In this document: one piece after another, positions 1 through 26,702 of the stretch | Position numbering within the stretch: position 1 is the first letter of the stretch | Layout: every line of letters begins with the position of its first letter | Virus record (IMG/VR): IMGVR_UViG_2660238061_000004 | Reading direction: 5' to 3' (one strand) | DNA from: a virus | Lineage: Duplodnaviria; Heunggongvirae; Uroviricota; Caudoviricetes | Length of the DNA: 26,702 nucleotides | Notes under the pieces: generated by a model | Seen by the model: the letters and a program-made list of their open reading frames with translations, nothing else | Told to the model about the DNA's origin: nothing | Databases searched by the model: none | Program-made: the position numbers and the translations under genes

Positions 1-108
1 TTACTTCCGCTTGTTCAGCCAGTTCACGATCATACTGGCAAGAATACCAGCAATGACCGGAGCCGCTAAATCATGCCAGAAGGCCATGCCCAGTTCTGCG
101 AGCGTCAT
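1..108 (-). CDS. short ORF fragment with a hydrophobic segment, function unknown
   Basis: Minus-strand reading of 1..108 gives MTLAELGMAFWHDLAAPVIAGILASMIVNWLNKRK then TAA at the window edge. The Met codon abuts the N-run, so the true N-terminus and even contiguity with the rest are uncertain. Confidence 0.2.
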   Translation of the reverse strand: MTLAELGMAFWHDLAAPVIAGILASMIVNWLNKRK

Positions 109-118
109 NNNNNNNNNN
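109..118. other. run of 10 N (assembly gap or masked bases)
   Basis: Literal n characters in the sequence; they interrupt the 3' end of the capsid ORF. Confidence 0.95.
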
Positions 119-1007
119 GGCCCAGGCGGCCGTAGTAGGTTGTCAGCTGATACAGGCCGCGGTATTCCAGCGGGGTATTCAGCAGCGGCACCAGCGGGAA
201 GCGAATGAATTTCTCATCCTGGGTGTACGCTACAACGCGGTGTGCACCAGCCGCGCCGCGTTTGGATGCCCATTTCATGGACACGATTTCCAGCGGTTCG
301 CCGTTTTCCTGGAACGCGATACAGTTAACTTTCACGTACTCCAGCACGGAGATATTGCCCGCATCAGAAACCTTCTTGCTTGCCAGCAGGCCGAATAACT
401 CCGGCGCCAGGCCGACTTTTTTCGGGCAAATTGCGTAACCTGAAGTCACCCATGCCTGGGAGAGGATGAGGTTAAAGTCCTGTACGATTTCGTCAGGGCT
501 GGCGGTGGCCCACGCTTTGGCTGCGCTGATCGGCGTTACCTGGGAAAGGTTCAACAGGCCGGTGATACCCATGTCGCTGTCGCCGATATAAACCTGCTCA
601 TCGATGTCCATGTTCCATTTCAGCTGCATGGCATCATACTTTTGGCTGTCGATTGGGCGTCCAACCTGCTGCGCTGAAGCCAGTTCCGGCAAGGTCCAGC
701 CCAGCTCCATACCCCACAGGCTAAGCGGCTGTGCGGTCTTCTCGATATAGAGATTGGTCTGCGGAAGCGCGGTGGAGTTTTTGCCTATCCAGTTTTTACC
801 GTTCGGGTTTACACCACCAGCGGCTGCCAGATCGGTGTTGGTGAAAGATGACTGCTCGTCGGCGATAGAAACATCGCTACGCAGAGGCATATCGCGCGAC
901 CACTTATAGCTAACCAGCGGCAGGTTGAGCGTCTGGTCGAGGCGTTCAAGTTCGCCGACCAGGAATACGCCAGCAGCGTCTACGGTGGCCTTATCAATGG
1001 TAATCAT
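119..1007 (-). CDS. phage major capsid protein, C-terminus truncated by the N-run
   Basis: 300-aa ORF in the track; last gene of a terminase-portal-scaffold-capsid order; translation looks like a DUF2184-type major capsid protein from memory; ATG at 1005..1007. Confidence 0.7.
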
Positions 1008-1018
1008 TCATCGTTCCT

Positions 1019-1537
1019 TTAGATGTTGTAGGCGATTTCAACGTTGCCGTGGGTGGTGGTGGCGCTGCTGTCCCCCGGCCCCATCACTTTGGCGATGGTC
1101 AGCTCCGGGGTGTTTTCTGCGGTAGCGTCTGGCTTGAGCACCACTGAACCAAGAGGACTGGAGGCAGTAGGCTCAGCAACGCGGATATAAACCTTGTCGC
1201 CCTTCTTGGCGGTACCGGCCTGTGCTGCTGGCACCGCTACGGCGATATAACCGCGCTTGAGGGCATCGCCGGTATAACCGCTCGTGATGCCCAGCGCGCG
1301 AGCGTCGGTCGGGTTGGTGGTCGGGTATGGGCGAATGAAGATACCGTCAACATCGTCGATATCATCACCAGCTTCCAGCGGCACAAATTTACCGTTGAGG
1401 TTTTTGCCAGCCAGACCATACGAAGGGAATGGCTTAGCGGCATCGAGAATCACCGGCTCTGCGGTGAGGTCCTGCGGGCGAGTTACGGCACCAGGGAAGC
1501 CCAGCCCCATGCGAGTTAGATAAGCTTTACCAGCCAT
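1019..1537 (-). CDS. capsid-associated structural protein (decoration or DUF2190-like)
   Basis: 172-aa ORF immediately upstream of the capsid gene on the same strand, Gly/Pro/Ala-rich; assignment is positional. Confidence 0.45.
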   Translation of the reverse strand: MAGKAYLTRMGLGFPGAVTRPQDLTAEPVILDAAKPFPSYGLAGKNLNGKFVPLEAGDDIDDVDGIFIRPYPTTNPTDARALGITSGYTGDALKRGYIAVAVPAAQAGTAKKGDKVYIRVAEPTASSPLGSVVLKPDATAENTPELTIAKVMGPGDSSATTTHGNVEIAYNI

Positions 1538-1548
1538 TGTTGGTTACC

Positions 1549-2802
1549 TTATTTGTTACGTTTCCAGAATTCGGCGTTGATTTTGTTCAACTCAGCCGGG
1601 GACATTGGGCCGCGGGCGCGGTCGCCAGTTGGTTTGCCTGAAGGCGGGGTGATGCGGTTCTTTGCCTTACTGATCTCGACTGCAGCCTTAAACACCGCAT
1701 CGACAGTGGCCTTCGGCGCTTTGGCGAAGTCGGAAATGCCAAACGCCTTCAGGCTGTCGCCTGTGCGCAGCGCCTGGTTGAGTACCTGACGCTTCAGGCC
1801 TTTGTCGCCGGCAGGCTGGAAGCCCGGGCAGATGATCTCTGCGTCGCCGATGATGTTGCGCTTATAGGCCGCATCGCCGGTTACCTTCGCATCCTCTTTC
1901 GCGTCTTCGTCACCGGTTTTGGTTTCGTCGTCCAGATCAGCATCGCCAGTTTTGCCTTCCAGCTTATCGAGTCGAGCAATCAGAGCCTGCGCCCAGGCGG
2001 GCGCCTCTTCATCACCGGTTTTCTTTTCCGGATCGGTATCTTCATCGACCGTGGTCTTCTGGTCTGCTGGCAGCGCGGTAGCCTGTGAAGGCACGTTCAT
2101 GTTGATGGTTACGCCGGGGATGGAACCCATGCCGTCAGATGGCATGTCCGGCGCTTCATCGATGAGCTTCGTCAGCGCGTCCTCATCTTTCGTCTTAATG
2201 GCCTGAGCCAGTTTTTTCAGCCATGACATTGCAGGCTTCTCCTTTGGTTTTGATGGGGCCGAATCCCCGATTGCACAGCGGGAGCCCGCCCGGCCCTTAT
2301 CAACGATGGCCAGATGGTTTCCTGTGATTTCTGTTTGCTTGCCCTTGCCCGGGCCGATTTGCACGTACTGGGCGTCGTAGCCACAGCTGACCTGGTTTTT
2401 ACCAGCGTTGACCGCATCGATGCCTTCCTGCCGCTTCACCAGCACATCAGCGATCAACAGGTCGGTTTTATCGCCGGTGCCGCGGCGGACGTTCTGGATA
2501 TGGCCATGGGCCAGCTCCGCGAAGTTCGCCGGGTTAACGAAAACGATGTTGCCTTCGCCGTCTTCCGGGTGATCCAGCGTTACCGCCATGCCCTCGAAGC
2601 TCGCCATAGTCTCTGGAGAGAAAACCTCGTCCTCGGTGCGATAGATGACCACCAGCCCATCTGCGCCAGGCTCAAGGCCGATTTCTTCGGGAAGATAGGT
2701 TTGCGTGCCGGTGCGGGCGATCGGGACGTCTTTGCACAGCAGGGAGCCGTCCGCCAGCTGGTAGCGCGTTTCGCCAAGGCGGGTAATGAAGAAGTATTTC
2801 AT
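1549..2802 (-). CDS. head scaffolding / prohead maturation protein (DUF2213-like)
   Basis: 417-aa ORF between the head morphogenesis gene and the capsid-associated gene; long acidic, low-complexity middle (TGDEDAKEDAK...) typical of scaffolds. Confidence 0.5.
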   Translation of the reverse strand: MKYFFITRLGETRYQLADGSLLCKDVPIARTGTQTYLPEEIGLEPGADGLVVIYRTEDEVFSPETMASFEGMAVTLDHPEDGEGNIVFVNPANFAELAHGHIQNVRRGTGDKTDLLIADVLVKRQEGIDAVNAGKNQVSCGYDAQYVQIGPGKGKQTEITGNHLAIVDKGRAGSRCAIGDSAPSKPKEKPAMSWLKKLAQAIKTKDEDALTKLIDEAPDMPSDGMGSIPGVTINMNVPSQATALPADQKTTVDEDTDPEKKTGDEEAPAWAQALIARLDKLEGKTGDADLDDETKTGDEDAKEDAKVTGDAAYKRNIIGDAEIICPGFQPAGDKGLKRQVLNQALRTGDSLKAFGISDFAKAPKATVDAVFKAAVEISKAKNRITPPSGKPTGDRARGPMSPAELNKINAEFWKRNK

Positions 2803-2904
2803 GGGTTACCTGCTGAATTGCGGGCAGTAAAAAGGCCGCGCAGTAGCGGCCACTGGGGTTTATCTAATGCTTTAGCACGAGCTCTTCACCACTAATTTTC
2901 GGCC

Positions 2905-2933
2905 TTGACACTCTAAATTCGATAGTGAAAACA
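2905..2933 (+). promoter_or_regulatory. putative sigma70 promoter for the plus-strand moron
   Basis: Exact TTGACA at 2905..2910; the downstream -10 is poor (AAAACA / TAGTGA region), so this is weak. Confidence 0.25.
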
Positions 2934-2969
2934 TGAACATTGATTCCCACCACCAAAAGGAGTTTTGAA

Positions 2970-3167
2970 ATGAGCACTAAAGCAGAATTGTTAGCGAAGA
3001 TGGATCGCATGGCAGATGAGTGGTCACGCACCACTGGCCTCAACAATGACTATGTTGAGGGCGAGCGTTACACCAAAATCAAAGACCAACTTGCAGCGCT
3101 CGGGGTGAACGCTCGCATTGATGCCGTAGAGGGTAATTCAGCTCAATTCAGGGTTTATGTAGATTGA
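2970..3167 (+). CDS. small hypothetical protein (moron inside the head module, opposite strand)
   Basis: ATG at 2970 preceded by AAAGGAG seven nt upstream; 65 aa (MSTKAELLAKMDRMADEW...); stop TGA 3165..3167; followed by a hairpin plus T-run. Confidence 0.55.
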   Translation: MSTKAELLAKMDRMADEWSRTTGLNNDYVEGERYTKIKDQLAALGVNARIDAVEGNSAQFRVYVD

Positions 3168-3182
3168 GAAAGCCTCCCTCCC

Positions 3183-3210
3183 AGCCATCCTTGTGATGGC
3201 TTTTTTATTT
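3183..3210 (+). terminator. rho-independent terminator after the moron
   Basis: agccatc-cttgt-gatggct stem-loop followed by TTTTT; no T-run on the opposite strand. Confidence 0.5.
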
Positions 3211-3962
3211 CCTGGGATTTGGCACCTGCACTTCCGGCCAGCATTTGCAGTTCGGCAGGCACCCGGCGTGCCCGGTCATACCGTCCAGCGTCGGCGGGTT
3301 ATCCCAGCGCACAAACTTATCTTTCATCCAGCGATGTGAATCGCGCGTTCCGGCCCCTTCGATGCGCCACCAGTAGCCCTCAGAGCCAATCGACTCAGCG
3401 CGCGCCTGGGTGAGCGCTGTCGTGGCCCGGCCGATTTCGGTGCGGGCGATCATCTTCGCGCGGCTCTCTGCCACGTCGCCGGACTCCATAATCATCCGAT
3501 AGAGCGCGTCGGGGCGCTCACCGTTTATGACGGCTTCCATTGCGCGCTCCTGGATGTCACGAACGCGGTCGGCAGCTTCCAGCGGAAGAGATTTAATCAG
3601 CTGCACCTGCGGGATACGATGTCCTGAGCCACGAACCCCACCGGCGTATTGCCGACAACATCCCGCAGCCCCTCAGAGATTTCCTGCGACACAGAGCGCC
3701 ACTGGTTCCACTCCTCCTGCTCAACCTGCAGGAACATGCGTTTGGCTACCCGGTCGGCCCAGTCGTCAATCAGCAGCGAGTAATCTATCAGCCGGGCGCT
3801 AACCTGCTCGGCGCTCGCTTCCGAACCATCGTAGGAGCCAGTTACTATCGCGCCGCACTGACGCGCTATCTCCTGTAGACTTTTCTGATACTGGCGCTCC
3901 GATTTGCGGCGGAGGTTCGGTTTCAGATTCAGCCTCCTCCCATTCTGCTTTGGCATCTTCAA
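3205..3962 (-). pseudogene. phage head morphogenesis protein (Mu F / SPP1 gp7-like) split by a frameshift near 3600
   Basis: Track ORFs 3597..3962 (121 aa) and 3205..3606 (133 aa) are adjacent in different frames and together give a full-length protein; the downstream frame stays open upstream of its first start. May be a sequencing error rather than a true pseudogene. Confidence 0.55.
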
Positions 3963-5277
3963 TATCCTTGTCGGTGATAGAGCCGCCGATACCGATGATG
4001 TCGGACAGGTTGCGCAGGTCGTTCAGCGCGGCATGCTGCGGCATACCGATGTCGCGCACGGCAGTCGCCAGGGCGGTGGCCACGTTGCTGGCCATTGTCG
4101 CCCGGTCAGTGTCCGACATCTCCCAGAGCTTGTTGAACTCGAAGGTGAAGTCTTCCGGCAGGGGCTGTCCGAACAGGGAGCGCCAGGAGATATCCAGCAG
4201 CCAGCGGATGTGTCGGCGCAGGCGGCGCTCCTGCAGCGAGTTAACGCGGCTGTAGTAGTTCTCCAGATCCCCGTCGCCGGTGCTGAATCCGGATGGTGAC
4301 TGCCCGAACAGGCGCACCAGCGGGATCCCAGTTGCGCCGGATACCTGCTCAGCAAAGCGCAGGATGACATCAGCGATCCCGGCGAACGAGTAACTGTGGG
4401 TCTGGAACTCGTCCGACTTATCCATGATGGTCATGCCTTCTATGGTCTGGAACTCACGGATCATGTCCATGTGCTTCATCAGACCATCTTCCAGCGTGCC
4501 GCCAGTGGCCAGAATCTTACGCAATCCGTCAATGCTGTAGGTACGCAGGTGCGCCTTGTGAATCAGCTGTGTAGTGCCGACGGTTGCGGTATCGAACGCC
4601 TGAATGCGCTCGTAGATACGCTCGACTACCGACATTCCCCAGCCGTTCTCGGTCTGCGCCTGCTGGAATGGCAGTGTGTCACCTTCCATGCGGATAATGC
4701 GGCTGTGGTGAATCTTCCACGGGGGGATCCCCTGCTGGTTGGTCACCACCTTGTAGTACTTCGGCTTGCCGAACTCCGGGCCGTAATCGGTCACCAGGTC
4801 GTAATAGCTCGGGGTTACCTGCCAGCGGTCGAGGCACATCACCCCCTTGAACTGACCCTCTTTGATGCGGTCGAGCTTCAGCGGAGTGGACATGTCCTGC
4901 CCTTCCAGCAGCACCACCAGCAGCGCGCCGCCGTACAGCCGGGACCACTTCAGGGTGTCGTTCAGTCCGTCCCAGATGGCAATGTCATCCCAGAACATCT
5001 CAAATTTACCCTTCTGTCCGGGCTCGAGCTTGGAACTGATGTTTATGCCCTTGCGGGTCATATCATCGGCCATAGCGTCTACACCGGCGCCCACCAAAAA
5101 CGATGAACGATACGCAAATTCCAGCTGTACGCGGTTACGCGAGATATAGCCAGGCTGATAGCTCCCACCGCTCTGGATGTTGGATGTATAGCCGCCGAGC
5201 TTAGCCGCGAAGTTGTTGTACCCGTCACCAGTCCGGACGGGCTTTTGTGCGCCGCTCTGGCGTTTCTTTCGGGACAT
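3799..5277 (-). CDS. phage portal protein
   Basis: 492-aa ORF directly after terminase large; ATG 5275..5277 with GAGGGG upstream; acidic C-terminal tail. The 3' end overlaps the next gene by about 160 nt, so the true stop may be earlier. Confidence 0.75.
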   Translation of the reverse strand: MSRKKRQSGAQKPVRTGDGYNNFAAKLGGYTSNIQSGGSYQPGYISRNRVQLEFAYRSSFLVGAGVDAMADDMTRKGINISSKLEPGQKGKFEMFWDDIAIWDGLNDTLKWSRLYGGALLVVLLEGQDMSTPLKLDRIKEGQFKGVMCLDRWQVTPSYYDLVTDYGPEFGKPKYYKVVTNQQGIPPWKIHHSRIIRMEGDTLPFQQAQTENGWGMSVVERIYERIQAFDTATVGTTQLIHKAHLRTYSIDGLRKILATGGTLEDGLMKHMDMIREFQTIEGMTIMDKSDEFQTHSYSFAGIADVILRFAEQVSGATGIPLVRLFGQSPSGFSTGDGDLENYYSRVNSLQERRLRRHIRWLLDISWRSLFGQPLPEDFTFEFNKLWEMSDTDRATMASNVATALATAVRDIGMPQHAALNDLRNLSDIIGIGGSITDKDIEDAKAEWEEAESETEPPPQIGAPVSEKSTGDSASVRRDSNWLLRWFGSERRAG

Positions 5278-5289
5278 ATCCCCTCACTA

Positions 5290-6495
5290 TTATTGTTTGC
5301 CCAGGGCGGCCCAGACACCGAGATCGCCAACGCTTGTGATGTATCCATCCAGCGAGTAGCGCACGGCATCCCACAGGTGGTTATGCTTATCCACGACAAC
5401 CGGCAGCACTTCGCCGGTCATGCGGTCGGTTTTGTAGGAGTAAAGGCGCGCCTCATCGACCATGTGCTTACAGCGCTCATGGATGATGATTTCTTCGAAC
5501 CCTTTCAGGTAGGTAATGCCGTCCTCAACGCTCCCCGGCCATTTGGTAGCGCCGTCGATGATGAAGCCCTGACGCGAAAGATAACTGATGGTCTCCGGCC
5601 GGCTGCAGTCGCCGTGAATGGGCCATTTTCTGGATTCCGGGATGGAGTCATAGAACTGCGCCATTTCGTCCAGCTCGACGCCGACGCCGTAGGCTTCGTA
5701 CTCGATGTACAATCGGGTGCCGATAATGAAGCAACGGACCAGAGTGGATGGGTCGTTGGCGAAACCGAAGTCAGCCCCATAAAACAGGCGATCGGCTTCT
5801 TTCCACAGGTCGTCAGAGAATGCCTCAACCCGGTACTTGCCGGAGAAGATAACGGCCTCACTGAGCGCCTTCGGCAGCCCCAGCCAGATATGCTCGTAAG
5901 CCTCGAAGTCGATACGCTTGCAGTATTCCATCTCGTGCCTGAGCACGTCAGGGAAGAATGCGTTATCGCAGTAGTTGACGCAGGTAATAATCGCTCCGCC
6001 ATCAGGGGGATCGGCGCGGTGCCGCTCCATCATGGCGTAGGTCGGGTCGGTAGCTTCGCGCGGGTTGAACGACACCCACACTTCGGATTTATTGGCGCGA
6101 ACGGTCGGACCGAGGATGTCCCAGCTATCCTGCGATACGGTTTGCGCTTCCTCTACCCAGCATATTTTGATGCCGTGCATCGACTTAATGCTCTGGATGT
6201 TGTTGCGCAGACCTTTGAAGGTAAACCGCGTGCCGTTGCTGCCCTCTATCTCGTTGTTCTTGACCTTGTAGAAGTGCGCCAGGCCAAGCGAGTGGATTTC
6301 AGCGTCCAGCAGTGCCAGTACCGAATCGTTGATAGAGTTCTGGAACTCACGAGCGCACAGGATGATCATTGGCTCGATAGCGCCCAACAATACCAGCGCG
6401 CGGGCAATCTCTACCGATTTGCCGCCACCACGACCGCCATACGTCCAGCGCCAGCGGACAGAGCCTATCGGTGCGTCGTACAGCGTCCCGAGCAC
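5290..6495 (-). CDS. terminase large subunit
   Basis: 401 aa with Walker A GGRGGGKS near the N-terminus and nuclease-like C-terminal half; GTG start without a clear SD, so the start is uncertain. Confidence 0.85.
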
Positions 6496-6530
6496 CCAGT
6501 CGCTACTGAATGAGTACAGGACACCATCGA

Positions 6531-7238
6531 TTATTGTTGGGCTGTCTGCTTTCCCTCGCGCAGCTTATCCATGTGCGCTGCCCACGCTTCAGGCGGGCAG
6601 TTCGACGGCGTGACGATGCAGACCTTTCCGTAACTCAGGCCAGCCAGATCGACATTCACTTCCGTTTTGTTGCTCATGTCGATGCCGGTGAGCTGCGCGG
6701 CGTTTTTGATGTTCGGGGCTACCTGCCCAAACTTCTCAGCGTCCAGCGCGGCTTTCGCCGATTTGTAGGAGAGTTCAGCCAGGTCTTTCGCGTCGAATGA
6801 TACGAGCAGAGCGGCATCCTGACGCAGCTCTCTGATGCGCCTGCGCACATCCGGGCGTTTGAAAAGTATCGATGCCTGGGAATCAGCGCGTGAAGGCGAA
6901 TAGCCCGCGCATATCGCCGCCTCTTTCTGCGGCATGCCCCGCGCGATGTTCTGCGCAAACTGCTCATGCTGTGGTTTAAGGATGCCTGCGTTTTCCTGCG
7001 CAGTATCGCCCTCAACTGGCGTAGAGGCTTCAACCACTACTACATGCGGCATCTGGCTTTGCGCAGTTTTGCGCACATCCTTTTGCGCAGTTTTTTGCGC
7101 AGCAGGCTTTTTGATGTACCTGCGCGCAGATGTATAATTCAGTCCCTGCGCTTCGCACCATTCTTTCGGCGATATACCTGTTTTGGCATGCTCGGCGAGG
7201 AACCGTCTTTGGAGGCTTCCCCAGTCCGGTTTTGCCAT
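6531..7238 (-). CDS. terminase small subunit
   Basis: 235-aa ORF directly upstream of terminase large; N-terminal HTH-like segment ([23 protein letters not shown]); ATG at 7236..7238. Confidence 0.65.
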
Positions 7239-7374
7239 AAAACTCTCTGGAATATTCCAATAAACGAGGCGATAGTAACCATTGAAAATGACGAAGTATT
7301 AGCGGCAAAAATTATTTTGCTTCTATACAAGTGTCATGTTTCAACCCTAAGAACTTTGATGCAAAGGAACGACT

Positions 7375-7635
7375 ATGTCAGATGTAGAAAAAAGAATTGC
7401 CCATCTTGAGGATTTGGTTGAAGAGTTACAGTTACACAGCCACGCTTCTCGTGTTGCTATTGCTGTATTATCAACGGCTTTAAACGGAGTTGTGGGGAAA
7501 GAAACTCACCTCGGAGATGTTTATTTAGAAGGGGTTTCTAAGGCCGACCCCATCGAATTCGACATTCCCGCTAAAGATGGATACCTAGAAAAATTAAACG
7601 AGAGAGTCGCTGCTCTACTAGGCAGAGCACAATAA
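7375..7635 (+). CDS. small coiled-coil protein, AT-rich moron in the lambda bor position
   Basis: ATG 7375 with AAAGGAAC upstream; 86 aa (MSDVEKRIAHLEDLVEELQ...) with a hydrophobic stretch VAIAVLSTALNGVV; opposite strand to the flanking late genes; not Bor-like (no lipoprotein signal). Confidence 0.5.
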   Translation: MSDVEKRIAHLEDLVEELQLHSHASRVAIAVLSTALNGVVGKETHLGDVYLEGVSKADPIEFDIPAKDGYLEKLNERVAALLGRAQ

Positions 7636-7671
7636 GCATTTTTCAAAATCATTTTTCTTAAGCCTTTTACG

Positions 7672-7689
7672 CATCCCCTCCGGGGGATG
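7672..7689 (+). other. GC-rich hairpin after the 7375 gene, no T-run
   Basis: catcccc-tccg-ggggatg perfect 7-bp stem. Confidence 0.25.
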
Positions 7690-7726
7690 TAGCCATAAAG
7701 ATGAGTTTGTCCATAGCGTTGACACT

Positions 7727-7750
7727 AAAAAACCGCCCGTAGGCGGTTTG
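7727..7750 (-). terminator. rho-independent terminator for minus-strand (late) transcripts
   Basis: aaccgcc-cgta-ggcggtt perfect stem preceded by an A-run on plus, which is a T-run on the minus strand. Confidence 0.45.
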
Positions 7751-8134
7751 TAGGTGAAAGGAAGGCCAAGCTAATGCGAATTACTACAAGGTTCAGTTAT
7801 CCCTAATGACGCGACGGACATTTCGGGGCCAAACCAAGCAGCGTCACCTGAGCCCCTTGGCTTTTCATGAATTGACCCAACAGCGTGACCTGAAAGGCGG
7901 GAGACTCCAACGTCCCAGACGCGGGTGGTAAAAATCTCAAGATGGTCATCCATCTCGGAATTCTCCCTTCGCACTATCCTCTCGATTTCTGTTACCCCTG
8001 GCTCAGGAACCCTGACGTCACGATCAACGGTTGCTTAAGGGGAAGTCCAAAAACTGGGTCAAAAAGACCTCCTTGAACTTTCCGTGGGTTAACATTTTTT
8101 ATGATAGCGAAACGGGTAACTTTCGCAAATATTG

Positions 8135-8398
8135 TTATTTAAAATGAGATGTGCGTGAAAGTTCAACCTTCCATATATCAGCCTTATCCCGATTGCATTG
8201 CCCCAGCGCCGATAGCAGACTGACATTCAGATCCAGACTGTCCCCGTAGGTCAGCGGCTCGGGAATGGCAGGCTGTGGTGTTTCAGCTGTCAGGTTCGCC
8301 GGCAGGGGCACCACCGGCGCCTGCACGTAAACTGTCCGCGTATTCCCGCAGCCGGTTAGCAGCTGCAGCAGGCACAGGCCGACGAGCGCAATCATCAT
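8135..8398 (-). CDS. Rz1-like outer-membrane spanin lipoprotein
   Basis: Out-of-frame ORF starting inside Rz; lipobox LLTGC after a hydrophobic leader; proline-rich mature part; start taken at the internal MM (track ORF is 8135..8464). Confidence 0.55.
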   Translation of the reverse strand: MMIALVGLCLLQLLTGCGNTRTVYVQAPVVPLPANLTAETPQPAIPEPLTYGDSLDLNVSLLSALGQCNRDKADIWKVELSRTSHFK

Positions 8399-8675
8399 CC
8401 GCAACAGCCACTTTGATATCTGCCTGGGCTCTCTGTGACTCCAGTGCGATCTTGTTCTTTGCATTCTGGTTCGCCTCTGAAATGGCGTTGATGATACTCA
8501 CGGCCCGAATCACGTTCGCGGTGACAGCATTCGCGGTCTCAGCCTGCTGTTCTGCGCTATCGGCCCGCTCCTTTTCGCTACTGGCTTTGTCGCTGTAATA
8601 CCATGCCGACCAGCACGCCCCGCCGAACAGGCAAAGGAGGAATATGGCAATCGCAATGATGTGACGAGCTTTCAT
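8283..8675 (-). CDS. Rz-like inner-membrane spanin
   Basis: 130 aa with an N-terminal transmembrane segment and a coiled-coil/charged periplasmic part; start overlaps the endolysin stop. Confidence 0.65.
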   Translation of the reverse strand: MKARHIIAIAIFLLCLFGGACWSAWYYSDKASSEKERADSAEQQAETANAVTANVIRAVSIINAISEANQNAKNKIALESQRAQADIKVAVADDDCARRPVPAAAANRLREYADSLRAGAGGAPAGEPDS

Positions 8676-9208
8676 TTATCGAGCCCCCAGCATGCCAACG
8701 CGCTTTCTTGGTCGCGGCGTTCCACCTGACCGAAGCATCCGTTCTTCTGCCCCTTGGTTAGCCGGCAATCCCGGCCGCCATCTTTTATCCACCAGCGGAT
8801 CGCTTCGCATGCCCCTTTACGGTCACCGGCATTGATGCGCTTATAGAACGTCGAGGGGAAGCACTTACCGGGCCCGATGTTATACGGGCAGAAAGAAGCT
8901 ATTCCGGCCTTTTGCGGTTCGGTCAGCGGCACCCTGATATTGCGTTCAACCCAGGCCAGCGCTTTATTTCGCTCAACGGCATTCACCTGGTCACATTTGG
9001 CCTGCGTCAGCTTCATGCCCTGGCGAACTGGTTTACCATCTACCAGCGTGGCGCCGCGGCAAATAGTCCAGACGCCGCCACCGTCCTGATAAGCAATCAG
9101 GCTGTTGCCTTCCTTCTCATTCAGGAACTGATCGAGAATAACGGGCGCTGACGCACCGGCGAGGATAAGACCTAATACCGCAGCGCTAAGCTTTGATCTG
9201 TCAGCCAC
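8672..9208 (-). CDS. SAR endolysin (phage 21 R-like lysozyme)
   Basis: Lysozyme E...D...T catalytic region (EGNSLIAYQDGGGVWT) after a weakly hydrophobic signal-anchor-release segment (LSAAVLGLILAGASAPVIL); GTG start at 9206..9208 overlapping the holin stop (TAGTG) with GGGGGG upstream. Confidence 0.85.
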   Translation of the reverse strand: MADRSKLSAAVLGLILAGASAPVILDQFLNEKEGNSLIAYQDGGGVWTICRGATLVDGKPVRQGMKLTQAKCDQVNAVERNKALAWVERNIRVPLTEPQKAGIASFCPYNIGPGKCFPSTFYKRINAGDRKGACEAIRWWIKDGGRDCRLTKGQKNGCFGQVERRDQESALACWGLDK

Positions 9209-9423
9209 TATTCCCCCCTGGCGGCTTTGCGCCGGTCCTCTTTGATTTTGAAATACAGGTTTGTCAGATACGTCAGCAGCCCGAACACCAGGCTGCCAAG
9301 CACACCAATGGCTGCCCACTGCGATGGTGACACCTGGTCAAGCAACTGCAGGCTCCAGTAACCAGCGTTAGTCGCTGATGCACCATAGGCGATGCCAGTG
9401 GTTAGTTTTTCCATGCGTAACAT
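9208..9423 (-). CDS. class II holin, S21-type pinholin with dual-start motif
   Basis: 71 aa [23 protein letters not shown]...; two TMDs, charged C-terminus, Met1 and Met4 separated by a basic residue as in phage 21 S. Confidence 0.85.
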
Positions 9424-9521
9424 GCTCTCACCTCCGATTATTTCGGGGTGCTATGTGTAATGGGGATCAGGCTCTCGGGCTGCATTAACAACAAGGCTTG
9501 TTGAGGAGGTTTCCCGGAGCC

Positions 9522-9550
9522 TGAAAAAGAAAAGGCCCGCGTATGCGAGC
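9522..9550 (-). terminator. candidate terminator in the late leader upstream of the lysis genes (tR-prime-like)
   Basis: Imperfect GC-rich stem ggcccgcgtatgcgagcc with a T-rich tract on the minus strand, about 100 bp upstream of the holin start. Confidence 0.3.
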
Positions 9551-9806
9551 CTCTATAAATTCTTTGCCACTTCCCGGAGTGGCCACGCTCATGCCCTTGA
9601 GCTGCTGTCGCATCATCGCCGCTTATCACCGGTGCGCGTCTGGCTTTCGCGCTGCTTTACCGGAGCTATTTTTAATCTATGAACCCTGACCCGTCACTAC
9701 ACAGGCTCGCTCAATGGCGACTCGGGGCAGCATCATGACTGCTGCATTGCCTTTCGGCTACGGTGTGTCCGTTCTACTCTACATTTTCATACCCTCCAGA
9801 AACGGC

Positions 9807-9837
9807 AAAGCCCCGCGGGGTTAACCGCAGGGCTTTA
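9807..9837 (-). other. near-perfect 12-bp inverted repeat between the Q-position gene and the holin
   Basis: aaagccccgcgg-ggttaa-ccgcagggcttt; weak T-run on the minus strand; could be a terminator or a protein-binding site. Confidence 0.3.
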
Positions 9838-9931
9838 AACGAAGGCAGTAACCCATCGTTGGAGAGAAATTAACACAGATTCGGGAAAAGTAAATAGCTC
9901 ACGATAAAATCGACAGCGATTAATTGGTGCT

Positions 9932-10762
9932 TTATCGAGTTATTGCTCGCAGTTGCGATTCGGCCCACGCTTCTTCCATGTCGAATTTGGTGATCAGCCG
10001 GTCGTAAAACGGCTTCACTGACTTTTTCCAGGTGTCCAGAGTAATGGCGTCGGTAATAAGGCAAACAGCCGCATATGCCTCAGTCGAGGGGATCCGCTCA
10101 TACCCGCGCCCGCCGCAGCGCTTGCAGTCGGCCATCACCGGCGCGCCCTGCTTTTCTGTCAGCGTCTTGCTGACAGCTTTTCCGCGCCCCTGGCAGTCAT
10201 TACATGCGCAGCTGACGACCTTCTTCCCTTTGCAGGCCGAGCACAGCACCCGGGCCACCTCTTTCACCTCACGCCGATTCTGATGCTGCGAAGGGATAAC
10301 CTTCAGCCCCCATTTTTTTGATTTTTGAATGATGTCTTTTGCGCAGCCAGAGATGCTGGTTTTCATACTAAAAACGTCAGCCTCAATGAACCCCTGCCCT
10401 GCGCAACATTCGCACCTCTTGACGCTGGCGGCGCTGCGGGAATAGTCCTCAAAAGCGAAGGTAGCAAGCTGGCGCATCACCAGCGGTTTAACCCCAGCGT
10501 CCAGTTTGCGCAGGGCAGCCACGCTATCGCATTTTGTCAGCGCATACTGGGCCAGCAGCTCGATCGCTCTCTCCCGATCGTTGTTGCTGATGCCCATCTT
10601 TCCGAGAAAGGCACTGTAGCCCATGGCGGCGCGTTCCTGGGTCATGCCCATGGCTGCCATGATGTCCGTTCCGGTCAGCGAGTCGGAGGCCGTAGCGCGC
10701 GGAGAGTCGCTAATCAGCGTCGATTTGGCGAAGTGGTATTTCACGGTGTTTTCGAGGTTCAT
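9932..10762 (-). CDS. late-gene antiterminator Q candidate with CxxCxGxG zinc-finger repeats
   Basis: 276-aa ORF between rusA and the holin, the position Q occupies in DLP12/lambda; four CxxCxGx(G) motifs. Assignment is mainly positional. Confidence 0.55.
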   Translation of the reverse strand: MNLENTVKYHFAKSTLISDSPRATASDSLTGTDIMAAMGMTQERAAMGYSAFLGKMGISNNDRERAIELLAQYALTKCDSVAALRKLDAGVKPLVMRQLATFAFEDYSRSAASVKRCECCAGQGFIEADVFSMKTSISGCAKDIIQKSKKWGLKVIPSQHQNRREVKEVARVLCSACKGKKVVSCACNDCQGRGKAVSKTLTEKQGAPVMADCKRCGGRGYERIPSTEAYAAVCLITDAITLDTWKKSVKPFYDRLITKFDMEEAWAESQLRAITR

Positions 10763-10895
10763 GCAGCAGCTCCTGCCAACTGGTTAATGCGAATAAAATT
10801 GCGAAGAATGCGGTAGTCCACCAGCACCGAACCCGGGCGGCGATAAATGCGGAGGCGTGTCCAGCGCATGCGGATTACCTCAATCAGTTCTGATG

Positions 10896-11258
10896 TCATA
10901 AGTCCCCCAGTTCGGTGATGGTCAGCTCCAGCCTGCCGCCCCTGACGACGGGCATCCGTATAACGCGGTAGTCGTCCACCAGCTGATCGTCCTGCCAGAA
11001 TCCGGCCTTAGTAAGCGCGTCGAACGCGGCCTTCTGCAGGTTGTCCAGGTCACGGCGGCGGCGGGCAGGCATATGGCACTCGATGCGAATCTTCACCGGG
11101 CCGGAGATGCCGATATCCAGCAGCTGGTCTTTGATGATTTGGGCCACGCGGTCGCGGTAAGCCTGCCCTTCCGTGCTGATGTGCGTACGCCCGCGATTGT
11201 GTCGGTAATAGCGGTTATTACTCGGTGGCCACGGCAATGTGATTTTGTACTCGCTCAC
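10896..11258 (-). CDS. rusA: Holliday junction resolvase RusA
   Basis: 120 aa from GTG ([26 protein letters not shown]...), matching DLP12 RusA as I recall it; track ORF is 10896..11387, start moved to the internal GTG that overlaps the upstream stop. Confidence 0.85.
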
Positions 11259-11545
11259 GCTTTCACCTTCCCCTCTTTCAGCCAGATAACCTGCGTGCGG
11301 GCCATGCCCTCCAGCGCGCACTCCTTTGCATAATCCGCGTCGACCAGGCGAGTGCGGCGGTCGATTTCGTCGTGACAGCTGCTGCATGCAATGGTGGCAA
11401 TCAGATCAGGCGGCTTAATTCCGGTACCGCACAGCCCGGCCAGGCGAATATGCGCCAGCACGCTTGTGTCTGGGTTGCCGTTGCACACGCCGGGGATCCG
11501 AACCTGACATTCGCGACCGCGCGCAGCTTTGCGTAAATCCGCCAT
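11255..11545 (-). CDS. ybcO: YbcO-like protein (DUF1364 family)
   Basis: 96 aa from the internal Met ([25 protein letters not shown]...[13 protein letters not shown]), Cys-rich, closely resembling DLP12 YbcO from memory; sits immediately upstream of rusA as in DLP12. Confidence 0.75.
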
Positions 11546-11547
11546 GC

Positions 11548-11754
11548 TCACCCCCAGACCTTCTGACGGAGTGACCGCGGCGTACGTTCCTGCCGGTGCG
11601 CCTCCGGCAGCCGGGCGCTGACGGTCCAGGTGACGTAATCGGGATTCAGGCTTCGCTCTACCTTCACGCCGCGGCGCCGGTATTCCGCCATGAGCTCGTC
11701 GGCCTGCTGCGTGGTGCACTCGGTGTGCTGGAACCATGTTTCTTTCATCGGCAT
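11548..11754 (-). CDS. hypothetical nin-region protein
   Basis: 68-69 aa ORF (MPMKETWFQHTECTTQQADELMAEYRRRG...) tightly packed between the DUF1367-like gene and the ybcO-like gene. Confidence 0.45.
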   Translation of the reverse strand: MPMKETWFQHTECTTQQADELMAEYRRRGVKVERSLNPDYVTWTVSARLPEAHRQERTPRSLRQKVWG

Positions 11755-12353
11755 CACCCCACGAAGCTCATGAGCTGCGCAGCGGCATTATCCGCGTCGC
11801 TACGGCTCTTGAATGCCCTGGACAGGATCCAACGCCACAGAACATCGAGTGCGGCCCTGTAGAGTTGCTGGAACTCGGTTTCGTCCATATTGGCGAAGGC
11901 GATGCTGCGGGGGTGTTTGCGGAGGGTGCCGTCAGGCAGCTGTATCGCGTCGTAGTGGCCGGATTCGATGGTTACCCAGGCGCGGTAGGCGTCGAATGAC
12001 TTGCAGGCGCTGATGCTGCCCGTGCGCTTATCAGCGATGCGCTCGAGATATTGCTCAGCGGCATCCAGCAGCGCCCCTTCGTTCCCGCCGTAGGAGGCCA
12101 GAAATCTGGCATAGCCGGTCACCAGCTTGCGTTCGTTGGAAGAGATCGCCCCGCCGGTTGGCTCCCAGTATTCGAACCCGAGGTTTAAAAGCGCGAAGAA
12201 GCGGCGGTGGAAAGCCGGATTGCGGACCTGTTTGAAGTCGGCTACCAGCACGGCGCCGAGTTTGATTTTTGATTGCAGAATATCGCTGGTCTCCGGCGTC
12301 GCGGGGATCAGGATTCCTGATGACTGCTTGATGAGTTGTAGTTCGTGCGCCAT
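11754..12353 (-). CDS. conserved phage protein, DUF1367-like
   Basis: 199-aa ORF (MAHELQLIKQSSGILIPATPETSDILQ...); size and position match the roughly 200-aa DUF1367 proteins of lambdoid nin regions, from memory. Confidence 0.5.
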   Translation of the reverse strand: MAHELQLIKQSSGILIPATPETSDILQSKIKLGAVLVADFKQVRNPAFHRRFFALLNLGFEYWEPTGGAISSNERKLVTGYARFLASYGGNEGALLDAAEQYLERIADKRTGSISACKSFDAYRAWVTIESGHYDAIQLPDGTLRKHPRSIAFANMDETEFQQLYRAALDVLWRWILSRAFKSRSDADNAAAQLMSFVG

Positions 12354-12387
12354 GGTTTCTCTCCGTGGCGCAGTAGGTTACGGTTGT

Positions 12388-12636
12388 TCAGACCGTTGAT
12401 TTCATATTATCAGAAGGTTGGGTTACCCGGTAGCCGAGACGGTTAATAAACTGCATAAAACCATTAGGAGTAAAGACCTCTTCATCATCCAGCAAAGGCC
12501 GCATAGAAACCATGCCATTGACGCGATAAATTAGATGCCTGCCCGATGAAGGAAAGCTAAACACCACGCAGCCGTCAGACCTTCTTACAATGTCATACCA
12601 GTTGTCTTCTGACGTTTGCAAAGCTGAATCACTCAC
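12388..12636 (-). CDS. small hypothetical protein downstream of the dinI-like gene
   Basis: 82-aa ORF (MSDSALQTSEDNWYDIVRRSDGCVVF...); same strand as and 117 bp after the dinI-like gene with no obvious terminator between them. Confidence 0.45.
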   Translation of the reverse strand: MSDSALQTSEDNWYDIVRRSDGCVVFSFPSSGRHLIYRVNGMVSMRPLLDDEEVFTPNGFMQFINRLGYRVTQPSDNMKSTV

Positions 12637-12753
12637 ATTTATGTTCTCCCTTCGAGCGACTAACAGACGCGATTAAAGATTGTCGGCAGCAGCATCAGAG
12701 GGTTACGCAAATTGCGGTATTCTGAAAAATGCGCGCCAGCCTTAAGCGCAATT

Positions 12754-12987
12754 CTAATAAAACCAGTCGTCAGCGCTTTCCCAGGTATCCTGGAGGATTG
12801 ATTCAATTTTCTTTTTATCGTCCTTGTCACCACCAAAAACACTTAACCCATCGGCCCCGGCACGGCGGATTGTGAGCCTGCAATTGTCATAGTGATCATT
12901 CAGGCGCTTAAGCAGTTCTTTCTCCAGTGCTGGTACTGCGCCTTTAGGAAGTTCTTTCATGCGATCAATGGTTAATTCAACTTTCAT
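12754..12987 (-). CDS. dinI: DinI-family protein
   Basis: 77 aa from the internal ATG (MKVELTIDRMKELPKGAVPALEKEL...ILQDTWESADDWFY) with the DinI C-terminal signature; GGGGG SD upstream; LexA box about 20 bp upstream. Confidence 0.8.
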   Translation of the reverse strand: MKVELTIDRMKELPKGAVPALEKELLKRLNDHYDNCRLTIRRAGADGLSVFGGDKDDKKKIESILQDTWESADDWFY

Positions 12988-13005
12988 AATGGCCCCCATT
13001 GCATG

Positions 13006-13050
13006 TACTGTGTTTTTATACAGTATACCTATGCGCGGAAATGATCAACG
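13006..13050 (-). promoter_or_regulatory. SOS box (LexA operator) overlapping the -10 of the dinI-like promoter
   Basis: TACTGTGTTTTTATACAGTA at 13006..13025 fits CTGT-N8-ACAG; on the minus strand TATACT overlaps the box and TTGATC lies about 15-16 bp upstream. Confidence 0.65.
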
Positions 13051-13094
13051 TTTTAAGAGCACAAATTGTTAATTTTCTGTCAGTTGTAAAAAAA

Positions 13095-13117
13095 GAAAAC
13101 CCGCCGTAGCGGGTTGA
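13095..13117 (-). terminator. rho-independent terminator for minus-strand transcription, left boundary of the AT-rich island
   Basis: aacccgc-cgta-gcgggtt perfect stem preceded by an A-run on plus (T-run on minus). Confidence 0.5.
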
Positions 13118-13478
13118 ATTAGCAGTGTTATATTAAGCGGCAATTTCTTTCTGCCGGCACAATCCCGAGAGATTCGCCCTCTGTATCGCATCATCAATGA
13201 GCACCTGTATGACCATGAGGCAAAGCGTTATCCAACTTGCATTCATCTTTTTCAATCAGCAAAGGAGTGGTTAGTGCTGTGAGTGGGCTTTGTTCACTTC
13301 ATGGTAGATAAATCAGCTATGGATAAGTGATAAGAGGTGAAATCAATCCGAATTAACAACCTGAAGCACATTAATCGGAACACAGATATTAAAATCCTAA
13401 AGTCTAGTAACAAATAGCCGATATGAGATATTGCTTATCAGTTTAAAAATCATCTATTGAAAAAATGGGGGGGAGGCG

Positions 13479-14042
13479 TTGAAGCGAGTAGAGCGCGATT
13501 TTATCTGTCTGTTTAATTGTGTGTGGTATCAAGATTTCCCTGTGTTCAAAGGTGAATATATCAACCGTTCCAACTGGACCATTCATGTTGGCCTGGTCAT
13601 GCGCGAGTGTGCAAAGTTAATGGGCGCAAGAACATTTTTTGAACAAGGCGGGCGTACCGATGCGGTCCTACAATATCCAGACAATCAAATTTTAACCTAT
13701 GTTGAGTGGGAGTATAATCAGGCAGACAGAGATAGCGTTAACGAGTTAGACAAACTGCTTGAAAAAAACGACAAGTGCTATTTCTCCACATTCATCTCAT
13801 ATTGTCAGCATGAAAACATCAATATTGTTATTGAAAAAGCAAGTAGAATATGGAGTGAAGCAAGCAGGCCTTTGATTTTTTTTCTTATCACCTATGAGCC
13901 TCAAACGAAAAAACGCCGCCATTTTTTAGAACTCAGAACTTATTTTTTCTCAAACGGCAAAAGAAAACTAGTTCGCAAACAACCTGCGCTTCCATGGGAT
14001 ATTGAGCAACGAAAATACAATGTCGAAGAAGATGCAGGATAG
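13479..14042 (+). CDS. orphan 187-aa protein, AT-rich, function unknown
   Basis: TTG start with strong GGGGGGAGG SD 3-4 nt upstream; roughly 40 percent GC by eye versus a GC-richer backbone; opposite strand to the surrounding phage genes. Confidence 0.5.
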   Translation: MKRVERDFICLFNCVWYQDFPVFKGEYINRSNWTIHVGLVMRECAKLMGARTFFEQGGRTDAVLQYPDNQILTYVEWEYNQADRDSVNELDKLLEKNDKCYFSTFISYCQHENINIVIEKASRIWSEASRPLIFFLITYEPQTKKRRHFLELRTYFFSNGKRKLVRKQPALPWDIEQRKYNVEEDAG

Positions 14043-14081
14043 AAGAGACATAAGGTTTTCACGACAGTCTCGTTCCGAGCC

Positions 14082-14463
14082 CTAACTAAAATATTCTGTT
14101 CGGAGCAACCAAATAGCTCTGGCTTTGCTGTGACCATGTTCGCGGTACCAACGCCTCTCTAGGTCCGCTTCTCGCTCATGGTGGACCAAAATCAAATCTA
14201 AAATGACGTGGCTAAGCGGGAGTACATAGTGAATGACAGGATGCTCCGGGCAGCACCATACTAATTCAGTTCCCGTCAGAGGTAGGCGTTGCTTCATGAT
14301 GGGATGAGCGCTCCCTCCAGACAATCCATGCGACAGCCGCCTCCCATGATATATATCCATTACCGCCATTTTTCGCTCTGCGGAGATTAACTGCATCACC
14401 AAACCTTTCAATGATGAATTTTTCAAATTCTATGCGTTTTTCTTCGTCGATTGTTGAATCCAT
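14082..14463 (-). CDS. pair of overlapping small ORFs (65 aa and about 71 aa) or one frameshifted gene
   Basis: Upstream frame MDSTIDEEKRIEFEKFIIERFGDAV... ends at 14266; second frame has a GGAGGGAG-ATG start near 14303 and runs to 14082 (MKQRLPLTGTELVWCCPEHPVIHYV...). Confidence 0.35.
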
Positions 14464-14530
14464 ACCTTCCCCAGAAGAGTCCTACGAATCGCTCTTATTG
14501 CATAAAAAATAGCATATACAATAGAGAGTG

Positions 14531-14550
14531 AAAAACCGACGTAGCGGGTT
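14531..14550 (-). repeat. degenerate second copy of the 13095 hairpin element
   Basis: aaaaaccgacgtagcgggtt versus aaaacccgccgtagcgggtt at 13097..13115; same orientation; stem is imperfect in this copy. Confidence 0.35.
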
Positions 14551-14742
14551 AACTTTATGTTACTCATGAGTCTTGTCTCGCTGCGACTTAAAAGCGGAAC
14601 ATTCTCGCGCAAGTTGCGTTGCTAAAGCTACGGGGTTGAATGGCTCTCCATGCCCATTTAAGAAGGCATGCGGTGTGTAGTTGAACGTTATTTAAAACAC
14701 AGATAGAATCAAGAAAAATCCTAAATAAATGGAATATTGTTT

Positions 14743-15123
14743 ATGGCTAAGAAAATCGCATTACTGGGCTTTTCTGCTCTTTTTGTTGCAAGTGTTGCTT
14801 TTGCTGAAACGACAAGTAACTGGGTTGAGGTTACTACAGCTGATGATGGCATTTTTTCAGCAAAAAAAGGCACATTTAGAAATGTAAAAGGTGATTCATC
14901 TGCCTTGTTCATGTATCAAACAAAAAATAAAAAAGTAGAGTACTACAAAGTTAGTATTAAAGATGCCGACTGTGATAGTGGATATGGGGAGATAAGATTC
15001 TTCTATATGGATGGGAAATTAGCTTTCAAAGGTGATTATGTTGCTGATGGGAACAGTGTTGGCGCAGGTATTGGTGATTTTATGTGTGGAGTCAGAATTG
15101 GACTTAACACACAAAAAAGTTAA
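14743..15123 (+). CDS. small secreted/periplasmic protein, function unknown
   Basis: MAKKIALLGFSALFVASVAFA signal peptide (AFA-E cleavage motif), about 105-aa mature domain with two Cys; AT-rich; no strong SD. Confidence 0.55.
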   Translation: MAKKIALLGFSALFVASVAFAETTSNWVEVTTADDGIFSAKKGTFRNVKGDSSALFMYQTKNKKVEYYKVSIKDADCDSGYGEIRFFYMDGKLAFKGDYVADGNSVGAGIGDFMCGVRIGLNTQKS

Positions 15124-15163
15124 ATGAGGGGCATTTGTTAAAAAACAATAGCCCCACATTAGA

Positions 15164-15365
15164 TCAATATTGGCTCCGGCATTTCTGGATAAAAGCTTCT
15201 ATGCTACGGCGCTCATAGCGAACAATCTTAGCGCTGAACTTTACACGGGGCCAATGTAGACCGGTGTCGGTGTTCTGTATTCCATTTACATAATGTTTTT
15301 TGCGTAATTCCCAGCTTCTGGCATACCTCGCCCGGAGTGAGGAGATCATCAGGTTGCTCAGTCAT
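15164..15365 (-). pseudogene. AlpA-family HTH regulator remnant, frameshifted
   Basis: ATG 15363..15365 with GAGG upstream gives MTEQPDDLLTPGEVCQKLGITQKTLCKW...; the track ORF 15164..15349 in another frame continues with GLHWPRVKFSAKIVRYERRSIEAFIQK, which fits the C-terminal half of an AlpA-type protein. Confidence 0.4.
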
Positions 15366-15537
15366 GTTATGCCTCGCTGTTATCTGGGGTGATGATTAGC
15401 AGCTTCCAGATGGCTGAGACATACATAGCCTGATGTTTCGCATCGACTAGGGCATTATGCATGTCACCTTCAAACGGCATGTCCCGAGTTCTCCCTTTTC
15501 GCCGCTTTCGCGTCGCATATTCTCCAAACGGTATTTA

Positions 15538-16095
15538 TCAATCATTACTGTTATCCTCGCAGTAGTAGTGCCGTCCCTCTGGGTCAGTAGATACATGTCC
15601 GCAGATATCGCATTCAATTCCAGGAAGCACCGATTCTGACTGCGCTTTGATATGCAGTCGCGGTTCACCGTCTTTCGGCTCTGGCCACTGGCGGTTTTTG
15701 TTAACCGCCAGCTTTTCTACCATCGCCAGGGTAATCTGCTTATCACTGATACCGGCACGACGTTGCGCATCCCATAACAGGAATTGCATGTCAGCCCATT
15801 CGCTCATCTCGTCTGGTTCCGCAGCAGCCTCGATAGCTTCTTTGGAAAGGTGCTTCAGCGGACCAACTGGACCGACATCGCCGAATGTTTCATCTGACCA
15901 TGCTGCATGTTCACAGCGTACCTGCTCACGGGCTATCGACTCCAGAACCCCATCAATCACCTTCACTGCATCAGCCATTGCGTAGCCGAGATTACCGCCG
16001 TCGCTTTGTGCTGCTGCTTTGCTGAGTATTTCGCGTATCTGGTGCAAGCGATCAAGTGATACAGGACCGTGCGCCGGGTGGTTGTTAGTTGTCAT
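15538..16095 (-). CDS. phage protein with MazG-like NTP pyrophosphohydrolase-type region (DUF550-like) and C-terminal Cys cluster
   Basis: 185 aa; segment EMSEWADMQFLLWDAQRRAGISDKQITLAMVEKLAVNKNRQW resembles MazG/DUF550 proteins from memory; CDICGH...YYCEDN at the C-terminus. Confidence 0.45.
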   Translation of the reverse strand: MTTNNHPAHGPVSLDRLHQIREILSKAAAQSDGGNLGYAMADAVKVIDGVLESIAREQVRCEHAAWSDETFGDVGPVGPLKHLSKEAIEAAAEPDEMSEWADMQFLLWDAQRRAGISDKQITLAMVEKLAVNKNRQWPEPKDGEPRLHIKAQSESVLPGIECDICGHVSTDPEGRHYYCEDNSND

Positions 16096-16098
16096 GGG

Positions 16099-16299
16099 TT
16101 AGTCCTCTACCTTGTTTCCGCAATGCGGGCAGTAATTGAACTTATGGGCGAATCCAGGATGCGGAACGGCAAAGCGTTTGGTTTTCTCGTTCCAGTCAGC
16201 AATTACGATTTCAAAATTTACGACCGCATTAGCCCAGTCACTGGAAAGAACTGGCTGCGACCCAATCAGGCCGACTATACAGCGATTACATTTTTCCAC
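16099..16299 (-). CDS. small zinc-ribbon protein
   Basis: 66 aa with CxxC at each end (CNRC ... CPHC); tightly packed in the operon. Confidence 0.45.
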   Translation of the reverse strand: MEKCNRCIVGLIGSQPVLSSDWANAVVNFEIVIADWNEKTKRFAVPHPGFAHKFNYCPHCGNKVED

Positions 16300-16303
16300 T
16301 GAC

Positions 16304-16498
16304 TCACACCCCCTTCACGCCAATGCCAGCAGTAAATCGCGACGGTGACCAATCGCAATATGTGTTCGACTCCGTGTGTCCAAAAATTGCTTTACAACGA
16401 TGGATATGGTGGCAATTACCACATGTTATGCCAGCCGGTAATCGCATCTTGTCGGGATCGGCTGGGTCATAATTCAACGCCAGTTTTTCGGTTGTCAT
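16304..16498 (-). CDS. small Cys/His-rich hypothetical protein
   Basis: 64-aa ORF (…GITCGNCHHIHRCKAIFGH…) with 4-nt overlaps to its neighbours. Confidence 0.4.
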   Translation of the reverse strand: MTTEKLALNYDPADPDKMRLPAGITCGNCHHIHRCKAIFGHTESNTYCDWSPSRFTAGIGVKGV

Positions 16499-16833
16499 GC
16501 TGGCATCCTCCCCACGATATCTATAACCCGACGCATAACCGCACTTCCCCGAAAATCTGCTGGTAACTCAATCAGAGGCTTACTCGAACCGTATGAGAAT
16601 CGTTGGAGATCGAAATCAATTACAGCCTTTGGGTCCCTGAACAAATCTAGACGACCGTAACGAATGAGTTCGCCGCGTTCGGCTGCTACGCGGAAATACT
16701 TCTCAGCAGTCTGACGATGCAGCGACAACATCTGTGATGCCTCGCTAACGGTTAAGCGTCCACGGATTTTCACCTCTTCGATGATCACCCGGATAAGTGC
16801 CGCCTGCTCTTCTGGTGTATTTGGTCTTGGCAT
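16495..16833 (-). CDS. hypothetical protein with putative HTH, immediately downstream of O
   Basis: 112-aa ORF; LTVSEASQMLSLHRQTAEKYF looks HTH-like; sits where P or a helicase loader would be but is too small for one. Confidence 0.45.
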   Translation of the reverse strand: MPRPNTPEEQAALIRVIIEEVKIRGRLTVSEASQMLSLHRQTAEKYFRVAAERGELIRYGRLDLFRDPKAVIDFDLQRFSYGSSKPLIELPADFRGSAVMRRVIDIVGRMPA

Positions 16834-16835
16834 GC

Positions 16836-17747
16836 TTACCCCCTGAATCCGGGTGGGATTGTTTTGTCTGGCTCAGAAATGCGGTTCACATCCCTGCCCG
16901 TTTTGCGAGCGTTGAGAGCGAACTTCGGTTTAAACAGTCCCTGGTACCCGTTGGCGATACTGGTGTTGATCACATCAACGGGGTCATGCCCAGCGTCCAG
17001 GCAAGCCTTGAGCAACTTGAATGCTTTGGTGACCGTCATTTCGGTCTTGATGGCTTTGCCAGACTGTTGGCGGTAGGCCACCCACTCACTCCAGGACACA
17101 GAATCAAGCCACTCAGGAACGGGAATCGTCAGCGGGTCAAACTTACCCTTCCCCTTTGGGGGATTAGAGGGGGTTAGATCTGTATTTATATTTGTATTTG
17201 GAAGAATGTCTTTGGTGTTCCCTGTTTTCAGGGATACCTCTCCCTGTTTTTGGGGATGGTTATCCCCGTTTTCAGGGATGATTGAAGGGGTAAAATTGCT
17301 ATCCCTGAATTCAGGGATGGTAATAACCCATGTGACAACTTCAGCAGCAGGAAACACCGCTGGACACTTCATGCAATTTGGCTTGGTATACGCCCATTTA
17401 TCCAGGCTGGTATTAATCCCTATGTATCTGGTTTGCCCAATGCGGCGCAGGATGATGATGTTCCGATAGGCAAGGCTCAACACGGCTTCAGAGACGTGTT
17501 TCACCTTCAGCGTCGTTTTATCTGCAATGAGGCTATTGGCGATGCGGTCAGAACTCTTAGACCAGCCATAGGTCAGACGAACGATAGCATTCAGCACCCG
17601 GAACTCGCGCCCGGATAGTTCGACGATACACAGGGCATCCTGAATCTGGTTGGCCAGGCGCAAATAGCCTTTCTCCAGTTCAGCCATGCTGCTCTCCTGT
17701 TTCCCCTGCTGTGTGGGGAATTTGAATATTTCAGCGGTATTTGACAT
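16836..17747 (-). CDS. replication initiation protein O-like
   Basis: N-terminal region (MSNTAEIFKFP...REFRVLNAIVRLTYGWSK...) resembles lambda O from memory; iterons lie inside the gene; start taken at the internal Met (track ORF runs to 17780). Confidence 0.8.
   Translation of the reverse strand: MSNTAEIFKFPTQQGKQESSMAELEKGYLRLANQIQDALCIVELSGREFRVLNAIVRLTYGWSKSSDRIANSLIADKTTLKVKHVSEAVLSLAYRNIIILRRIGQTRYIGINTSLDKWAYTKPNCMKCPAVFPAAEVVTWVITIPEFRDSNFTPSIIPENGDNHPQKQGEVSLKTGNTKDILPNTNINTDLTPSNPPKGKGKFDPLTIPVPEWLDSVSWSEWVAYRQQSGKAIKTEMTVTKAFKLLKACLDAGHDPVDVINTSIANGYQGLFKPKFALNARKTGRDVNRISEPDKTIPPGFRG
17178..17212. other. AT-rich tract next to the iterons (candidate unwinding element)
   Basis: gatctgtatttatatttgtatttggaagaatg immediately beside the iteron array, on the side expected for the direction of O transcription. 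Confidence 0.45.
17219..17317. repeat. origin iterons: four 16-bp palindromic repeats
   Basis: tccctgttttcaggga (17219), tccctgtttttgggga (17241), tccccgttttcaggga (17263), tccctgaattcaggga (17302); spacing 22, 22 and 39 bp; resemble lambda ori iterons. Confidence 0.7.
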
Positions 17748-17831
17748 ACTGTTCTCCGCAATTACGCACAGTTTTTGCACCTGAAAGCCGTTGGTGTTCG
17801 AGCACCGCGGCTTTCGCCATTTCTGAGCCCG

Positions 17832-18389
17832 TCATAGCGCACCACCCAGCATCGTTGTAACCATCGCCATAATGGGCGCCACAGAATCAGGTCCGTCCAG
17901 GTAGAGCTTGGCTACGATGCTCTCGCTGATTTCCTTCATCCGTTCGTGTCTGGGGGCTTTGAGGACGACAGCCTGTATCGCCTCAGCGTCTTCTTTCACC
18001 GACCTGGCGACACGAACCGCAAAGCAGTCGTGCTTAATCACGCGATCCCGGTACGCCAGCGGCAGAACCGAAATTATTACCGGCGCCAGCTGCTCGACGT
18101 TCGCCCGGTAGGCCGGTGATTTCTCGTGGTTGTCCAGCCAGCGAAACAGCTTCACGTTCCACACATCGGCGCTGCCGGTCATGTCAATGCTGTCAAGCTC
18201 GGCCTGTTCGGCAGCCTCTTTAATCGCCAGAGCGACCGCCACGCGGCCCTCTGCCGCCGCCCAGGCGCGGACGGCAGAACAGATAGCCCGGTGATCGACC
18301 GGCTGGCCTTCAGCCTCACTGTGTTGATACTGGAATTTCAGGTGCTCTGATGGCGCTCTGTTATTCTGTTGAAAAGAAAGTGTTTGCAT
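17832..18389 (-). CDS. hypothetical early-region protein in the cII position
   Basis: 185-aa ORF between the cro-like gene and O; no family recognised. Confidence 0.4.
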   Translation of the reverse strand: MQTLSFQQNNRAPSEHLKFQYQHSEAEGQPVDHRAICSAVRAWAAAEGRVAVALAIKEAAEQAELDSIDMTGSADVWNVKLFRWLDNHEKSPAYRANVEQLAPVIISVLPLAYRDRVIKHDCFAVRVARSVKEDAEAIQAVVLKAPRHERMKEISESIVAKLYLDGPDSVAPIMAMVTTMLGGAL

Positions 18390-18400
18390 TGTCAGTGCTC

Positions 18401-18619
18401 CTACTTTGGTAATCCGTCAGTGGGATTTGGATAGAGATCAGGGCGCAGCTCGTGGGGGGTTACGCCTGTCATTTTGAAAATCGGGAAGATATAGCTTGGC
18501 GGGACGATCCCTTGGTCACGATTCTTCCAATGACTTACAGACATACTCGTCACACCAAGCGCGATGCTGAGCTTTCTGGCAGAGCCAGCGGCTTTAATTG
18601 CTTTATCGAGTGCGGACAT
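18401..18619 (-). CDS. Cro-like HTH regulator
   Basis: 72 aa; HTH SARKLSIALGVTSMSVSHWKNR; AGGAGA SD; divergent from the repressor gene. Confidence 0.7.
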   Translation of the reverse strand: MSALDKAIKAAGSARKLSIALGVTSMSVSHWKNRDQGIVPPSYIFPIFKMTGVTPHELRPDLYPNPTDGLPK

Positions 18620-18648
18620 GTGCTTCTCCTGCTTATTGATAGCAGAAG

Positions 18649-18711
18649 TAAACCACAGATTTATACTTCATGCAAACTTTGGATTTATTGCGTGCATAAA
18701 CCAAATATTTA
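18649..18711. promoter_or_regulatory. right operator region: three related operator sites about 24 bp apart, overlapping divergent promoters
   Basis: TAAACCACAGATTTA (18649), AAACTTTGGATTTA (18673), TAAACCAAATATTTA (18697); TTGCGT-16 nt-TACAAT precedes the repressor ATG by about 6 nt, implying a near-leaderless transcript. Confidence 0.5.
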
Positions 18712-18721
18712 CAATGACCAT

Positions 18722-19111
18722 ATGAGAAAAGAAGAACCCAACCTCGTTCTGGTGGAGCGCCTTACTGAGATCACTGATCGCGGCGTTACCAAAGCAGACA
18801 TGGCAAGAATAGCTGGAGTCACCCCTCAGGCCGTAAACGGCTGGTTCAAAAAAGGCGTGATTAGTAAGAAATCGGCACTGGCCATAGCCGACGCTGTTGG
18901 TATTTCTGTCGCCTGGCTACTCGGTGAAGACGTTGGGGAGAAAGACGGTCTCAAACCGGACGAACAGCGTTTGCTCGAGCTCTACCGCCAGTTACCGGAA
19001 GAAGAGCAGCAGAACATGCTCCGCATTTTTGCGCTTCGCCTGAAAGAGTTAGATGAGCTGTACGAGAAGTACATGAAGGGTCGGATTCGATCGCAAGGTG
19101 AGCAAACCTAA
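18722..19111 (+). CDS. CI-like phage repressor (XRE HTH) without a peptidase domain
   Basis: 129 aa from ATG 18722; HTH MARIAGVTPQAVNGWFKKG; short C-terminal helical region; track ORF 18452..19111 has a spurious N-terminal extension overlapping cro. Confidence 0.65.
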   Translation: MRKEEPNLVLVERLTEITDRGVTKADMARIAGVTPQAVNGWFKKGVISKKSALAIADAVGISVAWLLGEDVGEKDGLKPDEQRLLELYRQLPEEEQQNMLRIFALRLKELDELYEKYMKGRIRSQGEQT

Positions 19112-19175
19112 ACCAGTAGTATCTAATTCCATGTAATAAAAATATTTCAAGATTTAATATCTTCTGGAGGATTCG

Positions 19176-19457
19176 GTGTCTAAAGAAACAACCGTCGAAC
19201 TTATGCATCTTAATGATGTAATCGAAGCGAAAAATTTCATCGAGACCAATGCTGACGGTGTCGTAACAATCGGCACACAAAATGCCGGTTACGAAGTTTA
19301 CAATTTTGTGTTCCTGAATAGCAGCCCGATCATCGGTACGGATAATGCGGATATAGTCGTCAAGGGCATGCAGCGAACCAAAGTTGTGTCTGTGACTTTA
19401 AGCAAACAAAAGGCTTATGATTTTTATCAATCCTTAAAAAGTATGTTTGAGGAATAA
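19176..19457 (+). CDS. orphan 93-aa protein, first gene of the rex-position pair
   Basis: GTG start with GGAGGA SD; AT-rich; immediately downstream of the repressor on the same strand. Confidence 0.5.
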   Translation: MSKETTVELMHLNDVIEAKNFIETNADGVVTIGTQNAGYEVYNFVFLNSSPIIGTDNADIVVKGMQRTKVVSVTLSKQKAYDFYQSLKSMFEE

Positions 19458-19463
19458 TAATTG

Positions 19464-19985
19464 ATGGATGCGGCTCAATCATCTCTTGGTGAAGGGAAGT
19501 TATTGATTGCATATTCAGACCATAGCGGAGCTACAGTAGGCTTAGAGTTTTCATCAGTAGCTTCGAGCCAAGCAACCTTCCTTATGGGTGCTTGTAGTTT
19601 TGCCGCTTCGGATAAACAAAAACGGATTGTCACATCAGTTGCTATGGATGATACTGAAATCATTCATACGTCAACTGAAGATGGAGGTGACGACATGGAA
19701 AAGAGATTGGCTATTCTTGAGGTTGAAGTTGCCCACATCAAGAAAGATGTTGCCGAGATAAAAAACACAGTTTCAAAAGTTGATACGACAGTGAATTCAC
19801 TGGACAAAAATATGGCTGTAGTTTTGGAGAGGCTGTCTAGTATCAAAGAGTCTGTAGACAAAAAGCCCTCATCAGACACAGTGGACAAGAAAATCTCTGA
19901 TGCTAAATTGGCGATTCTCTTAGGTGTCCCTGCGATTATCGCCATTGGTACAGGGCTGTACAAAGCTTTTATGCACTTCTTTTAG
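19464..19985 (+). CDS. orphan 173-aa protein with coiled-coil and C-terminal membrane anchor, second gene of the pair
   Basis: ATG 19464 with GAGGAA SD; heptad-like middle (MEKRLAILEVEVAHIKKDVAEIKNTV...); hydrophobic C-terminus LAILLGVPAIIAIGTGLYKAF. Confidence 0.55.
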   Translation: MDAAQSSLGEGKLLIAYSDHSGATVGLEFSSVASSQATFLMGACSFAASDKQKRIVTSVAMDDTEIIHTSTEDGGDDMEKRLAILEVEVAHIKKDVAEIKNTVSKVDTTVNSLDKNMAVVLERLSSIKESVDKKPSSDTVDKKISDAKLAILLGVPAIIAIGTGLYKAFMHFF

Positions 19986-20058
19986 TCAGATTTGGTCAAT
20001 ACGCCTGAGTTATAAGGCTCTCAGCTACTAACTCTGTCGCCTTCCCCGAACCTTCTCA

Positions 20059-20085
20059 TCCCGACCACGCGTCGGGATTTTTTTT
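20059..20085 (+). terminator. rho-independent terminator ending the repressor operon
   Basis: tcccgac-cacgc-gtcggga perfect stem followed by eight T. Confidence 0.65.
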
Positions 20086-20124
20086 GCCTGCGATTCTGCA
20101 GACGTGTCACAAAACCCAGCCACA

Positions 20125-20188
20125 TAAACCTCAGATTTACAATTAACACTAACCTTAAGTTGACACATATATAAACCAGTGATTTAAT
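20125..20188 (+). promoter_or_regulatory. pL-like early promoter with operator repeats
   Basis: TTGACA (20160..20165), 17-nt spacer, TTTAAT (20183..20188); operator-like TAAACCTCAGATTTA (20125) and TAAACCAGTGATTTA (20172) match the right-operator sites. Confidence 0.55.
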
Positions 20189-20440
20189 CTAACTCACCAA
20201 GACGCACCACGAACCACCCAGGCATGGAGCCCACGAAGTAGCCGTCCGGGGCATACGAAAACCGGAATGAGGTGGTGATATTAACGCGCAGTAGGTTTGA
20301 AACGTTCCGCCAGCCTGGCGACAAGGGCAAACACAGAAGTGAGCTTCGCGGTGGTGAATTGCAGAGTTAAAACGCTCAACTGTGAAGATCAGCGTCACGG
20401 CACCACCAGCGAAGTTCACTCAGCAATAGTGGAGAACATC

Positions 20441-20647
20441 ATGGTTCATCAGCACTACGGTACACAGACAGTAAACCGCGGCGCAGTTCAGCCGGGGATG
20501 CTTGTAAAACACAAAGACTCAACCTGGACCGCATCTGCTAACGCACGCGGTCGCCTGTATCTTCACCGTGGCATCGAACGTACCTACACCAAAGATTTGC
20601 TGGTTGAGGTTTATCTAAACGGTTTAGGACATGGCCTTAGCCATTAA
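20441..20647 (+). CDS. small hypothetical protein, first gene of the early-left operon
   Basis: ATG 20441 with GGAGAA SD; 68 aa; the track ORF 20297..20647 starts at an unlikely TTG. Confidence 0.4.
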   Translation: MVHQHYGTQTVNRGAVQPGMLVKHKDSTWTASANARGRLYLHRGIERTYTKDLLVEVYLNGLGHGLSH

Positions 20648-20658
20648 CGGAGTGAGTT

Positions 20659-20820
20659 ATGCAGGAGAAAAAATGCGCGTACTGCCGCAAGCCGATCAAG
20701 CAAGGGAAGGAAGTTAAAAACGAACTGCTCTTTATCCACGGCACGCAGTTGAAACGCGAGCAACGTGATTACTGTTCAGTACGTTGCGCTTCGTTCGACC
20801 AGATGGCCCACGAAGCATAA
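20659..20820 (+). CDS. small zinc-finger-like protein, 53 aa (below the ORF-track size cut-off)
   Basis: ATG 20659 with GGAG SD; MQEKKCAYCRKPIKQGKEV...DYCSVRCASFDQMAHEA; paired Cys motifs; TAA at 20818..20820. Confidence 0.4.
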   Translation: MQEKKCAYCRKPIKQGKEVKNELLFIHGTQLKREQRDYCSVRCASFDQMAHEA

Positions 20821-20958
20821 CGAAAACCCCGCGCAAGGCGAGATTCACGTCCGGTGCCACCGACCAAAGTTACACCGGAATTTATACCAAACCAAAAAAC
20901 ATCCAATGGGCGCTATCTCTGGCCCGGGGATTCTAACACTCAAAAAAGAGGATCTCAC

Positions 20959-23868
20959 ATGGAATTTTTCCATCTGATAAAAGCCAGTCAGAAGTCTGGC
21001 AAGAAAGATGCAGTGATTTGGTTCACTGCGAAAAGTGTAGCGCGCGCCAATCTCCAACTCGATGTGGCACTGGAAGAAGCCGGAATTGAAGAAACTGGCC
21101 GCGGTAAAGATTATGCCAAACCAATCCGCACCGATTTCCCGGTATATGACGACCTGCCGGAAGAAGGCGCAGTGGATTACACCTGGTGCAAACGCTACGA
21201 ACTGCAGAACGATGACCGCACCTGGATGCCAAAAGTCACAGCTGAAAACTCTGACGAGAAAACGGCTCAGACCGTTGATAGTCACATAACTACTGAGTCA
21301 ACGCTGCCAGAAACCGCTGGCATCACGCTGGACGAACACGACGACGACTCAACCCTCTACCCGGTAGTGCAGATGCCGTTTCGTAAGCAACTGCTTTCCC
21401 AGTTCACCGCCGACGAACTGCGCCACCACGTAACCCGCGAAGAGTACGAAGCTATCGGCGCGCTGGAGATGGACACTGATAACAGTTACGTCCAGAACTT
21501 GCTGTTAGCTGCTGAGAACTGCCCGGACGTGAAGGGTTACGACACCAAAGACCTGTGGCGCTACACCGATGCCATTCGCAAAGTGTTCAGCCAGGACAAG
21601 CGTCACGAACTCGCGCTGGTACTCCGTTTCACCAGAATGTGGGCGGCGACTGATTACATTGACCGTGGCATCCTGGCGCGTGAATGGGCTGCCGGTAATC
21701 ACATCAGTAGTGTTCAGCGTACTGATTCCGGAACCAATGCCAACGGCGGTTACGTCACTGACCGTGGACCTGATGCATACCATACCCTTGACACTCTCGA
21801 TTTAGAGATTGCATGTGCCCTTCTGCCTATGGACTTCAACCACTTCGAGATCCCGGGCAGCATTCTTCGTCGCGCTAAAGAAATCGTGACCAAAAAAGAA
21901 GAACCGTGGAAATCATGGAGCAGCATTCTGCGCAATCAACCCGGCGTTCTTGGCGTTAACCGCACAGCTATTTTTAACCTGATACGTATCGCGCCGGAAA
22001 ATATTCATCTAACTCCTGTCGCTCACCTGGAGTTTGTTAACCGGACCATGACTGCTGCGTTTAATGCTGCTGTTGAGTTATTGCCATTGCATGAAGCTGA
22101 GCCCGCAACACAGGAAATTCCCCAACCTGAAAGTAAGGAGTCTCCACGCAAACCCTTCTGCACTCACGAAGAGAACCTGCAACGCGTACGTGAAGAAGAA
22201 GCACGCCGCCGCGCAGAGGAAGCGACAGCACAACCACATAAAGCCGAACAAGAACTGGTTAAAAATGTCGGCAACGGAATATTCGATGTTACGGCTTTAC
22301 TGCAGAACTCAGCAACTCATGGCACGAAACAGGCTACGGAAACCACCAGCAATGTGCAGGTTCAAGAAACTGTCAGTGATGAAAAAAATGTTGGTAATGA
22401 AATGCAGTCAGGCGAAAGCAGTCTGGAAACTGGTGAAGAGTCACATCCCGGCCAGCAGGCCGATGTAAACCAAAATACGGAATCTGTCGCTCAAAATAGC
22501 GATTCTGTAAACCAGACTGAACCAGTTTTGGCACACGTCGAGCCAGAGGCGCAATCTGACGAACAAGCTGTTTTTTACCCCGATTACTTCGAGCCTGGGC
22601 GCTATGAAGGTCTGCCGAACGAGGTTTACCACGCTGCCAACGGCATCAGTTCCACCCAGGTAAAAGATGCGCGCGTTTCGCTGATGTACTTCAATGCGCG
22701 CCACGTTGAGAAAACCATCGTCAAAGAGCGCTCCTCAGTGCTGGACATGGGAAACCTGGTACATGCGCTGGCGTTGCAGCCAGAACAGCTCGATGAAGAA
22801 TTTAGCGTTGAACCCGTAATTCCGGAAGGTGCATTTACCACCACGGCAACGATCCGCGCGTTTATTGATGAGTACAACGCCAGCCTGCCAGCGCAACTGA
22901 GCGCAGACGATATCAAAGCTTTGCTGGATGAATACAACGCCACCCTGCCAGCGCTGGTGCCGCTGGGCGCTAGCCTGGATGAAACGGCGCAGAACTATAT
23001 GGCGCTGCCAGCTGAATTCCAACGTATCGATGCAGATCAGAAGAAGACAGCAACAGCAATGAAGGCGTGCATCAAAGAGTACAACGCCACCCTGCCAGCG
23101 CAGATTAAAACCAGCGGCAGCCGCGACGCACTACTCGAACAACTTGCGATTATCAATCCTGACCTGGTCGCGCAGGAAGCTCAGAAGCTGCAACCGCTGA
23201 AAGTCTCTGGCACGAAGGCCGATCTGATTCAGGCCGTGAAGGCAGTCAAACCAGATGCAGTGTTCGCCGACGAGCTGCTCGATGCGTGGCGCAACAACCC
23301 GGAAGGGAAAGTGCTGGTTACCCACCAGCAACTTGCCACCGCGCAGGCAATTCAGTCAGCACTGCTCTCGCACCCGACCGCAGGCATGCTGCTAACCCAC
23401 CCGAGCCGCGCCGTTGAGGTGAGCTACTTTGGCTTTGACGAGGAGACGGGACTGGAAGTTCGTGTGCGCCCTGACCTTGAGATCGACCTAGACGGCGTGC
23501 GTATCGGTGCTGACCTGAAAACCATCAGCATGTGGAATGTTAAGCAGGAAAGCCTGCGCGCCAGGCTACACCGGGAAATTATTGAACGTGATTATCACCT
23601 GAGCGCGGCTATGTACTGCGAAACCGCAGCGCTGGATCAGTTCTTCTGGATTTTCGTCAACAAAGACGAGAACTACCACTGGATCGCCATCATCGAGGCA
23701 TCCGCTGAACTACTGGAGCTGGGTATGCTCGAGTACCGCAAAGCGATGCGCAATATCGCAACCGGATTCGACACAGGTGAATGGCCAGCGCCAATCACTG
23801 CTGACTACACCGACGAACTGAACGACTTCGACCTGCGCCGCCTTGAAGCGCTGCGTACTCAGGCATAA
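20959..23868 (+). CDS. recE: exodeoxyribonuclease VIII (RecE-like)
   Basis: 969 aa from ATG 20959 (AGAGGA SD); N-terminal region matches Rac RecE as I recall it (...DFPVYDDLPEEGAVDYTWCKRYELQNDDRTW...); large acidic linker; C-terminal nuclease-like domain; followed by recT. Confidence 0.8.
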   Translation: MEFFHLIKASQKSGKKDAVIWFTAKSVARANLQLDVALEEAGIEETGRGKDYAKPIRTDFPVYDDLPEEGAVDYTWCKRYELQNDDRTWMPKVTAENSDEKTAQTVDSHITTESTLPETAGITLDEHDDDSTLYPVVQMPFRKQLLSQFTADELRHHVTREEYEAIGALEMDTDNSYVQNLLLAAENCPDVKGYDTKDLWRYTDAIRKVFSQDKRHELALVLRFTRMWAATDYIDRGILAREWAAGNHISSVQRTDSGTNANGGYVTDRGPDAYHTLDTLDLEIACALLPMDFNHFEIPGSILRRAKEIVTKKEEPWKSWSSILRNQPGVLGVNRTAIFNLIRIAPENIHLTPVAHLEFVNRTMTAAFNAAVELLPLHEAEPATQEIPQPESKESPRKPFCTHEENLQRVREEEARRRAEEATAQPHKAEQELVKNVGNGIFDVTALLQNSATHGTKQATETTSNVQVQETVSDEKNVGNEMQSGESSLETGEESHPGQQADVNQNTESVAQNSDSVNQTEPVLAHVEPEAQSDEQAVFYPDYFEPGRYEGLPNEVYHAANGISSTQVKDARVSLMYFNARHVEKTIVKERSSVLDMGNLVHALALQPEQLDEEFSVEPVIPEGAFTTTATIRAFIDEYNASLPAQLSADDIKALLDEYNATLPALVPLGASLDETAQNYMALPAEFQRIDADQKKTATAMKACIKEYNATLPAQIKTSGSRDALLEQLAIINPDLVAQEAQKLQPLKVSGTKADLIQAVKAVKPDAVFADELLDAWRNNPEGKVLVTHQQLATAQAIQSALLSHPTAGMLLTHPSRAVEVSYFGFDEETGLEVRVRPDLEIDLDGVRIGADLKTISMWNVKQESLRARLHREIIERDYHLSAAMYCETAALDQFFWIFVNKDENYHWIAIIEASAELLELGMLEYRKAMRNIATGFDTGEWPAPITADYTDELNDFDLRRLEALRTQA

Positions 23869-23873
23869 GGGGA

Positions 23874-24992
23874 ATGATGATGGAAAACACGAATATCGTA
23901 ACCGCTGAACAGCAGACTCCAAACACGATCTCAGCCAGCAATGCCATTTTCAACGTGCAGGCTTTAACCCAGCTTCAGTCTGTCGCCGGGTTGATGGCAC
24001 AGGCAGCCGTAACGGTGCCTGAGCACCTCCGCGGCAATCCGGCAGACTGCATGGCCATCATCATGCAGGCGATGCAGTGGGGTATGAACCCTTACGCCGT
24101 GGCGCAAAAGACGCACCTGGTTAACGGTGTCCTGGGATACGAAGCGCAACTGGTTAATGCGGTGATCTCCAGCTCAAACGCCATCGTTGGCCGCTTTCAC
24201 TATGAGTACGAGGGCGACTGGTCGAAATGTGCCAGCAGCCGCGAGATAACCGTTAAAAAGCCTGCGAAAGGTGGCGGGACGTACGACAAGAAAGAAATGG
24301 TACGCGGTTGGGAAAGTGCTGATGAACAAGGACTGTCGGTACGGGTAGGTGCCGTTATTCGCGGTGAAAGTGATATCACCTGGGGAGAGCCTGTTTTCCT
24401 CTCCAGCGTAATCACACGTAATTCTCCACTTTGGGTATCAAACCCGAAACAGCAGATCGCTTATCTGGCACTCAAATACTGGGCGCGCCTGTATTGCCCT
24501 GCAGTTGTTCTTGGTGTGTACACCCCTGATGAGATTGAACAGCGCACAGAAAAAGAGATCAACCCAACGCCGCAACGCGTTAGCCTGGCTGATATCTCAG
24601 GTGACACCGTCACAACCACGCAAAGCGCACAGGAATCGTCGGTAAATGTCGACTCTCTTGCCGATGATTTCCGCGAACGCATCGAATCTGCTCAGGACGT
24701 GGATAGCGCCAAATCGCTGCGTGCCGACATTGAAACGGCGAAAGCTACGCTGGGATCCGCACTATTCACCGAGCTGAAAAACAAAGCCGTAAAGCGTTAT
24801 TACCTAGTGGATGCACGCAACAAGGTTGAGGAGGCTATTAAATCCCTGCCCCAGCCCGACGAGCCGCATGCATCCGAACGGTTCGCTGAAGCCGAGCGCA
24901 TGCTTGCATCTTCAAAGCGTCACTTAGGCGATGAACTGCACGATCAATTCAGCATCACCCTGGCGGATATGAAACCGGAATACGTGGCCTGA
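23874..24992 (+). CDS. recT: RecT-family single-strand annealing protein
   Basis: 372 aa immediately downstream of recE; RecT-like core (...PLWVSNPKQQIAYLALKYWARLY...); start could be any of three consecutive ATGs. Confidence 0.8.
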   Translation: MMMENTNIVTAEQQTPNTISASNAIFNVQALTQLQSVAGLMAQAAVTVPEHLRGNPADCMAIIMQAMQWGMNPYAVAQKTHLVNGVLGYEAQLVNAVISSSNAIVGRFHYEYEGDWSKCASSREITVKKPAKGGGTYDKKEMVRGWESADEQGLSVRVGAVIRGESDITWGEPVFLSSVITRNSPLWVSNPKQQIAYLALKYWARLYCPAVVLGVYTPDEIEQRTEKEINPTPQRVSLADISGDTVTTTQSAQESSVNVDSLADDFRERIESAQDVDSAKSLRADIETAKATLGSALFTELKNKAVKRYYLVDARNKVEEAIKSLPQPDEPHASERFAEAERMLASSKRHLGDELHDQFSITLADMKPEYVA

Positions 24993-25030
24993 CGAGACCG
25001 GGAGGGGTAACCCTCCCTCAAGGAGATTAT

Positions 25031-25273
25031 ATGCGACTGATCAATCGAGGAAGTAAGCAATCACCTTTAGCTCGCCAAGCATGCGACATCGCGCTGGCAG
25101 CTCACTTGCAAACATATGGCGACTATGGGCGAAGCAAGATGAAAGAGACTTATACGGTGAAGGTTGAAGGCGTGAAAGTCTGGGTGGAGGTGGTGAACCG
25201 AAAGGCGAGCTACGTGGCCACAGCGATGACCGGCATGCGCCGTCTCCGCTCCCTGCCCGGGCAGGTTGGTTGA
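25031..25273 (+). CDS. hypothetical protein
   Basis: 80-aa ORF with AAGGAG SD; no family recognised. Confidence 0.45.
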   Translation: MRLINRGSKQSPLARQACDIALAAHLQTYGDYGRSKMKETYTVKVEGVKVWVEVVNRKASYVATAMTGMRRLRSLPGQVG

Positions 25274-25314
25274 AAAAGATTTTGAATGGCCCGAACGGGC
25301 AACTGGAGAGAGCT

Positions 25315-25512
25315 ATGGATGATATTTTGGTAACGTCAGACCTGACCAGTCGCTACAAAATTTCACGCAAAACCCTTTGGTCATGGCAAAGTGCAGACAC
25401 AATGCCTCGGGGCTTCGTATGCCCGTTCCCACCCCCTGACTGGCCCGGCAACCCTAACCGCTGGCGCTCTGAGTCAATCAAAGAGTGGGAGGATAAAAAG
25501 AAGATAAATTAA
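25315..25512 (+). CDS. AlpA-family DNA-binding protein (excisionase-like regulator)
   Basis: 65 aa from the internal ATG with GGAGAGAG SD; [20 protein letters not shown]...FPPP...[10 protein letters not shown] fits the AlpA pattern; convergent with the integrase. Confidence 0.6.
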
Positions 25513-26702
25513 CTGAAGGGCTCTCCGATGATCTCTTCAAGATGGCTCTGCCAAACGCGGAGCCAGTGTTTCTGATCATCGATATAGTCATGAAGGTTGT
25601 AATGCGCCATAACCCCCACCATCTGATGCCCGAGCAGCTTTTCAATTACGTGCGGCGGGCAACCTAACTCAGAGAGATTTGTGGCTATCGTCCGCCTCAT
25701 ATCATGAAGCGACCACTCTGCCATACCTGTTCCATTCCAAATAGAACGGGCGTAATTGGATGCCACAGGTGAATGAACGGGCGAATCTTTGATCCCGCCA
25801 TCAATTTTACGTTGTGAAGTCACCAGGTGATTGGTGTTTATTTTCTTGAGGTGATTTCTGACCAGGTTAACGGCGGCGTCTGAGAGTCCCCTTCTAATAT
25901 GTACCCGAGTTTTATAACTGCCCGCAGGCACGACCCACTCATTATCATCCAATCGAAACCATGATCTCTCACTAAGTCGAATCTCAGCCGTACGGCATCC
26001 GGTAAGCATAATAAATTTCACCAGGAAAACGGACTCTATCGACATATGGCTTTTCAACCACTGATAGATTTTGCGCAGATCGTCATCGTCCATCCTGCGA
26101 GTTCTCTTTTTAGGCTTTTGCCCGACATCAGATGGCAGTAATCCCTCGAGTGGGTTTGAGGCGATCACACTTCTGTTAACGCAGAACCTAAAGGCCCGTT
26201 TGCACAGCGAAAGCATGTAATGAGCCATCACCCTGCTTTCTATAGAATCGAAGACGTTGATCCAGTGCATTTTCGCTGTGTTATCGACTTTGACATTCTT
26301 CATCGGTTCGGCGATATGTTTCTCAAACACCTGGCGATAGTAATCGACTTTAACTAGCCCGTTAGCGATACAGTGCCTTTCAATCCAGTAATTGAACGCT
26401 TCGGCAACGGACATCGCTTCCTGTCGGGTCTGCTTATCCAGCTTCACCTGCTCTCGCGGATCCAGTCCCTCAGTTAACCAGTTTCTGAATTGTTGGCGAC
26501 GCTCTCTTGCCTGGGTGATACTCATTGCAGGATAATCACCAACATTGAGTTTTACCGCTTTACCGGCCCAGCGATACCGATAGAAAAATGATATTTTTCC
26601 GGCCTGGCTGATTCTGGCGTTGAGCCCGTGCGAATCAGAAATAATCTCGATATCATCTCTTTTCTTGCCGAGCGCCTTCCTGAGCTTTGTGTCGGTGATC
26701 AT
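25509..26702 (-). CDS. int: tyrosine integrase, P4-like
   Basis: 397 aa; C-terminal catalytic region with ...HDMRRT...LLGH...AHY...; ATG falls exactly on the last three bases of the window. Confidence 0.9.

Follow-up and report, generated by a model that had tools for sequence, protein, structure and literature searches.

Two questions are raised by positions 2905–3210 of the DNA analysed here: whether a small gene that runs antisense inside the head genes of a prophage belongs to the head at all and, if it does not, what it does there. The whole stretch (hereafter the window) comprises 26,702 nucleotides and is the IMG/VR virus record IMGVR_UViG_2660238061_000004. The initial annotation, made from the sequence without database searches, had described the locus as a self-contained moron, with a promoter-like element, a 65-aa gene and a terminator, inserted between a head morphogenesis gene and a scaffold gene. 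In this study, we believe that 2905–3210 is a one-gene accessory cassette (moron) of a Rac-like prophage that works as proposed below, and we give this reading a probability of about 60%. The most secure part of it is that the cassette is an autonomous accessory element and not a structural one, which we consider highly probable. That the 65-aa protein binds a protein of the host or of a rival element, as a defence, counter-defence or exclusion factor, is a tentative proposal.

Genomic setting

The window is a lambdoid E. coli prophage of the Rac-like type. Its products include an integrase, RecE/RecT, a cI-like HTH protein, YdaT, a replication protein similar to O and an antiterminator similar to Q, and it also has lysis genes and the genes of both terminase subunits, TerS and TerL. 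The head genes are on the minus strand. On the right, the cassette is convergent with the C-terminal part of a Mu F-like minor head gene (3205–3606; PF04233, 1.5e-13), and on its left lies a DUF2213/Pa193_gp24 head gene (1549–2802; PF09979, 2.1e-42), the "scaffold" gene of the initial annotation. The genes of TerL (5290–6495) and the portal protein (3799–5277) lie upstream of these two flanking genes, and those of the cement protein (1019–1537) and the major capsid protein (105–1007) lie downstream, all on the minus strand. The gap between the Mu F-like and DUF2213 genes measures 402 nt in the window (2803–3204), and the GC content is 0.45–0.46 over 2800–3100 compared with 0.56–0.64 in the flanks.

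The Mu F-like gene of the window has a 1-nt deletion at about 3608–3609, where CACCT-GCGGG stands against CACCTGGCGGG in E. coli Res13-Sevr-PER07-33; the same extra base is implied by the match lengths in the four other cassette-bearing complete genomes. The deletion splits the gene into ORFs at 3597–3962 and 3205–3606, and the Pfam Mu_F domain is still intact within the 133-aa ORF despite the split. It is either a sequencing error or the mark of a pseudogenised, defective prophage. Elsewhere in the window, a lone ORF of 86 aa (7375–7635, plus strand) stands antisense in the interval from the small terminase gene to the lysis genes; it matches phrog_16546, a group without an assigned function, at E = 4.9e-36. 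The scan gave no plus-strand terminator directly 3′ of it, and it may be a second moron. In some genomes, including BL21, PGAP gives the name "anti-CBASS protein Acb1 family protein" to a DUF1073-type portal homologue, which looks like an annotation-transfer artefact.

Anatomy of the cassette

The cassette begins exactly at 2905 with a consensus −35 hexamer, TTGACA (2905–2910), followed by TG-a-AAACAT (2926–2934), in which A−11 and T−7 are present. The spacing between −35 and −10 is 18 nt, and the window contains the whole pattern TTGACA-N15-TGaAAACAT (2905–2934) a single time, where chance would give 0.03 matches. A generic sigma-70 promoter scan of the window did not call this promoter, because the −10 hexamer AAACAT matches the consensus at 3/6 positions. 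Since the two critical bases, A−11 and T−7, and the upstream TG accompany this hexamer, we read it as an extended −10 element. A Shine–Dalgarno sequence, AAGGAG (2957–2962), stands 7 nt before the ATG of the 65-aa gene (2970–3167; ATG at 2970, TGA at 3165–3167). The promoter-like element and the antisense gene with a strong Shine–Dalgarno sequence that had been claimed were thus both recovered, and all these elements are on the plus strand.

The intrinsic terminator of the cassette (3183–3210, plus strand) consists of a stem-loop at 3183–3201, AGCCATC-CTTGT-GATGGCT, and a T tract at 3202–3210, TTTTTATTT. The 7-bp stem contains 4 GC pairs, and the folding energy is −10.7 kcal/mol (z = −2.5). 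Positions 3205–3207 are the complement of the Mu F-like TAA stop codon, so the overlap with that gene is confined to the T tract and does not extend to the stem. The claim that the cassette has a terminator of its own therefore stands, and the claim that this terminator overlaps the 3′ end of the Mu F-like gene is correct for the T tract and stop codon and incorrect for the stem. On the 5′ side, directly before the promoter, there is a partly conserved box (TCTTCACCACT...; 2885–2904, plus strand) with 11/20 positions invariant in five lineages, compared with 5/33 in the stretch that precedes it; an UP-like element or a regulator site are candidate roles for this box.

Conservation and selection

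The first 8 kb of the window hold 59 ORFs of at least 40 aa, so the 65-aa ORF by itself is not beyond chance. It is the comparative evidence that raises it above chance. A word-indexed search of 5.8 billion proteins gave 7 clusters at 71–100% identity, every one exactly 65 aa long, and close homologues are on record from Enterobacter and Kluyvera as well. Among five diverged prophage lineages, whose homologues are all 65 aa long, the pairwise dN/dS of the gene was 0.07–0.20. Differences were concentrated at third codon positions (17/6/30 by codon position in one example pair), and none of the other five reading frames was open in any of the five loci tested. We conclude from these sequence comparisons that the 65-aa ORF is a real, conserved gene under purifying selection.

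The signals around the gene were evaluated by phylogenetic footprinting, that is, by counting the positions that are invariant across the five independent lineages. The −35 hexamer was invariant at 6/6 positions and the extended −10 element at 9/9, so that 15/15 positions of both promoter boxes were unchanged, compared with approximately 20% at neighbouring non-coding and third-codon positions. The corresponding counts were 6/15 in the spacer, the length of which is constant at 15 nt, 4/21 in the 5′UTR, 5/33 in the region 2852–2884, 15/65 at the third codon positions of the ORF, and 0/15 between the stop codon and the terminator stem. The Shine–Dalgarno sequence was AAAGGAG in 5/6 aligned loci and AAAAGGG in the remaining one (L011). 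The terminator stem was kept in all lineages: its closing pair varies in a compensatory manner among A-U, G·U and G-C, and in one lineage the stem gains a base pair. The footprinting and the conservation of the stem indicate selection on each of the four parts, namely the promoter, the ribosome-binding site, the ORF and the terminator.

The slot and the orientation are constant as well. In 8/8 loci from the five lineages, the order is Mu F-like gene (minus), 65-aa gene (plus) and DUF2213 gene (minus); a sense-oriented copy within the structural operon was never seen, in agreement with the initial annotation.

A junction with exchangeable cargo

The cassette is rare. Of 5,426 complete E. coli genomes, only 5 have the 461-nt region at ≥99.8% identity; in these, PGAP labels the 65-aa ORF as a hypothetical protein (WP_053271619.1), and identical copies of the cassette are carried by three IMG/VR contigs. 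No match was obtained in the phage collection by DNA or by protein, in the plasmid collection by protein search, or in the set with one genome per species. The head module itself is present in at least 476 of the 5,426 complete E. coli genomes. Presence or absence among related prophages had been proposed as a check of the moron hypothesis, and its outcome favours that hypothesis: most prophages with the head module lack the cassette, and some have other cargo at the junction.

Judging from the compared sequences, the Mu F-like/DUF2213 junction is a cargo hotspot, for which E. coli prophages show five or more alternative states. The two flanking genes may simply be adjacent, with a gap of 14 nt (L006) or 51 nt (L004). 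They may be separated by a same-strand 140-aa gene without a family assignment (L003, L005 and L022; 44 complete E. coli genomes), by a 261-nt AT-rich stretch without an ORF (L002 and L024; 7 genomes), by a 110-nt tRNA-like gene (L023; 2 genomes), or by the antisense 65-aa cassette, as in the window (5 genomes). L004 keeps half of a terminator of the L003 type, which suggests that its cargo was deleted.

Two of the other states deserve a description of their own. The 110-nt tRNA-like gene of L023 (1678–1787; E. coli LHM10-1, also found in CP52E) is on the structural strand and has its own terminator. PGAP calls it "tRNA-OTHER"; with the Rfam tRNA model it reaches 31 bits, the gathering threshold being 29. 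ARAGORN gave no call, and the additional nucleotides suggest that the gene has an insertion or a long extra arm. The 261-nt AT-rich insert of L002 (2800–3030; E. coli 25-06685) and L024 has no ORF and no Rfam match, and could represent a decayed remnant of cargo or encode a small RNA. An RNA gene was also considered for the cassette and rejected, as Rfam gave nothing above noise within it.

The left boundary of the variable junction is an intrinsic terminator on the structural strand (2851–2834, minus strand; GGCCGCTACTGCGCGGCC followed by TTTTT), just upstream of the DUF2213 leader, with 6 GC pairs in the stem and a folding energy of −13.0 kcal/mol (z = −2.6). A terminator is found at the equivalent spot in L002, L003/L005 and L023. 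Because it is present whatever the cargo, we assign it to the backbone of the junction and not to the 65-aa gene. The stem sequences of the terminators that precede the leader differ among these relatives, that of L023 included, and L004 has the 3′ half of the hairpin only. The 24-nt DUF2213 leader itself (2803–2826; minus strand TGCCCGCAATTCAGCAGGTAACCC, then ATG) is invariant at 23/24 positions in the five lineages, and it is nearly unchanged in relatives with wholly different cargo (L002, L003, L004 and L023). Such conservation exceeds what a ribosome-binding site needs, and the leader may be a site of translational control or RNA processing.

How long the cassette has been at this junction can be estimated from its divergence. 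The identity of the 65-aa protein to the window copy was 92% in L012, 83% in L011 and 71% in L007, and that of the flanking head proteins was 89–97%, 81–97% and 60–82%, respectively. The cassette is no recent insertion, since it has diverged in step with the flanking head genes to approximately 71% amino-acid identity. No convincing direct or inverted repeats of the kind left at a transposon or integrase site were found to flank it. The long co-divergence with the head module could hint at a link to that module. However, the head genes of L002 are comparably diverged, yet it lacks the cassette and has unrelated DNA in its place.

The 65-aa protein and its distant relatives

The 65-aa protein has, as read from its sequence, no signal peptide, no hydrophobic segment and a net charge of about −2. 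The AF2 model (pLDDT 83.6) shows two helices and a beta-hairpin, in the order helix–helix–beta-hairpin. Membrane, signal or enzyme signatures are absent from it; profiles of Pfam, PHROGs, PADLOC and NCBIfam gave no match, and comparison with solved structures and viral predicted structures gave no similarity and no informative fold match. These predictions point to a small, soluble, mildly acidic cytoplasmic protein. No description of the gene turned up in the literature, which was searched by accession as well as by topic.

When 1.84 billion representative proteins were searched exhaustively with a profile, a rare family of 12 proteins emerged at E ≤ 1e-3. The members are mostly 64–74 aa long and have L7, A15, W18, L41 and I50 in common, together with a conserved loop L-(S/N)-N-D-Y-x-E-G-x-R-Y. 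The family is thus undescribed in the libraries and papers searched, and it is carried by mobile elements. One distant member (L013) lies between a type I R-M/Phd antitoxin region and the gene of a TraG coupling protein, in a conjugative or mobilisable element. Others are directly 3′ of a Gp49-HTH_37 toxin–antitoxin pair on a phage-like contig (L015/L016), adjoin ParE and CcdAB modules in Janthinobacterium (L018), or stand next to an nSTAND3-Mrr gene in an accessory island that belongs to a P2-like prophage of Marinomonas (L017). In the last case, the family gene has terminators on both sides and a GC content of 0.33 against 0.44 in the flanks. Because the distant members occur in cargo regions of other mobile elements, we believe that the 65-aa protein is not a head protein.

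One member of the family, P0016, carries a fused domain of 158 aa, free-standing homologues of which follow a HEPN/RES-NTD1 protein. Within an HK97-like head module on the metagenome contig L027 (SRR28386231_36662), such a pair, a 273-aa HEPN/RES-NTD1 protein and a 158-aa protein without a family assignment (3150–4477), lies antisense between the genes of a Mu F-like protein and an S78 prohead protease. The two genes look like a conflict-type pair, so far undescribed, in the same slot. In Methylobacterium (L026), the same pair adjoins a PIN_10 gene. The fusion comes from a single protein on two short contigs from related samples. As a lead it is thin, but it too points to cargo of the conflict type and to an antisense slot that recurs behind the Mu F-like gene. 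Neither the C-terminal domain of P0016 nor that of P0017 could be assigned through Pfam, PADLOC or the PDB. We do not claim homology of the family to HEPN/RES-NTD1: hhalign gave E = 0.064–0.27 at a probability below 1%, and no member matches PF18870.

Nature and possible function of the cassette

Insertion between head genes, a promoter, a terminator and a deviating base composition, the features of a moron that can be judged from a sequence, were all found at 2905–3210, the promoter at the sequence level only. The moron reading is therefore well grounded in the cassette's own signals, its lower GC content and the adjacency of the flanking genes in L006 and L004. For the protein, we proposed a role in conflict because its family is confined to cargo islands of mobile elements.

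A narrower version would make the cassette a dedicated anti-defence gene, like the anti-CRISPR loci of Pseudomonas Mu-like phages, switched on by its own promoter immediately on infection and not for the benefit of the lysogen. By analogy, this is conceivable and in our opinion unlikely. The cassette encodes a small protein under its own promoter and occupies a low-GC island at the corresponding junction between head genes, and distant family members adjoin R-M, other defence or toxin–antitoxin genes. In Pseudomonas Mu-like phages, the variable region of the head cluster, RGP G, coincides with a GC valley and holds anti-CRISPR genes (PMC4378225). However, the acr–aca arrangement was not found here: the cassette is a single ORF between terminators, no aca-type HTH regulator gene is adjacent, and no HTH family matches. 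Unlike the Pseudomonas loci, the cassette is antisense to the head genes, the protein has no similarity to solved or viral predicted structures, and no target system is identifiable.

A role in head assembly, in which the protein acts on the Mu F-like, portal or scaffold proteins as a chaperone or regulator and its gene stands on the other strand by happenstance, would account for the constant junction and for the parallel divergence of the gene and its flanks (92% against 89–97%, 83% against 81–97%, and 71% against 60–82%). We regard it as improbable, since L002 does without the cassette at comparable divergence of the head genes, and since only 5 of at least 476 module-bearing E. coli genomes carry the gene, always antisense, while most of the others lack it and some have other cargo at the same site. 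The lower GC content and the separate promoter and terminator point to independent regulation, and the distant homologues lie in a conjugative or mobilisable element and in tail-region or toxin–antitoxin contexts. The original judgement that the gene is unlikely to be structural thus finds support both in the many prophages that have the head module without the cassette and in the non-head contexts of its relatives.

Hardly probable either is an orphan antitoxin-like or toxin-like component of a toxin–antitoxin or abortive-infection module. The protein has the size of a typical antitoxin, distant members stand beside Gp49/HTH_37, ParE, CcdAB and Phd genes, and one member is fused to a domain that pairs elsewhere with HEPN/RES-NTD1 proteins. 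A type II module consists of two adjacent co-transcribed genes, whereas the window and all 8 close loci have a lone gene with its own promoter and terminator; the toxin–antitoxin pairs that neighbour the distant members are already complete, and the protein matches no known toxin or antitoxin family. The least probable explanation is that convergent or antisense transcription from the cassette is itself the function, either by damping the Mu F-like and portal genes where their expression is leaky or by insulating the head genes in the lysogen, with the peptide as a secondary product: the gene is convergent with the Mu F-like gene, the T tract shares bases with its stop codon and outward-facing terminators bracket the junction, but the amino-acid sequence is under strong purifying selection, a conserved, competent terminator ends the transcript before it is antisense to any gene, and the family also occurs in other, non-convergent contexts.

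Proposed mechanism and significance

If 2905–3210 is an accessory cassette of the prophage, as we prefer to believe, host sigma-70 RNA polymerase would transcribe it independently of Q and the late operon. The cassette runs in the same direction as the genes of the cI-like repressor, RecE/RecT and the integrase, and would therefore be expressible in the lysogen; its product may also be made early in infection. The terminator of the cassette would block antisense read-through into the Mu F-like and portal genes, and the minus-strand terminator at 2851–2834 would shield the DUF2213 and capsid genes from stray transcription. During lytic growth, Q-antiterminated late transcription would pass both terminators and would probably occlude the cassette promoter. 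The weak −10 hexamer (3/6) and the 18-nt spacing of this predicted promoter weigh against our reading.

A bolder hypothesis, which we rate as unlikely, is that the undescribed family, with its L-S-N-D-Y-S-E-G-x-R-Y loop between the two helices, is a stand-alone inhibitor or adaptor of conflict systems, either as a new protein of anti-defence or by modulating effectors of the HEPN/RES type, and that the junction of the Mu F-like gene with the scaffold or protease gene is a general hotspot for antisense conflict cargo in unrelated head modules (E217/Pa193-like here and HK97-like in L027).

The cassette is a clean and well-delimited example of a moron, each part of which is backed by phylogenetic footprinting, and the junction offers a natural cargo slot that can be searched for genes of defence or anti-defence. 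If the protein inhibits or triggers an immune system, a new small effector is added; if it has no immune role, it is one more prophage gene without an assigned function. Morons are already known as a type of feature, and current views of phage genome organisation are not challenged by this one. We believe that its chief value is as a candidate small effector and as the marker of a cargo hotspot.

Comparison with known systems

Morons were defined in phages HK97 and HK022 (Juhala et al. 2000; Hendrix et al. 2000), as restated in PMC4378225. Many morons, though not all of them, are expressed while the prophage is repressed. The cassette resembles the lambdoid morons in being a single gene with its own promoter and factor-independent terminator, placed between late genes that are adjacent in relatives, and in having a base composition unlike that of its neighbours. 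The cassette differs in being older than a recent acquisition, as it has co-diverged with its flanks to approximately 71% identity. The HK97 protein gp15 is reportedly a superinfection-exclusion moron (Cumby et al. 2012). It is encoded in the sense orientation and is a membrane protein, in contrast to the cassette, which is antisense to the late operon and has a soluble, unrelated product.

The anti-CRISPR loci of Pseudomonas Mu-like phages are reported to lie between the Mu G-like gene and the protease/scaffold gene (Bondy-Denomy et al. 2013). They are sense-oriented and usually comprise several genes, the last of which is an aca HTH regulator, whereas the cassette is one antisense gene without a regulator or a known target. 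Both are variable low-GC islands for small genes with their own promoter, situated between the minor head genes and the protease/scaffold gene, and both hold non-structural cargo.

The bor gene of phage lambda is reported to be expressed in the lysogen from the complementary strand within the late region (Barondess and Beckwith 1990). Bor is a lipoprotein whose gene lies beside the lysis genes, whereas the 65-aa protein has no signal peptide or lipobox and its gene lies inside the head cluster; the two proteins have no sequence similarity. In its organisation, bor is nevertheless a parallel to the cassette, as a small accessory gene that runs against the late operon from its own promoter and is dispensable for lytic growth.

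Follow-up and report, generated by a model that had tools for sequence, protein, structure and literature searches.

The window analysed here is the whole 26,702-nt stretch of the IMG/VR virus record IMGVR_UViG_2660238061_000004 (Caudoviricetes). The gene under study occupies positions 7375..7635 on the plus strand, in the interval from the spanin genes to terS. It is antisense to the late operon, and the neighbouring phage genes all lie on the minus strand. The genes around it, together with its ribosome-binding site, are as follows:

5290-6495, minus strand: TerL (Terminase_3; Pfam)
6531-7238, minus strand: TerS (Terminase_2; Pfam)
7364..7369, plus strand: Shine-Dalgarno sequence AAGGAA of the pid homolog, 5 nt upstream of the ATG (read from the sequence)
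7375..7635, plus strand: coding sequence of the pid homolog (open reading frame list; homology to Pid of phage P22)
8135-8464, minus strand: Rz1/LysC (Pfam)
8283-8675, minus strand: Rz or Rz-like protein (Pfam)
8672-9208, minus strand: lysozyme (Pfam)
9208-9423, minus strand: holin (Pfam)
9932-10762, minus strand: antiterminator Q (Pfam)

The open reading frame at 7375..7635 is a genuine gene, and its product in the open reading frame list, MSDVEKRIAHLEDLVEELQLHSHASRVAIAVLSTALNGVVGKETHLGDVYLEGVSKADPIEFDIPAKDGYLEKLNERVAALLGRAQ, is a protein of 86 aa and 9.4 kDa with a pI of 5.0 and no cysteine. Its GC content is 0.43, compared with 0.56-0.58 in the flanking genes. The first-pass annotation had described an antisense, AT-rich gene flanked by the lysis cassette and the terminase genes, and the open reading frame list, the Pfam assignments and the GC values agree with this description; its placement of the gene as a moron in the bor position likewise stands, as the gene is divergently transcribed between the spanin and terminase genes.

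The gene is identified by its homology to Pid of the Salmonella phages P22 and BTP1. Pairwise BLASTP aligned P22 Pid with the window protein over 86 residues with 53/86 identities (62%), 71/86 positives (83%) and no gaps (E = 8e-41). Upon tblastn searching of 50,697 GenBank phage records, 30 records were matched, all from Salmonella P22-like phages, each at 61.6-62.8% identity and with at least 91% of the query covered, and the published pid site was hit at E = 7e-30. In P22 the match falls at NC_002371.2 40449-40706 (minus strand), which are the published coordinates of the pid ORF, unannotated in that record, and its counterpart in BTP1 and phage P6 bears the annotation 'pid: Pid regulatory protein'. 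The PHROG family 16546, whose function is unannotated, was matched over positions 1-86 of 86 (E = 5e-36). The link to P22 emerged at the protein level only, as megablast matched the locus to no GenBank phage; Pfam and NCBIfam scans of the 86-aa protein returned nothing at or above threshold, the sole NCBIfam match being negligible, the PADLOC models gave no family at E <= 0.1, and a sequence-profile search of the PDB found GCN4 and other coiled-coil noise only (best E = 0.32). Membership of the window gene in the Pid family is close to certain.

Pid of P22, an 86-aa protein of 9.23 kDa, is the product of a formerly unannotated moron between orf25 and orf80, a moron being an accessory gene that brings its own expression signals, and it causes derepression of dgoRKAT in the host (Cenens et al., 2013, PMC3573128). 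The P22 gene runs opposite in direction to the late genes and has its own Rho-independent terminator, its protein was detected by mass spectrometry, and it is expressed in phage carrier (pseudolysogenic) cells (PMC3573128). Since a start-codon frameshift in P22 pid leads to no dgoRKAT induction, it is the protein rather than an RNA that acts on the operon (PMC3573128). Deletion of dgoR makes dgo constitutive, and extra DgoR abolishes the dgo induction caused by P22 infection, the one observation in the P22 studies that bears on direct binding of Pid to DgoR (PMC3573128). With TPM > 100, pid belongs to the most strongly transcribed prophage genes of BTP1 lysogens (PMC7067206). Few phage proteins are known to activate a particular metabolic operon of the host, and Pid is one of these; it is also the molecular marker of the P22 carrier (pseudolysogenic) state.

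Like the P22 and BTP1 proteins, the window protein is 86 aa long and is encoded by an antisense late-region moron between spanin and terminase genes, and the loci further share a conserved Shine-Dalgarno sequence with the proximal leader. The promoter of P22 pid is distant and its leader long, and a far-upstream promoter with a long leader is predicted in the window. Unlike P22, the host of the window phage is E. coli and terS directly adjoins the gene, whereas in P22 pid is separated from gene 3 by orf80 and orf59c and from Rz by rha and orf25.

The amino acid sequence and the structure model point to a soluble product. The maximal Kyte-Doolittle 19-residue mean of the 86-aa protein is 1.15, which is not that of a transmembrane protein, and neither a signal peptide, an N-terminal hydrophobic signal nor a transmembrane segment was found in it. 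Residues 27-41 are mildly hydrophobic only, and this same maximum rules them out as a transmembrane segment. An AlphaFold2 model from a 19-sequence alignment (pLDDT 82.8, pTM 0.68), which superseded a poor earlier model from 4 sequences (pLDDT 57), is all-helical, with a long helix at residues 3-38 and short helices at residues 46-56 and 70-81 packed onto the long one. As modelled, the Pid homolog is a small, acidic, soluble, all-helical cytoplasmic protein. Its coiled-coil character, noted in the first reading of the locus, is retained in that the protein opens with a long heptad-type helix; the membrane activity proposed at the same time finds no counterpart in a protein without transmembrane segment, signal peptide or cysteine. 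An AroQ-type chorismate mutase fold was also named among the closest known systems of the Pid homolog.

Lambda Bor is an outer-membrane lipoprotein encoded by a moron between Rz and cos/nu1. The window gene resembles bor in slot, in antisense orientation and in being an AT-rich accessory gene, but the two have no sequence similarity, and the window protein lacks a signal peptide, a lipobox and a cysteine, Pid being cytoplasmic. A Bor/Iss lipoprotein was rejected as an identity, as there is no cysteine, no signal and no Pfam match reaching the cut-off.

Pid has been published as an 'ORFan'. A word-indexed search of 5.8 billion proteins gave 5 clusters at 90% identity, and a profile search of 1.84 billion representatives (50% identity) gave 21 proteins of 48-112 aa, 18 of which are full-length members of about 80-104 aa, the remaining 3 being short or frameshifted fragments. 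The family reaches Pantoea and unidentified hosts at 29-59% identity. In its alignment L11, A24 and L74 are invariant and M1, A28, Y70, L81 and L82 nearly so, and the conserved blocks are a core HAxxVAIxxLSxxxN and a C-terminal GYxEKLxxxVxxLL. Position 84, which is R in the window protein and T in P22 Pid, is variable across the family; a T84M change attenuates P22 Pid (PMC8835761). The pattern [DE]-x-E-x-[RK]-[IV]-x-x-L-E is, by the alignment, the conserved start of the family's first helix and at the same time a common coiled-coil-type sequence. A scan of all 19 family members yielded scattered coiled-coil noise, with SlyX matched by 2/19, and a scan of genome contigs with Pid peptide patterns gave no true relative.

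Wherever the flanks sufficed and were mapped, the gene occupies, in antisense orientation, the slot that separates the lysis cassette from the small terminase gene, in combination with at least three TerS/TerL types. The slot was mapped at these loci:

L003-L006: Pantoea-type loci, pid between the lysis cassette and terS
L007-L011: metagenome loci, same slot
L015: IMG/VR contig, same slot (by open reading frame map)

In L015 the homolog is at 6001-6261, 40 bp from the Rz stop codon, and in L002, a Pantoea agglomerans genome, pid sits in a decayed prophage. The small genes neighbouring pid vary between loci and are mutually unrelated, and pid is therefore a single-gene moron rather than part of an operon; in the window it is a self-contained, AT-rich one in the positional equivalent of lambda bor. 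On these sequence comparisons, Pid, although published as an ORFan, belongs to a small Enterobacterales prophage family with a conserved gene position. Full-length relatives in the same slot in E. coli, Pantoea and other hosts thus remove the ORFan status, and the alignment with its conserved positions, together with the structure model, is useful for mutant design.

A separate observation concerns the related phage type of L007-L009, which has the 69%-identical Pid and carries an extra 110-aa antisense gene, unrelated to Pid, between portal and TerL:

L007, 332..664: 110-aa antisense gene
L008, 3347..3679: 110-aa antisense gene
L009, 3348..3608: the same gene, with a frameshift that leaves 86 aa

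Within E. coli, the 901-bp segment window:7240-8140 was found at 100% identity in 16 complete chromosomes and at 99.9% in a 17th (17 of 5,426 genomes). The identical gene is labelled 'hypothetical protein' by RefSeq in these prophages, so that the gain for annotation is from 'hypothetical protein' to Pid-family protein, with no new mechanism.

The sequences flanking the gene were compared with those of P22, and the following features were located:

7111..7138, plus strand: predicted sigma-70 promoter TTGATG-16-TATAAT (consensus scan, 10/12 matches), within the 5' part of the terS coding sequence, which is on the opposite strand
7283..7374, plus strand: proximal 5' leader homologous to the P22 pid 5'UTR (alignment with P22)
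7672..7689, plus strand: GC-rich hairpin with a 7-bp stem and a 4-nt loop, no U tract (sequence, fold)
7727..7749, both strands: hairpin AAAAAACCGCCCGTAGGCGGTTT (terminator scan; fold of 7630-7765, z = -3.7)

Identity to P22 is 68% in the coding sequence, 60% in the 100 nt before the ATG and 41% in the next 100 nt upstream. The leader homology extends over about 90 nt, Shine-Dalgarno sequence included, and covers the part of the P22 leader from -64 to -12, which is required for a shorter pid mRNA species (Wolput et al., 2022, PMC8835761). The Shine-Dalgarno sequence at the equivalent place in P22 is AAGGAG (PMC3573128), and its AAGGA core is unchanged in 5/5 aligned pid loci. Further upstream the alignment showed no homology to the P22 promoter region. 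The P22 promoter is weak, with an eroded -10 box AATCCT, and promoter-up mutations make P22 lysogens derepress dgo constitutively (PMC8835761); the predicted window promoter, in contrast, is near-consensus. It is the best promoter-like site in a consensus scan of 7100-7375 (plus strand), 237-264 nt upstream of the ATG, and, if it is used, transcription is predicted to start near 7145, with a leader of about 230 nt that would cover the start of terS in antisense. A similar promoter-like site, TTGATG-16-TGTAAT, is present in L015.

Downstream, the terminator is needed for stability of the P22 pid mRNA (PMC8835761), and the P22-type terminator right after the stop codon (hairpin plus U tract), which is present in P22, L007, L015 and L003, is absent in the window. 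The hairpin at 7727..7749 is a strong intrinsic terminator on the minus strand, but on the plus strand it is followed by TTTGT only and would be weak there at best; it is likely the 3' end of the pid transcript as well as the end of a convergent RNA gene described below. As neither the promoter nor the terminator of P22 is kept in the window, regulation of pid may differ between the two phages.

These flanks bear on the question of whether the locus acts mainly as an RNA, in which case the ORF would be secondary, and the long pid leader, complementary to the start of terS, would lower late-gene or terminase expression. Starting from the 7111..7138 promoter, the leader over 7111..7238 would be complementary to the first approximately 94 nt of terS and its ribosome-binding site, so that antisense interference would be possible, and the P22 pid 5'UTR is likewise unusually long at 174 nt and is processed, being the source of a second mRNA species (PMC8835761). 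However, the start-codon frameshift already mentioned abolishes the phenotype in P22 (PMC3573128), the P22 leader does not overlap a late gene, and it is the protein that is conserved family-wide and not the flanks. The fold stability of the window leader is also ordinary (z = -0.63), and a conserved leader hairpin was rejected as a feature, the consensus hairpin being weak at -5.3 kcal/mol with 3 compensatory pairs among 5 sequences. A role mainly at the RNA level is accordingly highly improbable, and the Pid protein is taken as the effector in what follows.

On these findings, the window gene counts as an ortholog-type Pid of an E. coli prophage. By analogy with P22 Pid, its product would most likely relieve the autorepression that DgoR exerts on the D-galactonate operon of the host (dgoRKAT in Salmonella, dgoRKADT in E. 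coli). Derepression would be expected at a high enough dose, as in carrier-state cells with many unintegrated copies of the phage genome, or alternatively from the prophage, given a promoter stronger than the eroded one of P22. This explanation joins what was observed at the locus, namely the homology, the gene position, the ribosome-binding site with its leader, the family conservation and the lack of membrane features, to a dgo/DgoR target and a dose dependence that would carry over from the P22 literature, and as a whole we consider it likely. For the same dgo target in E. coli, taken by itself, the analogy to P22 makes a plausible case, somewhat better than even, while direct binding of Pid to DgoR would be an inference even for P22. 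The gene suggests that E. coli could also serve for work on the Pid/dgo interaction or on variants of this interaction.

An identity of 62% to P22 Pid does not guarantee the same host target. The window protein could instead be a Pid-family protein with a diverged target, that is, an antagonist of another E. coli regulator or protein, or a factor in the control of the phage carrier state, with dgo as a Salmonella-specific side effect. Besides the modest identity to P22 Pid, the spread of the family to Pantoea and other hosts at 29-59% identity and the regulatory flanks unlike those of P22 are consistent with such divergence, as is the fact that the discussion of the P22 study left the purpose of the Pid/dgo interaction unsettled (PMC3573128). 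Against it, the most conserved blocks of the family are common to the window protein and P22 Pid. The dgo operon of E. coli is also controlled by DgoR and is closely related to that of Salmonella. We regard a diverged target as unlikely and retain the derepression of dgo as the preferred explanation.

A wider formulation takes Pid as the founder of a small helical protein family, always between the spanin genes and terS, whose members are possibly tuned to different repressors, and combines this with readings of the promoter as constitutive, of the leader as a brake and of the adjoining element as an RNA gene. If it were true, the near-consensus promoter in terS would make Pid a constitutive lysogenic-conversion factor rewiring sugar-acid metabolism, expression of the packaging genes would be further slowed by the long leader, which runs antisense to the start of terS, and the lysis and terminase genes would be separated by two accessory genes independent of each other, one for a protein and one for an RNA. 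All of these parts together are quite unlikely to hold jointly.

The first-pass annotation had further connected the 86-aa protein with a second protein of the window, encoded at 19464, through a shared N-terminal motif, and had considered the two as paralogous or functionally linked morons of a membrane-active coiled-coil type. The second locus is made up as follows:

18722-19111: cI-like helix-turn-helix repressor, upstream of the two-gene cassette (Pfam)
19176-19457, plus strand: 93-aa open reading frame preceding the 19464 gene, GC 0.40
19464..19985, plus strand: gene of the 19464 protein, 173 aa, with the ATG at 19464 as the most likely start, GC 0.42
near 20050-20075: terminator-like hairpin after the 19464 gene

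The 19464 protein was correctly described as a membrane protein in the rex position, its product being a membrane-anchored coiled coil downstream of a cI-like repressor. In proteins of its family (phrog_12602 / phrog_3556), an N-terminal part that varies and a Gly-rich linker are followed by a coiled coil, whose start reads ME-x-R-[VI]-A-x-LE-x-DV-x-HIK in the alignment, then by a KKPSxD motif and, at the C-terminus, by a transmembrane segment. The statement that both proteins continue from the motif into hydrophobic segments applies to this protein, whose transmembrane segment (residues about 147-170, Kyte-Doolittle 1.96) follows, but roughly 60 residues past the motif; in the 86-aa protein the corresponding stretch is the mild one at residues 27-41.

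The shared motif itself is real as a string, DVEKRIAHLE and DMEKRLAILE being 7/10 identical, and BLASTP aligned just these 10 residues (E = 0.033 for the single pair). The Smith-Waterman score of 47 was reached by 0.6-1.2% of plain shuffles but by 4-18% of heptad-preserving shuffles (p 0.04-0.18), and these p-values take one pair alone, the pair having been chosen post hoc from many possible pairs of window proteins. The motif is therefore a generic coiled-coil start and no better than chance for coiled-coil sequences. In an hhalign comparison of both family profiles the motifs came out in register with a pairwise E of 0.0043, at a probability of 8%. However, the 19464 coiled coil also matches more than 15 unrelated coiled-coil families, including SlyX, FlaC, IcmG/DotF and laminin, at E from 1e-5 to 0.05, that is, at similar or better values, and because of this promiscuity a pairwise E of 0.004 lies within background noise.

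The SlyX (PF04102) and XhlA-type coiled coils share the N-terminal heptad start LE-x-R-[IL]-x-x-LE with both window proteins, and the start of the SlyX model is weakly matched by both, the 86-aa protein scoring 16.9 bits (E = 0.01) and the 19464 protein 26.3 bits (E = 1e-5) at a threshold of 30 bits; the XhlA match (E = 0.7) is sub-threshold as well. Homology to SlyX or XhlA was rejected, as the first helix alone matches, by composition and periodicity, with all scores below the Pfam cut-offs. An XhlA-type hemolysin reading of the 19464 protein was likewise discarded as a weak resemblance only (Pfam E = 0.7; phrog_937 E = 1e-5).

The families also remain apart in database searches. None of the proteins returned by the Pid profile search of the 1.84 billion representatives has the 19464-type architecture, and the search with the 19464 protein gave 75 matches of 96-183 aa, none with the 86-aa length of Pid-family members, the matches of each search thus having the lengths of their own family. 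The Pid homolog has no KKPS motif and no anchor, and it ends where the anchor of the other family begins. The 7375 locus was found in 17 complete E. coli genomes and the 19170-19990 locus in 13, and both occur together in only 3 of the 27 carriers (AP027634, LS483297 and CM184333), which speaks against a functional linkage; at L001 the pid locus is found with a different immunity region, and in P22 and BTP1 pid stands alongside different immunity-region cargo, the gene after cI in BTP1 being bstA. Although the 10-residue motif with its 7 identities, its register in hhalign, the weak SlyX matches and the AT-rich composition of both genes (GC 0.43 and 0.42) could be taken in favour of a common origin, the low hhalign probability, the behaviour under heptad-preserving shuffling, the lack of cross-retrieval and of a transmembrane segment in the Pid homolog, and the rare co-occurrence of the loci disfavour it, and paralogs or a linked pair are scarcely credible. 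The proposed link of the Pid homolog to the rex-position membrane protein can be dropped.

With regard to the 19464 protein in its own right, the module of coiled coil, KKPSxD and anchor is common to more than 70 Enterobacterales protein clusters, behind very different N-terminal parts, and the protein could be a superinfection-exclusion or abortive-infection protein.

In the 500 bp between pid and Rz1, which had seemed empty, and convergent with pid, lies a conserved non-coding element, for which these features were mapped:

8128..8101, minus strand: promoter-like site TTGCGA-16-TATCAT (consensus scan, sigma-70-like)
8096..7727, minus strand: conserved non-coding element of about 370 nt
7749..7730, minus strand: strong intrinsic terminator (terminator scan)

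No conserved ORF, tRNA or tmRNA was found in the element, Rfam 15 gave no match even at E <= 10 save terminator-like fragments, the GenBank phages gave no match, and a full-text literature search with the core sequence returned nothing. Scans for the exact core located the element at 22 IMG/VR loci and in 3 species-representative genomes, which are a Citrobacter, a Pseudescherichia and a metagenome-assembled 'Desulfobacterales' that may be mis-binned; E. coli strain 53 also carries it. Its first approximately 107 nt are nearly invariant, and the RNAalifold consensus of 14 distinct copies (alignment A8) has 85 pairs with 97% of cells paired. Compensatory pairs numbered 13, compared with 5.5 +/- 1.4 in shuffled alignments (0/500 reach 13) and 2-8 in slid controls. 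At nearly every locus with identifiable flanks, the element starts about 20-130 nt past the spanin genes on the late-operon strand, and further away in a few, such as L030; this slot holds across several spanin and endolysin types and varied downstream genes, and pid accompanies the element in window-type phages only. The element looks like a candidate new structured RNA, an 'RNA moron', and the pid and RNA genes probably share the terminator hairpin at 7727..7749.

A divergent copy of the element was also detected in L015 at 10325..10663 (minus strand; nhmmer E = 5e-20), where it is not after the lysis genes and lies well upstream of a Q-like ORF (7942..8622). In the head-gene block of the window, a second short antisense ORF is located at about 2969..3166 (plus strand), between the head-morphogenesis and DUF2213 genes; it is labelled 'hypothetical protein' by RefSeq in an identical prophage (L001 15730-15927) and may be another moron.

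Follow-up and report, generated by a model that had tools for sequence, protein, structure and literature searches.

The DNA analysed here (the window) is a stretch of 26,702 nucleotides from a Caudoviricetes virus, IMG/VR record IMGVR_UViG_2660238061_000004. The gene under study, hereafter the Q gene, lies on the minus strand at 9932-10762, where the open reading frame of 276 codons that had been described from the sequence was confirmed to run from ATG to stop. It is flanked by rusA (10896-11258) and by a class II holin gene (9208-9423, with its start at 9423), and the gene order at the locus is rusA, ylcG, Q, holin, lysozyme, Rz1. The Q gene had been taken in the preliminary description for the only gene between rusA and the holin gene, but a 46-aa YlcG-family open reading frame (10759-10899), which overlaps the rusA stop and the Q start and is annotated in RefSeq genomes and in phage mEp237, was also found there.

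The product of the Q gene is 100% identical to the Escherichia coli RefSeq protein WP_053271628.1 ('antitermination protein'). Sixteen complete E. coli genomes contain the 1.5-kb region at an identity of 99% or more, and in these PGAP labels the genes as rusA, YlcG family protein, antitermination protein and class II holin. The gene at 9932-10762 is thus already annotated as an antitermination protein by RefSeq/PGAP; its function is known and the finding as such is ordinary. The whole window is 99.9% identical to a prophage of E. coli strain ES7, which is Rac-like and lambdoid and is annotated with head genes, terminase, a lysis cassette, a nin region, replication genes, an immunity region, RecE/RecT and an integrase. 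The features of the locus are as follows.

9932-10762, minus strand: Q gene, an ATG-to-stop open reading frame for 276 aa plus stop
10631-10762, minus strand: residues 1-44, counterpart of the lambda torus (nozzle) segment
10424-10582, minus strand: residues 61-113, first half of the helical Q body
10211-10423, minus strand: residues 114-184, a 71-aa insertion that forms a gap in the alignment with lambda Q, predicted to be a second zinc ribbon
10100-10210, minus strand: residues 185-221, the canonical Q-lambda arm (zinc ribbon)
9935-10099, minus strand: residues 222-276, second half of the Q body (helix-turn-helix region) and C-terminal helix
9867-9894, minus strand: PR'-like late promoter, aligned base for base with lambda PR'
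9855-9860, minus strand: putative sigma-dependent pause element AACGAT
9798-9837, minus strand: first terminator-like hairpin
9521-9554, minus strand: second, canonical intrinsic terminator

Both profile searches and structure searches placed the 276-aa protein in the Q-lambda family. The profile search against Q families that had been proposed in the preliminary description gave a Pfam match to PF03589 ('Antitermination protein Q') of 147.8 bits, against a cutoff of 26.7 (E 1e-43), and no confident match to a non-regulatory family. A full-length match to phrog_127 ('anti-termination protein Q-like') was obtained in PHROGs (E 1.8e-100), and the only matches found by phmmer among PDB sequences were lambda Q chains (7ubm_Q, E 1.3e-50). 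When the predicted structure was compared with the PDB by Foldseek, all eight significant matches were Q-lambda structures, the best being 7ubn_Q (E 2.4e-15, TM 0.74 on the target), while a match to DnaJA2 was not significant (E 0.72). PF03589 corresponds to the Q-lambda family, which together with Q21 (PF06530) and Q82 (PF06323) makes up three unrelated families of Q proteins (Yin et al., PMC9388147), and neither Q21 nor Q82 appeared in the Pfam scan at E ≤ 1.

Alignment with lambda Q showed that query residues 1-113 correspond to lambda 1-113 and query residues 185-276 to lambda 116-207, with 47% identity in a four-sequence alignment. The statement that the protein is unlike lambda Q in primary features is therefore contradicted by the colinearity of its N-terminal 113 and C-terminal 92 residues, as well as by the two CxxCxGxG motifs of lambda Q itself, in which the lambda zinc ligands lie (CRDCHGTG and CGRCKGVG). 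The accompanying statement that it is larger than lambda Q (276 versus 207 aa) holds, and the difference is due to the 71-residue insertion, which carries a second pair of Cys knuckles.

The domains of the protein could be assigned from this alignment and from an AlphaFold2 model built from a 65-sequence alignment (pLDDT 83), which predicted a lambda-like helical body and a canonical arm, in keeping with the Q-lambda fold of a four-helix bundle with a helix-turn-helix and an arm. Residues 1-44 are near-identical to the corresponding segment of lambda Q (SDSPRATASDSLTGTDIMAAMGM in the window, SDSPRATASDSLSGTDVMAAMGM in lambda), which forms a torus in the RNA-exit channel upon NusA binding (PMC9388147). 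Residues 61-113, predicted to include helices at 60-80 and 92-108, are colinear with lambda Q 61-113 and end in the conserved YSRSAAS segment; residues 222-276, with predicted helices at 226-236 and 242-275, align with lambda Q 153-207. In lambda these two parts (61-113 and 153-207) make up the Q body, whose helix-turn-helix reads positions 1-4 of the Q-binding element; the arm (114-152), a zinc ribbon, recognises positions 11-13 and is in contact with sigma region 4 (PMC9388147). The arm of the window protein (185-221) aligns residue by residue with lambda Q chains, so that knuckle 3 (C187/C190) and knuckle 4 (C213/C216) correspond to lambda C118/C121/C144/C147, and in the model strands 195-198 and 209-212 are arranged around a helix at 199-205.

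The four CxxCxGx(G/K) motifs that had drawn attention to this gene are CECCAGQG at residue 117, CSACKGKK at 174, CNDCQGRG at 187 and CKRCGGRG at 213, three of them strict and one of the form CxxCxGxK. They proved genuine when 20,000 composition-preserving shuffles of the 276-aa protein were examined, since these contained on average 0.004 motifs per sequence and none contained two or more. All eight motif cysteines, like the glycines of the motifs, are the same in every one of 65 diverse, non-redundant long-form relatives, which is not true of the other five cysteines; C213 and C216 also show no variation among 35 distant representatives.

The insertion (114-184), which carries motifs 1 and 2, falls between lambda positions 113 and 116, at the junction of body and arm. 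AlphaFold2 predicted knuckle 1 (C117, C120), a beta-hairpin (125-137/161-173) with a helical tip (139-160) and knuckle 2 (C174, C177), and a model of the arm alone agreed on this fold (pLDDT 82). A second zinc is most likely bound by motifs 1 and 2, at the foot of a long beta-hairpin, which is basic (10 Lys/Arg versus 5 Asp/Glu in residues 125-173, counted from the translation). The predicted secondary structure, together with the crystal structure of lambda Q, suggests two zinc ribbons in tandem, formed by knuckle pairs 1+2 and 3+4, rather than the nesting seen in DnaJ; the number of zincs bound, the way the knuckles pair and the part that the insertion plays are put forward as a model. In lambda Q, residues 110-112, 117 and 122-126 contact the zinc-binding domain of beta' (PMC9388147), and the insertion enlarges the arm beside these residues. 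No family was matched when the insertion by itself was used in a Pfam scan. An origin of the insertion as a duplicate of the canonical arm was considered but not supported: a local alignment of residues 110-184 with 183-226 scored 32, a score reached by 9% of shuffles.

Sequence alignment with lambda PR' identified a candidate late promoter downstream of the Q gene. Its -35 element is TTTACT (9894-9889; TTGACT in lambda), followed by a 16-nt spacer, TTTCCCGAATCTGTGT (9888-9873), and an extended -10 element of TGT plus TAATTT (9875-9867), in which TAATTT (9872-9867) takes the place of lambda TAAATT; a 6-nt discriminator follows. The -10-like sequence AACGAT occupies positions +1 to +6 of the presumed late transcript, is followed by GGGTTA and is identical to its lambda counterpart, the longer sequence CAACGATGGGTTA that contains it being identical in the window, mEp237 and lambda. 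By analogy with lambda, the transcript would start at the first base of this element and the polymerase would pause at +16/+17. A scan for sigma70 consensus promoters did not report this promoter, because its hexamers match the consensus at only four of six and three to four of six positions.

Conservation of the cassette was examined in 80 related IMG/VR viral loci. The promoter-plus-pause pattern was found in 68 of them and AACGATGGG in 67, and TTTTCCCGAATCTGTG (9889-9874) was exact in 50. Identity to the window was 0.81 for the cassette and 0.76 for the Q gene and fell to 0.31 in the next 147 nt, which indicates that the Q gene and the cassette move together as one module and that a mosaic boundary follows directly on the first terminator. 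The PR'-like promoter is conserved in five phages with a long-form Q; in one phage, Midgardsormr38, promoter and spacer are as in the window and the sequence has diverged downstream of the -10 region. The spacer, a candidate Q-binding element to which Q would be expected to bind, is common to phages whose Q proteins are at least 55% identical but is not found in SfV or lambda, the distribution expected of a specificity element.

The two hairpins named in the preliminary description are both present on the minus strand. The first has a 13-bp GC-rich stem (9837-9806, at about +24 to +55) and, with its flanks, a predicted folding energy of -31.5 kcal/mol (z -4.2). Its tail, UUUGCCGUUUCU, contains an interrupted U-tract, which makes the efficiency of this terminator in the window uncertain; the T-run is cleaner in the consensus of the relatives. 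Phage mEp237 retains the hairpin with G-U changes, an equivalent hairpin and T-run occurs in Kpn_R1, mEp460 and SfV, and the SfV record annotates its equivalent as a terminator. The second hairpin, a canonical intrinsic terminator about 100 nt upstream of the holin start, consists of a 10-bp stem (9554-9531) followed by the U-run UUUUCUUUUU (-23 kcal/mol, z -3.1). The layout with a promoter-proximal terminator is shared by mEp237, Kpn_R1, mEp460 and SfV. An Rfam scan of the whole window matched no family, and hence no catalogued RNA was found in the spacer between Q and the holin gene.

Taken with the gene order, these results strongly suggest, with a probability of about 90%, that the gene encodes a late-gene antiterminator of the Q-lambda family, belonging to a Rac-like lambdoid E. 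coli prophage and acting by the lambda mechanism. The idea that a regulator occupies the Q slot was therefore borne out as far as a late-gene antiterminator is concerned, but not the suggestion of a distinct antiterminator class or of a different regulator, since the protein is a member of PF03589. Homology, the predicted fold, the conserved zinc ligands and the cis elements are what the analysis shows for this locus, while antitermination activity is attributed to the protein by homology with lambda Q.

The following sequence of events is proposed on the basis of that homology (lambda mechanism: PMC9388147). RNA polymerase with sigma70 would start at the PR'-like promoter (9894-9867) and pause about 16 nt downstream, because sigma region 2 would rebind the -10-like AACGAT at +1 to +6. 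Q would bind the Q-binding element in the promoter spacer via the helix-turn-helix of its body and its zinc-ribbon arm and would also contact the polymerase. With NusA, residues 1-44 of Q would fold into a ring that narrows the RNA-exit channel, so that terminator hairpins would be unable to form. The modified polymerase would then read through the hairpins at 9837-9798 and 9554-9521 into the genes for the holin, lysozyme, Rz/Rz1 and head proteins. The insertion adjoins the lambda beta' contact residues 110-112 and 117, and the geometry of loading could differ from that in lambda.

The four-knuckle form is a common variant among Q-lambda proteins. Searches of phage records returned 250 records with relatives. 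Among them are the 276-aa 'late gene regulator Q' of mEp237 (82% identical), proteins of about 250-276 aa from SfV, SPN3UB, Stx2c-converting phages and phages of Klebsiella and Erwinia, and the 207-aa form found in lambda, P22 and HK022. Four knuckles were present in all 220 full-length homologues collected. Among representatives at 50% identity, all long forms (230-280 aa) retain four Cys pairs, with knuckle 3 frequently of the form CxC and knuckle 1 occasionally CxxxxC; the short forms have just two knuckles. The searched literature contained neither a description of a two-zinc or long-form Q nor an experiment on any four-knuckle Q, a functional study of mEp237 Q or SfV Q included, and it gave no account of how a second zinc ribbon affects recognition of the Q-binding element or the loading of Q onto RNA polymerase.

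It was also observed that the four-knuckle form is annotated as Q in the plaque-forming phages mEp237 (whose Q is 82% identical, as above) and SfV, which lends indirect support to its being functional.

The alternative that survives best concerns the insertion and would refine rather than contradict the assignment to the Q-lambda family. The second zinc ribbon and basic hairpin may change the loading of Q, either through an extra DNA contact or through a new contact with RNA polymerase, sigma region 4 or NusA, in which case four-knuckle Q proteins would be a mechanistic subclass with a different architecture of the Q-binding element. Candidate sites for a DNA contact are the conserved sequence upstream of or within the -35 region and the near-palindromic TTCCCGAA. 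The position of the insertion among beta' contact residues and the charge of its hairpin suggest that it could alter contacts with DNA or polymerase. Such a change is also consistent with the finding that, in 75 unique relatives, non-coding sequence is conserved as far as some 25 nt upstream of the -35 element, although this could be an A/T-rich UP element; with the sharing of the spacer TTTTCCCGAATCTGTG by phages whose Q proteins are only 55-70% identical and its absence from SfV and lambda; and with the terminator at about +25 to +60 in long-form cassettes, which is unlike the lambda sequence aligned there. Across the family, on the other hand, the loop between knuckles 1 and 2 can be as short as about 10 or as long as 57 residues and shows little internal conservation, which argues against a precise, conserved contact by the tip of the hairpin. 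On balance a changed mode of loading is a reasonable possibility, though one to which we give less than even odds.

The broader proposal, that the four-knuckle ('long-arm') Q-lambda proteins form a structurally uncharacterised subclass with a different loading geometry, is more tentative still. The altered geometry could take the form of an extended or shifted Q-binding element or of an additional contact with RNA polymerase, sigma region 4 or NusA, and it would accompany the promoter-proximal terminator. If this is true, the structures of lambda Q give an incomplete account of a part of the family that may be its more diverse half.

A second alternative, that the four motifs constitute a DnaJ-type domain with nested zincs (1+4 and 2+3) and a chaperone-like or redox function, and that a different regulator occupies the Q slot, is very improbable. 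The motifs themselves are present, the spacing between motifs 2 and 3 is constant at 13 residues, and PF00684 (DnaJ_CXXCXGXG) gives a sub-threshold match (24.1 bits, E 4.3e-5), so that the DnaJ zinc-finger character attributed to the protein stands as a resemblance of motifs. It does not extend to membership of the domain family, for which the cutoff is 32.7 bits; lambda Q, which binds one zinc, scores 23.1 and SfV Q 30.9, and since lambda Q gives a sub-threshold match of the same kind, the DnaJ-like motif is a trait of the Q-lambda family. No J domain or other DnaJ region was found in the window protein, whose TIGR02349 score of 13.6 bits lies below the cutoff of 377.2. Each ligand of the single zinc in lambda Q crystal structures has its residue-for-residue counterpart in motifs 3 and 4, motifs 1 and 2 lie at opposite ends of one hairpin in the AlphaFold2 model, and the remainder of the protein is colinear with lambda Q. 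CxxCxGxG repeats in a gene at the Q position are thus a hallmark of Q-lambda and no sign of a new regulator.

Least probable of all is that Q was disabled by a foreign segment inserted in its arm and that the prophage is defective, for although the same Q-lysis-terminase block lies within a clearly degraded prophage remnant in several E. coli genomes (e.g. strain VE-T2) and the U-tract of the first terminator is degenerate in the window, the open reading frame is intact with the insertion in frame, the cysteines and glycines of the insertion are invariant across phages of Escherichia, Citrobacter, Enterobacter, Klebsiella, Salmonella and Erwinia, the same form, under the annotation Q, occurs in the isolated phages mEp237, SfV and Midgardsormr38, and the counterpart prophage in ES7 is annotated with a complete set of genes for the head, lysis, replication and integration.

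For a Q-lambda antiterminator of this kind the impact on annotation is small, standard pipelines calling the gene correctly and the cassette being a textbook PR' arrangement. A second zinc ribbon is predicted for many members of the family, among them those of SfV, mEp237 and the matched records of Stx2c-converting phages, and is absent from the solved lambda Q structures.

Several known systems can be compared with the window protein. Q21 and Q82 have the same role and genome position as Q-lambda, and Q21 and Q-lambda are not structural homologues (PMC9388147); a sequence match of either family with the window protein was not detected. The cysteine-rich domain of DnaJ (PF00684) has a nested two-zinc centre, unlike the tandem ribbons predicted for the window Q, which has no J domain. 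Other CxxCxGxG zinc proteins related to the DnaJ cysteine-rich domain are anti-TRAP and BSD2.

The closest structurally characterised relative is lambda Q (207 aa; PDB 4MO1 and 7UBJ-7UBN; Pfam PF03589), which the window protein resembles in the N-terminal torus-forming segment, the four zinc ligands, the predicted body-plus-arm fold, the position of the gene and the PR' layout. The first terminator lies about 25-60 nt from the start in the window, whereas lambda tR' lies near +194, and the sequence of the spacer in the region of the Q-binding element also differs from that of lambda. Among lambda residues implicated in antitermination, V6, C53 and H56 are replaced by T, L and M in the window protein, while L271 and T275 match lambda L202 and T206 (residue roles in lambda from PMC9388147). 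In SfV Q (250 aa, about 40-42% identical) the two extra knuckles are also present but are joined by a shorter loop. The SfV locus is arranged in the same way, although its spacer differs in sequence; a terminator is annotated there some 110 nt beyond Q. Phage mEp237 shares with the window the four-knuckle architecture, the rusA-ylcG-Q order, and an identical promoter spacer and pause element.

Comparison of the window with 80 related viral loci identified a sharp mosaic boundary at about position 9797 on the minus strand, at which the median identity fell from 0.81 over the PR' cassette to 0.31 over the next 147 nt. This drop indicates that the Q gene and the PR' cassette travel as a single module, independently of the lysis genes. 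In Escherichia coli strain VE-T2 (NZ_AP027960.1, 2733171-2759872), an identical block of Q, lysis and terminase genes was found inside a heavily degraded prophage remnant, which is located between tonB/yciI and kch and also carries RecT and an anti-CBASS Acb1-family pseudogene, both truncated.

The following reading frames of the window were also noted:

10759-10899, minus strand: YlcG-family ORF of 46 aa between rusA and Q
8283-8675, minus strand: Rz-like DUF2570 ORF of 130 aa
8135-8464: embedded Rz1-like LysC, annotated intact

The YlcG-family ORF, the start of which overlaps the rusA stop and the stop of which overlaps the Q start, had no Pfam match, but RefSeq carries an annotation for it, as does phage mEp237 (mEp237_054). 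The Pfam match of the DUF2570 ORF was below threshold, and in the near-identical prophage of strain ES7 this ORF is labeled an incomplete pseudogene by PGAP.

The U-tract of the first terminator after PR' (9798-9837, minus strand) is interrupted in the window (GGGGCTTTGCCGTTTCT), whereas the consensus of 75 related loci is GGGGCTTTTTTCTTT, which suggests that the window's copy of this terminator may be leaky. If so, the canonical terminator at 9554-9521 would be left as the main block. A separate small hairpin, immediately before the terminator hairpin, was predicted for the initial 23 nt of the inferred late transcript (9838-9860, minus strand), a stretch that includes the pause element.

Q-related sequences were also found in other arrangements. 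The mEp460_ev081 record contains two genes annotated as 'Phage antitermination protein Q' (1-817 and 1201-2022), which flank rusA: the product of the upstream gene has about 349 aa, and the downstream gene is the four-knuckle Q. Some representative sequences are much longer proteins containing partial Q, either the N-terminal part alone or the arm and C-terminal part alone; these proteins, P0274 (479 aa), P0308 (401 aa), P0322 (412 aa), and P0349 and P0356 (about 320 aa each), may be fusions or gene-calling artefacts.

Within the conserved promoter spacer (9873-9888, minus strand), a near-palindrome, TTCCCGAA, was identified, and about 25 nt more are conserved upstream of the -35 element (GATTTTATCGTGAGCTA). 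These features could reflect an extended Q-binding element or, alternatively, an UP element. In phage mEp460, the equivalent position of the spacer carries a perfect palindrome, TTCCGGAA, in place of the near-palindrome of the window.

Follow-up and report, generated by a model that had tools for sequence, protein, structure and literature searches.

A probable counterpart of the Gifsy PdinI-gfoA operon, a LexA-controlled induction module, in a lambdoid prophage of Escherichia coli

Introduction

The Salmonella prophages Gifsy-1 to Gifsy-3 carry an operon in which a terminator-like palindrome, a LexA box, dinI, a small open reading frame with a non-canonical start codon and irsA follow one another (Lemire, Figueroa-Bossi and Bossi, PLoS Genet 2011, PMC3121763). 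Induction of these prophages needs a cleavable LexA, and it becomes arabinose-dependent when the region of the box is replaced by PBAD. The small open reading frame (gftA or gfoA) is sufficient for induction by itself, and a frameshift within it destroys activity. The Gifsy repressors are not cleaved. Instead, antirepressor and repressor form stable complexes that can be recovered by pull-down and that, for GfoR-GfoA, are consistent with an A2B2 composition, and in gel shift experiments GftA frees the Gifsy-2 repressor from operator DNA. Non-polar deletions of dinI in Gifsy-1 and Gifsy-3 cause no significant change in induction, and the same is true of non-polar deletions of irsA in these two prophages (PMC3121763). 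GfoA has been shown in published work to inactivate both GfoR and the heteroimmune repressor GfhR. The Gifsy dinI genes are induced 14-23-fold during the SOS response and have a LexA box 19 bp from the ATG (PMC8072944), and a single nucleotide polymorphism in the -10 element of PdinI-gfoA abolishes induction of Gifsy-1 in strain D23580 (Owen et al., PMC5322425).

Other elements use related strategies. Coliphage 186 encodes Tum, a LexA-repressed antirepressor that is coupled to a DinI-like sequence, and split versions of tum are found in PSP3 and Fels-2. In the Qin cryptic prophage of E. coli K-12, Rem is a small antirepressor of DicA, and no LexA control of rem is known (Ragunathan and Vanderpool 2023). 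The SOS signal also drives the induction of lambda and P22, but through RecA-stimulated autocleavage of the CI repressor.

Here we analyze a comparable locus in a stretch of 26,702 nucleotides (IMG/VR record IMGVR_UViG_2660238061_000004), referred to below in its full length as the window. The window is a lambdoid E. coli prophage that adjoins kch. It is 98% identical to coliphage mEp237, and its operon region is 99.9% identical to a prophage that adjoins kch in strain PSJ-22. An initial annotation, made from the sequence alone, proposed that a LexA-controlled dinI-like gene and a small downstream open reading frame form an SOS-responsive induction module. By our estimate, the probability is about 0.9 that this locus is orthologous to PdinI-gfoA and serves a Gifsy-type lambdoid prophage as its SOS-input module.

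Results

Organization of the operon and its surroundings

The elements named in the initial annotation are all present on the minus strand when the sequence is read directly. In the 5' to 3' direction of that strand, the locus consists of a terminator, a promoter with a LexA box, a DinI-family gene (12754..12987, 77 codons), an intergenic linker of 117 nt (12637..12753), an 82-codon open reading frame with a GTG start (12388..12636) and, after a gap of 34 nt, a third gene (11754..12353) encoding a DUF1367 protein (Pfam E 6.4e-93). We refer to the third gene as the irsA homologue, and the published irsA primer matches the equivalent DUF1367 gene in Gifsy-type loci. Genes for YbcO, RusA and the Q antiterminator lie 3' of the operon, and the replication genes and the immunity region lie 5' of it. 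The module is carried by 57 of 5,426 complete E. coli genomes. The antirepressor gene is labeled "hypothetical protein" both in RefSeq and in the mEp237 record.

Between the replication/nin genes and the terminator that precedes dinI is a block of low GC content (13200..15500, 37-45% compared to ~55% in its flanks). Two open reading frames in this block are on the opposite strand. One encodes 187 aa (13479..14042) and the other encodes 128 aa with a signal-peptide-like N-terminus (14737..15123). Neither matched a Pfam or PADLOC family, and both are candidates for moron or cargo genes. A PADLOC search with the 82-aa protein and its neighbors yielded no defense family, apart from coiled-coil noise.

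The promoter, the LexA box and the upstream terminator

A terminator scan identified an intrinsic terminator hairpin, AACCCGCTACGGCGGGTT, at 13098..13115 on the minus strand, followed by a run of T residues that extends to ~13088. The hairpin (13115..13098) aligns with those that precede the LexA box in Gifsy-1, Gifsy-2, Gifsy-3 and mEp237, and a terminator-like palindrome at this position has been described for the Gifsy operons (Lemire et al., PMC3121763).

The putative sigma-70 promoter PdinI (13022..13048, minus strand) was located by aligning the region with the promoters of the Gifsy prophages. It has a -35 element TTGATC (13048..13043) and a -10 element TATACT (13027..13022). A scan for consensus promoters reported none at PdinI, because the spacer between these elements is 15 nt. 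Neither TTGA nor AGGTATACTGT varies in this alignment; along with the terminator and ACAGT, both are shared by the window with mEp237 and each of the three Gifsy types. Functional Gifsy promoters have the same -10 element and the same LexA half-sites.

The LexA box, TACTGTATAAAAACACAGTA, is located at 13006..13025 on the minus strand, where it overlaps the -10 element and the region of the transcription start and ends 18 nt 5' of the dinI ATG. Its three differences from TACTG(TA)5CAGTA are confined to the AT spacer at the center, and the two half-sites (CTGT and ACAG) are intact. With up to three mismatches allowed, the box (13025..13006) is the sole match to the consensus in the 26.7-kb window, and no match was obtained in any of 100 shuffled sequences. 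The looser pattern CTGT-N8-ACAG also has a single match in the window, at the LexA box, although one match to this pattern arose by chance in 26% of shuffled windows. The description of the site as a near-perfect LexA box over the dinI promoter holds.

The DinI-like protein

Assignment of the first gene to the DinI family is firm. Its product matches Pfam PF06183 with E 3.8e-26 (91.6 bits, with a gathering cut-off of 24.2), PDB entry 1GHH with E 9.5e-18, and PHROG 189. The C-terminus ends in ...ILQDTWESADDWFY, the conserved acidic helix of the family, and the 77-aa protein contains no extra domain. A ribosome-binding site, GGGGG, precedes the gene, and the likely start is the ATG at 12987 (77 aa, as in mEp237 and RefSeq) rather than position 12999. 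In a comparison to NCBIfam NF007893, the equivalog model for chromosomal DinI, the protein scored 91.4 bits, below the cut-off of 111, and it is thus a phage paralogue of the family and not the host DinI. The window dinI gene and its counterpart in loci of the Gifsy-1 type are only ~66% identical.

The linker between dinI and the antirepressor gene

The linker contains a weak terminator-like hairpin (12750..12732) followed by CATTTTT, and it has a Shine-Dalgarno sequence, GGGAG (12650..12646), in front of the antirepressor GTG. It is ~90% identical to the linker of Gifsy-2 despite the different downstream gene. A segment of ~145 nt (12654..12798), which takes in 45 nt at the 3' end of dinI together with most of the linker, is ~90% identical to Gifsy-1 and Gifsy-2 of strain LT2. 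Outside this segment there is no detectable similarity at the DNA level in the dinI bodies or in the downstream antirepressor gene (gftA). We rejected the idea that the linker is a structured RNA element, since it matched no Rfam family and its predicted fold (z-score +0.69) was no better than that of shuffled sequences. Possible roles for the linker are a mosaic recombination joint for the exchange of cassettes, or a weak attenuator.

The 82-aa protein

Sequences of GfoA and GfhA for comparison were rebuilt from two IMG/VR loci, L065 and L080, that were recognized with the published primer table (PMC3121763). L065 matches exactly the primers for the 5' end of gfoA, which encodes MSNSALQK, both ends of gfoR, Gifsy-1 PdinI and irsA, and L080 (like L076 and L084) matches both gfhR primers. 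The translations of GfoA from L065 and GfhA from L080 are identical to each other, and the 82-aa protein of the window is identical to them at 74 of 82 residues (90.2%). The last bases of primer le163, for the 3' end of gfoA (...CCTTCTGATATA; PMC3121763, Table S1), mismatch every Gifsy-1-type locus, in which the genomic sequence is ...CCTTCTGATAATATGAAA. Because these bases match no locus, the C-terminus of GfoA was taken from L065. In the same table, the labels of primers le110 and le111 (gfhR and gfhR*) seem to be interchanged when they are compared to the long and the short reading frame.

The protein belongs to a small family: a search of 1.84 billion proteins yielded 38 cluster representatives at E <= 1e-3. 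The protein matches PHROG 340 (E 4.5e-20) and has no match among Pfam, NCBIfam or PADLOC families, hence no ANT, Bro-N or KilA-N domain. An identity as an antirepressor of the P22 Ant, Bro-N or KilA type was rejected on these grounds. Direct BLASTP comparisons to GftA, Rem and Tum yielded nothing. When profiles are compared, the protein and the GftA family show a similarity that is collinear but weak (hhalign probability 40%, E 3e-4; phrog_4847, E 0.063). The structural model is of moderate quality (pLDDT 70), and neither a solved analogue nor a recognizable fold was found for it. By orthology, we infer that the 82-aa open reading frame encodes an antirepressor of the GfoA/GfhA type.

The start codon of this gene is unusual. 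No ATG occurs in frame before codon 42, which lies downstream of the conserved motif WYDIVRR, and the GTG overlaps a minimal ATG-TGA open reading frame (12633..12638). All three subtypes of dinI-linked antirepressor found in our collection (loci L005-L203) start with GTG or TTG. A non-ATG start may keep translation of the antirepressor low.

The repressor and the immunity region

The putative target of the antirepressor is a repressor of the GfoR/GfhR family (18722..19111, plus strand). Its gene is 6 kb away from the operon, in an immunity region that is separate from it. The 129 aa of the repressor contain an HTH_3 domain and no match to Peptidase_S24. This agrees with the earlier reading that the repressor lacks a peptidase domain, and on this basis we rejected the class of autocleavable repressors typified by lambda CI and LexA. 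The RefSeq start is a GTG at 18692, 30 nt upstream (139 aa), whereas alignment to GfoR favors the ATG at 18722. GfhR has two in-frame starts, and both forms of the window repressor may exist.

The repressor is 56% identical overall to GfoR and 56% identical to GfhR (from L065 and L080), and it is 28% identical to DicA (E 5e-12). From about residue 60 on, that is, in its C-terminal half, it is nearly identical to GfhR. Because overall identity to GfoR and GfhR is only 56%, recognition of this repressor by the window antirepressor is something we infer. The N-terminal HTH half diverges from GfoR and GfhR, and a different immunity is therefore expected. Repressors that are linked to near-identical antirepressors span 61-100% identity; variation is greatest in their N-terminal HTH half (mean pairwise identity ~0.6) and smallest at residues 81-120 (~0.85). 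This pattern fits the ability of GfoA to inactivate the heteroimmune repressors GfoR and GfhR, and it suggests that the antirepressor may contact the conserved C-terminal half.

A divergent Cro-like gene of the YdaS family (18401..18619, minus strand; Pfam YdaS_toxin E 1.4e-13, with a weak match to P22_Cro) and a gene in the YdaT/CII position also flank the repressor gene. In the intergenic region between the repressor and cro-like genes, a repeat search identified two 15-nt near-palindromes 48 nt apart, TAAACCACAGATTTA (18649..18663) and TAAACCAAATATTTA (18697..18711), which are candidate operators. Directly 3' of the repressor gene, on the same strand and in the position of rexAB in lambda, are two low-GC open reading frames of 93 and 174 aa (19176..19985). 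The 174-aa product appears to have a coiled coil and a C-terminal hydrophobic segment. Searches with the two proteins gave no confident family, only weak matches of the coiled-coil type; these genes may be exclusion or defense genes that are expressed in the lysogen.

Conservation of the operon and pairing of antirepressor and repressor types

We retrieved 80 IMG/VR loci using the family of the 82-aa protein as a query, and further loci were gathered by a scan with the conserved 3' end of dinI. The order of box, dinI, antirepressor gene and DUF1367 gene is kept in 80 of the 80 loci, which is far beyond chance. A CTGT-N8-ACAG box is found 5' of dinI in every one of the 80, ~18 nt from the start in nearly all, and the antirepressor gene begins ~120 nt after the end of dinI. 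The half-sites are kept while the spacer bases of the box vary and the DinI proteins range from 64 to 100% identity.

Three subtypes of antirepressor occupy the slot after dinI. The GfoA type has 82 aa and starts with TTG or GTG, and the GftA type has 69-80 aa as called and starts with GTG. The third subtype is related to GfoA (VKEKVELPKKGYAVIRCHDG...) and also starts with GTG. In this subtype, seen in L086, L088, L094, L099 and about 20 other loci, the small open reading frame (VKEKVELPKKGYAVIRCHDGVIVARL...RAGYRVTQ, ~81 aa) begins only ~45 nt after dinI and is followed by a different small gene in place of the DUF1367 gene. The repressors in these loci are 30-67% identical to that of the window or are of the GftR type. 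The 45-nt intergenic region is different from the linker described above, which is thus not universal.

The type of antirepressor tracks the type of repressor. Of 49 distinct sequence combinations with a GfoA-type antirepressor, 47 have a repressor of the GfoR family, and in all eight with a GftA-type antirepressor the repressor is of the GftR family (Fisher p = 2.7e-8, uncorrected for phylogeny). In a curated collection of phages, homologues of the antirepressor and homologues of the repressor were found in one and the same set of nine phages. The remaining two of the 49 combinations join a GfoA-type antirepressor to a GftR-family repressor. One of them is L067 (IMG/VR contig 2724679262_000001), in which a GfoA-type gene lies behind a Gifsy-1-type PdinI and the repressor is 100% identical to GftR of Gifsy-2, a pairing that is non-cognate by published specificity. 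This prophage may depend on an antirepressor that acts in trans.

Discussion

Every defining feature of a Gifsy-type PdinI-gfoA operon that can be recognized in a sequence is found in the window. The order of the terminator, the LexA box on the -10 element, dinI, the small antirepressor gene with a non-ATG start and irsA/DUF1367 is the same, the antirepressors are 90% identical, and the repressors belong to the same short HTH family and are nearly identical in their C-terminal halves. The differences are that the host is E. coli, that the antirepressor gene starts with GTG whereas gfoA starts with TTG, that the spacer bases of the box differ, and that there is one base fewer between the box and the ATG. 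The points that count against an orthologous module are the 15-nt promoter spacer, the weak hairpin after dinI, the GTG start, the overall repressor identity of only 56% to GfoR or GfhR, the moderate quality of the structural model and the two non-cognate pairings among the 49.

The more distant systems share parts of this design. Gifsy-2 has the same promoter, LexA box and dinI architecture, a similar linker, and the same mechanism with its repressor GftR (GtgR). However, its antirepressor, GftA, has 73 aa and no BLASTP similarity to the 82-aa protein, and GftR belongs to a different repressor subfamily. The link to tum of coliphage 186, which the initial annotation had pointed to, is real: residues 71-141 of Tum are DinI-like and are 32% identical to the window DinI (E 9e-15). 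In addition, the annotation of 186 places a partial terminator after the DinI-like part, much as a weak hairpin follows dinI in the window. In contrast, Tum is one fused polypeptide with the antirepressor first and DinI second, its N-terminal half is unrelated to the 82-aa protein, and the CI of 186, which is P2-like, is a different one. The window has two genes in the reverse order, and we rejected an identity as a Tum-type fusion. Rem was found by iterated searches starting from GfoA, and like the putative antirepressor of the window it is directed at a short, non-cleavable repressor; DicA shares with the window repressor the C-terminal motif LLEL..LPE.EQ. Rem is linked to the 82-aa protein only through intermediate members of the family. 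Compared to CI of lambda and P22, the signal in the window would be relayed by LexA and then by an antirepressor whose gene stands apart from the immunity region, with no proteolysis of the repressor.

We presume that the E. coli operon acts as its Salmonella orthologues do. In a lysogen, host LexA bound to the box that overlaps the -10 element would keep the operon off, and the upstream terminator would stop read-through and insulate the SOS operon. After DNA damage, activated RecA would stimulate the self-cleavage of LexA, and dinI, the antirepressor gene and the DUF1367 gene would be transcribed. The 82-aa protein would then bind the short HTH repressor, a dimer, and strip it from its operators, so that the early promoters would be derepressed and lytic growth would begin. 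Since the repressor would not be proteolyzed, the switch should be reversible in principle. The proposal of a LexA-repressed induction arm that acts on a non-cleavable repressor is supported by the homologous Gifsy operon, for which this has been demonstrated by experiment, and by the 90% identity of the 82-aa protein to GfoA. One part of the earlier reading has to be corrected. The induction module stands, with the 82-aa protein as its probable inducer, but DinI as the inducer does not, given that dinI deletions in Gifsy-1 and Gifsy-3 are without significant effect.

It could nevertheless be argued that the DinI-like protein is the inducer, either as a Tum-like antirepressor or by way of RecA, and that the 82-aa open reading frame is incidental. 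The C-terminal half of the 186 antirepressor is DinI-like (PMC3121763), and among the SOS genes of the operon, dinI comes first and is conserved best. However, the small open reading frame of Gifsy suffices alone and a frameshift in it abolishes induction (PMC3121763), non-polar deletions of dinI in Gifsy-1 and Gifsy-3 have no significant effect, the antirepressor activity of PSP3 maps to the half that is not DinI-like (cited in PMC3121763), and the window DinI, at 77 aa, has no additional domain. We regard an inducing role for DinI as extremely unlikely. A slightly better case, though still a very unlikely one, can be made that the operon is an accessory SOS cassette that mainly benefits the host or modulates RecA through DinI, and that the prophage is induced in another way or is non-inducible. 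DinI and the DUF1367 protein have no known role (PMC3121763), and in one natural strain a single promoter polymorphism suffices to silence the module (PMC5322425). Yet the repressor has no autocleavage domain, the -10 element and LexA half-sites are those of functional Gifsy promoters, the antirepressor reading frame is intact and 90% identical to GfoA, and antirepressor type tracks repressor type across loci.

The least likely of the explanations that we considered is that the LexA-like palindrome arose by chance or is vestigial, and that expression of the operon depends entirely on transcripts that extend into it from the early right operon once induction has begun. A match to CTGT-N8-ACAG in 26% of shuffled windows is what such an explanation would draw on, but the full 20-mer was never matched in the shuffles. 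Moreover, the box overlaps a -10 element and has a strong terminator just 5' of it, its distance to dinI is kept in nearly all of the 80 loci while its spacer bases vary, and the Gifsy dinI genes are SOS-induced 14-23-fold (PMC8072944). We conclude that the region is most probably an orthologue of PdinI-gfoA.

As such, the module would be the E. coli copy of a characterized Salmonella operon. The practical value of the finding lies in the transfer of annotation, as a gene that is still called "hypothetical protein" encodes a product 90% identical to a protein of proven function. For annotators, the sequence indicates that the induction route of this prophage would be LexA plus an antirepressor, and not cleavage of the repressor. 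Since antirepressors of the GfoA type inactivate heteroimmune repressors of the same family, a strain that carries this module may co-induce other prophages after exposure to DNA-damaging antibiotics.

The window also raises ideas about the tuning of expression, the exchange of cassettes and cross-talk to other resident repressors, all of which are speculative and, in our judgment, rather unlikely to be correct. Three features might together keep the dose of antirepressor low relative to DinI, so that an SOS threshold could be set for a reversible switch: the lack of an ATG start in all three antirepressor subtypes, the weak hairpin with its T-run that follows dinI, and the ATG-TGA mini-ORF of the window. 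The ~145 nt comprising the 3' end of dinI and the linker could be a recombination joint where one antirepressor cassette replaces another in step with changes in repressor type. The E. coli antirepressor might also act in trans on other resident repressors of the GfoR/DicA family and couple the SOS response to genes of cryptic prophages.

Follow-up and report, generated by a model that had tools for sequence, protein, structure and literature searches.

A Rac-like lambdoid prophage with a probable composite accessory region and a putative nuclease gene at its ren/nin junction

The window analysed here is a stretch of 26,702 nucleotides (IMG/VR record IMGVR_UViG_2660238061_000004), the backbone of which was that of a Rac-like lambdoid prophage, according to the RefSeq annotation of a 99.9% identical prophage of E. 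coli ES7. At its ren/nin junction, with replication genes on one side and DinI/NinB on the other, lies an AT-rich stretch. Following early transcription (minus strand), the order of elements was a DUF550 gene, a cargo slot designated slot 2, a degenerate terminator repeat, a 65-aa gene, a second cargo slot designated slot 1, the 3′ remnant of a methyltransferase gene with a terminator and an SOS box, and the DinI gene.

The deviating composition reported in the initial annotation was borne out by the GC profile. The interval 13155-15486 presented 41.7% GC, against 57.5% in the left backbone (8300-12400) and 52.2% in the right one. Windows of the same size across the whole stretch averaged 52.3% (sd 4.6), and equally low values were observed only where they overlapped 13155-15486, which constitutes the GC minimum of the window and varies among related prophages; the genes of the AT-rich stretch themselves had 39.9% and 36.5% GC. 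The compositional and the comparative boundaries did not coincide: the AT-rich zone set in at ~12400 and included DinI (43.9% GC), whereas the comparative left boundary fell at 13154 or 13181 relative to E. coli prophages and at 13277 relative to the Citrobacter prophage L070.

On the left, the variable region is flanked by backbone. The DinI-family gene (12754-12999, minus strand), recognized by Pfam (DinI, E = 4e-26) and by RefSeq annotation, is common to many E. coli prophages at 90-99%. Directly upstream of it, a LexA/SOS-box-like palindrome, TACTGTGTTTTTATACAGTA (13006-13025), was read from the sequence, and it fits the consensus CTGT-N8-ACAG. A terminator scan revealed an intrinsic hairpin followed by a T-run (13098-13115, minus strand), at which the left edge of an island had been placed, near 13030. 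The hairpin exists, but it falls within DNA common to other prophages up to 13154, and it is conserved backbone, like a nin-region terminator, rather than an island edge. A probable DNA cytosine methyltransferase remnant, from the 3′ end of the gene (13133-13277, minus strand), comes next, and RefSeq pseudogenes so annotated occupy equivalent positions in KL53, ES8 and WEM25. This putative remnant belongs to the backbone and is also found in prophages devoid of the 187-aa gene described below, and the homology of L070 over the left flank extends exactly to its end at 13277.

Slot 1 contains a 0.9-kb cassette delimited by homology joints (13278-14163, plus strand), in which a gene for a 187-aa protein is accompanied by its own upstream and downstream DNA. 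Over 914 bp (13274-14187), the DNA matched a locus near cysS and folD on an enterobacterial chromosome (L016/L017) at 86% identity, and the flanks of the slot, 12760-13277 and 14164-14556, showed 89-91% identity to L070. The ORF (13479-14042, plus strand) begins with a TTG codon preceded by a GGAGG Shine-Dalgarno sequence and came with 205 bp of its own upstream DNA; a simple consensus scan upstream of the gene recovered no sigma-70-like promoter. Every host locus examined is less AT-rich than this gene. The protein had been described as an orphan and indeed matched nothing in Pfam, NCBIfam, PHROGs or PADLOC. It belongs to a family without a characterised member, whose representatives are 52-96% identical and untruncated, the ORF of the window being full-length against them, and which is scattered patchily over Pantoea, Citrobacter, E. 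coli, Pseudomonas, Dehalococcoidia and a single archaeal MAG.

The two slots are parted by the 65-aa gene (14266-14463, minus strand), which is native backbone, co-oriented with the early operon, as indicated by its homologues in Citrobacter prophages (63-66 aa, 75-86% identity). These were located in an operon directly upstream of DinI in L069 and upstream of PARIS plus DinI in L070. The 65-aa protein matched phrog_660 weakly, and in its C-terminal half it is similar to proteins encoded next to xis in SfV, SfII and SfIV. Of the overlapping small-ORF pair that had been noticed here, only the conserved 65-aa ORF stands; the 114-aa and 60-aa ORFs that overlap it are unsupported as genes, and the 60-aa ORF crosses a recombination joint at 14593. 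A degenerate second copy of the terminator repeat (14530-14555), 85% identical to 13095-13120, lies to the right of the 65-aa gene, and this element is likewise duplicated in L070.

Slot 2 (14593-15486) corresponds to the int-xis end of a Citrobacter-type prophage, with 93.5% identity over 894 bp to positions 6853-7743 of L012/L013, in which int, the 126-aa gene, xis and the exoribonuclease gene follow one another. Only the last ~15 codons of the tyrosine integrase remained (14593-14641, plus strand), which were located by tblastn with residues 451-465 of the L012 integrase and by DNA alignment. The 126-aa gene (14743-15123, plus strand), the usual passenger between int and xis, is intact and encodes a Sec-secreted protein with the signal peptide MAKKIALLGFSALFVASVAFA, followed by ET, a secreted product having been proposed initially; its family members are 52-98% identical and untruncated, and the ORF is full-length against them. 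A consensus scan placed a sigma-70-like pattern match, TTGAAC-17-TAGAAT (14681-14709, plus strand), upstream of this gene, most of which, hexamers included, is conserved in the Citrobacter copy, with a single difference each in the spacer and the second hexamer. The 126-aa product may act as a periplasmic lysogenic-conversion factor. Membership in the family of Haemophilus influenzae Protein E, a surface adhesin lipoprotein, was rejected, given that the identity was 5%, Pfam gave no match, and the predicted cleavage by signal peptidase I (between AFA and E) together with the lack of a lipobox indicates that the protein is not a lipoprotein.

The remnant next to this gene had been read as a frameshifted AlpA-like regulator. 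The frameshifted HTH gene was confirmed, but its identity is that of the excisionase of the transplanted int-xis junction (15164-15365, minus strand; phrog_4745, E = 7e-13; phrog_1553 excisionase). Aligned to its intact 66-aa HTH_17 counterpart in Citrobacter prophages L012/L014, the gene shows a 1-bp insertion, an extra C at 15246. A functional excisionase was rejected on account of this +1 frameshift and of an integrase of only 15 codons, the L012 gene being intact beside int. The frameshifted gene lies beside the C-terminal 39 codons of an Rv2179c-like 3′-5′ exoribonuclease gene (15367-15486, minus strand; RefSeq pseudogene; phrog_255 exonuclease, E = 1e-9), which is complete (190 aa) in L012 and whose homology ends at 15486 in the window. 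The right flank is formed by a DUF550/dATP-dGTP pyrophosphohydrolase gene (15538-16095, minus strand; PF04447, E = 7e-41), the 5′ 150 nt of which (15948-16097) were 95% identical to L012 8896-9042, in the gene adjoining exo. The claim that the genes of the stretch oppose the surrounding operon applies to the 187-aa and 126-aa genes only, the 65-aa ORF, like the xis and exo remnants, being co-oriented with it.

That the stretch is cargo acquired horizontally at a variable site was supported by comparison with related prophages. Of 5426 complete E. coli genomes, only 3 contained the full stretch; in more than 100 prophages, homology along the left arm ended at 13154 or 13181; and COL60J, 99.8% identical along the left arm up to 13154, did not carry the island. 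Other cargo was found in sister prophages at precisely the boundaries of slot 1. Between its flanks, L070 harbors PARIS (AriA, E = 3.5e-33; AriB, E = 3.4e-13), whereas L081 has a CdiI immunity gene (PF24172, E = 5e-34) that is an orphan, and L083 has arsRBC plus an FMN reductase gene. As judged from matching ORF coordinates, L084 carries the cargo of L081, and L085 that of L083. In E. coli KL53, RosmerTA (RmrA, E = 2e-106; RmrT, E = 3e-26) occupies the same interval, between DinI and DUF550. The slot is empty in L069 and L082, where the 65-aa gene directly precedes DinI, and this is the empty state; the adjacency of DinI and the gene at 15538, which the initial annotation had suggested looking for, was seen in no relative examined. 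An anti-phage or host-fitness role for the acquired DNA is plausible.

These comparisons indicate, from homology, that the AT-rich stretch was put together from at least four pieces of separate origin, with joints between DNA of different origin at 13277/13278, 14163/14164-14187 and 14593, and that it comprises, besides shared backbone, two accessory-gene slots split by the native 65-aa operon gene. The proposal of one coherent island or module, extending from the terminator to the regulator remnant, did not survive, the right part being the int-xis relic of another prophage with one intact passenger. Recombination likely built the stretch as a composite accessory (“moron”) region of the ren/nin junction rather than as one functional system; it combines polymorphism at fixed boundaries with deviating composition, which are the marks of a lambdoid moron or accessory slot. 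Apart from the nuclease-like gene, the region is ordinary lambdoid mosaicism. For slot 2, we infer from the joints that recombination would have taken place between DUF550/Ea22-type genes present in both early operons, followed by deletion, leaving a relic of the end of another prophage's early-left operon in which the 126-aa gene is convergent and has its own promoter-like site. The window prophage encodes RecE/RecT.

The three proteins of the stretch do travel together. Exact copies of the proteins were found on 721, 376 and 824 contigs, mostly of the Citrobacter freundii complex, their genes are identical in sequence and numbered by consecutive locus tags in hundreds of contigs from Citrobacter and E. 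coli, and they move jointly through several backbones, as would be expected if the whole 2.3-2.5 kb were one functional module, such as a toxin-antitoxin or abortive infection system, gained in a single acquisition. However, this linkage reflects one recombination module, because the co-travelling block also takes in DinI through DUF977. Neither outcome named in the initial annotation as refuting it was obtained, as the segment deviates in composition and is not conserved core, yet 12755-16836 recurs at 99% identity in L061, L067 and L068, in at least one other backbone whose replication, nin and packaging modules are otherwise not homologous, and ~11600-16100 recurs at 96% in L062 and L066. 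Moreover, the 187-aa gene occurs alone in chromosomes, the 65-aa gene alone in an operon beside DinI or PARIS, and the 126-aa gene between int and xis without the other two, while the joints part DNA of different origin, so that a single module is regarded as extremely improbable. It is also highly improbable that slot 2 is what is left of a small integrative element (satellite or IME) with its own int and xis, instead of a product of phage-phage recombination. Integrase and excisionase remnants on either side of an intact passenger gene would suit such an element, but only 15 int codons are left, flanking att-like direct repeats were not found, and the fragment, exo and the DUF550-type 5′ end included, is collinear with the end of the early-left operon of a full lambdoid prophage, L012 (Ea22, ParB-like, DUF2303, and others). 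Decay is a further explanation: the four relics (integrase stub, frameshifted xis, exonuclease stub and methyltransferase remnant) would be compatible with a stretch of recombination debris in which no gene is now functional, and the island copies, nearly identical across genomes, are too alike for a test of purifying selection. Against this view, which seems improbable, the 187-aa and 126-aa ORFs are full-length in conserved families and intact beside broken neighbours, and the block has spread to several backbones.

The 187-aa protein has a predicted core of the alpha-beta-beta-beta-alpha-beta restriction-endonuclease-like type, as defines PD-(D/E)xK proteins. Among 70 diverse family members, E55, E76 and E78 are invariant and D61 is conserved in at least 90%; D61 precedes a predicted strand (62-65), and E76 and E78 fall within another (71-81), forming an E76-x-E78 motif. 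BamHI has Glu in place of the motif Lys, as in this E-x-E. The fold prediction and the acidic residues suggest a putative metal-dependent nuclease with a BamHI-type D...E-x-E site. Profile searches of the PDB revealed no sequence-level tie to BamHI or to any PDB chain, and hhalign against BamHI returned a probability of 1.2%. Compared with the type II PD-(D/E)xK enzymes BamHI, OkrAI, BstYI and BglII, the protein is smaller and more compact, has no detectable sequence homology and has no cognate methyltransferase. The best Foldseek match was YaeQ, with TM-scores of only ~0.38, but no member of the 187-aa family matches the Pfam YaeQ model and the conserved motifs differ. No methyltransferase adjoined the gene in the window or in eight contexts that were looked up, and none figured in the 25 most frequent of the 60 and of the 88 Pfam families detected in the neighbourhoods (162 neighbouring ORFs, 31 loci), where no partner gene was seen either. 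Lacking a methyltransferase partner in any of these contexts, the protein therefore presumably cannot be a free-cutting type II enzyme, and a BamHI-like type II restriction-modification system was rejected for want of an adjacent cognate methyltransferase and of sequence homology to a known restriction-enzyme family. As for type IV enzymes, the protein is stand-alone and single-domain, with no match to SRA, Mrr_N or similar reader domains.

Most plausibly, though tentatively, the predicted nuclease would serve the lysogen as a single-gene exclusion or defence factor, whose activity might depend, for instance, on modification or structure of the DNA, and the gene is a reasonable but unproven single-gene defence candidate. 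A bolder proposal, held with somewhat less confidence, is that the protein may found a new single-gene anti-phage family, consisting of a minimal stand-alone, methyltransferase-free PD-(D/E)xK nuclease with an E/D/E-x-E centre, which would spare host DNA through dependence on modification, structure or replication intermediates and would be carried as a cassette in lambdoid prophages, ICEs and defence islands of Proteobacteria. Alternatively, the protein would have no part in defence, being a stand-alone enzyme of nucleic-acid processing or repair, or another host-fitness protein, picked up by chance from a chromosome by a slot that takes any cargo. This possibility, rather unlikely in our judgement, agrees with several observations. 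Outside prophages, the closest relative stands isolated in a chromosome, as do homologues in several Pseudomonas and enterobacterial genomes; in Dehalococcoidia, homologues lie among housekeeping genes, namely CoA-transferase (5 loci), Fpg and tRNA synthetases; PADLOC-DB v2 yielded no component-model match for the 187-aa, 65-aa or 126-aa protein; and we know of no established defence role for YaeQ, the PD-(D/E)xK-like top match. Furthermore, slot 1 also holds non-defence cargo, the ars operon and the CdiI gene, and therefore location alone is no proof of defence. A chance pickup is, however, at odds with the AT-richness of the gene against every host locus examined, with the patchy distribution of the family, and with PARIS and RosmerTA in the same slot or interval of sister prophages. 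In addition, 3 of ~8 contexts of homologues are mobile or defence islands: an operon with an AAA-WYL-homologue gene beside ParE/Phd, Mrr and BrxR/BrxA (L023), a locus with SRA-HNH and RES-Xre neighbours (L021), and an ICE with SIR2 (L019).

The region occupies the same position, between replication gene P/O and NinB/Q, as the variable ren/nin site of lambdoid phages (lambda ren, ninA), at which phage mEp237 carries a Ren-like protein, a methyltransferase fragment and DinI. It also shares with lambdoid morons the presence/absence polymorphism, the AT-richness, the independently oriented genes and the terminators. Nevertheless, the characterised morons do not include its cargo of a nuclease-fold protein and a secreted, Protein-E-like one, and a transplanted int-xis junction is unusual for this site. 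Prophage defence hotspots are known from P2-like phages and from P4-like satellites (Rousset et al. 2022, PMC9122126). Conserved flanks and alternative cargo, including PARIS in L070 and RosmerTA in KL53, are features common to those hotspots and the present slot, but here the phage family and the site are different, non-defence cargo or none is also found, and occupancy is that of the sampled prophages.

The region represents a cleanly delimited cargo slot in Rac-like/lambdoid prophages of E. coli and Citrobacter, whose conserved flanks are the 65-aa gene and, at the opposite end, DinI together with the terminator and the methyltransferase remnant, and slots of this kind are productive for new defence genes. 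The 187-aa nuclease-fold protein is a concrete, small and easily testable candidate from a family without a Pfam model, annotation or solved relative; if it proves inert, the region would be an ordinary mosaic scar. In addition, the region provides a worked example of how lambdoid mosaicism moves an int-xis passenger gene into the nin region.

The window belongs to a Rac-like lambdoid prophage, and the prophages of E. coli ES7, PSJ-22 and NCTC11023 were 99.9% identical to it over the stretch examined. According to RefSeq, the ES7 prophage terminates in a tyrosine integrase adjoining kch, and RecE and RecT are encoded by the window's prophage. The minus-strand order annotated in ES7 comprises a cro-like regulator, YdaT, a replication protein, DUF977, two small genes and DUF550 (15538-16095), followed by the AT-rich stretch (13155-15486), DinI (12754-12999), a phrog_340 gene, DUF1367/NinB, DUF1364, RusA, YlcG and Q, and then the lysis, terminase and head genes. 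In phage mEp237, the interval between gene P and DinI contains a Ren-like protein, a small gene and a methyltransferase fragment; since this interval is equivalent to the AT-rich stretch, the site is the counterpart of lambda's ren/nin junction. In a near-match search of the phage database, DinI was the sole match, in mEp237; a plasmid database search returned zero matches, and scanning the region for Rfam families and tRNAs gave nothing.

The initial annotation had described a single AT-rich accessory island at 13030-15540, bounded by a terminator on the left and a regulator remnant on the right. Its compositional claim was borne out, as GC content was 41.7% in 13155-15486 versus 57.5% in the left backbone and 52.2% on the right side, and windows of equal size averaged 52.3% (sd 4.6), being equally low only where they overlapped this stretch. 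AT-richness begins at ~12400, to the left of the boundary set by comparison, and includes DinI. All the ORFs that had been named were found in the window, but the proposed orientation opposite to the early operon holds only for the 187-aa (13479-14042) and 126-aa (14743-15123) genes.

Other AT-rich patches were observed in the window. One, of GC about 0.41, spans ~19203-19985 on the plus strand, where two hypothetical genes (84 and 173 aa in the ES7 RefSeq annotation) follow the cI-like repressor, which is the classical location for exclusion genes of the rexAB/sieB type. A third patch (~7375-7635, plus strand, GC 0.41-0.48) separates the small terminase gene from the lysis genes and contains a hypothetical gene of 86 aa, antisense to the late operon, that resembles another moron.

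The left arm is common to more than 100 E. coli prophages, and homology ends at 13154 (at 13181 in a few); in COL60J, it is 99.8% identical up to 13154 and is followed by a divergent right arm devoid of the island. The minus-strand hairpin detected by a terminator scan at 13115-13098, which had been taken for the left edge of the island, lies inside this shared DNA and is thus part of the backbone. Between it and the DinI start, a near-perfect LexA/SOS-box-like palindrome, TACTGTGTTTTTATACAGTA, was found at 13006-13025. Because this palindrome is placed just upstream of DinI, with the terminator before it, the phage DinI gene may constitute its own SOS-regulated unit and not simply a member of the early operon.

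A terminator-bearing repeat of ~26 nt occurs twice in the window, at 13095-13120 and 14530-14555, with 85% identity between a first and a degenerate second copy. In the Citrobacter prophage L070, a longer form of ~100 bp is also present twice (5543-5660 and 9087-9330), bracketing the 65-aa gene and the cargo. In sister prophages, RefSeq calls place a methyltransferase 3′ end within the repeat as well: in KL53, ES8 and WEM25, a DNA (cytosine) methyltransferase 3′ remnant is annotated at the equivalent of the ~13154 boundary. These pseudogene calls are what the putative remnant in the window rests on, which gave no match to the full methyltransferase of the related locus L069, nor in a peptide search of phages. 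The terminator repeat may supply the homology for cassette exchange.

L070 aligned with the window over 12760-13277 (90.7%) and 14164-14556 (89%). Between these flanks, it has a 2.8-kb segment with the genes for AriA (E = 3.5e-33) and AriB (E = 3.4e-13) at 7010-8914, that is, a PARIS system, as AriA/AriB is named in PMC9122126, in a Citrobacter freundii prophage. The same two flanks delimit 13278-14163 in the window, hereafter slot 1, which is occupied by the 187-aa gene. The cassette itself (13274-14187) showed 86% identity to a locus of an enterobacterial chromosome, close to cysS and folD, at which an isolated gene encodes a protein 96% identical to the 187-aa protein. Slot 1 occupancy was sampled in IMG/VR loci containing the 65-aa gene. 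L074-L080 had the 187-aa cassette, L081 carried an orphan CdiI immunity gene (PF24172, E = 5e-34) at 8373-8753, and L083 an arsR, arsB, arsC and FMN reductase operon at 8348-11224. L084 was assigned by coordinates, having an ORF at those matching the L081 CdiI gene, and L085 presented the ORF layout of L083. In L069 and L082 the slot was empty, with DinI directly after the 65-aa gene. In E. coli KL53-type prophages (L008, 2079-3813), RosmerTA was found between DinI and DUF550, with RmrA at E = 2e-106 and RmrT at E = 3e-26, names that were confirmed. These states indicated that the slot takes defence and other fitness cargo alike and, as the CdiI gene and ars operon attest, it is not defence-specific.

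To the right of slot 1, the 65-aa gene (14266-14463, minus strand) has homologues of 63-66 aa with 75-86% identity, whose length is kept despite divergence and which are co-oriented within the early operon in Citrobacter prophages. It is not cargo. It had been read as half of an overlapping small-ORF pair, but only the 65-aa ORF is conserved; two overlapping ORFs, one of 114 aa (14082-14426) and one of 60 aa (14430-14612, crossing the joint at 14593), were rejected, lacking homologues or annotation.

The second slot (14593-15486) was 93.5% identical to the Citrobacter prophages L012-L015, in which a plus-strand integrase (465 aa) and the 126-aa gene (plus strand) are followed by an HTH_17 excisionase (66 aa, minus strand), an exonuclease gene (a Rv2179c-like 3′-5′ exoribonuclease, 190 aa, minus strand) and early-left genes. 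In the window, the integrase is reduced to its last ~15 codons, the 126-aa gene is kept with a promoter-like site upstream (14681-14709), the excisionase is frameshifted by one extra C at 15246, and the exonuclease retains its last 39 codons, also a pseudogene in RefSeq. The first 150 nt of DUF550 (15948-16097) recurred at 95-98% identity as the start of different genes in the prophages L009 and L012, in the latter a 280-aa gene beside the exonuclease gene (95%), which indicates a mosaic joint within the DUF550 coding sequence. Owing to this shared 5′ end, the order DUF550, exonuclease stub, excisionase and 126-aa gene is collinear with the end of the L012 early-left operon. Slot 2 would have originated by recombination via shared early genes with deletion afterwards, and no att-like repeats were found around it. 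Relaxed recombination of such a kind is reported for lambdoid phages (PMC3945230).

The 126-aa protein, which is not a lipoprotein, has two invariant cysteines and a signal peptide of the typical signal peptidase I type. It belongs to a family confined to Enterobacteriaceae and had zero matches in Pfam, NCBIfam, PHROGs and PADLOC. Its gene usually lies between int and xis, at a classical moron site.

The exact 187-aa, 65-aa and 126-aa proteins were present on 721, 376 and 824 contigs, respectively, mostly of the Citrobacter freundii complex, and their genes bear consecutive locus tags; their RefSeq accessions were found in none of the papers searched. The 4.1 kb from DinI through DUF977 (12755-16836) were 99% identical in L061, L067 and L068, whose replication, nin and packaging modules are non-homologous and whose flanks showed no megablast similarity; in L062 and L066, identity was 96% over about 11600-16100. 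Recurrence of the block in unrelated backbones indicated that the composite is fixed in a mosaic module of roughly 4 kb that is mobile by recombination, and the unit of exchange exceeds the AT-rich stretch in size. The proposal of horizontally acquired cargo that may act against phages or favour host fitness is supported, but the single-island anatomy gives way to two slots with native genes between them and several relics.

The family of the 187-aa protein is small (34 clusters at 90% identity; 183 representatives at 50%, among 1.84 billion proteins), and its members, nearly always single-domain proteins of 185-220 aa, are distributed in Pantoea, Citrobacter, E. coli, many Pseudomonas species, Dehalococcoidia MAGs and one Bathyarchaeia MAG. 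The 187-aa protein had zero matches in Pfam, NCBIfam, PHROGs and PADLOC. When 70 diverse members were compared with Pfam, no family was assigned and only scattered single-member chance matches emerged; profile searches turned up no relevant PDB sequence. Over these 70 members, E55, E76 and E78 are invariant and D61, T34, H36, W77, E89 and K92 at least 90% conserved. In the confident AF2 model (pLDDT 85.9, pTM 0.84), D61 is predicted to start a strand and E76-x-E78 to lie within the following long strand, which is where the PD...(D/E)xK motif usually lies. In BamHI (D94, E111, E113; checked in its sequence), Glu replaces Lys in this motif, an arrangement that the 187-aa protein may share. Homology to BamHI by sequence was unsupported, as hhalign of the family profile gave a probability of 1.2%, aligning only WY-x-D-F-P with BamHI WYREKP around E77, an alignment that was not relied on.

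Concerning its role, neighbourhoods were heterogeneous, with no conserved partner among 162 neighbouring ORFs and no methyltransferase next to family genes in the contexts examined. Since a free-cutting type II enzyme lacking a methyltransferase would be lethal, the protein, if an active nuclease, must be restricted in its substrate or its activation. The 187-aa gene is more AT-rich than each host locus examined, and some homologues reside within mobile or defence islands: one with SRA-HNH and RES-Xre (L021), one in an ICE carrying SIR2 (L019), and one, 61% identical, on a Pseudomonas metagenome contig (L023, 163-4799). The latter takes fourth place in an apparent operon, after a 134-aa protein, an IetA-like AAA ATPase (706 aa) and a WYL-WCX protein (375 aa) and before a 94-aa protein, and this operon, adjoining ParE/Phd, Mrr, BrxR and BrxA, may be a multi-gene defence system with the 187-aa-type nuclease as effector. 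The Dehalococcoidia homologues are surrounded by housekeeping genes, and the CoA-transferase recurrent beside them probably reflects clade-internal synteny. A single-gene exclusion or defence nuclease was tentatively ranked as the likeliest role, with a nuclease unrelated to defence as a serious competitor only slightly less likely.

A variable moron/defence slot in a lambdoid prophage is a well-known kind of feature. What is new here is one uncharacterised family with a predicted nuclease fold, sited where sister phages have PARIS or RosmerTA, which makes the 187-aa gene a testable defence candidate of moderate interest.

Follow-up and report, generated by a model that had tools for sequence, protein, structure and literature searches.

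A repeated terminator hairpin, one copy probably decayed, beside the dinI and p65 cassettes of a lambdoid Escherichia coli prophage

In phage lambda, the nin-region terminators tR2, tR3 and tR4 and the late terminator tR' are Rho-independent, act on the strand of the rightward operon and lie between small accessory genes. Phages of the HK97 and HK022 type carry morons (Juhala/Hendrix), which are accessory genes of deviating GC content with their own expression signals (PMC3594210). Mosaic boundaries of such genomes can bear "HR traces", attributed to relaxed homologous recombination by Rad52-like recombinases (PMC3945230; PMC2327257).

The DNA analyzed here, 26,702 nucleotides long and called the window throughout, is a lambdoid (mEp237/Rac-like) E. 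coli prophage whose minus strand carries early-right and late transcription. The early-right operon lies on this strand, RecE and RecT are annotated in the prophage, and no N-like antiterminator was recognized in the phage's annotation. No Rfam family was detected anywhere in the window. An earlier note had described two copies of one hairpin in direct orientation around island cargo, with a third relative further away, and proposed that such hairpins mark units of gene acquisition at moron boundaries. The observation was partly confirmed and the interpretation partly supported. From sequence, fold, synteny and breakpoints, all of them observed, we consider it probable (about 0.8) that the two copies are orthologous terminators of two alternative cassettes, dinI and p65, which now stand in tandem, and that the third hairpin is separate. 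The features are collected in Table 1.

Table 1. Features of the window that bear on the repeated hairpin
Feature	Position	Strand	Basis and remarks
Hairpin 3, independent intrinsic terminator	7730..7749	-	Terminator scan, fold
tR'-like terminator	9554-9531		Terminator scan
dinI	12754..12987	-	Pfam DinI E 3.8e-26; RefSeq annotation; cassette with hairpin 1 at its upstream edge
LexA (SOS) box TACTGTGTTTTTATACAGTA	13008..13027	.	Between hairpin 1 and dinI; read from the sequence
Hairpin 1, intrinsic terminator	13084..13115	-	Terminator scan, fold
Crossover interval	13111..13123	.	Left side mEp237-like; right side as in the island-bearing lineage (L043)
C5 DNA cytosine methyltransferase, C-terminal remnant	13136..13222	-	Translation, ending in QRANLSGLCRQKEIAA and a stop
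p187, 187-aa cargo gene	13479..14042	+	Predicted fold PD-(D/E)XK, BamHI-like nuclease
p65, 65 aa	14266..14463	-	RefSeq CDS; phrog_660 E 6.9e-5; cassette with copy 2 upstream
Copy 2, probable decayed orthologue of the terminator of hairpin 1	14531..14550	-	
p126 unit: predicted promoter and gene for a 126-aa protein with signal-peptide-like N-terminus	14680..15131	+	
Integrase, the prophage's own	25509-26702		Annotation; about 12 kb from the repeats

The repeat pair and the three hairpins

Copy 1 (AAAACCCGCCGTAGCGGGTT, 13096-13115, starting one base to the left of the previously given 13097) and copy 2 (AAAAACCGACGTAGCGGGTT, 14531-14550) lie 1435 bp apart in direct orientation. They are identical at 18 of 20 positions, or 22 of 26 with flanks included, and their local alignment stops at about 21-26 nt. 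A search allowing up to three mismatches returned these two sites only, with 0.01 expected from shuffles. Window-wide, pairs of 26-mers with at least 22 matches fell on 5 diagonals, compared to 0.05 in shuffles; the remaining four are all located in coding repeats of recE or of a head gene. Repetition and orientation were therefore as first described, but the second copy is not the same hairpin, since it does not fold stably (-3.0 kcal/mol).

On the minus strand, hairpin 1 extends from 13115 to 13098 as AACCCGC-UACG-GCGGGUU, a 7-bp stem with a C(UACG)G loop that is followed by the U-tract UUUUCUUUUUUU, and its folding energy is -12.8 kcal/mol (z -3.8). Its 5' end is 128 nt upstream of the dinI start codon, and the stop codon of the co-oriented methyltransferase remnant lies about 20 nt upstream of it. 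By its stem, its U-tract and this gene end, hairpin 1 is a Rho-independent terminator, at which transcription would be expected to stop. The hairpin is identical in mEp237 and in the E. coli prophages L003 and L004. Among loci found via dinI, the exact hairpin occurs at -128 in 52 of 73 and forms the most conserved 20-nt block (0.98). Five of the six island-bearing contigs other than the window carry it with two weakening substitutions (AACCCACUACGUCGGGUU), and in these contigs strong termination at hairpin 1 may be dispensable.

Copy 2 has its 5' end 87 nt upstream of the p65 start codon (-87/-88). Its z-score of +1.16, with 182 of 200 shuffles folding as well or better, agrees with the absence of a stable stem, and in the comparison of p65 loci its energy is only -1.8 kcal/mol. 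Relative to the intact version in phage contig L109, one C is deleted and another is changed to A, i.e., two changes in 21 nt. Copy 2 is a terminator relic; it is probably inactive, to judge from the predicted fold. That both copies function as terminators and jointly insulate the island from early-operon transcription is very unlikely. Both do lie on the operon strand ahead of small genes at fixed distances from the start codon, and copy 2 retains a run of five U, but its stem is unstable, whereas the intact relatives reach -11.8 to -14.8 kcal/mol.

The third site (AACCGCCCGTAGGCGGTT, 7731-7748) is a strong hairpin, AAACCGCC-UACG-GGCGGUUU followed by UUUAG, with the minus-strand U-tract UUUUUUAG and a folding energy of -15.6 kcal/mol (z -3.9). 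Hairpins 1 and 3 both have U-tracts on the minus strand only, and their description as terminator-type hairpins held. As a relative of the pair, the third site held up less well: it matches hairpin 1 at just 16 of 20 positions, the four differences amounting to two swapped stem base pairs, and it is a separate terminator. Its neighbors are the lysis genes on one side and the small terminase gene on the other, and it is downstream of Rz1 and of a plus-strand 86-aa ORF. No homology breakpoint at 7730-7749 was found among E. coli genomes; positions 7000-8500 are present whole in 17 of them, and others match only from about 8176 (Rz1) onwards. No link to a mosaic boundary supports its use as a boundary marker. 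Hairpin 3 is unrelated to hairpin 1, and the likeness reflects a common terminator design, because generic AACCCGC/GCGGGUU terminators with UNCG loops are common.

The wide distribution of the motif illustrates this. In a scan that counted this sequence alone, with contexts chosen by the motif itself, the exact 19-mer was present in at least 119 viral contigs and at least 72 unrelated contexts, an abundance that is not to be read as mobility. Among the matches listed, 113 occurrences represented 72 families by their left flank and 85 by their right flank, with the 19-mer alone in common, and of 88 distinct contexts, 67 had the A/U-tract on the terminator side and 8 on the opposite side. Near-copies occur in all 5426 E. 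coli genomes, including the rnpB terminator, and an equal stem is found in the hokD-region terminator. Neither shared sequence beyond the hairpin nor terminal inverted repeats, as expected of a dispersed REP- or MITE-like repeat, were found. As a generic terminator, the motif as such largely answers to the finding that the earlier note had itself named as speaking against its interpretation, namely a ubiquitous host terminator without enrichment at accessory-gene boundaries.

The two copies in related phages

The relation between the copies became apparent from phages that carry p65 in another setting. Window positions 14293-14550 match positions 143-401 of L109 at 91.9%, and the match stops exactly at the hairpin edge. 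L109 encodes a full 705-aa methyltransferase with its stop codon 17 nt before a perfect hairpin, followed by p65. In L109, L033, L225-227 and L234-235, a perfect hairpin has the flank of copy 2 on its left and that of hairpin 1 on its right. Since the flanks that are apart in the window are joined in these relatives, with the perfect hairpin between methyltransferase and p65, we regard copies 1 and 2 as probably orthologous, and the relationship by descent proposed earlier was borne out by the L109-type loci.

The methyltransferase remnant shows 81-88% DNA identity to the methyltransferase tails of L109, L033 and mEp237, and matches residues 677-705 of the L109 enzyme with an E value of 0.079 (tblastn). 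In L003, a methyltransferase pseudogene is annotated at its position. On the dinI side, the LexA box is kept in relatives and agrees with the LexA consensus CTGT-N8-ACAG.

Proteins 82-87% identical to p65 are encoded in L109, L033 and 20 other viral loci. A hairpin is present at the position of copy 2 in 22 of 23 p65 loci and is stable in 14 (-11.8 to -14.8 kcal/mol), with a variable loop (UACG, UCCG, UUCG, CAGA) and a preserved stem. Among the 22 hairpin-bearing loci, the decayed ones are the six window-type loci (-1.8 kcal/mol) and L220 (-5.7 kcal/mol) only. A seventh window-type locus, L215, apparently lacks copy 2, its junction being at 14532; this position is 28 nt from the contig end, and for this nearness the locus was left out of the evidence.

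It is highly improbable that the copies resemble each other by convergence or chance. The design is generic, with the same stem in the rnpB and hokD-region terminators and the 19-mer in its many unrelated contexts, and the similarity ends after about 21-26 nt. On the other hand, a perfect hairpin in the relatives is bordered by the flank of copy 2 and by the methyltransferase tail that adjoins hairpin 1 in the window, the divergence of copy 2 from L109 (2 in 21 nt) fits the 8% observed over the adjoining 259 nt, and chance predicts 0.01 matches.

Two candidate readings near copy 2 were rejected. Because the phrog_660 match of p65 covers the middle of the profile only, a frameshift was considered that would have split a single gene into p65 and the 114-aa ORF overlapping it; L109 and other loci encode an intact protein of equal length (61-66 aa). 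The ORF end to the right of copy 2 (ending in LATQLARECSAFKSQRDKTHE, 14561-14690, minus strand) was considered as a second methyltransferase tail and showed no DNA or protein similarity. Searches of phages, E. coli genomes and viral contigs gave no source for 14551-14679.

The island and its mosaic boundaries

The island is present in 3 of 5426 E. coli genomes and the adjoining dinI module in 53. Its GC content is 0.37-0.41, compared to 0.58-0.64 in the nin genes. The repeats flank the 187-aa gene and the ORF pair at 14082-14463, as the earlier note had it, but they do not bracket the island, because the low-GC foreign region extends past copy 2 to about 15366. To the right of copy 2, the p126 unit is a separate acquired piece; its counterpart on the P1-like plasmid p.CT29-P1 shows 81% DNA identity, confined to the unit itself. 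Among the cargo genes, a promoter-like site was found for p126 only (14681-14709). A distant-mode DNA search with 13150-15400 against the phage collection gave no match.

Since p187 and p126 are encoded by the plus strand and the U-tracts follow the stems on the minus strand, the hairpins do not terminate either cargo gene. They are terminators of the backbone operon that are attached to the dinI and p65 cassettes and do not belong to the acquired genes, which disagrees with their proposed role as moron-boundary terminators.

The least probable explanation is that an element inserted 1.4 kb of cargo into a terminator and left the repeats behind as a target-site duplication or att-like core. 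Such an event would fit the direct orientation of the copies, their 18/20 identity, the low GC content of the cargo they enclose and the absence of the island from most relatives. Against it, no ORF in 13116-15366 has a recombinase or transposase domain, so that none lies within or beside the interval. The right junction versus the empty site coincides with the repeat (14550/14551), but the left one lies beyond it at 13154-13222, homology to island-free relatives running 40-85 nt past the repeat at hairpin 1 (13154/13181). Furthermore, at least four pieces with differing relatives make up the interval between the repeats (p65, p187 and the methyltransferase tail among them), the block shared with other phages extends from 12755 to 16107 or 16836, and neither a deletion product nor an alternative insertion was found.

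A recent exchange could be located in the window itself. Relative to mEp237 there are 0 differences in 12452-13084 and 7 in 13124-13147; relative to L043 there are 15 in 12755-13110 and 10 in 13111-14783. In ungapped comparisons of sets of related contigs, homology breakpoints lie at the hairpin edges (13096, 13115 and 14550, with the junction at 14550/14551). Similarity is lost within 10 nt of the hairpin in 101 of the 120 pairs anchored on p65, whereas two thirds of the breakpoints in the dinI set lie 10-130 nt further upstream, inside the methyltransferase tail. Among the matches listed, the dinI module is joined at the hairpin to 9 right-flank families, and in L072 and L010 a small-gene cassette of about 260 bp lies between two identical hairpin copies 280 bp apart. 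Comparison of island boundaries thus confirmed breakpoints at the hairpin edges, but the acquired DNA, a patchwork, does not end at the repeats.

These breakpoints raise the possibility, which we consider unlikely, that the hairpin itself is the recombination substrate, a short portable linker, identical in many phages, through which cassettes are joined by RecET/Red-type annealing or as hairpin-prone DNA. This overlaps with our preferred explanation, but makes the hairpin causal and hairpin-bounded cassettes the units of exchange. The position of the window's own crossover (13111-13123) at the hairpin edge, the exact junction of copy 2, the clustering in the p65 set, the 9 partners of the dinI module, the doubly flanked cassette in L072/L010 and the presence of RecE and RecT all point in this direction, and relaxed homologous recombination between short, diverged sequences has been described in lambdoid phages (PMC3945230, PMC2327257). 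In contrast, the identity tracts are just 13-26 nt, the breakpoints of the dinI set lie mostly upstream, selection for intact terminator-promoter-gene units would put junctions at the same place, and the exact-motif sample was ascertained on the motif, with breakpoints counted at this hairpin alone. The clustering fits recombination in the hairpin and selection on random junctions alike and does not separate them. A touch more doubtful is the specific form in which crossover occurs inside a single, almost invariant 18-19-nt hairpin used as linker in RecET/Red annealing. If it were true, "hairpin-promoter-small gene" cassettes (dinI, p65, a small lipoprotein-like gene) would be swapped, stacked or doubly flanked, and a terminator would double as a primitive cassette-exchange site without a dedicated recombinase.

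In the history that we favor, with two stacked cassettes, hairpin 1 would end the transcript of the cytosine methyltransferase, of which about 29 last codons survive in the window, and would insulate the LexA-controlled dinI cassette just downstream, as tR2-tR4 of the nin region do in lambda. Copy 2 would be of the same descent as this terminator: the slot behind the methyltransferase is filled in other phages by a different cassette, p65, with its hairpin, and in the lineage of the window both cassettes would have become stacked with one terminator copy each. Foreign DNA would have replaced the methyltransferase upstream of copy 2, and the subsequent loss of one base and change of another would have affected one arm without compensation. 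The direct repeat would then have arisen incidentally, as modules recombined within a hypervariable accessory slot, and would not be an insertion footprint. Junctions may lie at the upstream edge of the hairpin for two likely reasons, i.e., a complete terminator-promoter-gene unit would survive selection, and the short hairpin plus methyltransferase tail would provide homology for relaxed recombination, with RecE and RecT encoded by the prophage. This recombination pathway is a putative one, read from the sequences.

Comparison with known systems

Should the preferred reading be correct, the locus offers a clean and datable case of how the accessory slot of a lambdoid prophage is built by stacking two cassettes that usually compete for the place behind the methyltransferase gene, with both terminators kept, one of them decayed, and a recent crossover within a 13-nt interval at the hairpin edge. 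It may serve as an illustration and in the annotation of module boundaries. For short repeated "hairpins" around islands, strand, fold and relatives should be checked before they are called insertion footprints. The uncharacterized p187, with its predicted BamHI-like fold, may merit separate study.

The terminators of the lambda nin region are similar in being operon-strand hairpins, placed between the replication genes and ninB/Q and presumably read through in lytic growth. They have no sequence homology to the hairpins of the window, in which N and nut were not identified. Enterobacterial terminators of the rnpB type share the AACCCGC/GCGGGUU stem, a UNCG-class loop and A/U tracts, but have UUCG instead of UACG, are chromosomal and have unrelated flanks.

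Integron attC sites, REP/BIME elements and IS200/IS605 targets are likewise short imperfect palindromes at cassette boundaries. The window differs in that there is no dedicated integrase or transposase beyond the prophage integrase, the palindrome is 18 nt long compared to 57-141 nt, conserved flanks or terminal repeats are missing, and the strand bias is that of a terminator.

Like morons, p187 and p126 deviate in GC content and are absent from close relatives. Unlike morons, the unit in the window is "terminator-promoter-gene" and not "promoter-gene-terminator", and the hairpins are on the strand opposite to the cargo. The HR traces of other mosaic boundaries find a parallel in a recent exchange (98-100% identity) beside a short diverged region, formed by hairpin and methyltransferase tail, in a prophage that encodes RecT; here, however, the crossover tract is identical over only 13 nt, within about 100 nt at 75-88%. 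The locus is an instance of known lambdoid mosaicism, and all of its principles are familiar from morons, nin-region terminators and relaxed homologous recombination.

Setting and nature of the repeat pair

The window is an E. coli prophage of the lambdoid group. Region 12700-15200 is present in three complete E. coli genomes at an identity of at least 99.8%. According to the RefSeq annotation of one of these and the match to phage mEp237, early-right and late genes occupy the minus strand in the order cro-like, replication, DUF550, dinI, ninB-like, rusA, Q, lysis genes and terminase; the plus-strand side carries RecE, RecT and the integrase. The GC content is 0.37-0.48 in 13000-15400 and 0.58-0.64 in the nin genes. 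The terminator scan also revealed a strong terminator (10-bp stem and U-tract) at 9531-9554 (-), placed like a tR'-type late terminator, with the Q-like antiterminator gene on one side and the holin gene on the other. Other repeats are a 22-bp unit (TCCCTGTTTTCAGGGATGCCTA, 2.8 tandem copies at 17219-17280) within the replication-protein gene, probably representing origin iterons, and a coding repeat of about 30 nt in recE (GAGTACAACGCCASCCTGCCAGCG, 22864-23100, +), with three imperfect copies at spacings of 60, 147 and 207 nt.

Features of the prophage and of the accessory region (- and +, strand)
Feature	Coordinates	Strand	Remark
Q	9932-10762	-	RefSeq annotation / mEp237 match
dinI	12754-12987	-	RefSeq annotation / mEp237 match
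Methyltransferase tail	13136-13222
p187 (187-aa gene)	13479-14042	+	DNA similarity to closest relative confined to coding sequence
p65 cassette (65-aa gene)	14293-14550
p126 unit (126-aa protein)	14680-15131	+	81% DNA identity to unit on P1-like plasmid p.CT29-P1
Exoribonuclease pseudogene	15367-15486
DUF550	15538-16095	-	RefSeq annotation / mEp237 match
Replication	16836-17780	-	RefSeq annotation / mEp237 match
cro-like gene	18401-18619	-	RefSeq annotation / mEp237 match

The earlier note described one hairpin occurring twice in direct orientation. The 20-mers at 13096-13115 (hairpin 1) and 14531-14550 (copy 2) are indeed direct repeats 1435 bp apart, with 18/20 identity (22/26 with flanks) and no similarity extending past the 26-nt region. 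No other site in the window matches with up to three mismatches (0.01 expected), and among 26-mer pairs with 22 or more matches this pair stands alone once coding repeats in recE and a head gene are set aside. Minus-strand folding gave -12.8 kcal/mol (z -3.8) for hairpin 1 and -15.6 kcal/mol (z -3.9) for hairpin 3, the site at 7730 that is 16/20 identical to the repeat. Copy 2 remained unfolded (-3.0 kcal/mol, z +1.16), so the repeat and its orientation hold but only two of the three sites are hairpins.

The genome-wide search proposed in that note showed the motif to be generic, which largely counts against the motif as such being a boundary mark. Scanning viral contigs for AAAMCCGMCGTAGCGGGTT returned at least 120 matches, and among the matches listed at least 119 have the exact hairpin 1 sequence; the 113 listed with 200-nt flanks represent at least 72 unrelated left-flank and at least 85 right-flank families. 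The A-tract, which is a U-tract on the opposite strand, is found on the same side in 67 of 88 distinct contexts among the matches listed and on the other side in 8 only, the signature of a terminator. Near-matches occur in all 5426 of 5426 complete E. coli genomes (median 4 per genome); the two inspected share this stem, with a CGAA/UUCG loop, and are the rnpB terminator and the hokD-region terminator of another prophage. Because the motif is generic, the 16/20 resemblance of hairpin 3 is uninformative, and no homology breakpoint was found at its site; it can be dropped as a related third element.

Predicted terminators and the common descent of hairpin 1 and copy 2

On the operon strand, hairpins 1 and 3 have all the sequence hallmarks of an intrinsic terminator, and the terminator scan predicts both. 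Their minus-strand sequences are AACCCGC-UACG-GCGGGUU followed by UUUUCUUUUUUU and AAACCGCC-UACG-GGCGGUUU followed by UUUAG; the scan found no plus-strand U-tract for either. The ORF remnant (..QRANLSGLCRQKEIAA*) that ends just upstream of hairpin 1 on the minus strand encodes the C-terminal end of a C5 cytosine methyltransferase. Its DNA identity is 81-88% to the matching tails in mEp237, the E. coli prophage L003 (where the tail is annotated as a methyltransferase pseudogene) and the related loci L033 and L109, the last with a full 705-aa methyltransferase gene that stops 17 nt ahead of the hairpin. Downstream are a perfect LexA box (TACTGTGTTTTTATACAGTA, 13008-13027), conserved in relatives and 21-40 nt upstream of the dinI start codon, and then dinI, of which the ATG is 128 nt from the hairpin 5' end. 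The LexA box and a second predicted terminator after dinI (12750-12732, -; terminator scan) make this gene look like an insulated, SOS-controlled unit. With the methyltransferase end upstream and the LexA box and dinI downstream, hairpin 1 would thus end the methyltransferase transcript and also insulate SOS-controlled dinI on its upstream side, keeping transcription from running on into dinI in the lysogen and being overridden during lytic growth.

Despite the generic motif, hairpin 1 and copy 2 are, judging from their flanks in relatives, of common descent. In L109 and L033 a perfect hairpin joins the left flank of copy 2 (..catatacaatagagagtga) to the right flank of hairpin 1 (gaattagc.., methyltransferase tail), and a p65-anchored search found the same arrangement in L225-227 and L234-235. 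Window positions 14293-14550 are 91.9% identical to L109 143-401, with the alignment ending exactly at the hairpin edge. Compared to L109, copy 2 has one C of CCC deleted and one C>A change, both in one arm and uncompensated, and its divergence is not above that of the adjoining 259 nt. On these alignments copy 2 is a decayed orthologue of the predicted terminator. Replacement of the upstream methyltransferase by an antisense-oriented moron may have made it dispensable.

In 23 p65 loci, collected without ascertainment on the hairpin motif, a hairpin is present at -88 in 22, with loops UACG, UCCG, UUCG or CAGA; 14 have folding energies of -11.8 to -14.8 kcal/mol. Of the seven loci arranged as in the window, six have the hairpin in decayed form (-1.8), and in the seventh, L215, it was not found; in L220 it is weakened (-5.7). 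The exact hairpin occurs at -128 in 52 of 73 dinI loci, where no other 20-nt block is as conserved (0.98; the promoter region and the 5' end of dinI reach 0.84-0.90). The slot following the methyltransferase is thus occupied by dinI in some phages and by p65 in others, with the same predicted terminator ahead of each, and the window lineage has both in tandem.

In five of the six other island-bearing contigs (L043/L173, L157, L175-L177), hairpin 1 (equivalent to 13098-13115) is AACCCACUACGUCGGGUU / AACCCACTACGTCGGGTT. These mutated forms and copy 2 (CUACGUCGG) have in common a G>U (G>T in DNA) at the loop-closing position, possibly through gene conversion between the direct repeats, possibly through shared ancestry of the mutation.

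Patchwork of the accessory region and recombination junctions

An inserted island is not delimited by the hairpins, which the earlier note has bracketing its cargo: the block common to other phages spans 12755-16107 or 12755-16836, and the interval is a patchwork, as are its surroundings. Homologues of p187 are solitary chromosomal genes in Pseudomonas and Pantoea. The p126 unit, which encodes a protein with a signal-peptide-like N-terminus and includes 63 nt of upstream promoter region, is an independent moron common to the lambdoid prophage and phage-plasmids; on p.CT29-P1 such a unit adjoins an IS3 element. No origin was found for 14043-14292 in the comparison with collected loci, nor a source for 14551-14679 in phages, E. 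coli genomes and viral contigs. Both p187 and p126 lie on the plus strand, so the minus-strand hairpins do not serve as their terminators. When tested, the locus did not qualify as an att site or target-site duplication, nor as a REP/MITE-like repeat, and no recombinase or transposase was found in the interval.

Recombination junctions at the hairpin are evident from sequence comparison. Homology between the window and collected loci ends at 13096 (3 loci), 13115-13121 (7), 13147-13154 (8), 13180-13181 (6) and 14550 (2), and also at the gene ends 12755 and 12391-12394. Differences of the window from L043, another island-carrying phage, number 15 in 12755-13110 and only 10 in 13111-14783; from mEp237 there are 0 in 12452-13084 and 7 in 13124-13147. 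These counts place a recent crossover between an mEp237-type dinI module and the island lineage within 13111-13123, at the right edge of hairpin 1. In ungapped comparisons of related, non-independent contigs, 101 of 120 pairs of distinct upstream sequences in the p65 set and 342 of 1035 pairs in the dinI set ceased to be similar no more than 10 nt from the hairpin, the remainder of the latter breaking 10-130 nt further, in the methyltransferase tail. Such junctions could arise by relaxed homologous recombination across the hairpin and methyltransferase tail, a process known from lambdoid phages that encode Rad52-like recombinases (PMC3945230, PMC2327257). Alternatively, the pieces could have been joined at random, with selection then favouring intact units. 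It is unlikely that the hairpin itself is the causal exchange site.

Two viral contigs, L072 (6670-6968) and L010 (4387-4685), have a cassette of about 260 bp, directly upstream of the ninB-type region and coding for a small lipoprotein-like peptide, between identical exact hairpins 280 bp apart; they exemplify bracketing by hairpins more cleanly than the window does. Another duplication of boundary sequence in the same slot is present in E. coli 23CRST046 (prophage L004, 4434-5100) and mEp237, where about 70 nt of the methyltransferase 3' end occurs twice, about 600 bp apart, around a small minus-strand ORF.

Of the idea that the hairpins mark acquisition units, what survives is that the terminator tends to move with the downstream cassette, its upstream edge being a frequent mosaic boundary in the loci compared; delimitation of the island does not. 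Among the closest known things to the window locus are mosaic boundaries with traces of homologous recombination, and to its hairpins the terminators of the lambda nin region, where tR2-tR4 play the terminator and insulator role to which that of hairpin 1 is likened.

What the first reader, a model, noticed from the sequence alone, without database searches (positions are those of the whole stretch)
13479..14042. Orphan 187-aa protein with a strong ribosome-binding site and no recognisable family
TTG start behind a near-ideal GGGGGGAGG SD, low GC, several Cys/His and charged clusters, and no similarity I can place. It is the largest intact gene of the island and the best single candidate for its effector.
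Basis: inference. Interest (0 to 1): 0.7.

Follow-up and report, generated by a model that had tools for sequence, protein, structure and literature searches.

The report
Stand-alone BamHI-fold nuclease gene in prophage
The 187-codon gene is real and belongs to an unnamed but widespread family of small proteins predicted to be DNA-cutting enzymes of the restriction-enzyme type. It travels alone, without a protective methylase, on prophages, plasmids and defence islands, so it is a reasonable but untested candidate for a one-gene anti-phage weapon.

Summary
The ORF at 13479-14042 (+) has a TTG start, a G-rich Shine-Dalgarno sequence and 40% GC, and sits in a 2.3-kb low-GC island of an E. coli Rac-like lambdoid prophage.

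It is not an orphan. The family has 183 clusters at 50% identity, in Pantoea, Pseudomonas, Stenotrophomonas and Dehalococcoidia. dN/dS is about 0.05, and the N-terminus and TTG/ATG start are conserved.

The invariant residues E55, D61 and E76-W-E78 sit at the canonical catalytic positions. They reproduce BamHI's rare ExE variant.

The gene moves as a ~0.9-kb single-gene cassette and lies antisense to the flanking phage operon. It has no methyltransferase, immunity gene or conserved small partner in more than 20 contexts. Several contexts are defence islands (Gabija, ThsB, SIR2, WYL regulators). Others link it to recA/ERCC4 or to stable chromosomal sites.

Best reading: a solitary metal-dependent DNA endonuclease expressed from the lysogen, probably an exclusion or defence effector. 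The function is untested. Interest is moderate.

The parts
13479..14042 (+). CDS of the 187-aa protein (22.5 kDa, pI 8.2). It is a member of an unnamed family with a predicted PD-(D/E)xK restriction-endonuclease-like fold.
13467..13476 (+). Shine-Dalgarno-like G-run, GGGGGGGAGG. The GGAGG core ends 2 nt before the TTG.
   Evidence: Read directly from the sequence. Homologues carry GGAGG/GAGG/AAGGA 5-8 nt upstream of the same start.
13641..13661 (+). Codons for E55 (13641-13643) to D61 (13659-13661), motif FEQGGRTD. D61 sits at the N-terminal end of core strand beta-2, the 'PD' position. E55 is invariant in the beta1-beta2 loop.
   Evidence: E55 is conserved in 73/73 and D61 in 72/73 diverse members. 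Strand positions come from the model. The only hhalign alignment places GGRTD61 on BamHI GGPID94, but it is not significant.
13704..13712 (+). Codons for E76-W77-E78 in core strand beta-3. This is the '(D/E)xK' position, in the rare ExE form known from BamHI and OkrAI.
   Evidence: E76 73/73, W77 70/73, E78 73/73. The strand spans residues 71-81. BamHI E111/E113 and OkrAI E99/E101 are given in PMC3025578.
13743..13757 (+). Codons for E89 to L93 (ELDKL) in the helix after beta-3. They are near-invariant and probably part of the active site or DNA contact.
   Evidence: E89 72/73, K92 67/73, L93 70/73. They align with the invariant BamHI K126-L127 in the non-significant hhalign alignment.
13281..13478 (+). 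Conserved non-coding 5' part of the mobile cassette, presumed to hold the promoter or operator. It contains the AGCCGATATGAGATATT element at 13416-13432.
   Evidence: DNA similarity to Pantoea wallisii L013 and to IMG/VR locus L055 begins at about 13281-13285. The CCGATA motif recurs in all 7 enterobacterial loci, including two that cannot be aligned. No sigma-70 consensus site was found at the scan's threshold.
14043..14181 (+). Conserved 3' flank of the cassette.
   Evidence: Similarity to L013 ends at 14181. There is no significant RNA structure and no plus-strand terminator.
13160..15480 (.). Low-GC island (GC 0.415) between the DinI gene and a truncated exoribonuclease gene, in the nin-like region of the prophage. 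The gene of interest is antisense to the flanking phage genes.
   Evidence: Composition. Other E. coli prophages share only the DinI side, up to about 13155-13180. The right junction is the C-terminal remnant of an Rv2179c-like exoribonuclease at 15367-15480. The whole island is present in 3 of 5426 complete E. coli genomes and in 8 IMG/VR contigs.

Best explanation
The gene encodes a small, single-domain, metal-dependent DNA endonuclease of the PD-(D/E)xK (restriction-endonuclease) fold.

Proposed active site: D61 at the start of strand beta-2 and E76-x-E78 on strand beta-3, assisted by the invariant E55 and by E89/K92. This is the same 'Glu instead of Lys' arrangement that BamHI and OkrAI use for two-metal catalysis.

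By analogy with the equally small OkrAI (194 aa), it probably works as a homodimer or higher oligomer that cuts double-stranded DNA.

It is a self-contained ~0.9-kb cassette with its own upstream control region. It is inserted antisense to the phage early-right operon, so it should be made in the lysogen rather than during lytic growth. It has no methyltransferase, immunity protein or sensor partner.

The most likely role is a solitary exclusion or defence nuclease that attacks incoming phage or plasmid DNA. Self DNA would be spared because the target is a modification, structure or state that host DNA lacks, or because expression is tightly controlled.

What is shown: the gene is real, the family is under selection, the fold, the conserved acidic residues at catalytic positions, the solo architecture and the mobile or defence-island contexts.

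What is inferred: nuclease activity, oligomeric state, DNA as substrate, expression in the lysogen, and the defence role with its self/non-self rule.

The confidence given (0.42) is for the whole statement including the defence role; that it is a functional nuclease of this fold I put at about 0.8.
For: Real gene under selection. dN/dS is 0.05-0.06. The start is conserved. The family has 183 clusters at 50% identity, almost all single-domain proteins of 185-215 aa.

Catalytic residues. E55, E76 and E78 are invariant, and D61 is 72/73, across 73 members down to 19% identity. D61 lies at the start of beta-2 and ExE in beta-3. The ExE precedent in BamHI and OkrAI is documented in PMC3025578. The only hhalign alignment to a BamHI-family profile puts D61/E76/E78/K92-L93 on D94/E111/E113/K126-L127.

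Autonomy and mobility. Similarity to the Pantoea locus is limited to 13281-14181. There are at least 175 bp of non-coding DNA upstream in every context. No conserved flanking small ORF is shared across contexts.

Moron orientation. The gene is on the plus strand while all flanking phage genes are on the minus strand, both in E. coli and in Pseudomonas HK97-like prophages, where it sits between the HNH and small-terminase genes.

Defence neighbourhoods. GajA/GajB lie 2 kb away. Other loci carry a ThsB-like TIR protein, the SIR2 candidate PDC-S25 on an ICE, and an SRA-HNH McrA-like protein with RES-Xre. Others have a divergent WYL-WCX regulator with SIR2, an IetA-like ATPase and BrxR, or a P4-like satellite with HsdR.
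Against: No biochemical or phenotypic data exist.

Sequence comparison with BamHI is not significant (hhalign probability 0.8%, P 0.066). TM-scores are low (0.45 or less). The residue-level superposition of the active site could not be inspected.

There is no hit to any PADLOC defence model.

Several contexts are not defence-like. One is a syntenic site between a dehydrogenase and a cytochrome c gene in Pseudomonas fluorescens-group chromosomes. Others lie among housekeeping genes in Dehalococcoidia. In pQBR57-like megaplasmids the gene lies next to recA and an ERCC4 nuclease gene.

An unregulated solitary endonuclease would be toxic, and no self-protection mechanism is visible.

No promoter was identified at the scan's threshold, and the Shine-Dalgarno spacing in this copy is short.

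The family was not found by tblastn in 50,697 sequenced phage genomes.
Confidence: 0.42

Rival explanations
1. It is a DNA repair, recombination or damage-response nuclease. It would cut branched, damaged or single-stranded intermediates and serve the replicon that carries it, rather than acting as an immune effector.
Against: The best structural matches are type II restriction enzymes and defence nucleases, not resolvases. The distribution is patchy: 3 of 5426 E. coli genomes. GC is below that of the host in every taxon. It moves horizontally as a cassette. It sits in the moron position, antisense to phage operons. WYL regulators also control defence systems. This prophage already carries RusA, RecE and RecT.
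Confidence: 0.2
2. It is a toxic nuclease of an abortive-infection or addiction module. Its antidote would be an unrecognised small RNA, a host factor or tight transcriptional control. It would kill the infected or cured cell rather than selectively cutting foreign DNA.
Against: No flanking small ORF is conserved across contexts. There is no Rfam hit, and the flanks fold no better than shuffles. No immunity-like neighbour appears in more than 20 contexts. NucC-type activation needs a cyclic-nucleotide synthase, which is absent from these loci.
Confidence: 0.12
3. It is an ordinary sequence-specific type II restriction enzyme. Its protecting methyltransferase would be encoded elsewhere in the genome, or it is a resident methylase such as Dam or Dcm.
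For: The closest folds are BamHI, BstYI, OkrAI and BglII, at the same size as OkrAI. The catalytic motif is of the BamHI type. Related E. coli prophages carry a DNA cytosine methyltransferase at the equivalent position next to DinI.
Against: No methyltransferase lies next to it in any of more than 20 independent contexts, nor in the 30 kb of this prophage. The gene moves alone as a 0.9-kb cassette between Pantoea, E. coli and Pseudomonas. From my own knowledge these hosts do not share a common resident methylase, so such moves would be lethal for a true type II enzyme.
Confidence: 0.07
4. It is a catalytically inactive nuclease-fold protein that only binds DNA or another ligand, for example as a regulator or decoy.
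For: No lysine occupies the canonical (D/E)xK position. YaeQ, the top Foldseek match, has no demonstrated nuclease activity as far as I know.
Against: Four acidic residues are invariant or nearly so (E55, D61, E76, E78), and E89 and K92 are near-invariant, over members only 19-30% identical. This pattern is typical of a working metal site. The ExE variant is active in BamHI and OkrAI.
Confidence: 0.08

Closest known systems
BamHI / OkrAI type II restriction endonucleases (Pfam PF02923), with BstYI and BglII as fold neighbours
   Different: There is no significant sequence similarity: Pfam gives no hit, and hhalign gives probability 0.8%. The counterpart of BamHI E77 is unclear; E55 sits in a different loop. 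An extra N-terminal helix carries a conserved F-x3-F-x3-WYxDFP motif, and there is a conserved C-terminal ALPW motif. No cognate methyltransferase occurs in any context. Recognition residues are not conserved.
NucC (CBASS and type III CRISPR effector nuclease)
   Different: NucC is about 240 aa. From my own knowledge it is a trimer activated by cyclic tri-AMP and is encoded in CBASS or CRISPR operons. Here there is no cyclase, no CRISPR locus and no sequence similarity.
YaeQ family (PF07152)
   Different: TM-scores are only 0.31-0.41, and there is no Pfam match. From my own knowledge YaeQ is a vertically inherited housekeeping-type gene, whereas this family is patchy and mobile.
Solitary nuclease defence genes (Type IV restriction enzymes; Shedu SduA; HamA of Hachiman)
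   Different: From my own knowledge those proteins carry extra sensor or reader domains, or a helicase partner. This protein is little more than the catalytic core. It matches no PADLOC model.

Membership tests
PD-(D/E)xK (restriction-endonuclease-like) superfamily | Core alpha-beta-beta-beta-alpha-beta fold | tested here: met
PD-(D/E)xK (restriction-endonuclease-like) superfamily | Conserved acidic residue at the start of beta-2 and a (D/E)xK motif on beta-3 | tested here: met
   D61 is 72/73 and lies just before strand 62-65. E76 and E78 are 73/73 and lie in strand 71-81. The third position is Glu rather than Lys, as in BamHI and OkrAI.
PD-(D/E)xK (restriction-endonuclease-like) superfamily | Metal-dependent phosphodiester cleavage | not testable with these tools
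   This needs purified protein.
BamHI family (Pfam PF02923) | Significant sequence match to the family profile | tested here: not met
   No PF02923 hit for the protein or for any of 73 relatives. hhalign against a 32-sequence BamHI-family profile gave probability 0.8% and P 0.066.
BamHI family (Pfam PF02923) | Catalytic tetrad E77/D94/E111/E113 | tested here: inconclusive
   D61, E76 and E78 match D94, E111 and E113 in position and in the sole hhalign alignment. The E77 counterpart is unclear: the candidates are E55, which is invariant, and D19, which is only 46/73. No residue-level superposition was available.
Type II restriction-modification system | Adjacent cognate DNA methyltransferase | tested here: not met
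   None was seen in the prophage or in more than 20 other contexts.
Type IV (modification-dependent) restriction enzyme | Solitary nuclease without a methyltransferase | tested here: met
   Same contexts as for the Type II row above.
Type IV (modification-dependent) restriction enzyme | Cleavage only of modified DNA, usually through a modification-reading domain | not testable with these tools
   No separate reader domain is visible in the 187-aa single-domain model. Activity is untested.
NucC-type cyclic-nucleotide-activated effector | Encoded with a CD-NTase or a type III CRISPR system | tested here: not met
   No such neighbours occur, and there is no PADLOC hit.
YaeQ family (PF07152) | Match to the family profile | tested here: not met
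   No Pfam hit even at E up to 10. There is only fold-level resemblance.
Toxin-antitoxin / two-gene module | A conserved adjacent partner gene or RNA | tested here: not met
   A small-ORF search in the flanks of 67 loci found no partner shared across contexts. Rfam and folding of the flanks were negative.
Known anti-phage defence systems (PADLOC-DB v2) | Match to a defence protein model | tested here: not met
   0 families at E up to 10.

The most novel reading that the evidence does not exclude
This family is a previously undescribed class of minimal, methyltransferase-independent BamHI-fold endonucleases. It spreads as a one-gene cassette on prophages, ICEs, megaplasmids and defence islands, and on its own protects the host against phages or plasmids. 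The self/non-self rule would be new, built into a 187-residue catalytic core without any sensor domain.
Probability: 0.3. Interest if true: 0.65.

Novelty: new variant of a known kind. Interest (0 to 1): 0.45.

Why it matters
If the prediction holds, this would be one of the smallest stand-alone nuclease effectors carried by prophages.

It would be a restriction-enzyme core that has dispensed with its methylase yet is tolerated by hosts as different as E. coli, Pseudomonas and Dehalococcoidia. Explaining how such a minimal enzyme tells foreign DNA from its own would add a new case to the catalogue of single-gene defences.

It would also give a name and a testable function to a family of at least 183 sequence clusters that is annotated 'hypothetical' wherever a source names it.

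It would further add a second, independent lineage using the unusual Glu-for-Lys (ExE) catalytic variant known from BamHI.

If instead it proves to be a repair or recombination nuclease, it is an ordinary addition to a very large superfamily.

Tried and rejected
Named families. Pfam, PHROGs, PADLOC and NCBIfam scans of the protein gave nothing meaningful. A Pfam scan of 73 relatives gave nothing consistent. PDB sequence searches with the single sequence and with the profile gave nothing.

Fold libraries. The afdb50 library was unavailable. BFVD viral structures gave no match below 1e-3.

BamHI homology. hhalign of the family against BamHI alone and against a BamHI-family profile was not significant. 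I therefore do not file the protein as a BamHI-family member.

Related loci. The search for related loci with the broad alignment failed because no stretch was conserved enough. I used the narrow alignment instead.

RNA and partners. An Rfam scan of the whole window gave 0 hits. RNA folding of the 5' and 3' flanks was no better than shuffles, so no RNA antitoxin or riboswitch is evident. A search for a conserved small partner ORF in the flanks of 67 loci found none.

Promoter and terminator. The scan found no plus-strand promoter upstream of the gene and no plus-strand terminator after it.

Rejected ideas. A zinc-binding or Cys/His-cluster reading is rejected, because the cysteines are not conserved. 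'ORF by chance' is rejected.

Phages and literature. tblastn against 50,697 phage genomes gave no hit. Literature searches for the accession and for BamHI-like anti-phage proteins found nothing.

Spurious hit. P0097, a 1950-aa repeat protein, is an artefact of a short repeated motif.

Full report
**1. The observation**

The ORF at 13479-14042 (+) exists as described. It runs from TTG to TAG and encodes 187 codons. It is preceded by GGGGGGGAGG at 13467-13476.

The GGAGG core ends only 2 nt before the TTG, which is short. In the closest homologous loci the Shine-Dalgarno sequence (GGAGG or GAGG) lies 5-6 nt upstream.

Gene GC is 0.399 against 0.523 for the window. The gene lies in a low-GC stretch of about 2.3 kb, roughly 13160-15480, with GC 0.415.

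An open frame this long arose in 3 of 2000 shuffles of the island. dN/dS against three homologues is 0.05-0.06. The N-terminus MKR[IV]ERDF is shared by all full-length homologues, with TTG in five enterobacterial loci and ATG or GTG in Pseudomonas. RefSeq annotates the identical CDS as a hypothetical protein, WP_170973743.1. The gene and its start are therefore well supported.

The 'Cys/His clusters' do not matter. Of five Cys and three His, only H36 is conserved across the family.

**2. Where it sits**

The window is a Rac-like lambdoid prophage of E. coli integrated next to kch. It carries an integrase, RecE/RecT, an immunity region, replication genes, a nin-like region with DinI, DUF1367 and RusA, a Q antiterminator, and lysis, terminase and head genes.

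The early-right operon runs on the minus strand. The gene of interest is on the plus strand, antisense to everything around it.

The island lies between the DinI gene (12754-12999, -) and the last 37 codons of an Rv2179c-like 3'-5' exoribonuclease gene (15367-15480, -). The loss of that gene's 5' part marks the right junction.

Other E. coli prophages share only the DinI side; some of them carry a cytosine methyltransferase there. The complete island is present in 3 of 5426 complete E. coli genomes and in eight IMG/VR contigs at 99% identity.

The other island ORFs are:
- a 128-aa signal-peptide protein
- a 65-aa ORF
- a frameshifted HTH gene

None of them has an informative family match.

**3. 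Not an orphan**

A word-indexed search found 34 clusters at 52-96% identity, all about 186-190 aa, from Pantoea and many Pseudomonas. An exhaustive profile search found 183 representatives at 50% identity with E of 1e-3 or lower, 108 of them at 1e-10 or lower. Almost all are single-domain proteins of 185-215 aa.

Genome scans place members in Pantoea, Pseudomonas and about 15 Dehalococcoidia MAGs. A cluster look-up adds Stenotrophomonas. Every source name is 'hypothetical protein'.

No member matches a Pfam family. The family profile finds nothing in the PDB by sequence. The family is therefore real, moderately large, unnamed, and isolated at the sequence level.

**4. Fold and active site**

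AlphaFold2 with the 34-sequence alignment gives a confident model, with pLDDT 85.9 and pTM 0.84. Its secondary-structure order is H3-15, H30-47, E51-53, E62-65, E71-81, H89-95, E102-110, H111-125, followed by three more strands.

- NucC (7.1 and 7.0)
- HamA (6.7)
- the small subunit of BspD6I (6.7)
- BglII (6.7)
- LlaBIII, YaeQ, HindIII, a CdiA-CT toxin nuclease, Can2 and others

Foldseek puts YaeQ first (E 2e-5) but with low TM-scores (0.31-0.41), followed by nitrilase-superfamily proteins and EcoRV. YaeQ is, to my knowledge, classed as a PD-(D/E)xK fold, so both methods point to that fold class.

Across 73 members down to 19% identity, conservation of the candidate active-site residues is as follows:

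| Residue | Conserved in |
|---|---|
| E55, E76, E78 | 73/73 |
| D61, E89 | 72/73 |
| W77 | 70/73 |
| K92 | 67/73 |
| T34, H36 | 66/73 |

In the model D61 immediately precedes core strand beta-2, and E76-W-E78 lies in beta-3. These are the textbook positions of the 'PD' and '(D/E)xK' motifs.

A Glu in place of the Lys is rare among restriction enzymes, but it is the hallmark of BamHI (E77/D94/E111/E113) and OkrAI (E71/D86/E99/E101). Both use two-metal catalysis (PMC3025578).

I recalled the BamHI sequence, confirmed it as 100% identical to 1bam_A, and built a BamHI-family profile. hhalign against the new family is not significant (probability 0.8%, P 0.066). Even so, the single alignment it returns has exactly the expected register:
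- GGRTD61AV on GGPID94VY
- VE76WE78 on ME111FE113
- K92-L93 on the invariant K126-L127

I read this as fold-level and chemistry-level kinship, not as family membership.

**5. Architecture and mobility**

DNA similarity between the window and Pantoea wallisii covers only 13281-14181. That is the ORF plus about 200 bp upstream and 140 bp downstream. The unit that moves is therefore a one-gene cassette of about 0.9 kb.

The upstream part contains a CCGATA-centred element (13416-13432). It recurs in all seven enterobacterial loci, including two whose flanks cannot be aligned. A Pseudomonas subgroup shares a different upstream palindrome across unrelated insertion sites.

In every context there are at least 175 bp of non-coding DNA upstream. 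No small flanking ORF is shared across contexts. The flanks have no Rfam hit and no unusual RNA structure.

No methyltransferase or immunity-like gene accompanies the gene anywhere.

**6. Contexts**

Prophage moron positions:
- The E. coli nin-like region described here.
- Three Pseudomonas HK97-like prophages, where the gene sits alone on the opposite strand between the HNH endonuclease and small-terminase genes (L057, L058, L066).

Mobile elements:
- A Pantoea ICE or plasmid next to an integrase and TraG.
- A Pantoea-like chromosomal hotspot that in one sample also holds a P4-like satellite and HsdR.

Defence islands:
- Gabija GajA/GajB 2 kb away.
- A ThsB-like TIR protein.
- The SIR2 candidate PDC-S25.
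- An SRA-HNH McrA-like enzyme and a RES-Xre module.
- A subclade with a divergent WYL-WCX regulator, then the gene, then a 443-454-aa unknown protein. SIR2 follows in three of its four loci, and an IetA-like ATPase and BrxR lie nearby.

Contexts that point elsewhere:
- pQBR57-like megaplasmids keep a 35-37% identical homologue in an ERCC4, recA, homologue block.
- P. fluorescens-group chromosomes hold it at one syntenic site between a short-chain dehydrogenase and a cytochrome c gene.
- Dehalococcoidia hold it among housekeeping genes such as those for the CCA-adding enzyme, GltX and a CoA-transferase.

In all taxa the gene's GC is 3-10 points below that of its surroundings.

**7. Most likely mechanism**

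I commit to a metal-dependent DNA endonuclease. D61, E76 and E78, with E55 and E89/K92, would form a BamHI-type two-metal site (about 0.8 that it is a functional nuclease of this fold). By analogy with the 194-aa OkrAI it probably acts as a homo-oligomer on duplex DNA.

The gene is a self-contained cassette antisense to the phage lytic transcript. It should therefore be expressed from its own promoter in the lysogen.

The role I consider most probable (about 0.4-0.45) is a solitary exclusion or defence nuclease against incoming DNA. There is no methylase, and the cassette moves between hosts that, to my knowledge, do not share a common resident methylase. Self-protection must therefore come from the nature of the target (a modification, structure or replication state absent from host DNA) or from control of expression. 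This step is pure inference.

The rivals are:

| Rival | Probability | Main support or objection |
|---|---|---|
| Repair, recombination or damage-response nuclease | 0.2 | recA/ERCC4 synteny, WYL-WCX regulator, stable chromosomal sites |
| Toxic abortive-infection or addiction nuclease with a hidden antidote | 0.12 | conserved flanks travel with the gene |
| Ordinary type II enzyme with its methylase elsewhere | 0.07 | closest folds are type II enzymes |
| Inactive DNA-binding protein | 0.08 | made unlikely by the invariant acidic residues |

**8. Comparison with what is known, and novelty**

The protein works like a BamHI/OkrAI-type nuclease. It fails the sequence test for that family and lacks a methylase.

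It resembles NucC, HamA and Shedu in being a restriction-fold defence-type nuclease. It lacks their activators, partners or sensor domains, and it matches no PADLOC model.

It resembles YaeQ in size and fold, but not in sequence or in mode of inheritance.

I therefore rate it a new variant of a known kind: an undescribed family within the PD-(D/E)xK superfamily, remarkable mainly for being minimal, solitary and mobile. Literature searches found no description of it. General work on prophage defence hotspots, for example PMC9122126 and PMC9519451 listed, makes the defence reading plausible but does not cover this family.

**9. Verdict**

However, 'orphan' is wrong, and the defence role is supported only by fold and neighbourhood.

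Interest is 0.45. It is a good, cheap experimental candidate (one small gene, clear catalytic mutants, lysogens available), but no surprising mechanism has been demonstrated.

Noticed in passing
window 14737-15123 (+): A 128-aa protein with a clear N-terminal signal peptide (…ALFVASVAFA/ETT) and a promoter-like site at 14681-14709. It has no Pfam, PHROG or PADLOC match. It travels with the island in the E. coli prophages but not with the nuclease gene elsewhere. One other E. coli genome has a copy 78% identical at the DNA level (H4).
   Followed up: partly
window 15164-15365 (-) and 15367-15480 (-): A frameshifted small HTH gene with weak HTH_Tnp_1/MerR-type matches, followed by the last 37 codons of an Rv2179c-like 3'-5' exoribonuclease gene. 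These are decay products that mark the right edge of the low-GC island.
   Followed up: partly
window 13416-13432; L012 and L022 upstream regions; L023/L030/L059/L060/L065 upstream regions: A CCGATA-centred, partly palindromic element lies 45-65 nt upstream of the start in all seven enterobacterial loci; L012 has two TCCGATAAAGnTTATC copies. A Pseudomonas subgroup instead shares CTCAATTTT…CAGCTCAGCCGAAA…GTGAGCTG at unrelated insertion sites. These may be operators or promoters that move with the gene. The binding factor is unknown.
   Followed up: partly
L064 6644-9967; L067 6504-10850; L068; L029: In one Pseudomonas subclade the gene is the first of an operon-like array. A divergent WYL-WCX regulator is followed by the nuclease homologue and then a 443-454-aa protein with no Pfam or PADLOC match. 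A 249-aa SIR2 protein is called next in L067 and L068 (an unannotated 249-aa ORF occupies that position in L029) and is absent from L064. This may be an undescribed multi-gene defence system.
   Followed up: partly
L011, L069, L070 (pQBR57-like Pseudomonas megaplasmids): A conserved backbone block holds an ERCC4-domain nuclease gene divergent from a plasmid-borne recA, followed by the nuclease homologue. In the P. aeruginosa DN1 plasmid the homologue starts only 66 bp after recA. DUF4942 and AbiEii genes lie downstream.
   Followed up: partly
window 19203-19985 (+): A second low-GC patch (GC about 0.41-0.45) lies just downstream of the repressor-like HTH gene, at the position where lambda carries rexAB. 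It holds two genes of unknown function (phrog_12039, 84 aa; phrog_12602, 173 aa). Only sub-threshold LmuB-like PADLOC matches were seen.
   Followed up: partly
window 7375-7635 (+): An 86-aa ORF (phrog_16546, unknown function) lies on the strand opposite to the late genes. It sits in a lower-GC gap between the lysis cassette and the small-terminase gene, another moron-like insertion.
   Followed up: no
P0084, P0149, P0153, P0161 (family members found): A few homologues carry N-terminal extensions. P0084 (312 aa) has about 80 residues that look like a Phd/YefM-type antitoxin by eye. P0149, P0153 and P0161 share an extension of about 130 aa with no Pfam match.
   Followed up: no
window 8403-8675 (-): RefSeq marks the DUF2570 (spanin-like) gene of the lysis cassette as an incomplete pseudogene in the identical prophage of strain ES7, so the prophage may be lysis-defective.
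   Followed up: no
window 15538-16095 (-): The gene annotated as DUF550 matches Pfam dATP-dGTP_PPHyd, a dATP/dGTP pyrophosphohydrolase (E 7e-41). It lies directly right of the island.
   Followed up: no

Follow-up and report, generated by a model that had tools for sequence, protein, structure and literature searches.

Gene and encoded protein

The window is the whole stretch of DNA analyzed here, 26,702 nucleotides of a Caudoviricetes genome (IMG/VR record IMGVR_UViG_2660238061_000004). Its plus strand contains an intact open reading frame that starts with ATG at 14743, ends with TAA at 15121-15123 and comprises 126 codons and the stop (Table 1). The same coding sequence is present in RefSeq twins of the locus, annotated as hypothetical protein WP_053271636.1. 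The start methionine is common to the homologues in an alignment of 22 sequences; a few deposited sequences carry N-terminal extensions. A TTG codon at 14737 was considered as the start and dismissed, because the homologues begin at the same methionine, that of ATG 14743.

Eleven aligned copies of the gene, with protein identities of 71-95% to the window copy, were compared in pairs. The median dN/dS over the 55 comparisons is 0.18 and the maximum is 0.28. The mature part of the protein is at 0.16 versus 0.29 for the signal peptide. Because these ratios are low, the plus-strand frame is a real and constrained gene, held by purifying selection, and more than a chance open reading frame. Two open reading frames on the opposite strand (14721-14912 and 15019-15159) were dismissed as alternatives, since it is the plus frame that is conserved, has homologues and shows the dN/dS of 0.18. 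A scan of 13000-15700 against Rfam found no known RNA element.

A preliminary description, made from the letters of the sequence, had called the gene AT-rich and had proposed a Sec signal peptide followed by a mature domain of about 105 residues with two cysteines. All of this is borne out. The GC content of the gene is 0.365 (GC3 0.26), compared to 0.523 for the whole window and 0.50-0.59 for sampled phage genes. The signal peptide was read off the sequence by the von Heijne -3/-1 rule. It corresponds to MAKKIALLGFSALFVASVAFA at the N-terminus of the precursor and is followed by ETTSNW, with the cut predicted before the glutamate. It has a basic n-region (MAKK), a hydrophobic core of 14 residues (IALLGFSALFVASV) and an A-x-A motif (AFA/E, the slash marking the cut). 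Inspection found neither a lipobox cysteine nor a twin-arginine motif in the leader, which indicates a Sec signal processed by signal peptidase I (SPase-I), not a lipoprotein or Tat signal. An AFA/E-type leader without cysteine is also found in all 22 close homologues.

The mature part has 105 residues, a mass of 11.5 kDa and a pI of 6.5. Its two cysteines, Cys77 and Cys115, are invariant in the 22 close and in 145 distant homologues. We infer from their positions and conservation that they form a disulfide bond.

Table 1. Positions in the window of the gene, the parts of its product and the flanking elements
Feature	Position	Strand	Basis and remarks
Promoter-like site, sigma-70-type (-35 TTGAAC, 17-bp spacer, -10 TAGAAT)	14681..14709	+	Consensus scan and conservation
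5' leader with weak Shine-Dalgarno-like TGGA at 14730-14733	14710..14742	+	Sequence; conserved in the cassette alignment
CDS, exported-protein precursor (126 aa)	14743..15123	+	ORF call, homologues, RefSeq twin CDS, dN/dS
Predicted signal peptide, residues 1-21, Sec/SPase-I type, cleavage AFA/E	14743..14805	+	Sequence features, retention in the family
Mature domain, residues 22-126	14806..15120	+	Predicted antiparallel beta-sheet, short helix, C-terminal helix
Cys77 codon	14971..14973	+	Just past strand 65-73, motif DC-x-x-G-Y/F-G; invariant in three alignments
Cys115 codon	15085..15087	+	In the C-terminal helix; invariant in three alignments; presumed partner of Cys77
Stem-loop GGGGC..TTTGTT/AACAA..GCCCC, begins 5 nt past the stop	15128..15155	+	Fold energy, conservation

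Anatomy of the cassette

The limits of the mobile unit were determined by comparing the window with 30 loci that bear a homologue. In the most divergent contexts, which include the IncFIB plasmid pHNAH968, chromosomes of Enterobacter, Citrobacter and Raoultella and other IMG/VR contigs, similarity begins at 14680/14681 or at 14694 and stops at 15121-15143. The left breakpoint coincides with the promoter-like site and lies just upstream of the -35 hexamer. The right boundary is located within or near the hairpin. The mobile unit is therefore a single-gene cassette of about 460-480 bp. No neighboring gene is conserved across the contexts, and both the flanks and the upstream gene differ.

The -10 hexamer of the promoter-like site ends 34 nt upstream of the ATG. 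The consensus scan is weak by itself, with 2 sites found versus 6.7 expected in shuffled sequences. Nevertheless, 13 copies of the cassette, taken from different contexts, retain the two hexamers at constant spacing, whereas the spacer itself diverges in sequence. In these copies the -35 element reads TTGAAC, TTGTAC or TTGAAT and the -10 element reads TAGAAT, TAAAAT or TAGACT. At several loci the terminator of an unrelated gene is found directly upstream of the site. On the other side of the gene, the hairpin has a folding energy of -17 kcal/mol (z -3.7), and none of 200 shuffled sequences was as stable. Most copies of the cassette retain a hairpin with a G-rich and a C-rich arm. The hairpin in the window lacks a U-tract and was not called by the terminator scan. 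It delimits the cassette on the 3' side and may serve as a terminator or as a stabilizer of the transcript. We consider this anatomy of the cassette and its gene highly probable.

Upstream of the cassette lies an AT-rich (GC 0.40) open reading frame of 187 codons with a TTG start (13479-14042, plus strand). It is a hypothetical protein in RefSeq and has no match in Pfam or PADLOC. A two-gene module consisting of this frame and the cassette was considered and rejected: the gene upstream of the cassette in pHNAH968 is unrelated, and the 187-aa frame is missing from other cassette-bearing prophages. In these (loci L020-L025) the cassette directly abuts the DinI segment. The 187-aa frame thus looks like another independent cargo insertion. 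Directly downstream of the cassette, the RefSeq twin has a truncated pseudogene with a 3'-5' exoribonuclease domain (15367-15486, minus strand, with further minus-strand frames at 15164-15365). This suggests that the cassette landed in or beside a decayed phage gene.

Genomic contexts and rarity

Strain NCTC11023 has a copy with 99.7% identity. Three complete E. coli chromosomes match the 1.1-kb region surrounding the gene (14400-15500) with identities of 99.7-99.9%. According to the RefSeq annotation of one of these chromosomes, the gene is located in a Rac-like lambdoid prophage with RecE/RecT and an integrase next to kch. This twin prophage carries tail and head genes, terminase, a holin-lysozyme-Rz1 lysis set, a Q-like antiterminator and RusA and Nin-type genes. 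They are followed by DinI, the cassette region, DUF550, a replication protein, YdaT, a cI/cro-like pair, RecE/RecT and the integrase. The cassette thus sits in the early-gene region, between the replication and Nin-type genes. The gene is on the plus strand and all flanking phage genes are on the minus strand. The DUF550 neighbor (15538-16095, minus strand) matches Pfam PF04447, a dATP/dGTP pyrophosphohydrolase, with an E-value of 7e-41, and represents a nucleotide-pool enzyme of the prophage early region.

The cassette is also found outside such prophages. It occurs at the end of an integrase island at tRNA-Thr/proA (the thrW island). In the thrW island of E. coli XYEH3934 (locus L042, 6593-6922), a gene for a YecR-family lipoprotein lies immediately before the cassette, so that two small exported-protein genes stand side by side at the end of the island. 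Further copies reside on non-mobilizable plasmids of 107-133 kb, of which pHNAH968 carries Rha-family and S24-peptidase genes of phage-regulator type. In another lambdoid prophage, a relative with 35% identity separates the Q antiterminator from the holin and is again encoded on the opposite strand. A further relative is found beside phage lysis genes.

The gene is rare. Among 5426 complete E. coli genomes, 7 carry it at any level of similarity, four on a chromosome and three on a plasmid; among 185,579 species-representative genomes the number is 4. It is carried by 26 IMG/VR viral contigs, and a tblastn search of 50,697 deposited phage genomes with three family members gave no match.

Morons are the main route by which temperate phages alter the phenotype of their hosts, and most of their products are unnamed. 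The classical examples in lambdoid phages are lambda bor and lom and those of the HK97/HK022 type, as defined by Hendrix and colleagues. Like them, the cassette consists of a single gene with a promoter-like site and a 3' hairpin, inserted between phage genes on the opposite strand. Its base composition is deviant, it is present in some and absent from other similar prophages, and its product is a predicted envelope protein. A prophage moron encoding an envelope protein is a well-known kind of element. Unlike those of the classical morons, the hairpin lacks a U-tract, and the product is unrelated to Bor, Lom, Cor, Sie or other moron products as judged by PHROG, Pfam and PADLOC. Judged by these sequence features the cassette is a moron, an autonomous one-gene cargo with promoter-like site and 3' hairpin that is predicted to be expressed in the lysogen. 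The preliminary description had taken the protein to be prophage-encoded and had raised the idea of a moron. The RefSeq twins confirm the location in a lambdoid prophage. The moron idea is supported by the conserved promoter-like site, the 3' hairpin, the opposite strand and the recurrence in unrelated prophages, the thrW island and phage-like plasmids.

A broad family of exported proteins

The protein has no match in Pfam, PHROGs, NCBIfam or PADLOC, and three family profiles retrieved nothing relevant from the PDB sequence set. A confident match to a characterized unrelated family, which the preliminary description had named as evidence against its reading, was looked for in these collections and none was found. 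A word-indexed search identified 38 close relatives, all annotated as hypothetical, in Escherichia, Citrobacter, Kluyvera, Klebsiella and Raoultella. A profile search of 1.8 billion cluster representatives found 365 proteins at E ≤ 1e-3, of which 72 are at E ≤ 1e-10; the 365 stand for clusters at 50% identity. A third search with a 145-sequence profile added almost nothing. No recurrent family emerged when 28 and then 145 relatives were scanned against Pfam. In PHROGs, the 145 relatives hit five phrogs with one member each, four of unknown function and one labeled ‘protease’.

Most members have 115-150 residues. The N-terminus is hydrophobic in 131 of 147 family representatives, and a lipobox-like motif is found in about 6-8 of the 147 distant representatives. 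Exactly two cysteines are located beyond residue 25 in 115 of 118 single-domain members. Across 145 representatives the invariant residues are Cys77, Gly82 and Cys115. Trp27 is invariant in the 28-sequence alignment and at least 90% conserved among the 145, and Lys41, Gly80 and Gly103 are nearly invariant. The family consensus is W..v(a/t)...(K)KG(S/T)f...yyk..(v/i)s..DC..G(y/f)G...f..l.G...f..DYV..G.SvgS.igd..C.

Some members have more elaborate architectures. About 16 of the 150 representatives listed are tandem two-domain proteins (e.g. P0045, P0048, P0049 and P0109). This tandem arrangement may indicate that the protein functions as a dimer; dimers are also seen in the crystals of protein E and PseM, two proteins described below. 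In P0168, the family domain is C-terminal to a Trypsin_2 periplasmic protease domain. P0160 is membrane-anchored and contains two copies of the domain.

In Kluyvera, Atlantibacter and Burkholderia, the genes of more distant members stand alone on the chromosome, and their neighbors are unrelated genes of metabolism and regulation. A homologue with 33% identity is found on 5.5-kb Klebsiella plasmids with an inovirus-type Gp2 replicase, of which it is essentially the sole cargo. In one of them, K. pneumoniae plasmid NZ_LR890297 (5585 bp), the homologue at 2917-3321 is co-oriented with an HTH gene and begins 22 bp downstream of it. None of the sources searched gives a name to any member, and our literature searches turned up no study of the family or of Adhesin_E proteins of phages. 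The gene product is one of a sizeable group of exported proteins for which domain libraries have no entry.

Predicted structure

Structure prediction had been suggested in the preliminary description as a check. We built an AlphaFold2 model with the 22-sequence alignment. The mean pLDDT is 82, and 10-residue blocks over residues 31-120 reach 89-94. The signal peptide is modeled as a helix at residues 5-21 with low confidence (pLDDT below 50). Strands are predicted at residues 27-33, 36-41, 46-48, 51-60, 65-73, 81-87 and 93-100. A short helix at 74-79 bears Cys77, and the C-terminal helix at 106-125 bears Cys115. A Foldseek search of the PDB gave no match with an E-value below 0.2. The predicted fold resembles two proteins, the Haemophilus influenzae protein E (PE) and the P. 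aeruginosa muramidase PseM/TdeM. In the model, the topology of the core and the position of the disulfide appear to be common to all three.

PE forms a six-stranded antiparallel sheet with a C-terminal helix, and a disulfide connects the helix to the end of β4 (PMC6652776). In this bond Cys99 pairs with Cys148, which ties the main helix to a central strand at the end of the latter (PMC6652776). The predicted structure similarly shows an antiparallel sheet packed by a C-terminal helix. By their positions, Cys77 and Cys115 are topologically equivalent to Cys99 and Cys148 of PE, with a cysteine-to-cysteine spacing of 38 residues versus 49 in PE. Structures of H. influenzae PE are deposited as PDB 3ZH5 and 6GUS, and its Pfam family is PF16747 (Adhesin_E; gathering score 23.7 bits). 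PF16747 gave no match to the window protein at E ≤ 1, to 28 relatives at E ≤ 0.1 or to 145 relatives at E ≤ 1. The controls matched, PE with 66 bits and the protein ME3_191 of Acinetobacter phage vB_AbaM_ME3 with 24.9 bits. In hhalign, a 152-member family profile was compared with PE alone or with a 37-member PE alignment; both cysteine pairs align, and the probabilities of 0.3-35% are not significant. Sequence identity in the structural alignment is 4%. The family appears to have a PE-like fold with the same domain limits, and by sequence it falls outside PF16747.

ME3_191 (locus L046, 14906-15346) is hypothetical in GenBank, yet it belongs to PF16747 and has a signal peptide and two cysteines. 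Its match to the Pfam family runs from its tryptophan to its second cysteine. The strictly lytic jumbo phage ME3 thus also carries a PE-like exported protein. Both the family profile and the PE profile ranked ME3_191 first among 337 phage ORFs, with an E-value of only about 0.004. We considered it as a bridge between the family and PE and rejected it on that E-value and because the hmmsearch alignment of the family profile is limited to the N-terminal tryptophan region. No further homologues of ME3_191 were found in the phage or plasmid collections.

PseM (PA0989) is a Sec-exported, T6SS-dependent endolytic muramidase of 186 residues from P. aeruginosa. TdeM in PDB 9M3L is presumably the same protein, given its name, organism and chain length. 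In PseM, β8 and α5/α6 (residues 145-186) form a head-to-tail dimer and part of the substrate crevice. The protein is toxic in the periplasm and needs the adjacent immunity gene PA0990. The authors of the PseM study reported no structural homologue. Our model shares with PseM/TdeM the Sec signal, the predicted soluble periplasmic state and a β-sheet core with a disulfide-stapled helix. Cys77 and Cys115 would be equivalent to Cys87 and Cys134 of PseM. The window protein stops at residue 126, which is 11 residues past Cys115, whereas PseM runs about 50 residues beyond Cys134. It therefore lacks the β8 and α5/α6 extension. PseM has an adjacent immunity gene, whereas the cassette consists of one gene without a partner. 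At the sequence level, the three family profiles retrieved no PseM/TdeM chain from the PDB at E ≤ 10.

The window protein is thus like PE and PseM in architecture and is not to be filed as a member of either. The structural kinship is a useful lead, based on a predicted model, with no mechanism demonstrated.

Proposed role

We propose that the gene encodes a protective periplasmic binding protein that is expressed in the lysogen. As a whole this is our best explanation, and we put its likelihood somewhat short of even. The cassette, a one-gene moron of about 460-480 bp carried by a Rac-like lambdoid prophage, would have a sigma-70 promoter that drives its transcription in the lysogen, opposite in direction to the flanking phage genes. 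Sec would export the precursor, which would be cut after AFA. DsbA-type oxidation would join Cys77 at the end of the central β-strand to Cys115 in the C-terminal helix. The resulting 11.5-kDa protein would be soluble in the periplasm, would adopt the fold of PE and PseM/TdeM, a sheet with a stapled helix, and would work in the envelope as an independent binding module. Its likeliest role would be to protect the lysogen by binding and blocking a periplasm-acting agent. Candidate agents are toxins that target peptidoglycan and, from an infecting phage, its muralytic or ejection proteins. The role of the protein would then be that of a superinfection-exclusion or immunity-type lysogenic-conversion factor. 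Use of the promoter, export, cleavage after AFA, the disulfide and residence in the periplasm are all deduced from the features described above.

The individual parts of this proposal differ in strength. A stand-alone binding module is favored by the lack of a catalytic extension, a lipid anchor and a partner gene. A non-enzymatic binding module is also favored by the relatives in which the domain is repeated in tandem or attached to a periplasmic protease. We regard the chances for and against a non-enzymatic periplasmic binder as evenly balanced. A protective role in exclusion or immunity is doubtful by comparison, and the ligand and the protection itself are speculative. Models in Pfam, PHROGs, NCBIfam and PADLOC gave no match to the lysozyme inhibitors Ivy, MliC/PliC, PliG and PliI, to the exclusion proteins Cor, Llp, Sie, Imm and Sp or to known defense systems. 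The preliminary description had named superinfection exclusion, inhibition and virulence or fitness as possible functions; these are candidate roles, for which the structural similarity to PE and to PseM/TdeM gives the only leads.

A different possibility is that the protein is a generic accessory of the envelope, for instance a small periplasmic chaperone or a binder of metals or small molecules, which merely hitch-hikes on mobile elements. The isolated chromosomal genes of Kluyvera, Atlantibacter and Burkholderia with their unrelated neighbors are in line with such a housekeeping function, as are the breadth of the family (365 clusters at 50% identity) and the lack of a conserved neighbor anywhere. 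However, the close clade is almost entirely located on prophages, islands and phage-like plasmids, and the gene is found in so few genomes (7 of 5426 for E. coli, 4 of 185,579 species representatives). Because of this bias towards mobile elements and this rarity, niche-specific cargo fits better than housekeeping, and we consider a generic accessory unlikely.

The similarity to PseM raises the question of enzymatic activity. The protein could be a minimal muramidase of the PseM/TdeM type or a peptidoglycan-binding factor that remodels the wall, helps lysis or harms competitors after release. It lacks, however, the very elements, β8 and α5/α6, that form the dimer and the substrate crevice of PseM, and its cassette contains no immunity gene, while PseM needs PA0990. 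A constitutive lytic enzyme expressed from a moron promoter would harm the lysogen. Where homologues lie near lysis genes, they run in the opposite orientation, and at the sequence level no PDB chain was matched. These observations make a PseM-type enzyme very unlikely. Equally improbable is a virulence or fitness moron that, like lambda Bor and PE, would promote adhesion or serum resistance by binding vitronectin, laminin or plasminogen: PE is a surface lipoprotein and a chromosomal adhesin of Pasteurellaceae, whereas the window protein is prophage cargo of Enterobacteriaceae and, like its close relatives, has an SPase-I site and no lipobox and hence no surface anchoring or routing, none of the 145 family representatives reaches PF16747 at E ≤ 1, the profiles of the two families do not align significantly, the identity in the structural alignment is 4%, and the mapped host-binding regions of PE are not conserved in sequence.

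The protective periplasmic binder thus remains our preferred explanation. In a bolder form, which we consider quite unlikely, the 365 clusters would represent a large branch of a protein-E/PseM structural superfamily outside Pfam. Its members would be minimal, soluble periplasmic modules with a disulfide staple. Temperate phages and islands would spread them as envelope shields encoded by one gene, which would amount to a new type of exclusion or periplasmic-toxin immunity factor; alternatively, the protein would be a stripped-down representative of the recently described PseM fold with its own activity on peptidoglycan.

Our analysis defines a compact mobile cassette and a broad family of exported proteins that is absent from domain libraries. 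The predicted structure links this family to two very different proteins, an adhesin that is a vaccine antigen and a periplasmic muramidase toxin of recent description. If the idea of a protective binder is true, the cassette would be a new one-gene envelope defense. If instead the link to PseM is true, a new peptidoglycan-hydrolase fold would be extended into enteric prophages. Either way, the family merits the definition of a domain.

Follow-up and report, generated by a model that had tools for sequence, protein, structure and literature searches.

Two short open reading frames (ORFs) overlap on the minus strand at positions 15164-15365 of a 26,702-nucleotide stretch of phage DNA, which is called the window here and to which all coordinates refer unless a locus is named. 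Are they the halves of one broken gene and, if so, which gene was it, how did it come to lie there, and does it still do anything? The first-pass annotation, made from the letters alone, took them for the remnant of a frameshifted AlpA-like regulator at the right edge of an island derived from another integrative element or from a recombination between prophages.

The Split Gene and Its Repair

Two gene halves in different frames are indeed present at exactly this place. The ORF at 15228-15365 (minus strand, 45 aa, MTEQPDDLLTPGEVCQKLGITQKTLCKWNTEHRHRSTLAPCKVQR) starts with MTEQPDDLLTPGEVCQKLGITQKTLCKWN, a typical helix-turn-helix (HTH), as had been proposed for the N-terminal half; its 41 native residues, which hold the HTH, are followed by four wrong residues and a stop. 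The ORF at 15164-15349 (minus strand, 61 aa) is read in the +1 frame, and its last 26 residues, VKFSAKIVRYERRSIEAFIQKCRSQY, resemble in sequence the wing and final helix that small excisionase-type proteins have. This C-terminal part (VKFSAK...CRSQY) is encoded by 15164-15243 on the minus strand, and in tblastn residues 41-67 of L5_HTH align on 15244-15164. The true ends of the gene, 202 nt long in its present state, are the ATG at 15365 and the stop at 15164-15166.

The frames are separated by a single inserted base at 15246, a G on the coding (minus) strand and a C on the plus strand, at position 120 of the gene. DNA alignments place it directly after a run of four Cs, with GGCCCC-G-TGTAAAG in the window versus GGCCCC-TGTAAAA in the intact relatives. 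The conceptual frame repair suggested earlier was carried out: deletion of the one base at 15246 restores a 66-aa protein, MTEQPDDLLTPGEVCQKLGITQKTLCKWNTEHRHRSTLAPVKFSAKIVRYERRSIEAFIQKCRSQY. Compared with the closest Citrobacter copy of the gene (L033-type), the repaired version is identical at 62 of 66 amino acids and 190 of 201 nucleotides, and a search of 5.8 billion proteins matched it to the intact protein P0001 at 92% identity (E 1.9e-35). Joining the frames after KW, or with an added R to give 67 aa, was also tried and was rejected by the alignment with intact genes, which places the shift 13 codons beyond KW, after LAP. The N-terminal 41 residues and the ribosome-binding site of the remnant are unchanged, and the only product possible from the window allele is a 45-aa HTH peptide that lacks the wing and the C-terminal helix. 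PGAP/RefSeq leaves 15164-15365 without annotation; GenBank names the C-terminal frame a hypothetical protein (P0014).

Family Membership and Predicted Fold

The AlpA label has to be given up. Searches with PF05930 (Phage_AlpA) gave nothing at E ≤ 10 for the two halves and the first, 67-aa repair, and nothing at E ≤ 1 for the correct 66-aa repair and P0001; the matches obtained are to HTH_17 and phrog_4745. The repaired protein scores 27.1 bits against all 51 positions (1-51) of the Pfam HTH_17 profile (PF12728; E 5e-6), a marginal pass of the gathering cut-off of 27 bits, and P0001 scores 27.9 bits; the unrepaired halves both stay below the cut-off, one with 15.9 bits and the other with no match. 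Residues 1-65 of the repaired protein match phrog_4745 ('DNA binding protein') with 79 bits (E 3.3e-22), and the excisionase PHROGs 66 and 1553 match it weakly. With TIGR01764 'excise' of NCBIfam the repaired protein reaches 14.1 bits and P0001 16.4 bits, in the N-terminal helix only and under the cut-off of 28.8 bits. The family is small; among 1.8 billion representatives it accounts for 15 clusters at 50% identity (E ≤ 1e-10). Megablast against the phage database found nothing for the remnant itself, and its sole tblastn match there is Serratia phage OS31. PADLOC, run on the repaired protein and the neighbouring cargo genes, returned nothing except a weak match to the mad1 HTH.

AlpA proteins (PF05930; P4 Vis/AlpA, CP4-57 AlpA) are small winged-HTH proteins encoded beside the integrases of their elements, where they act as excisionases or regulators. 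The remnant belongs to the same broad class; in the one island, L029, where true PF05930 genes adjoin a distant relative of the remnant, they are distinct from that relative.

In an AF2 model (pLDDT 74) the intact family has helices at residues 11-18, 22-31, and 52-65 and a beta strand at 48-51, and the best superpositions of the model in the PDB are on BldC, the Xis of mycobacteriophage Pukovnik, and RdfS (TM 0.61-0.78). The model is similar in size to Pukovnik Xis (4J2N), RdfS (8DGL), and the GIsul2 excisionase (8C3T), which are MerR-like excisionases, and to BldC (6AMK), and superposes on these four with an rmsd of 1.6-2.7 Å, but sequence identity is merely 16-26%; a sequence search of the PDB returned only a marginal match to BldC (E 0.07). 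With moderate confidence, the intact family can be considered to have a small winged-helix (MerR-like) DNA-binding fold. As BldC regulates development and is no excisionase, the fold alone leaves the function unfixed.

Intact Relatives and Their Integrase

Intact, 201-nt copies of the gene, with 72-77% DNA identity to the remnant, are present in about 160 E. coli genomes, and Citrobacter, Shimwellia, and Kluyvera have intact copies that are closer still. Intact 66-aa HTH regulators (P0001; WP_024154042.1; WP_001291429.1) share 80-94% of their amino acids with the repaired remnant. In the closely related loci examined the intact gene is the last of an early-left operon and is convergent with the gene of a 465-aa tyrosine integrase, with a 4-bp overlap or with a single 126-aa gene between the two. 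The integrase gene in turn adjoins yfhL, a 4Fe-4S ferredoxin gene, and acpS. The usual order is thus dATP/dGTP pyrophosphohydrolase (DUF550), Rv2179c-like 3'-5' exoribonuclease, HTH gene, sometimes a moron, and integrase; the 126-aa gene is absent from most integrase-linked loci. Such loci come from E. coli (L003, L004), Citrobacter (L005-L010, L033, L035, L036), six other species (L011-L016), and Klebsiella and Enterobacter-type hosts (L026-L028, L031-L032). Adjacency to the 465-aa integrase at the att-site end holds for more than 20 intact loci, with one exception (L017/L029). The intact yfhL-site copies of Citrobacter, E. coli, and Klebsiella share their length and ribosome-binding site with the remnant, but they are in one frame and always adjoin the 465-aa integrase, whereas the window copy has the additional G and no integrase.

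From the convergent arrangement of the intact gene with the 465-aa integrase at yfhL/acpS we infer that the 66-aa family serves this integrase as its putative excisionase (recombination directionality factor). The same module, exoribonuclease, HTH gene, and convergent 465-aa tyrosine integrase, is found in Serratia phage vB_SspS_OS31, a mitomycin-induced phage in which the authors, by prediction, name the gene a putative excisionase, and for which they report insertion into a 4Fe-4S ferredoxin gene of the yfhL type (PMC7556043). Its product PhiOS31_p02 (QNO00970.1), a small HTH_17 (pfam12728) protein, is 50% identical to the repaired remnant over 91% of the length of the latter. The OS31 gene is intact and lies beside the integrase at the prophage end, while the window copy is frameshifted, lies in mid-prophage, and has 15 integrase codons beside it.

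The exception is P0007 (70 aa, 72% identical), a more distant relative from a P4-like satellite island at yicC (L029; also L017). It is not located beside a 465-aa integrase, and its context is unlike that of all other relatives. Since P0007 is found in an island beside AlpA, the family may also serve as a transcription regulator. As to its other contents, the L029 island (4533-5213 and 7542-7754 of that locus) carries an Arm-DNA-bind_3 integrase and a DUF927 primase, and P0007 is divergent from the true PF05930 AlpA gene.

The Foreign Block

The remnant is part of an 894-bp block (14593-15486) shared with the prophages of the yfhL/acpS site. The block is 93.5% identical to the integrase end of Citrobacter prophages (L033-L036), 85% to L005, and 81% to L013 from Kluyvera, and both its breakpoints agree within 2 bp against every comparator. 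With 15 integrase codons still attached, it bears out the earlier suggestion of recombination between prophages. Some 120 bp separate the remnant from the right-hand breakpoint, and a low-G+C stretch has its right end here too; the right-edge position noted earlier was thus correct.

At its right end the block holds, on the minus strand at 15367-15486, the last 39 codons and the stop of an Rv2179c-like exoribonuclease gene, annotated by PGAP as a pseudogene. The fragment covers positions 153-177 of the 177 of PF16473 (28.6 bits) and in tblastn is 84% identical to residues 153-189 of an intact 190-aa protein; the upstream 150 or so codons are gone. In L035, a Citrobacter-type donor, the full exoribonuclease gene (4624-5196 of that locus) is itself split into 120-aa and 67-aa ORFs, so the exoribonuclease is decaying in its native position too. 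At the left end, on the plus strand at 14592-14639, are the last 15 codons of the donor 465-aa integrase, KRNILAQVALLKLRG, with their stop and with an in-frame stop preceding them; the integrase of L005 ends in ERSILAQVALLRRRG, likewise followed by the stop. Apart from this, tblastn of the 465-aa integrase across the window gave only a 22% match to the resident integrase.

Between the two ends, and convergent with the remnant, lies an intact gene for a secreted-type protein of 126 aa (14743-15123, plus strand), a moron that runs opposite to the early-right operon holding it. The protein has a signal-peptide-like N-terminus and is 82% identical to the product of the L005 gene and 95% to P0163 of C. 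freundii; its gene is 100% identical in the copies of lambdoid prophages L019, L020, and L024. It belongs to an uncharacterised family confined to Enterobacteriaceae (prophages), with no match in Pfam, NCBIfam, PHROG, or PADLOC. The gene is preceded by a promoter-like site at 14681-14709 (plus strand, TTGAAC-17-TAGAAT), which is a consensus match only. A hairpin at 15123-15160, between the convergent HTH and 126-aa genes, has a predicted folding energy of -18.2 kcal/mol (z -3.6), is also present in the Citrobacter donor, and is a possible bidirectional terminator; a consensus terminator scan called none between these genes, and Rfam found no RNA family in the whole window. A search around the block for repeats of the att or junction type yielded only short, chance-like matches, and a decamer, CCGTTTG(G/A)AG, occurs near, not at, the right breakpoint.

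The Host Prophage and Its Cargo Slot

The window corresponds to a prophage of three complete E. coli genomes (PSJ-22, ES7, and NCTC11023), with 99.8-99.9% identity over the stretches compared. According to the RefSeq annotation of PSJ-22 it is a lambdoid prophage adjoining kch, and the order of its genes is as follows: tail and head genes, terminase, lysis genes, antiterminator Q, nin genes of the RusA/NinB type, DinI and a few hypotheticals, the DUF550 protein, DUF977, a replication protein, YdaT, regulators of the cro/cI type, RecE/RecT, DUF4060, and a tyrosine integrase. A P4-like island, as the first-pass annotation implied, does not fit a host of this kind, with terminase, lysis, Q, nin, and replication genes, cI/cro-type regulators, RecE/RecT, Xis, and Int. 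The minus strand is the direction of the early-right operon, from replication through nin to Q, and 15164-15365 sits inside that operon, within a region at about 12.5-15.5 kb of the window in which the G+C content falls to 0.40-0.43.

The prophage has excision genes of its own. The resident tyrosine integrase (25509-26702, minus strand, 397 aa) has Arm-DNA-bind_3 and Phage_integrase domains and is unrelated to the donor-type 465-aa integrase (22% identity in tblastn). Convergent with it, with a 4-bp overlap, is the intact gene of the resident excisionase (25315-25512, plus strand, 65 aa), which matches phrog_1553 'excisionase' over its full length (E 7e-34). In the PGAP/RefSeq record of PSJ-22 this ORF is missing, and a gap stands between DUF4060 and the integrase. 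The resident excisionase resembles the intact relatives of the remnant in size, class, and convergent arrangement with an integrase, including the 4-bp overlap; unlike the remnant, it is intact and paired with a different integrase, the 397-aa Arm-DNA-bind_3 enzyme, and it shares only 22% identity with the repaired remnant. The remnant is therefore a second, unrelated, and redundant excisionase-type gene in this prophage, without a partner. A second, decayed gene far from the integrase had been proposed, and the distance to the integrase and excisionase of the prophage itself is indeed about 10 kb.

The slot that the block occupies, flanked by the replication genes and DinI/nin, holds variable cargo. 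In L018, a related E. coli prophage with the nearest backbone that lacks the block, quite different genes are present between DUF550 and DinI, and the slot is therefore variable. The left flank (13400-14600) was found in 3 of 5426 complete E. coli genomes, always with the block; among the same 5426 there is no 'empty' version of exactly this slot. This flank includes an ORF of 187 aa at 13479-14042 (plus strand, thus in the opposite orientation, with a G+C content of about 0.40) and one of 65 aa at 14266-14463 (minus strand), neither of which belongs to a family in Pfam or PADLOC. On the other side, the first 150 or so nucleotides (about 50 codons) of the DUF550 gene (15948-16096, minus strand) are 95-96% identical to DNA of Citrobacter L033-L036, where the counterpart is a gene of 280 or 281 aa that precedes the exonuclease; the remainder of the window gene is unrelated. 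A mosaic joint therefore lies inside the gene. As its start matches the donor, the whole order of DUF550, exonuclease, and excisionase is donor-like, with the middle replaced.

An origin in another integrative element, the other source envisaged by the first-pass annotation, thus applies to the 894-bp block and not to the element as a whole: the foreign piece is a small cargo-slot module, and so it is no evidence that the whole element derives from another.

Spread and Decay of the Frameshift

All three complete E. coli genomes share the additional G, and so do six further assemblies or metagenome contigs of independent origin (L019-L024); L021 and L023 were counted by their called 66-aa product, and the other copies with the G were aligned. 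The insertion recurs, along with the truncations, in at least eight independent assemblies besides the window. No integrase-linked copy among those aligned has it. Prophages whose replication modules are of three different kinds (those of the window, L019, and L024) have identical exonuclease truncations and the identical additional G, which indicates that the block was already broken when it was spreading. The remnant differs from intact genes in 11-15 synonymous and 4-5 non-synonymous codons; as the differences are mostly synonymous, the inactivation would be recent relative to the divergence of the lineages, and the decay of the remnant is very slight.

About 50 nt upstream of the insertion, a tract of six As on the coding strand (15296-15301, minus strand; T6 on the plus strand) varies in length among the copies (A5, A6, or A7; also L002). 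The window and L024 have A6, as do all intact genes. NCTC11023 has A7; its copy, with a match one base longer, had been suspected to be intact, and this was rejected, because the extra A in the tract comes on top of the same additional G and the gene is still broken. A5 is found in L019, L020, and L022 and, with the G present, restores a 66-aa ORF (P0010), for which at least 16 contigs have a gene call. In P0010 17 residues are scrambled, being read out of frame, among them 12 invariant positions of the family (T24, L25, C26, W28, N29, H32, R33, H34, R35, L38, A39, and P40), and the match to HTH_17 is confined to the C-terminal part (20 bits). Decay is thus both shared among the copies and still going on.

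Origin and Fate of the Locus

Very probably, then, 15164-15365 holds a copy, orphaned and without function, of the gene for the putative excisionase of yfhL-site prophages, carried in by recombination between prophages. The donors would be lambdoid prophages that insert at yfhL, beside acpS, by means of the 465-aa tyrosine integrase. Recombination between prophages would have copied an 894-bp piece of the integrase end, with the 3' end of the exoribonuclease gene, the HTH_17 gene, the moron, and the last 15 integrase codons, into the slot between replication and DinI/nin of a different lambdoid prophage. The HTH_17 gene would have had no job in the recipient, because its cognate integrase is missing, as are the att sites, and the insertion of a single G after the run of four Cs would end the protein past the HTH and before the wing and C-terminal helix. 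A 45-aa peptide without wing and C-terminal helix, with no cognate integrase or att sites, leads to the conclusion that the locus as it stands in all likelihood does nothing. The block probably owes its continued circulation to the intact 126-aa gene, with which the scraps of excisionase and exonuclease would travel as passengers.

The locus is an ordinary pseudogene, a product of lambdoid phage mosaicism, and marking it as a pseudogene of an HTH_17 excisionase-type gene is mainly a matter of annotation. At the same time it is a clean, datable example of module exchange among lambdoid phages, with sharp breakpoints within the exonuclease and integrase genes, and the block now circulates in at least three types of replication module, apparently riding with the intact moron. 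As the locus also shows, an additional excisionase-like gene does not by itself mark a prophage as carrying a second integrative element or as a composite island.

Alternative Explanations

Other readings of the locus are much less probable. A homopolymer error of sequencing or assembly in a gene that is truly intact and functional might be suspected, as the extra base follows a run of four Cs and the PacBio-era assembly of NCTC11023 has a further one-base difference in the A tract nearby. This is very improbable: the same G recurs across three complete genomes plus six short-read assemblies and metagenome contigs of independent origin, from different samples and prophage backbones, while every integrase-linked copy lacks it; since it is common to independent assemblies, it is not an error. 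Hardly any credit, and no more than to an error, can be given to a full-length protein made by programmed +1 ribosomal frameshifting or by transcriptional slippage at A6. A +1 shift right after CCG would yield the exact native LAP-VKF junction, the second frame is open from 15349, and an A tract lies upstream, but inspection of the sequence reveals, where the shift would occur, neither an in-frame stop nor a rare codon, nor a Shine-Dalgarno-like stimulator upstream, and the P-site tRNA would be unable to re-pair on CGU. A6 is shorter than the tracts known for efficient slippage of RNA polymerase, and slippage there would give only a scrambled product of the P0010 type. Furthermore, all intact and integrase-linked relatives have a single frame, and the length of the tract varies among copies, unlike that of a conserved recoding signal.

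Co-option is unlikely as well, if less so: the 45-aa HTH peptide or the 66-aa ORF of the A5 allele would have become a regulator of the 126-aa gene or a decoy against phages of the yfhL type, with the A tract as a switch. The first 41 residues and the ribosome-binding site are unchanged, decay is slight, the remnant travels with the block through several prophage backbones, and A5 brings back a full-length ORF in at least 16 contigs; lying within the early-right operon, the remnant is probably transcribed upon induction. Against this, the three alleles have three different products, so none is under visible selection, and A5 replaces 12 invariant residues and lowers the HTH_17 score to 20 bits. 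The gene accompanies the integrase and not the moron, as most integrase-linked loci lack the 126-aa gene, and the neighbouring scrap of exonuclease shows that the block simply holds debris. Somewhat less likely again is the version in which A5, A6, and A7 on the fixed background of the additional G act as a set, giving a 66-aa protein with a new 17-residue core, a 45-aa peptide, or nothing, and serving as moron regulator or decoy excisionase; a decoy excisionase, if it existed, would disturb the lysogeny of competing yfhL-site phages. That the two ORFs are chance open frames of no common origin has practically no chance of being right. At 45 and 61 aa they are short, and neither has a PGAP annotation, yet the repaired protein matches intact 66-aa proteins with an E value of 1.9e-35, and the DNA is collinear with theirs over the gene and its flanks.

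Follow-up and report, generated by a model that had tools for sequence, protein, structure and literature searches.

A Gifsy-type lambdoid replication origin predicted within the O gene of an Escherichia coli prophage

Analysis of a 26,702-nt stretch of viral DNA (hereafter the window), a lambdoid prophage of E. coli, revealed a segment at positions 17150–17318 that is very probably the cognate replication origin of this prophage, homologous to ori-λ and belonging to a subfamily with Gifsy-1, Gifsy-2 and SPN3UB. The origin is of the ordinary lambdoid type, and the Gifsy-type subfamily is defined here. Five lines of evidence support its reading as a replication origin: the position in the linker of O, the form of the iterons, the homology to ori-λ, a conservation blind to codon position, and the linkage to the N-terminal domain of O. 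In the literature, ori-λ is described as four 18-bp hyphenated inverted repeats plus a 39-bp region of high AT content, all inside the O gene (PMC6022878; PMC7466680). No description of an iteron origin of the Gifsy phages was found in the literature searched, and the records of Gifsy-1, Gifsy-2 and SPN3UB carry no annotation of it.

The gene enclosing the origin, its DNA-binding domain and the gene that follows are:

16836–17747, minus strand: gene for the O-family replication initiator, 303 aa from the ATG at 17747, enclosing the origin
17394–17687, minus strand: N-terminal DNA-binding domain of O, aa 21–118 (boundaries from Pfam and NCBIfam), the presumed reader of the iterons
16495–16833, minus strand: DUF977 gene (Pfam DUF977, E=8e-14; PHROG 2391 'DNA binding protein')

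The O reading frame is full length, its longest version beginning at a GTG at 17780, and matches Pfam Phage_rep_O (E = 1.3e-27), NCBIfam phage_O_Nterm (E=1.9e-26) and PHROG 678 'replication initiation O-like' (E=3e-81), with O-like PHROGs matching along its whole length; RefSeq labels 16836–17747 'replication protein'. The origin occupies codons 144–192, a stretch rich in Pro, Asn, Gly and Thr between the N-terminal domain and the C-terminal domain, whose homology (PHROG 18589) starts at aa 184. These codons correspond to the flexible linker that holds ori-λ in λ O (PMC6022878). Genes for a YdaS/Cro-like and a YdaT/CII-like protein lie upstream of O in the same orientation. A simple scan found no consensus σ70 promoter upstream of O, and a promoter and terminator scan of 16400–19200 gave nothing beyond shuffle expectation with a bearing on the origin; a possible transcriptional activation of the origin we infer from gene order alone. 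The 2.3 kb around O (16400–18700) are 100% identical in strains PSJ-22, NCTC11023 and ES7, and in PSJ-22 the prophage sits next to kch.

Within the O gene, at 17218–17318, lie four 18-bp hyphenated palindromes of the ATCCCTGAAAACAGGGAT type, here lettered in the direction of O transcription:

17301–17318, minus strand: iteron a (distal), ATCCCTGAATTCAGGGAT, a perfect 18-bp palindrome; 16-bp core on the plus strand at 17302–17317, TCCCTGAATTCAGGGA
17262–17279, minus strand: iteron b, ATCCCTGAAAACGGGGAT; plus-strand core at 17263–17278, TCCCCGTTTTCAGGGA
17240–17257, minus strand: iteron c, ATCCCCAAAAACAGGGAG; plus-strand core at 17241–17256, TCCCTGTTTTTGGGGA
17218–17235, minus strand: iteron d, adjoining the AT-rich tract, ATCCCTGAAAACAGGGAA; plus-strand core at 17219–17234, TCCCTGTTTTCAGGGA

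All four cores fit TCCCYK-N4-YRGGGA, and a flanking A and T extend them to 18-bp units. Their start-to-start spacing is 22, 22 and 39 nt on the plus strand, or 39, 22 and 22 nt in the direction of O; as in other lambdoid origins, the units stand roughly two turns of the helix apart. Relative to the family consensus, each iteron has at most one arm mismatch. The preliminary description of this DNA had claimed four tccctg-N4-caggga repeats within an O-like gene; they lie where it placed them, and their clustering is far beyond chance. Indeed, all seven strand-matches to the pattern TCCCYKNNNNYRGGGA in the 26.7-kb window fall in the iteron cluster (shuffles predict 0.01), as do all five matches to the 18-mer consensus with up to three mismatches (0.05 expected). 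The DnaA box TTWTNCACA had no match anywhere in the window.

Two further elements follow the iterons in the direction of O:

17174–17217, minus strand: conserved junction (ACACCAAAGACATT) and AT-rich tract, the presumed DNA-unwinding element
17150–17163, minus strand: short G+C-rich palindrome, TCCCCCAAAGGGGA, just past the AT-rich tract

The sequence directly after iteron d reads ACACCAAAGACATTCTTCCAAATACAAATATAAATACAGATC. With a GC content of 22.5% compared to 52% for the window, the 40 nt at 17174–17213 are the least stable 40-mer of the O gene (nearest-neighbor ΔG of −42.8 vs. −48.0 kcal/mol for the next) and among the six least stable 40-mer clusters of the whole window (z = 3.0). The tract is A-rich on the O-sense strand and includes a GATC at 17177–17180. 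Its place downstream of the last iteron bears out the earlier expectation of an AT-rich stretch on the side given by O transcription, and the order along that transcription, iterons and then AT-rich tract, is the same in λ. At the position of the G+C-rich palindrome, a CCCC-N2-5-GGG element is present in 90 of 93 unique relatives (among the matches listed). It is kept even where the C-terminal domain of O is unrelated, and in those cases homology stops right past it. The palindrome is thus likely the right-hand edge of the conserved origin module.

Alignment to λ, which had been proposed as a check, supports the homology: the iteron/AT junction and the start of the AT-rich tract can be aligned. 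The λ record annotates four iterons at 39034–39118 within O, followed by an AT-rich region, and the whole of ori-λ (nt 39034–39160, within O) resembles the window's origin in having four 18-bp hyphenated inverted repeats with an internal A-tract, 20–24 nt apart, then an AT-rich tract of ~40 bp that is A-rich on the O-sense strand, all placed in the O linker. In λ, the iterons have sequences such as ATCCCTCAAAACGAGGGA, with GGGGGACACAAAAGACACTATTACAAAAGAAAAAAG at the junction; the alignable part of the junction is GGGGGACACAAAAGACACT in λ and GGGAACACCAAAGACATT in the window. A three-way alignment of the window, Gifsy-2 and λ has the junction, the start of the AT-rich tract and the TCCC...GGGA arms in common. 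The iteron cores differ, being TCCCTG-AAAA-CAGGGA in the window (16 bp, with an even dyad) and TCCCTC-AAAAC-GAGGGA in λ (17 bp). This difference fits a divergence of the DNA-binding domains, and the two O proteins are 40% identical across their N-terminal 119 aa. Also unlike ori-λ, the spacing in the window is strictly 22 nt, with one interval of 39 nt, and the C-terminus of O is DnaT-like with no P gene next to it, whereas that of λ O binds P.

By analogy with λ, dimers of O would bind the four 18-bp palindromes through the N-terminal winged-helix domain encoded just upstream. The bound array would wrap and bend the DNA, helped by the phased A4–5 tracts within the iterons, and the resulting strain would melt the adjoining 40-bp AT-rich tract. 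The C-terminal part of O would then recruit the DnaB helicase via a loader. Binding, bending, melting and helicase delivery at this origin are steps that we infer from the comparison.

As the repeats lie in coding sequence, they might exist to encode a repeated peptide of the O linker, the DNA palindromes being incidental. Iterons a and b are indeed read in the same frame, as IPEFRD and IPENGD. However, 22 is not a multiple of three, and iterons b, c and d therefore fall in codon phases 1, 2 and 0 and are translated in three frames, as IPENGD, HPQKQGE and SLKTGN; moreover, each unit is a dyad-symmetric DNA site. Conservation was assessed by ungapped comparison of 39 unique loci that have the same layout of one plus three iterons and N-terminal domains 65–99% identical. 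In these 39 relatives, the region coding for the N-terminal domain showed the expected protein-level signature, with conservation of 0.95, 0.97 and 0.74 at codon positions 1, 2 and 3, respectively. In iterons b to d, third positions were not relaxed (0.94–1.00) and were as conserved as first and second ones: iteron b reached 0.96 overall (third position 0.97), iteron c 0.97 (third position 0.98) and iteron d 0.98 (its last 4 nt overlap the word used to collect the relatives). The AT-rich tract and junction outside that word scored 0.93. Three codon phases without third-position relaxation place the constraint on the DNA and not on the protein; codon phases and codon-position conservation together rule out the protein-repeat explanation, which we rate as extremely improbable.

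It is likewise very hard to credit that the palindromes work as hairpins in RNA or DNA, whether to attenuate or to terminate the early transcript, or that some regulator besides O uses them as operators. A simple terminator scan did mark one hairpin, at 17229–17246, albeit on the strand opposite O and hence on the non-transcribed sense. The region, folded as single-stranded DNA, is also more stable than its shuffles (z = −5.6), but this fold just pairs adjacent palindromes and is uninformative. No Rfam family matched 16300–18800, where a search with E up to 1 returned a chance miRNA only. As for operators, the repeats follow the family of the O N-terminal domain and not the immunity and regulatory genes, which vary among carriers.

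Relatives of the origin were collected by an exact scan with the 18-nt junction word GGGAACACCAAAGACATT, which returned at least 120 IMG/VR stretches; since this word derives from the origin itself, its 18 columns are invariant by construction, and close relatives are overrepresented in the sample. A one-genome-per-species collection gave 33 matches to the same word, 20 of them with iteron arrays, in Leclercia, Citrobacter, Kluyvera, Klebsiella, Enterobacter, Yokenella, Pseudescherichia, Silvania, Pantoea, Photorhabdus, Escherichia and Enterobacteriaceae bins. The other 13 matches had no array and were discarded as chance 18-mer matches, ~17 of which are expected in 596 Gb by our own arithmetic.

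The interval between iterons a and b encloses the following spacer:

17280–17300, minus strand: spacer of the 39-nt interval, conserved in length but not in sequence

The preliminary description had taken this irregular gap for a lost or divergent repeat, a suggestion that the relatives contradict. Arrays ending in 39, 22, 22 make up 98 of ~115 unique sequences among the matches listed, Gifsy-2 included. Among the same matches, the window's own architecture (39, 22, 22; a single distal iteron) recurs in 40 of ~110 IMG/VR loci, 22, 22, 39, 22, 22 in 41 loci, and both 22, 39, 22, 22 and 22, 22, 22, 39, 22, 22 in seven loci each. Several of the exceptions (e.g. 61, 22; 39, 44; 22, 39, 43) conform to this scaffold once a repeat too degenerate to match the search pattern is allowed for. 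As the arrays recur as n iterons followed by 39, 22, 22, the putative origin is built of three parts: a distal block varying from one to four iterons, a spacer whose length is constant, and an invariant triplet beside the AT-rich tract. A hidden iteron in the gap was rejected: none of the aligned relatives has an iteron-like sequence there, and no part of the origin is less conserved than the spacer (column conservation 0.78 across 39 unique relatives). Recent loss or decay of a repeat was likewise rejected, given the fixed interval across relatives. Genuine decay does occur elsewhere, as is exemplified by the degenerate iteron b of Tbat2_3. In the window we find all four parts of the Gifsy-type signature, namely the consensus ATCCCYGAAAACRGGGAT, the n-39-22-22 scaffold, the junction GGGAACACCAAAGACATT and the CCCC-N2-5-GGG palindrome.

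The nearest phage proteins to the window's O are those of Gifsy-1, Gifsy-2 and SPN3UB, which are 73.6% identical over the full length and have a DnaT-like tail too. Of 50,697 phage records, only those of the same three phages matched the origin well at the DNA level; they share the iteron consensus, the junction, the AT-rich tract, the G+C-rich palindrome and the 39-nt interval before the three proximal iterons. Differences concern the distal block and the downstream genes. Gifsy-2 has three good distal iterons and a degenerate fourth where the window has one, an expansion of 66 nt (22 codons) that makes its O protein longer; iteron a of the window aligns with the last iteron of this block. 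The gene order in Gifsy-2 is O, a DnaC homolog and a DUF977-like gene, whereas in the window DUF977 comes straight after O.

More distant origins share the general plan. The Stx phages 933W and P27 (six iterons) have a lambdoid layout as well, and there too the number of AT-distal iterons varies; binding to the four proximal iterons is strong, and the distal iterons are nonetheless required (PMC7466680). Unlike the window, these phages have iterons of λ-type sequence and λ-type O and P. In phi80 and mEp237 (gene 15), repeats stand at the same place of the O homolog with a loader gene next to it, and the first 9–10 O codons and the upstream intergenic region are nearly identical to the window, but the iteron is TTCCCGAAAACGGGAA, the period 21 nt and the partner P-like (gene 14). 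As a rule, the iterons of plasmids lack symmetry, bind Rep as a monomer and stand outside the rep gene, with DnaA boxes. The plasmid origins of pSC101, R6K, RK2 and P1 resemble the window's in having direct repeats of initiator sites beside an AT-rich unwinding element; the window's sites are dyad-symmetric and inside the initiator gene, and no DnaA box was found in the window.

The origin is inherited with the domain that would read it. Among the matches listed, the O N-terminal domain is 62–100% identical in all ~100 loci with this origin; for the C-terminal domains and the partner genes, three or more unrelated kinds occur. Thirty E. coli genomes share 80% identity with the window's O solely from codon 6 to just beyond the AT-rich tract. 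O families with other N-terminal domains have other repeats at the same place, as in λ, phi80/mEp237, PHB10 (TCCCGAAATCGGGA, period 21) and mEpX1 (TGTCTCGAAGTTAGAGACA, period 24). On the left side, 99.9% identity to other E. coli prophages ends at ~17716, the intergenic region and first 9–10 O codons being common to Gifsy-type and phi80-type O genes, which diverge afterwards; strain AR_0119, for instance, has the same immunity region with a phi80-type O plus P. Because these homology boundaries flank the segment, the N-terminal domain, iterons, AT-rich tract and palindrome travel as one unit, as is expected of an initiator and its cognate origin.

These comparisons mark the origin for a widespread but un-annotated replication module of enterobacterial prophages, carried by the Salmonella Gifsy phages and by prophages of Escherichia, Citrobacter, Leclercia, Kluyvera, Klebsiella, Enterobacter and others, and a simple signature for locating Gifsy-type origins is now at hand. 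To λ biology they add nothing new in principle.

How the helicase would reach this origin is less clear. The end of O resembles that of a host primosomal protein:

16839–16895, minus strand: C-terminal tail of O, RDVNRISEPDKTIPPGFRG, resembling the tail of host DnaT

Fifteen of 19 residues (79%) are identical to aa 161–179 of E. coli DnaT, and the tail matches PDB entries 2ru8, 6aep and 9zbt_D as well as NCBIfam DnaT (E=9.6e-5). Brezellec et al. 2017 depict a C-terminal DnaT motif in proteins related to O (domain scheme, Fig. 3; PMC5509034), and the mode by which DnaT recruits DnaB/DnaC is still open in the literature (PMC13377028). In relatives, the gene downstream of the origin module is DnaC-like at 61 loci, λ-P-like at 21, DUF6475 at 10, and of other types elsewhere (among the matches listed). 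The last ~20 residues of O vary with this partner, reading ...RDVN.IS.PDK.IP.GFRG with DnaC-like genes and ...DFNNTDWAYGVIR with P-like ones. This covariation of O tail and loader type provides a testable hint on how adaptors of the DnaT type contact DnaC. E. coli DnaC and the partner protein of Gifsy-2 share 49% identity, and in the phage O–DnaC pair and the host dnaT–dnaC operon alike, 2 nt separate the upstream stop from the downstream ATG.

In the window, DUF977 starts 2 nt past the O stop, at the site where relatives have their helicase-loader gene; comparison of this junction with Gifsy-2 and GZ2408P confirmed that DUF977 occupies the place of the loader. A tblastn search of the window found neither a homolog of the Gifsy-2 DnaC-like protein nor one of λ P, and the RefSeq annotation of the identical PSJ-22 region lists no helicase loader or DnaB-type helicase. 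Among the matches listed, an O–DUF977 layout without a DnaC-like gene was seen in the window and only two IMG/VR loci, where the junction is identical or nearly so and which presumably represent the same prophage. With the DnaC-like gene absent and the DnaT-like tail kept, the loader would therefore be host DnaC or that of another prophage. The alternatives are an O that relies on host DnaC and an incomplete module, and firing of the prophage origin is uncertain because in relatives the DnaT-like tail accompanies a DnaC-like loader gene that is missing here.

The less favorable possibility is that an intact-looking origin sits in a dead module, retained through recent acquisition, in which O lacks a DnaC-like loader and cannot deliver DnaB. 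The association of the DnaT-like tail with a downstream DnaC-like gene at those 61 loci speaks for it, as do the missing loader homolog, the complete phi80-type O and P of the sibling prophage with the same immunity region, and the rarity of the module (3–4 of 5426 E. coli genomes). We nevertheless consider it rather doubtful: the O frame is full length, the iterons depart from the consensus by one arm mismatch at most, in contrast to the decayed Tbat2_3 repeat, and nothing seems to be missing from the remainder of the prophage. O could also plausibly work with the host loader, given the 49% identity of Gifsy-2 DnaC to its host counterpart and the 79% identity between the tails of O and host DnaT.

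Two bolder readings of an otherwise ordinary lambdoid origin, both of which we hold to be improbable, would be that the fixed architecture reflects a two-part initiator complex unlike the λ O-some, and that the prophage is a loader-less lambdoid replicon whose O tail mimics that of DnaT and captures host DnaB–DnaC directly. If the loader-less reading were true, the tail common to O and DnaT would be the element that contacts DnaC.

Across the related loci sharing the Gifsy-type origin (L002–L126), the type of gene downstream of O covaried with the last ~20 residues of the initiator, in the following combinations:

DnaT-like O tail: DnaC-like genes as partner
O tail ending in '...DFNNTDWAYGVIR': lambda-P-like genes as partner
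Unrelated O C-domain: DUF6475 as partner

In the same set of loci, the C-domain core (…VINTSIANGYQGLFKPKF) was common to the O types partnered by DnaC-like and by lambda-P-like genes. The O tail encoded in the window (16839–16895) shares 79% identity with the C-terminal tail of host DnaT, and in ~60 related loci (among the matches listed) a DnaC homologue directly follows an O with such a DnaT-like tail. In the window, a DUF977 gene (16495–16833) starts 2 nt past the O stop codon and the loader gene is absent, with no P-, DnaC- or DnaB-like genes found anywhere within the window.

Two further elements were located at the far side of the AT-rich tract of the predicted origin:

17150–17163: short G+C-rich palindrome TCCCCCAAAGGGGA, just past the AT-rich tract
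17177–17180: GATC (inside AGATCT), at the distal end of the AT-rich tract

The arms of the palindrome are similar to those of the iterons, yet lie 2 bp nearer each other. Of the 93 unique relatives (among the matches listed), 90 retain a CCCC-N2-5-GGG element here, and they do so irrespective of C-terminal domain type. The GATC is likewise conserved in most relatives, including Gifsy-2, ECCRA-119 and many IMG/VR loci, and might serve as a Dam/SeqA target. A search of the whole window for DnaA boxes (TTWTNCACA) returned zero occurrences.

Inspection of the Flyfo siphovirus Tbat2_3 (L005) revealed a decayed repeat, ACCCCCAAGAAAGAGGAA, at the position of iteron b (locus ~2985–3006), despite which the spacing of the scaffold is retained. 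Iteron b of Tbat2_3 is an instance of real iteron decay within the Gifsy-type origin family.

A mosaic junction was mapped to window positions 17700–17800. Comparison of Gifsy-type O genes with those of the phi80 type, from mEp237 and E. coli AR_0119, showed the intergenic region and the first 9–10 O codons to be nearly identical, with divergence beyond. At the breakpoint lies a further palindrome, present in both the window and GZ2408P:

17701–17720: palindrome TTCCCCACACAGCAGGGGAA

The early operon (17832–18619) carries a YdaS-like gene at the Cro position and a YdaT-like gene at the CII position. Pfam labels these families as 'toxins', and the YdaT-like gene corresponds to the PHROG 'CII-like transcriptional activator'. 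In other E. coli prophages, the pair occurs at 99.9% identity, attached to a different O/P module. Near its left end, the window contains ten consecutive N (unknown or masked bases; 109–118).
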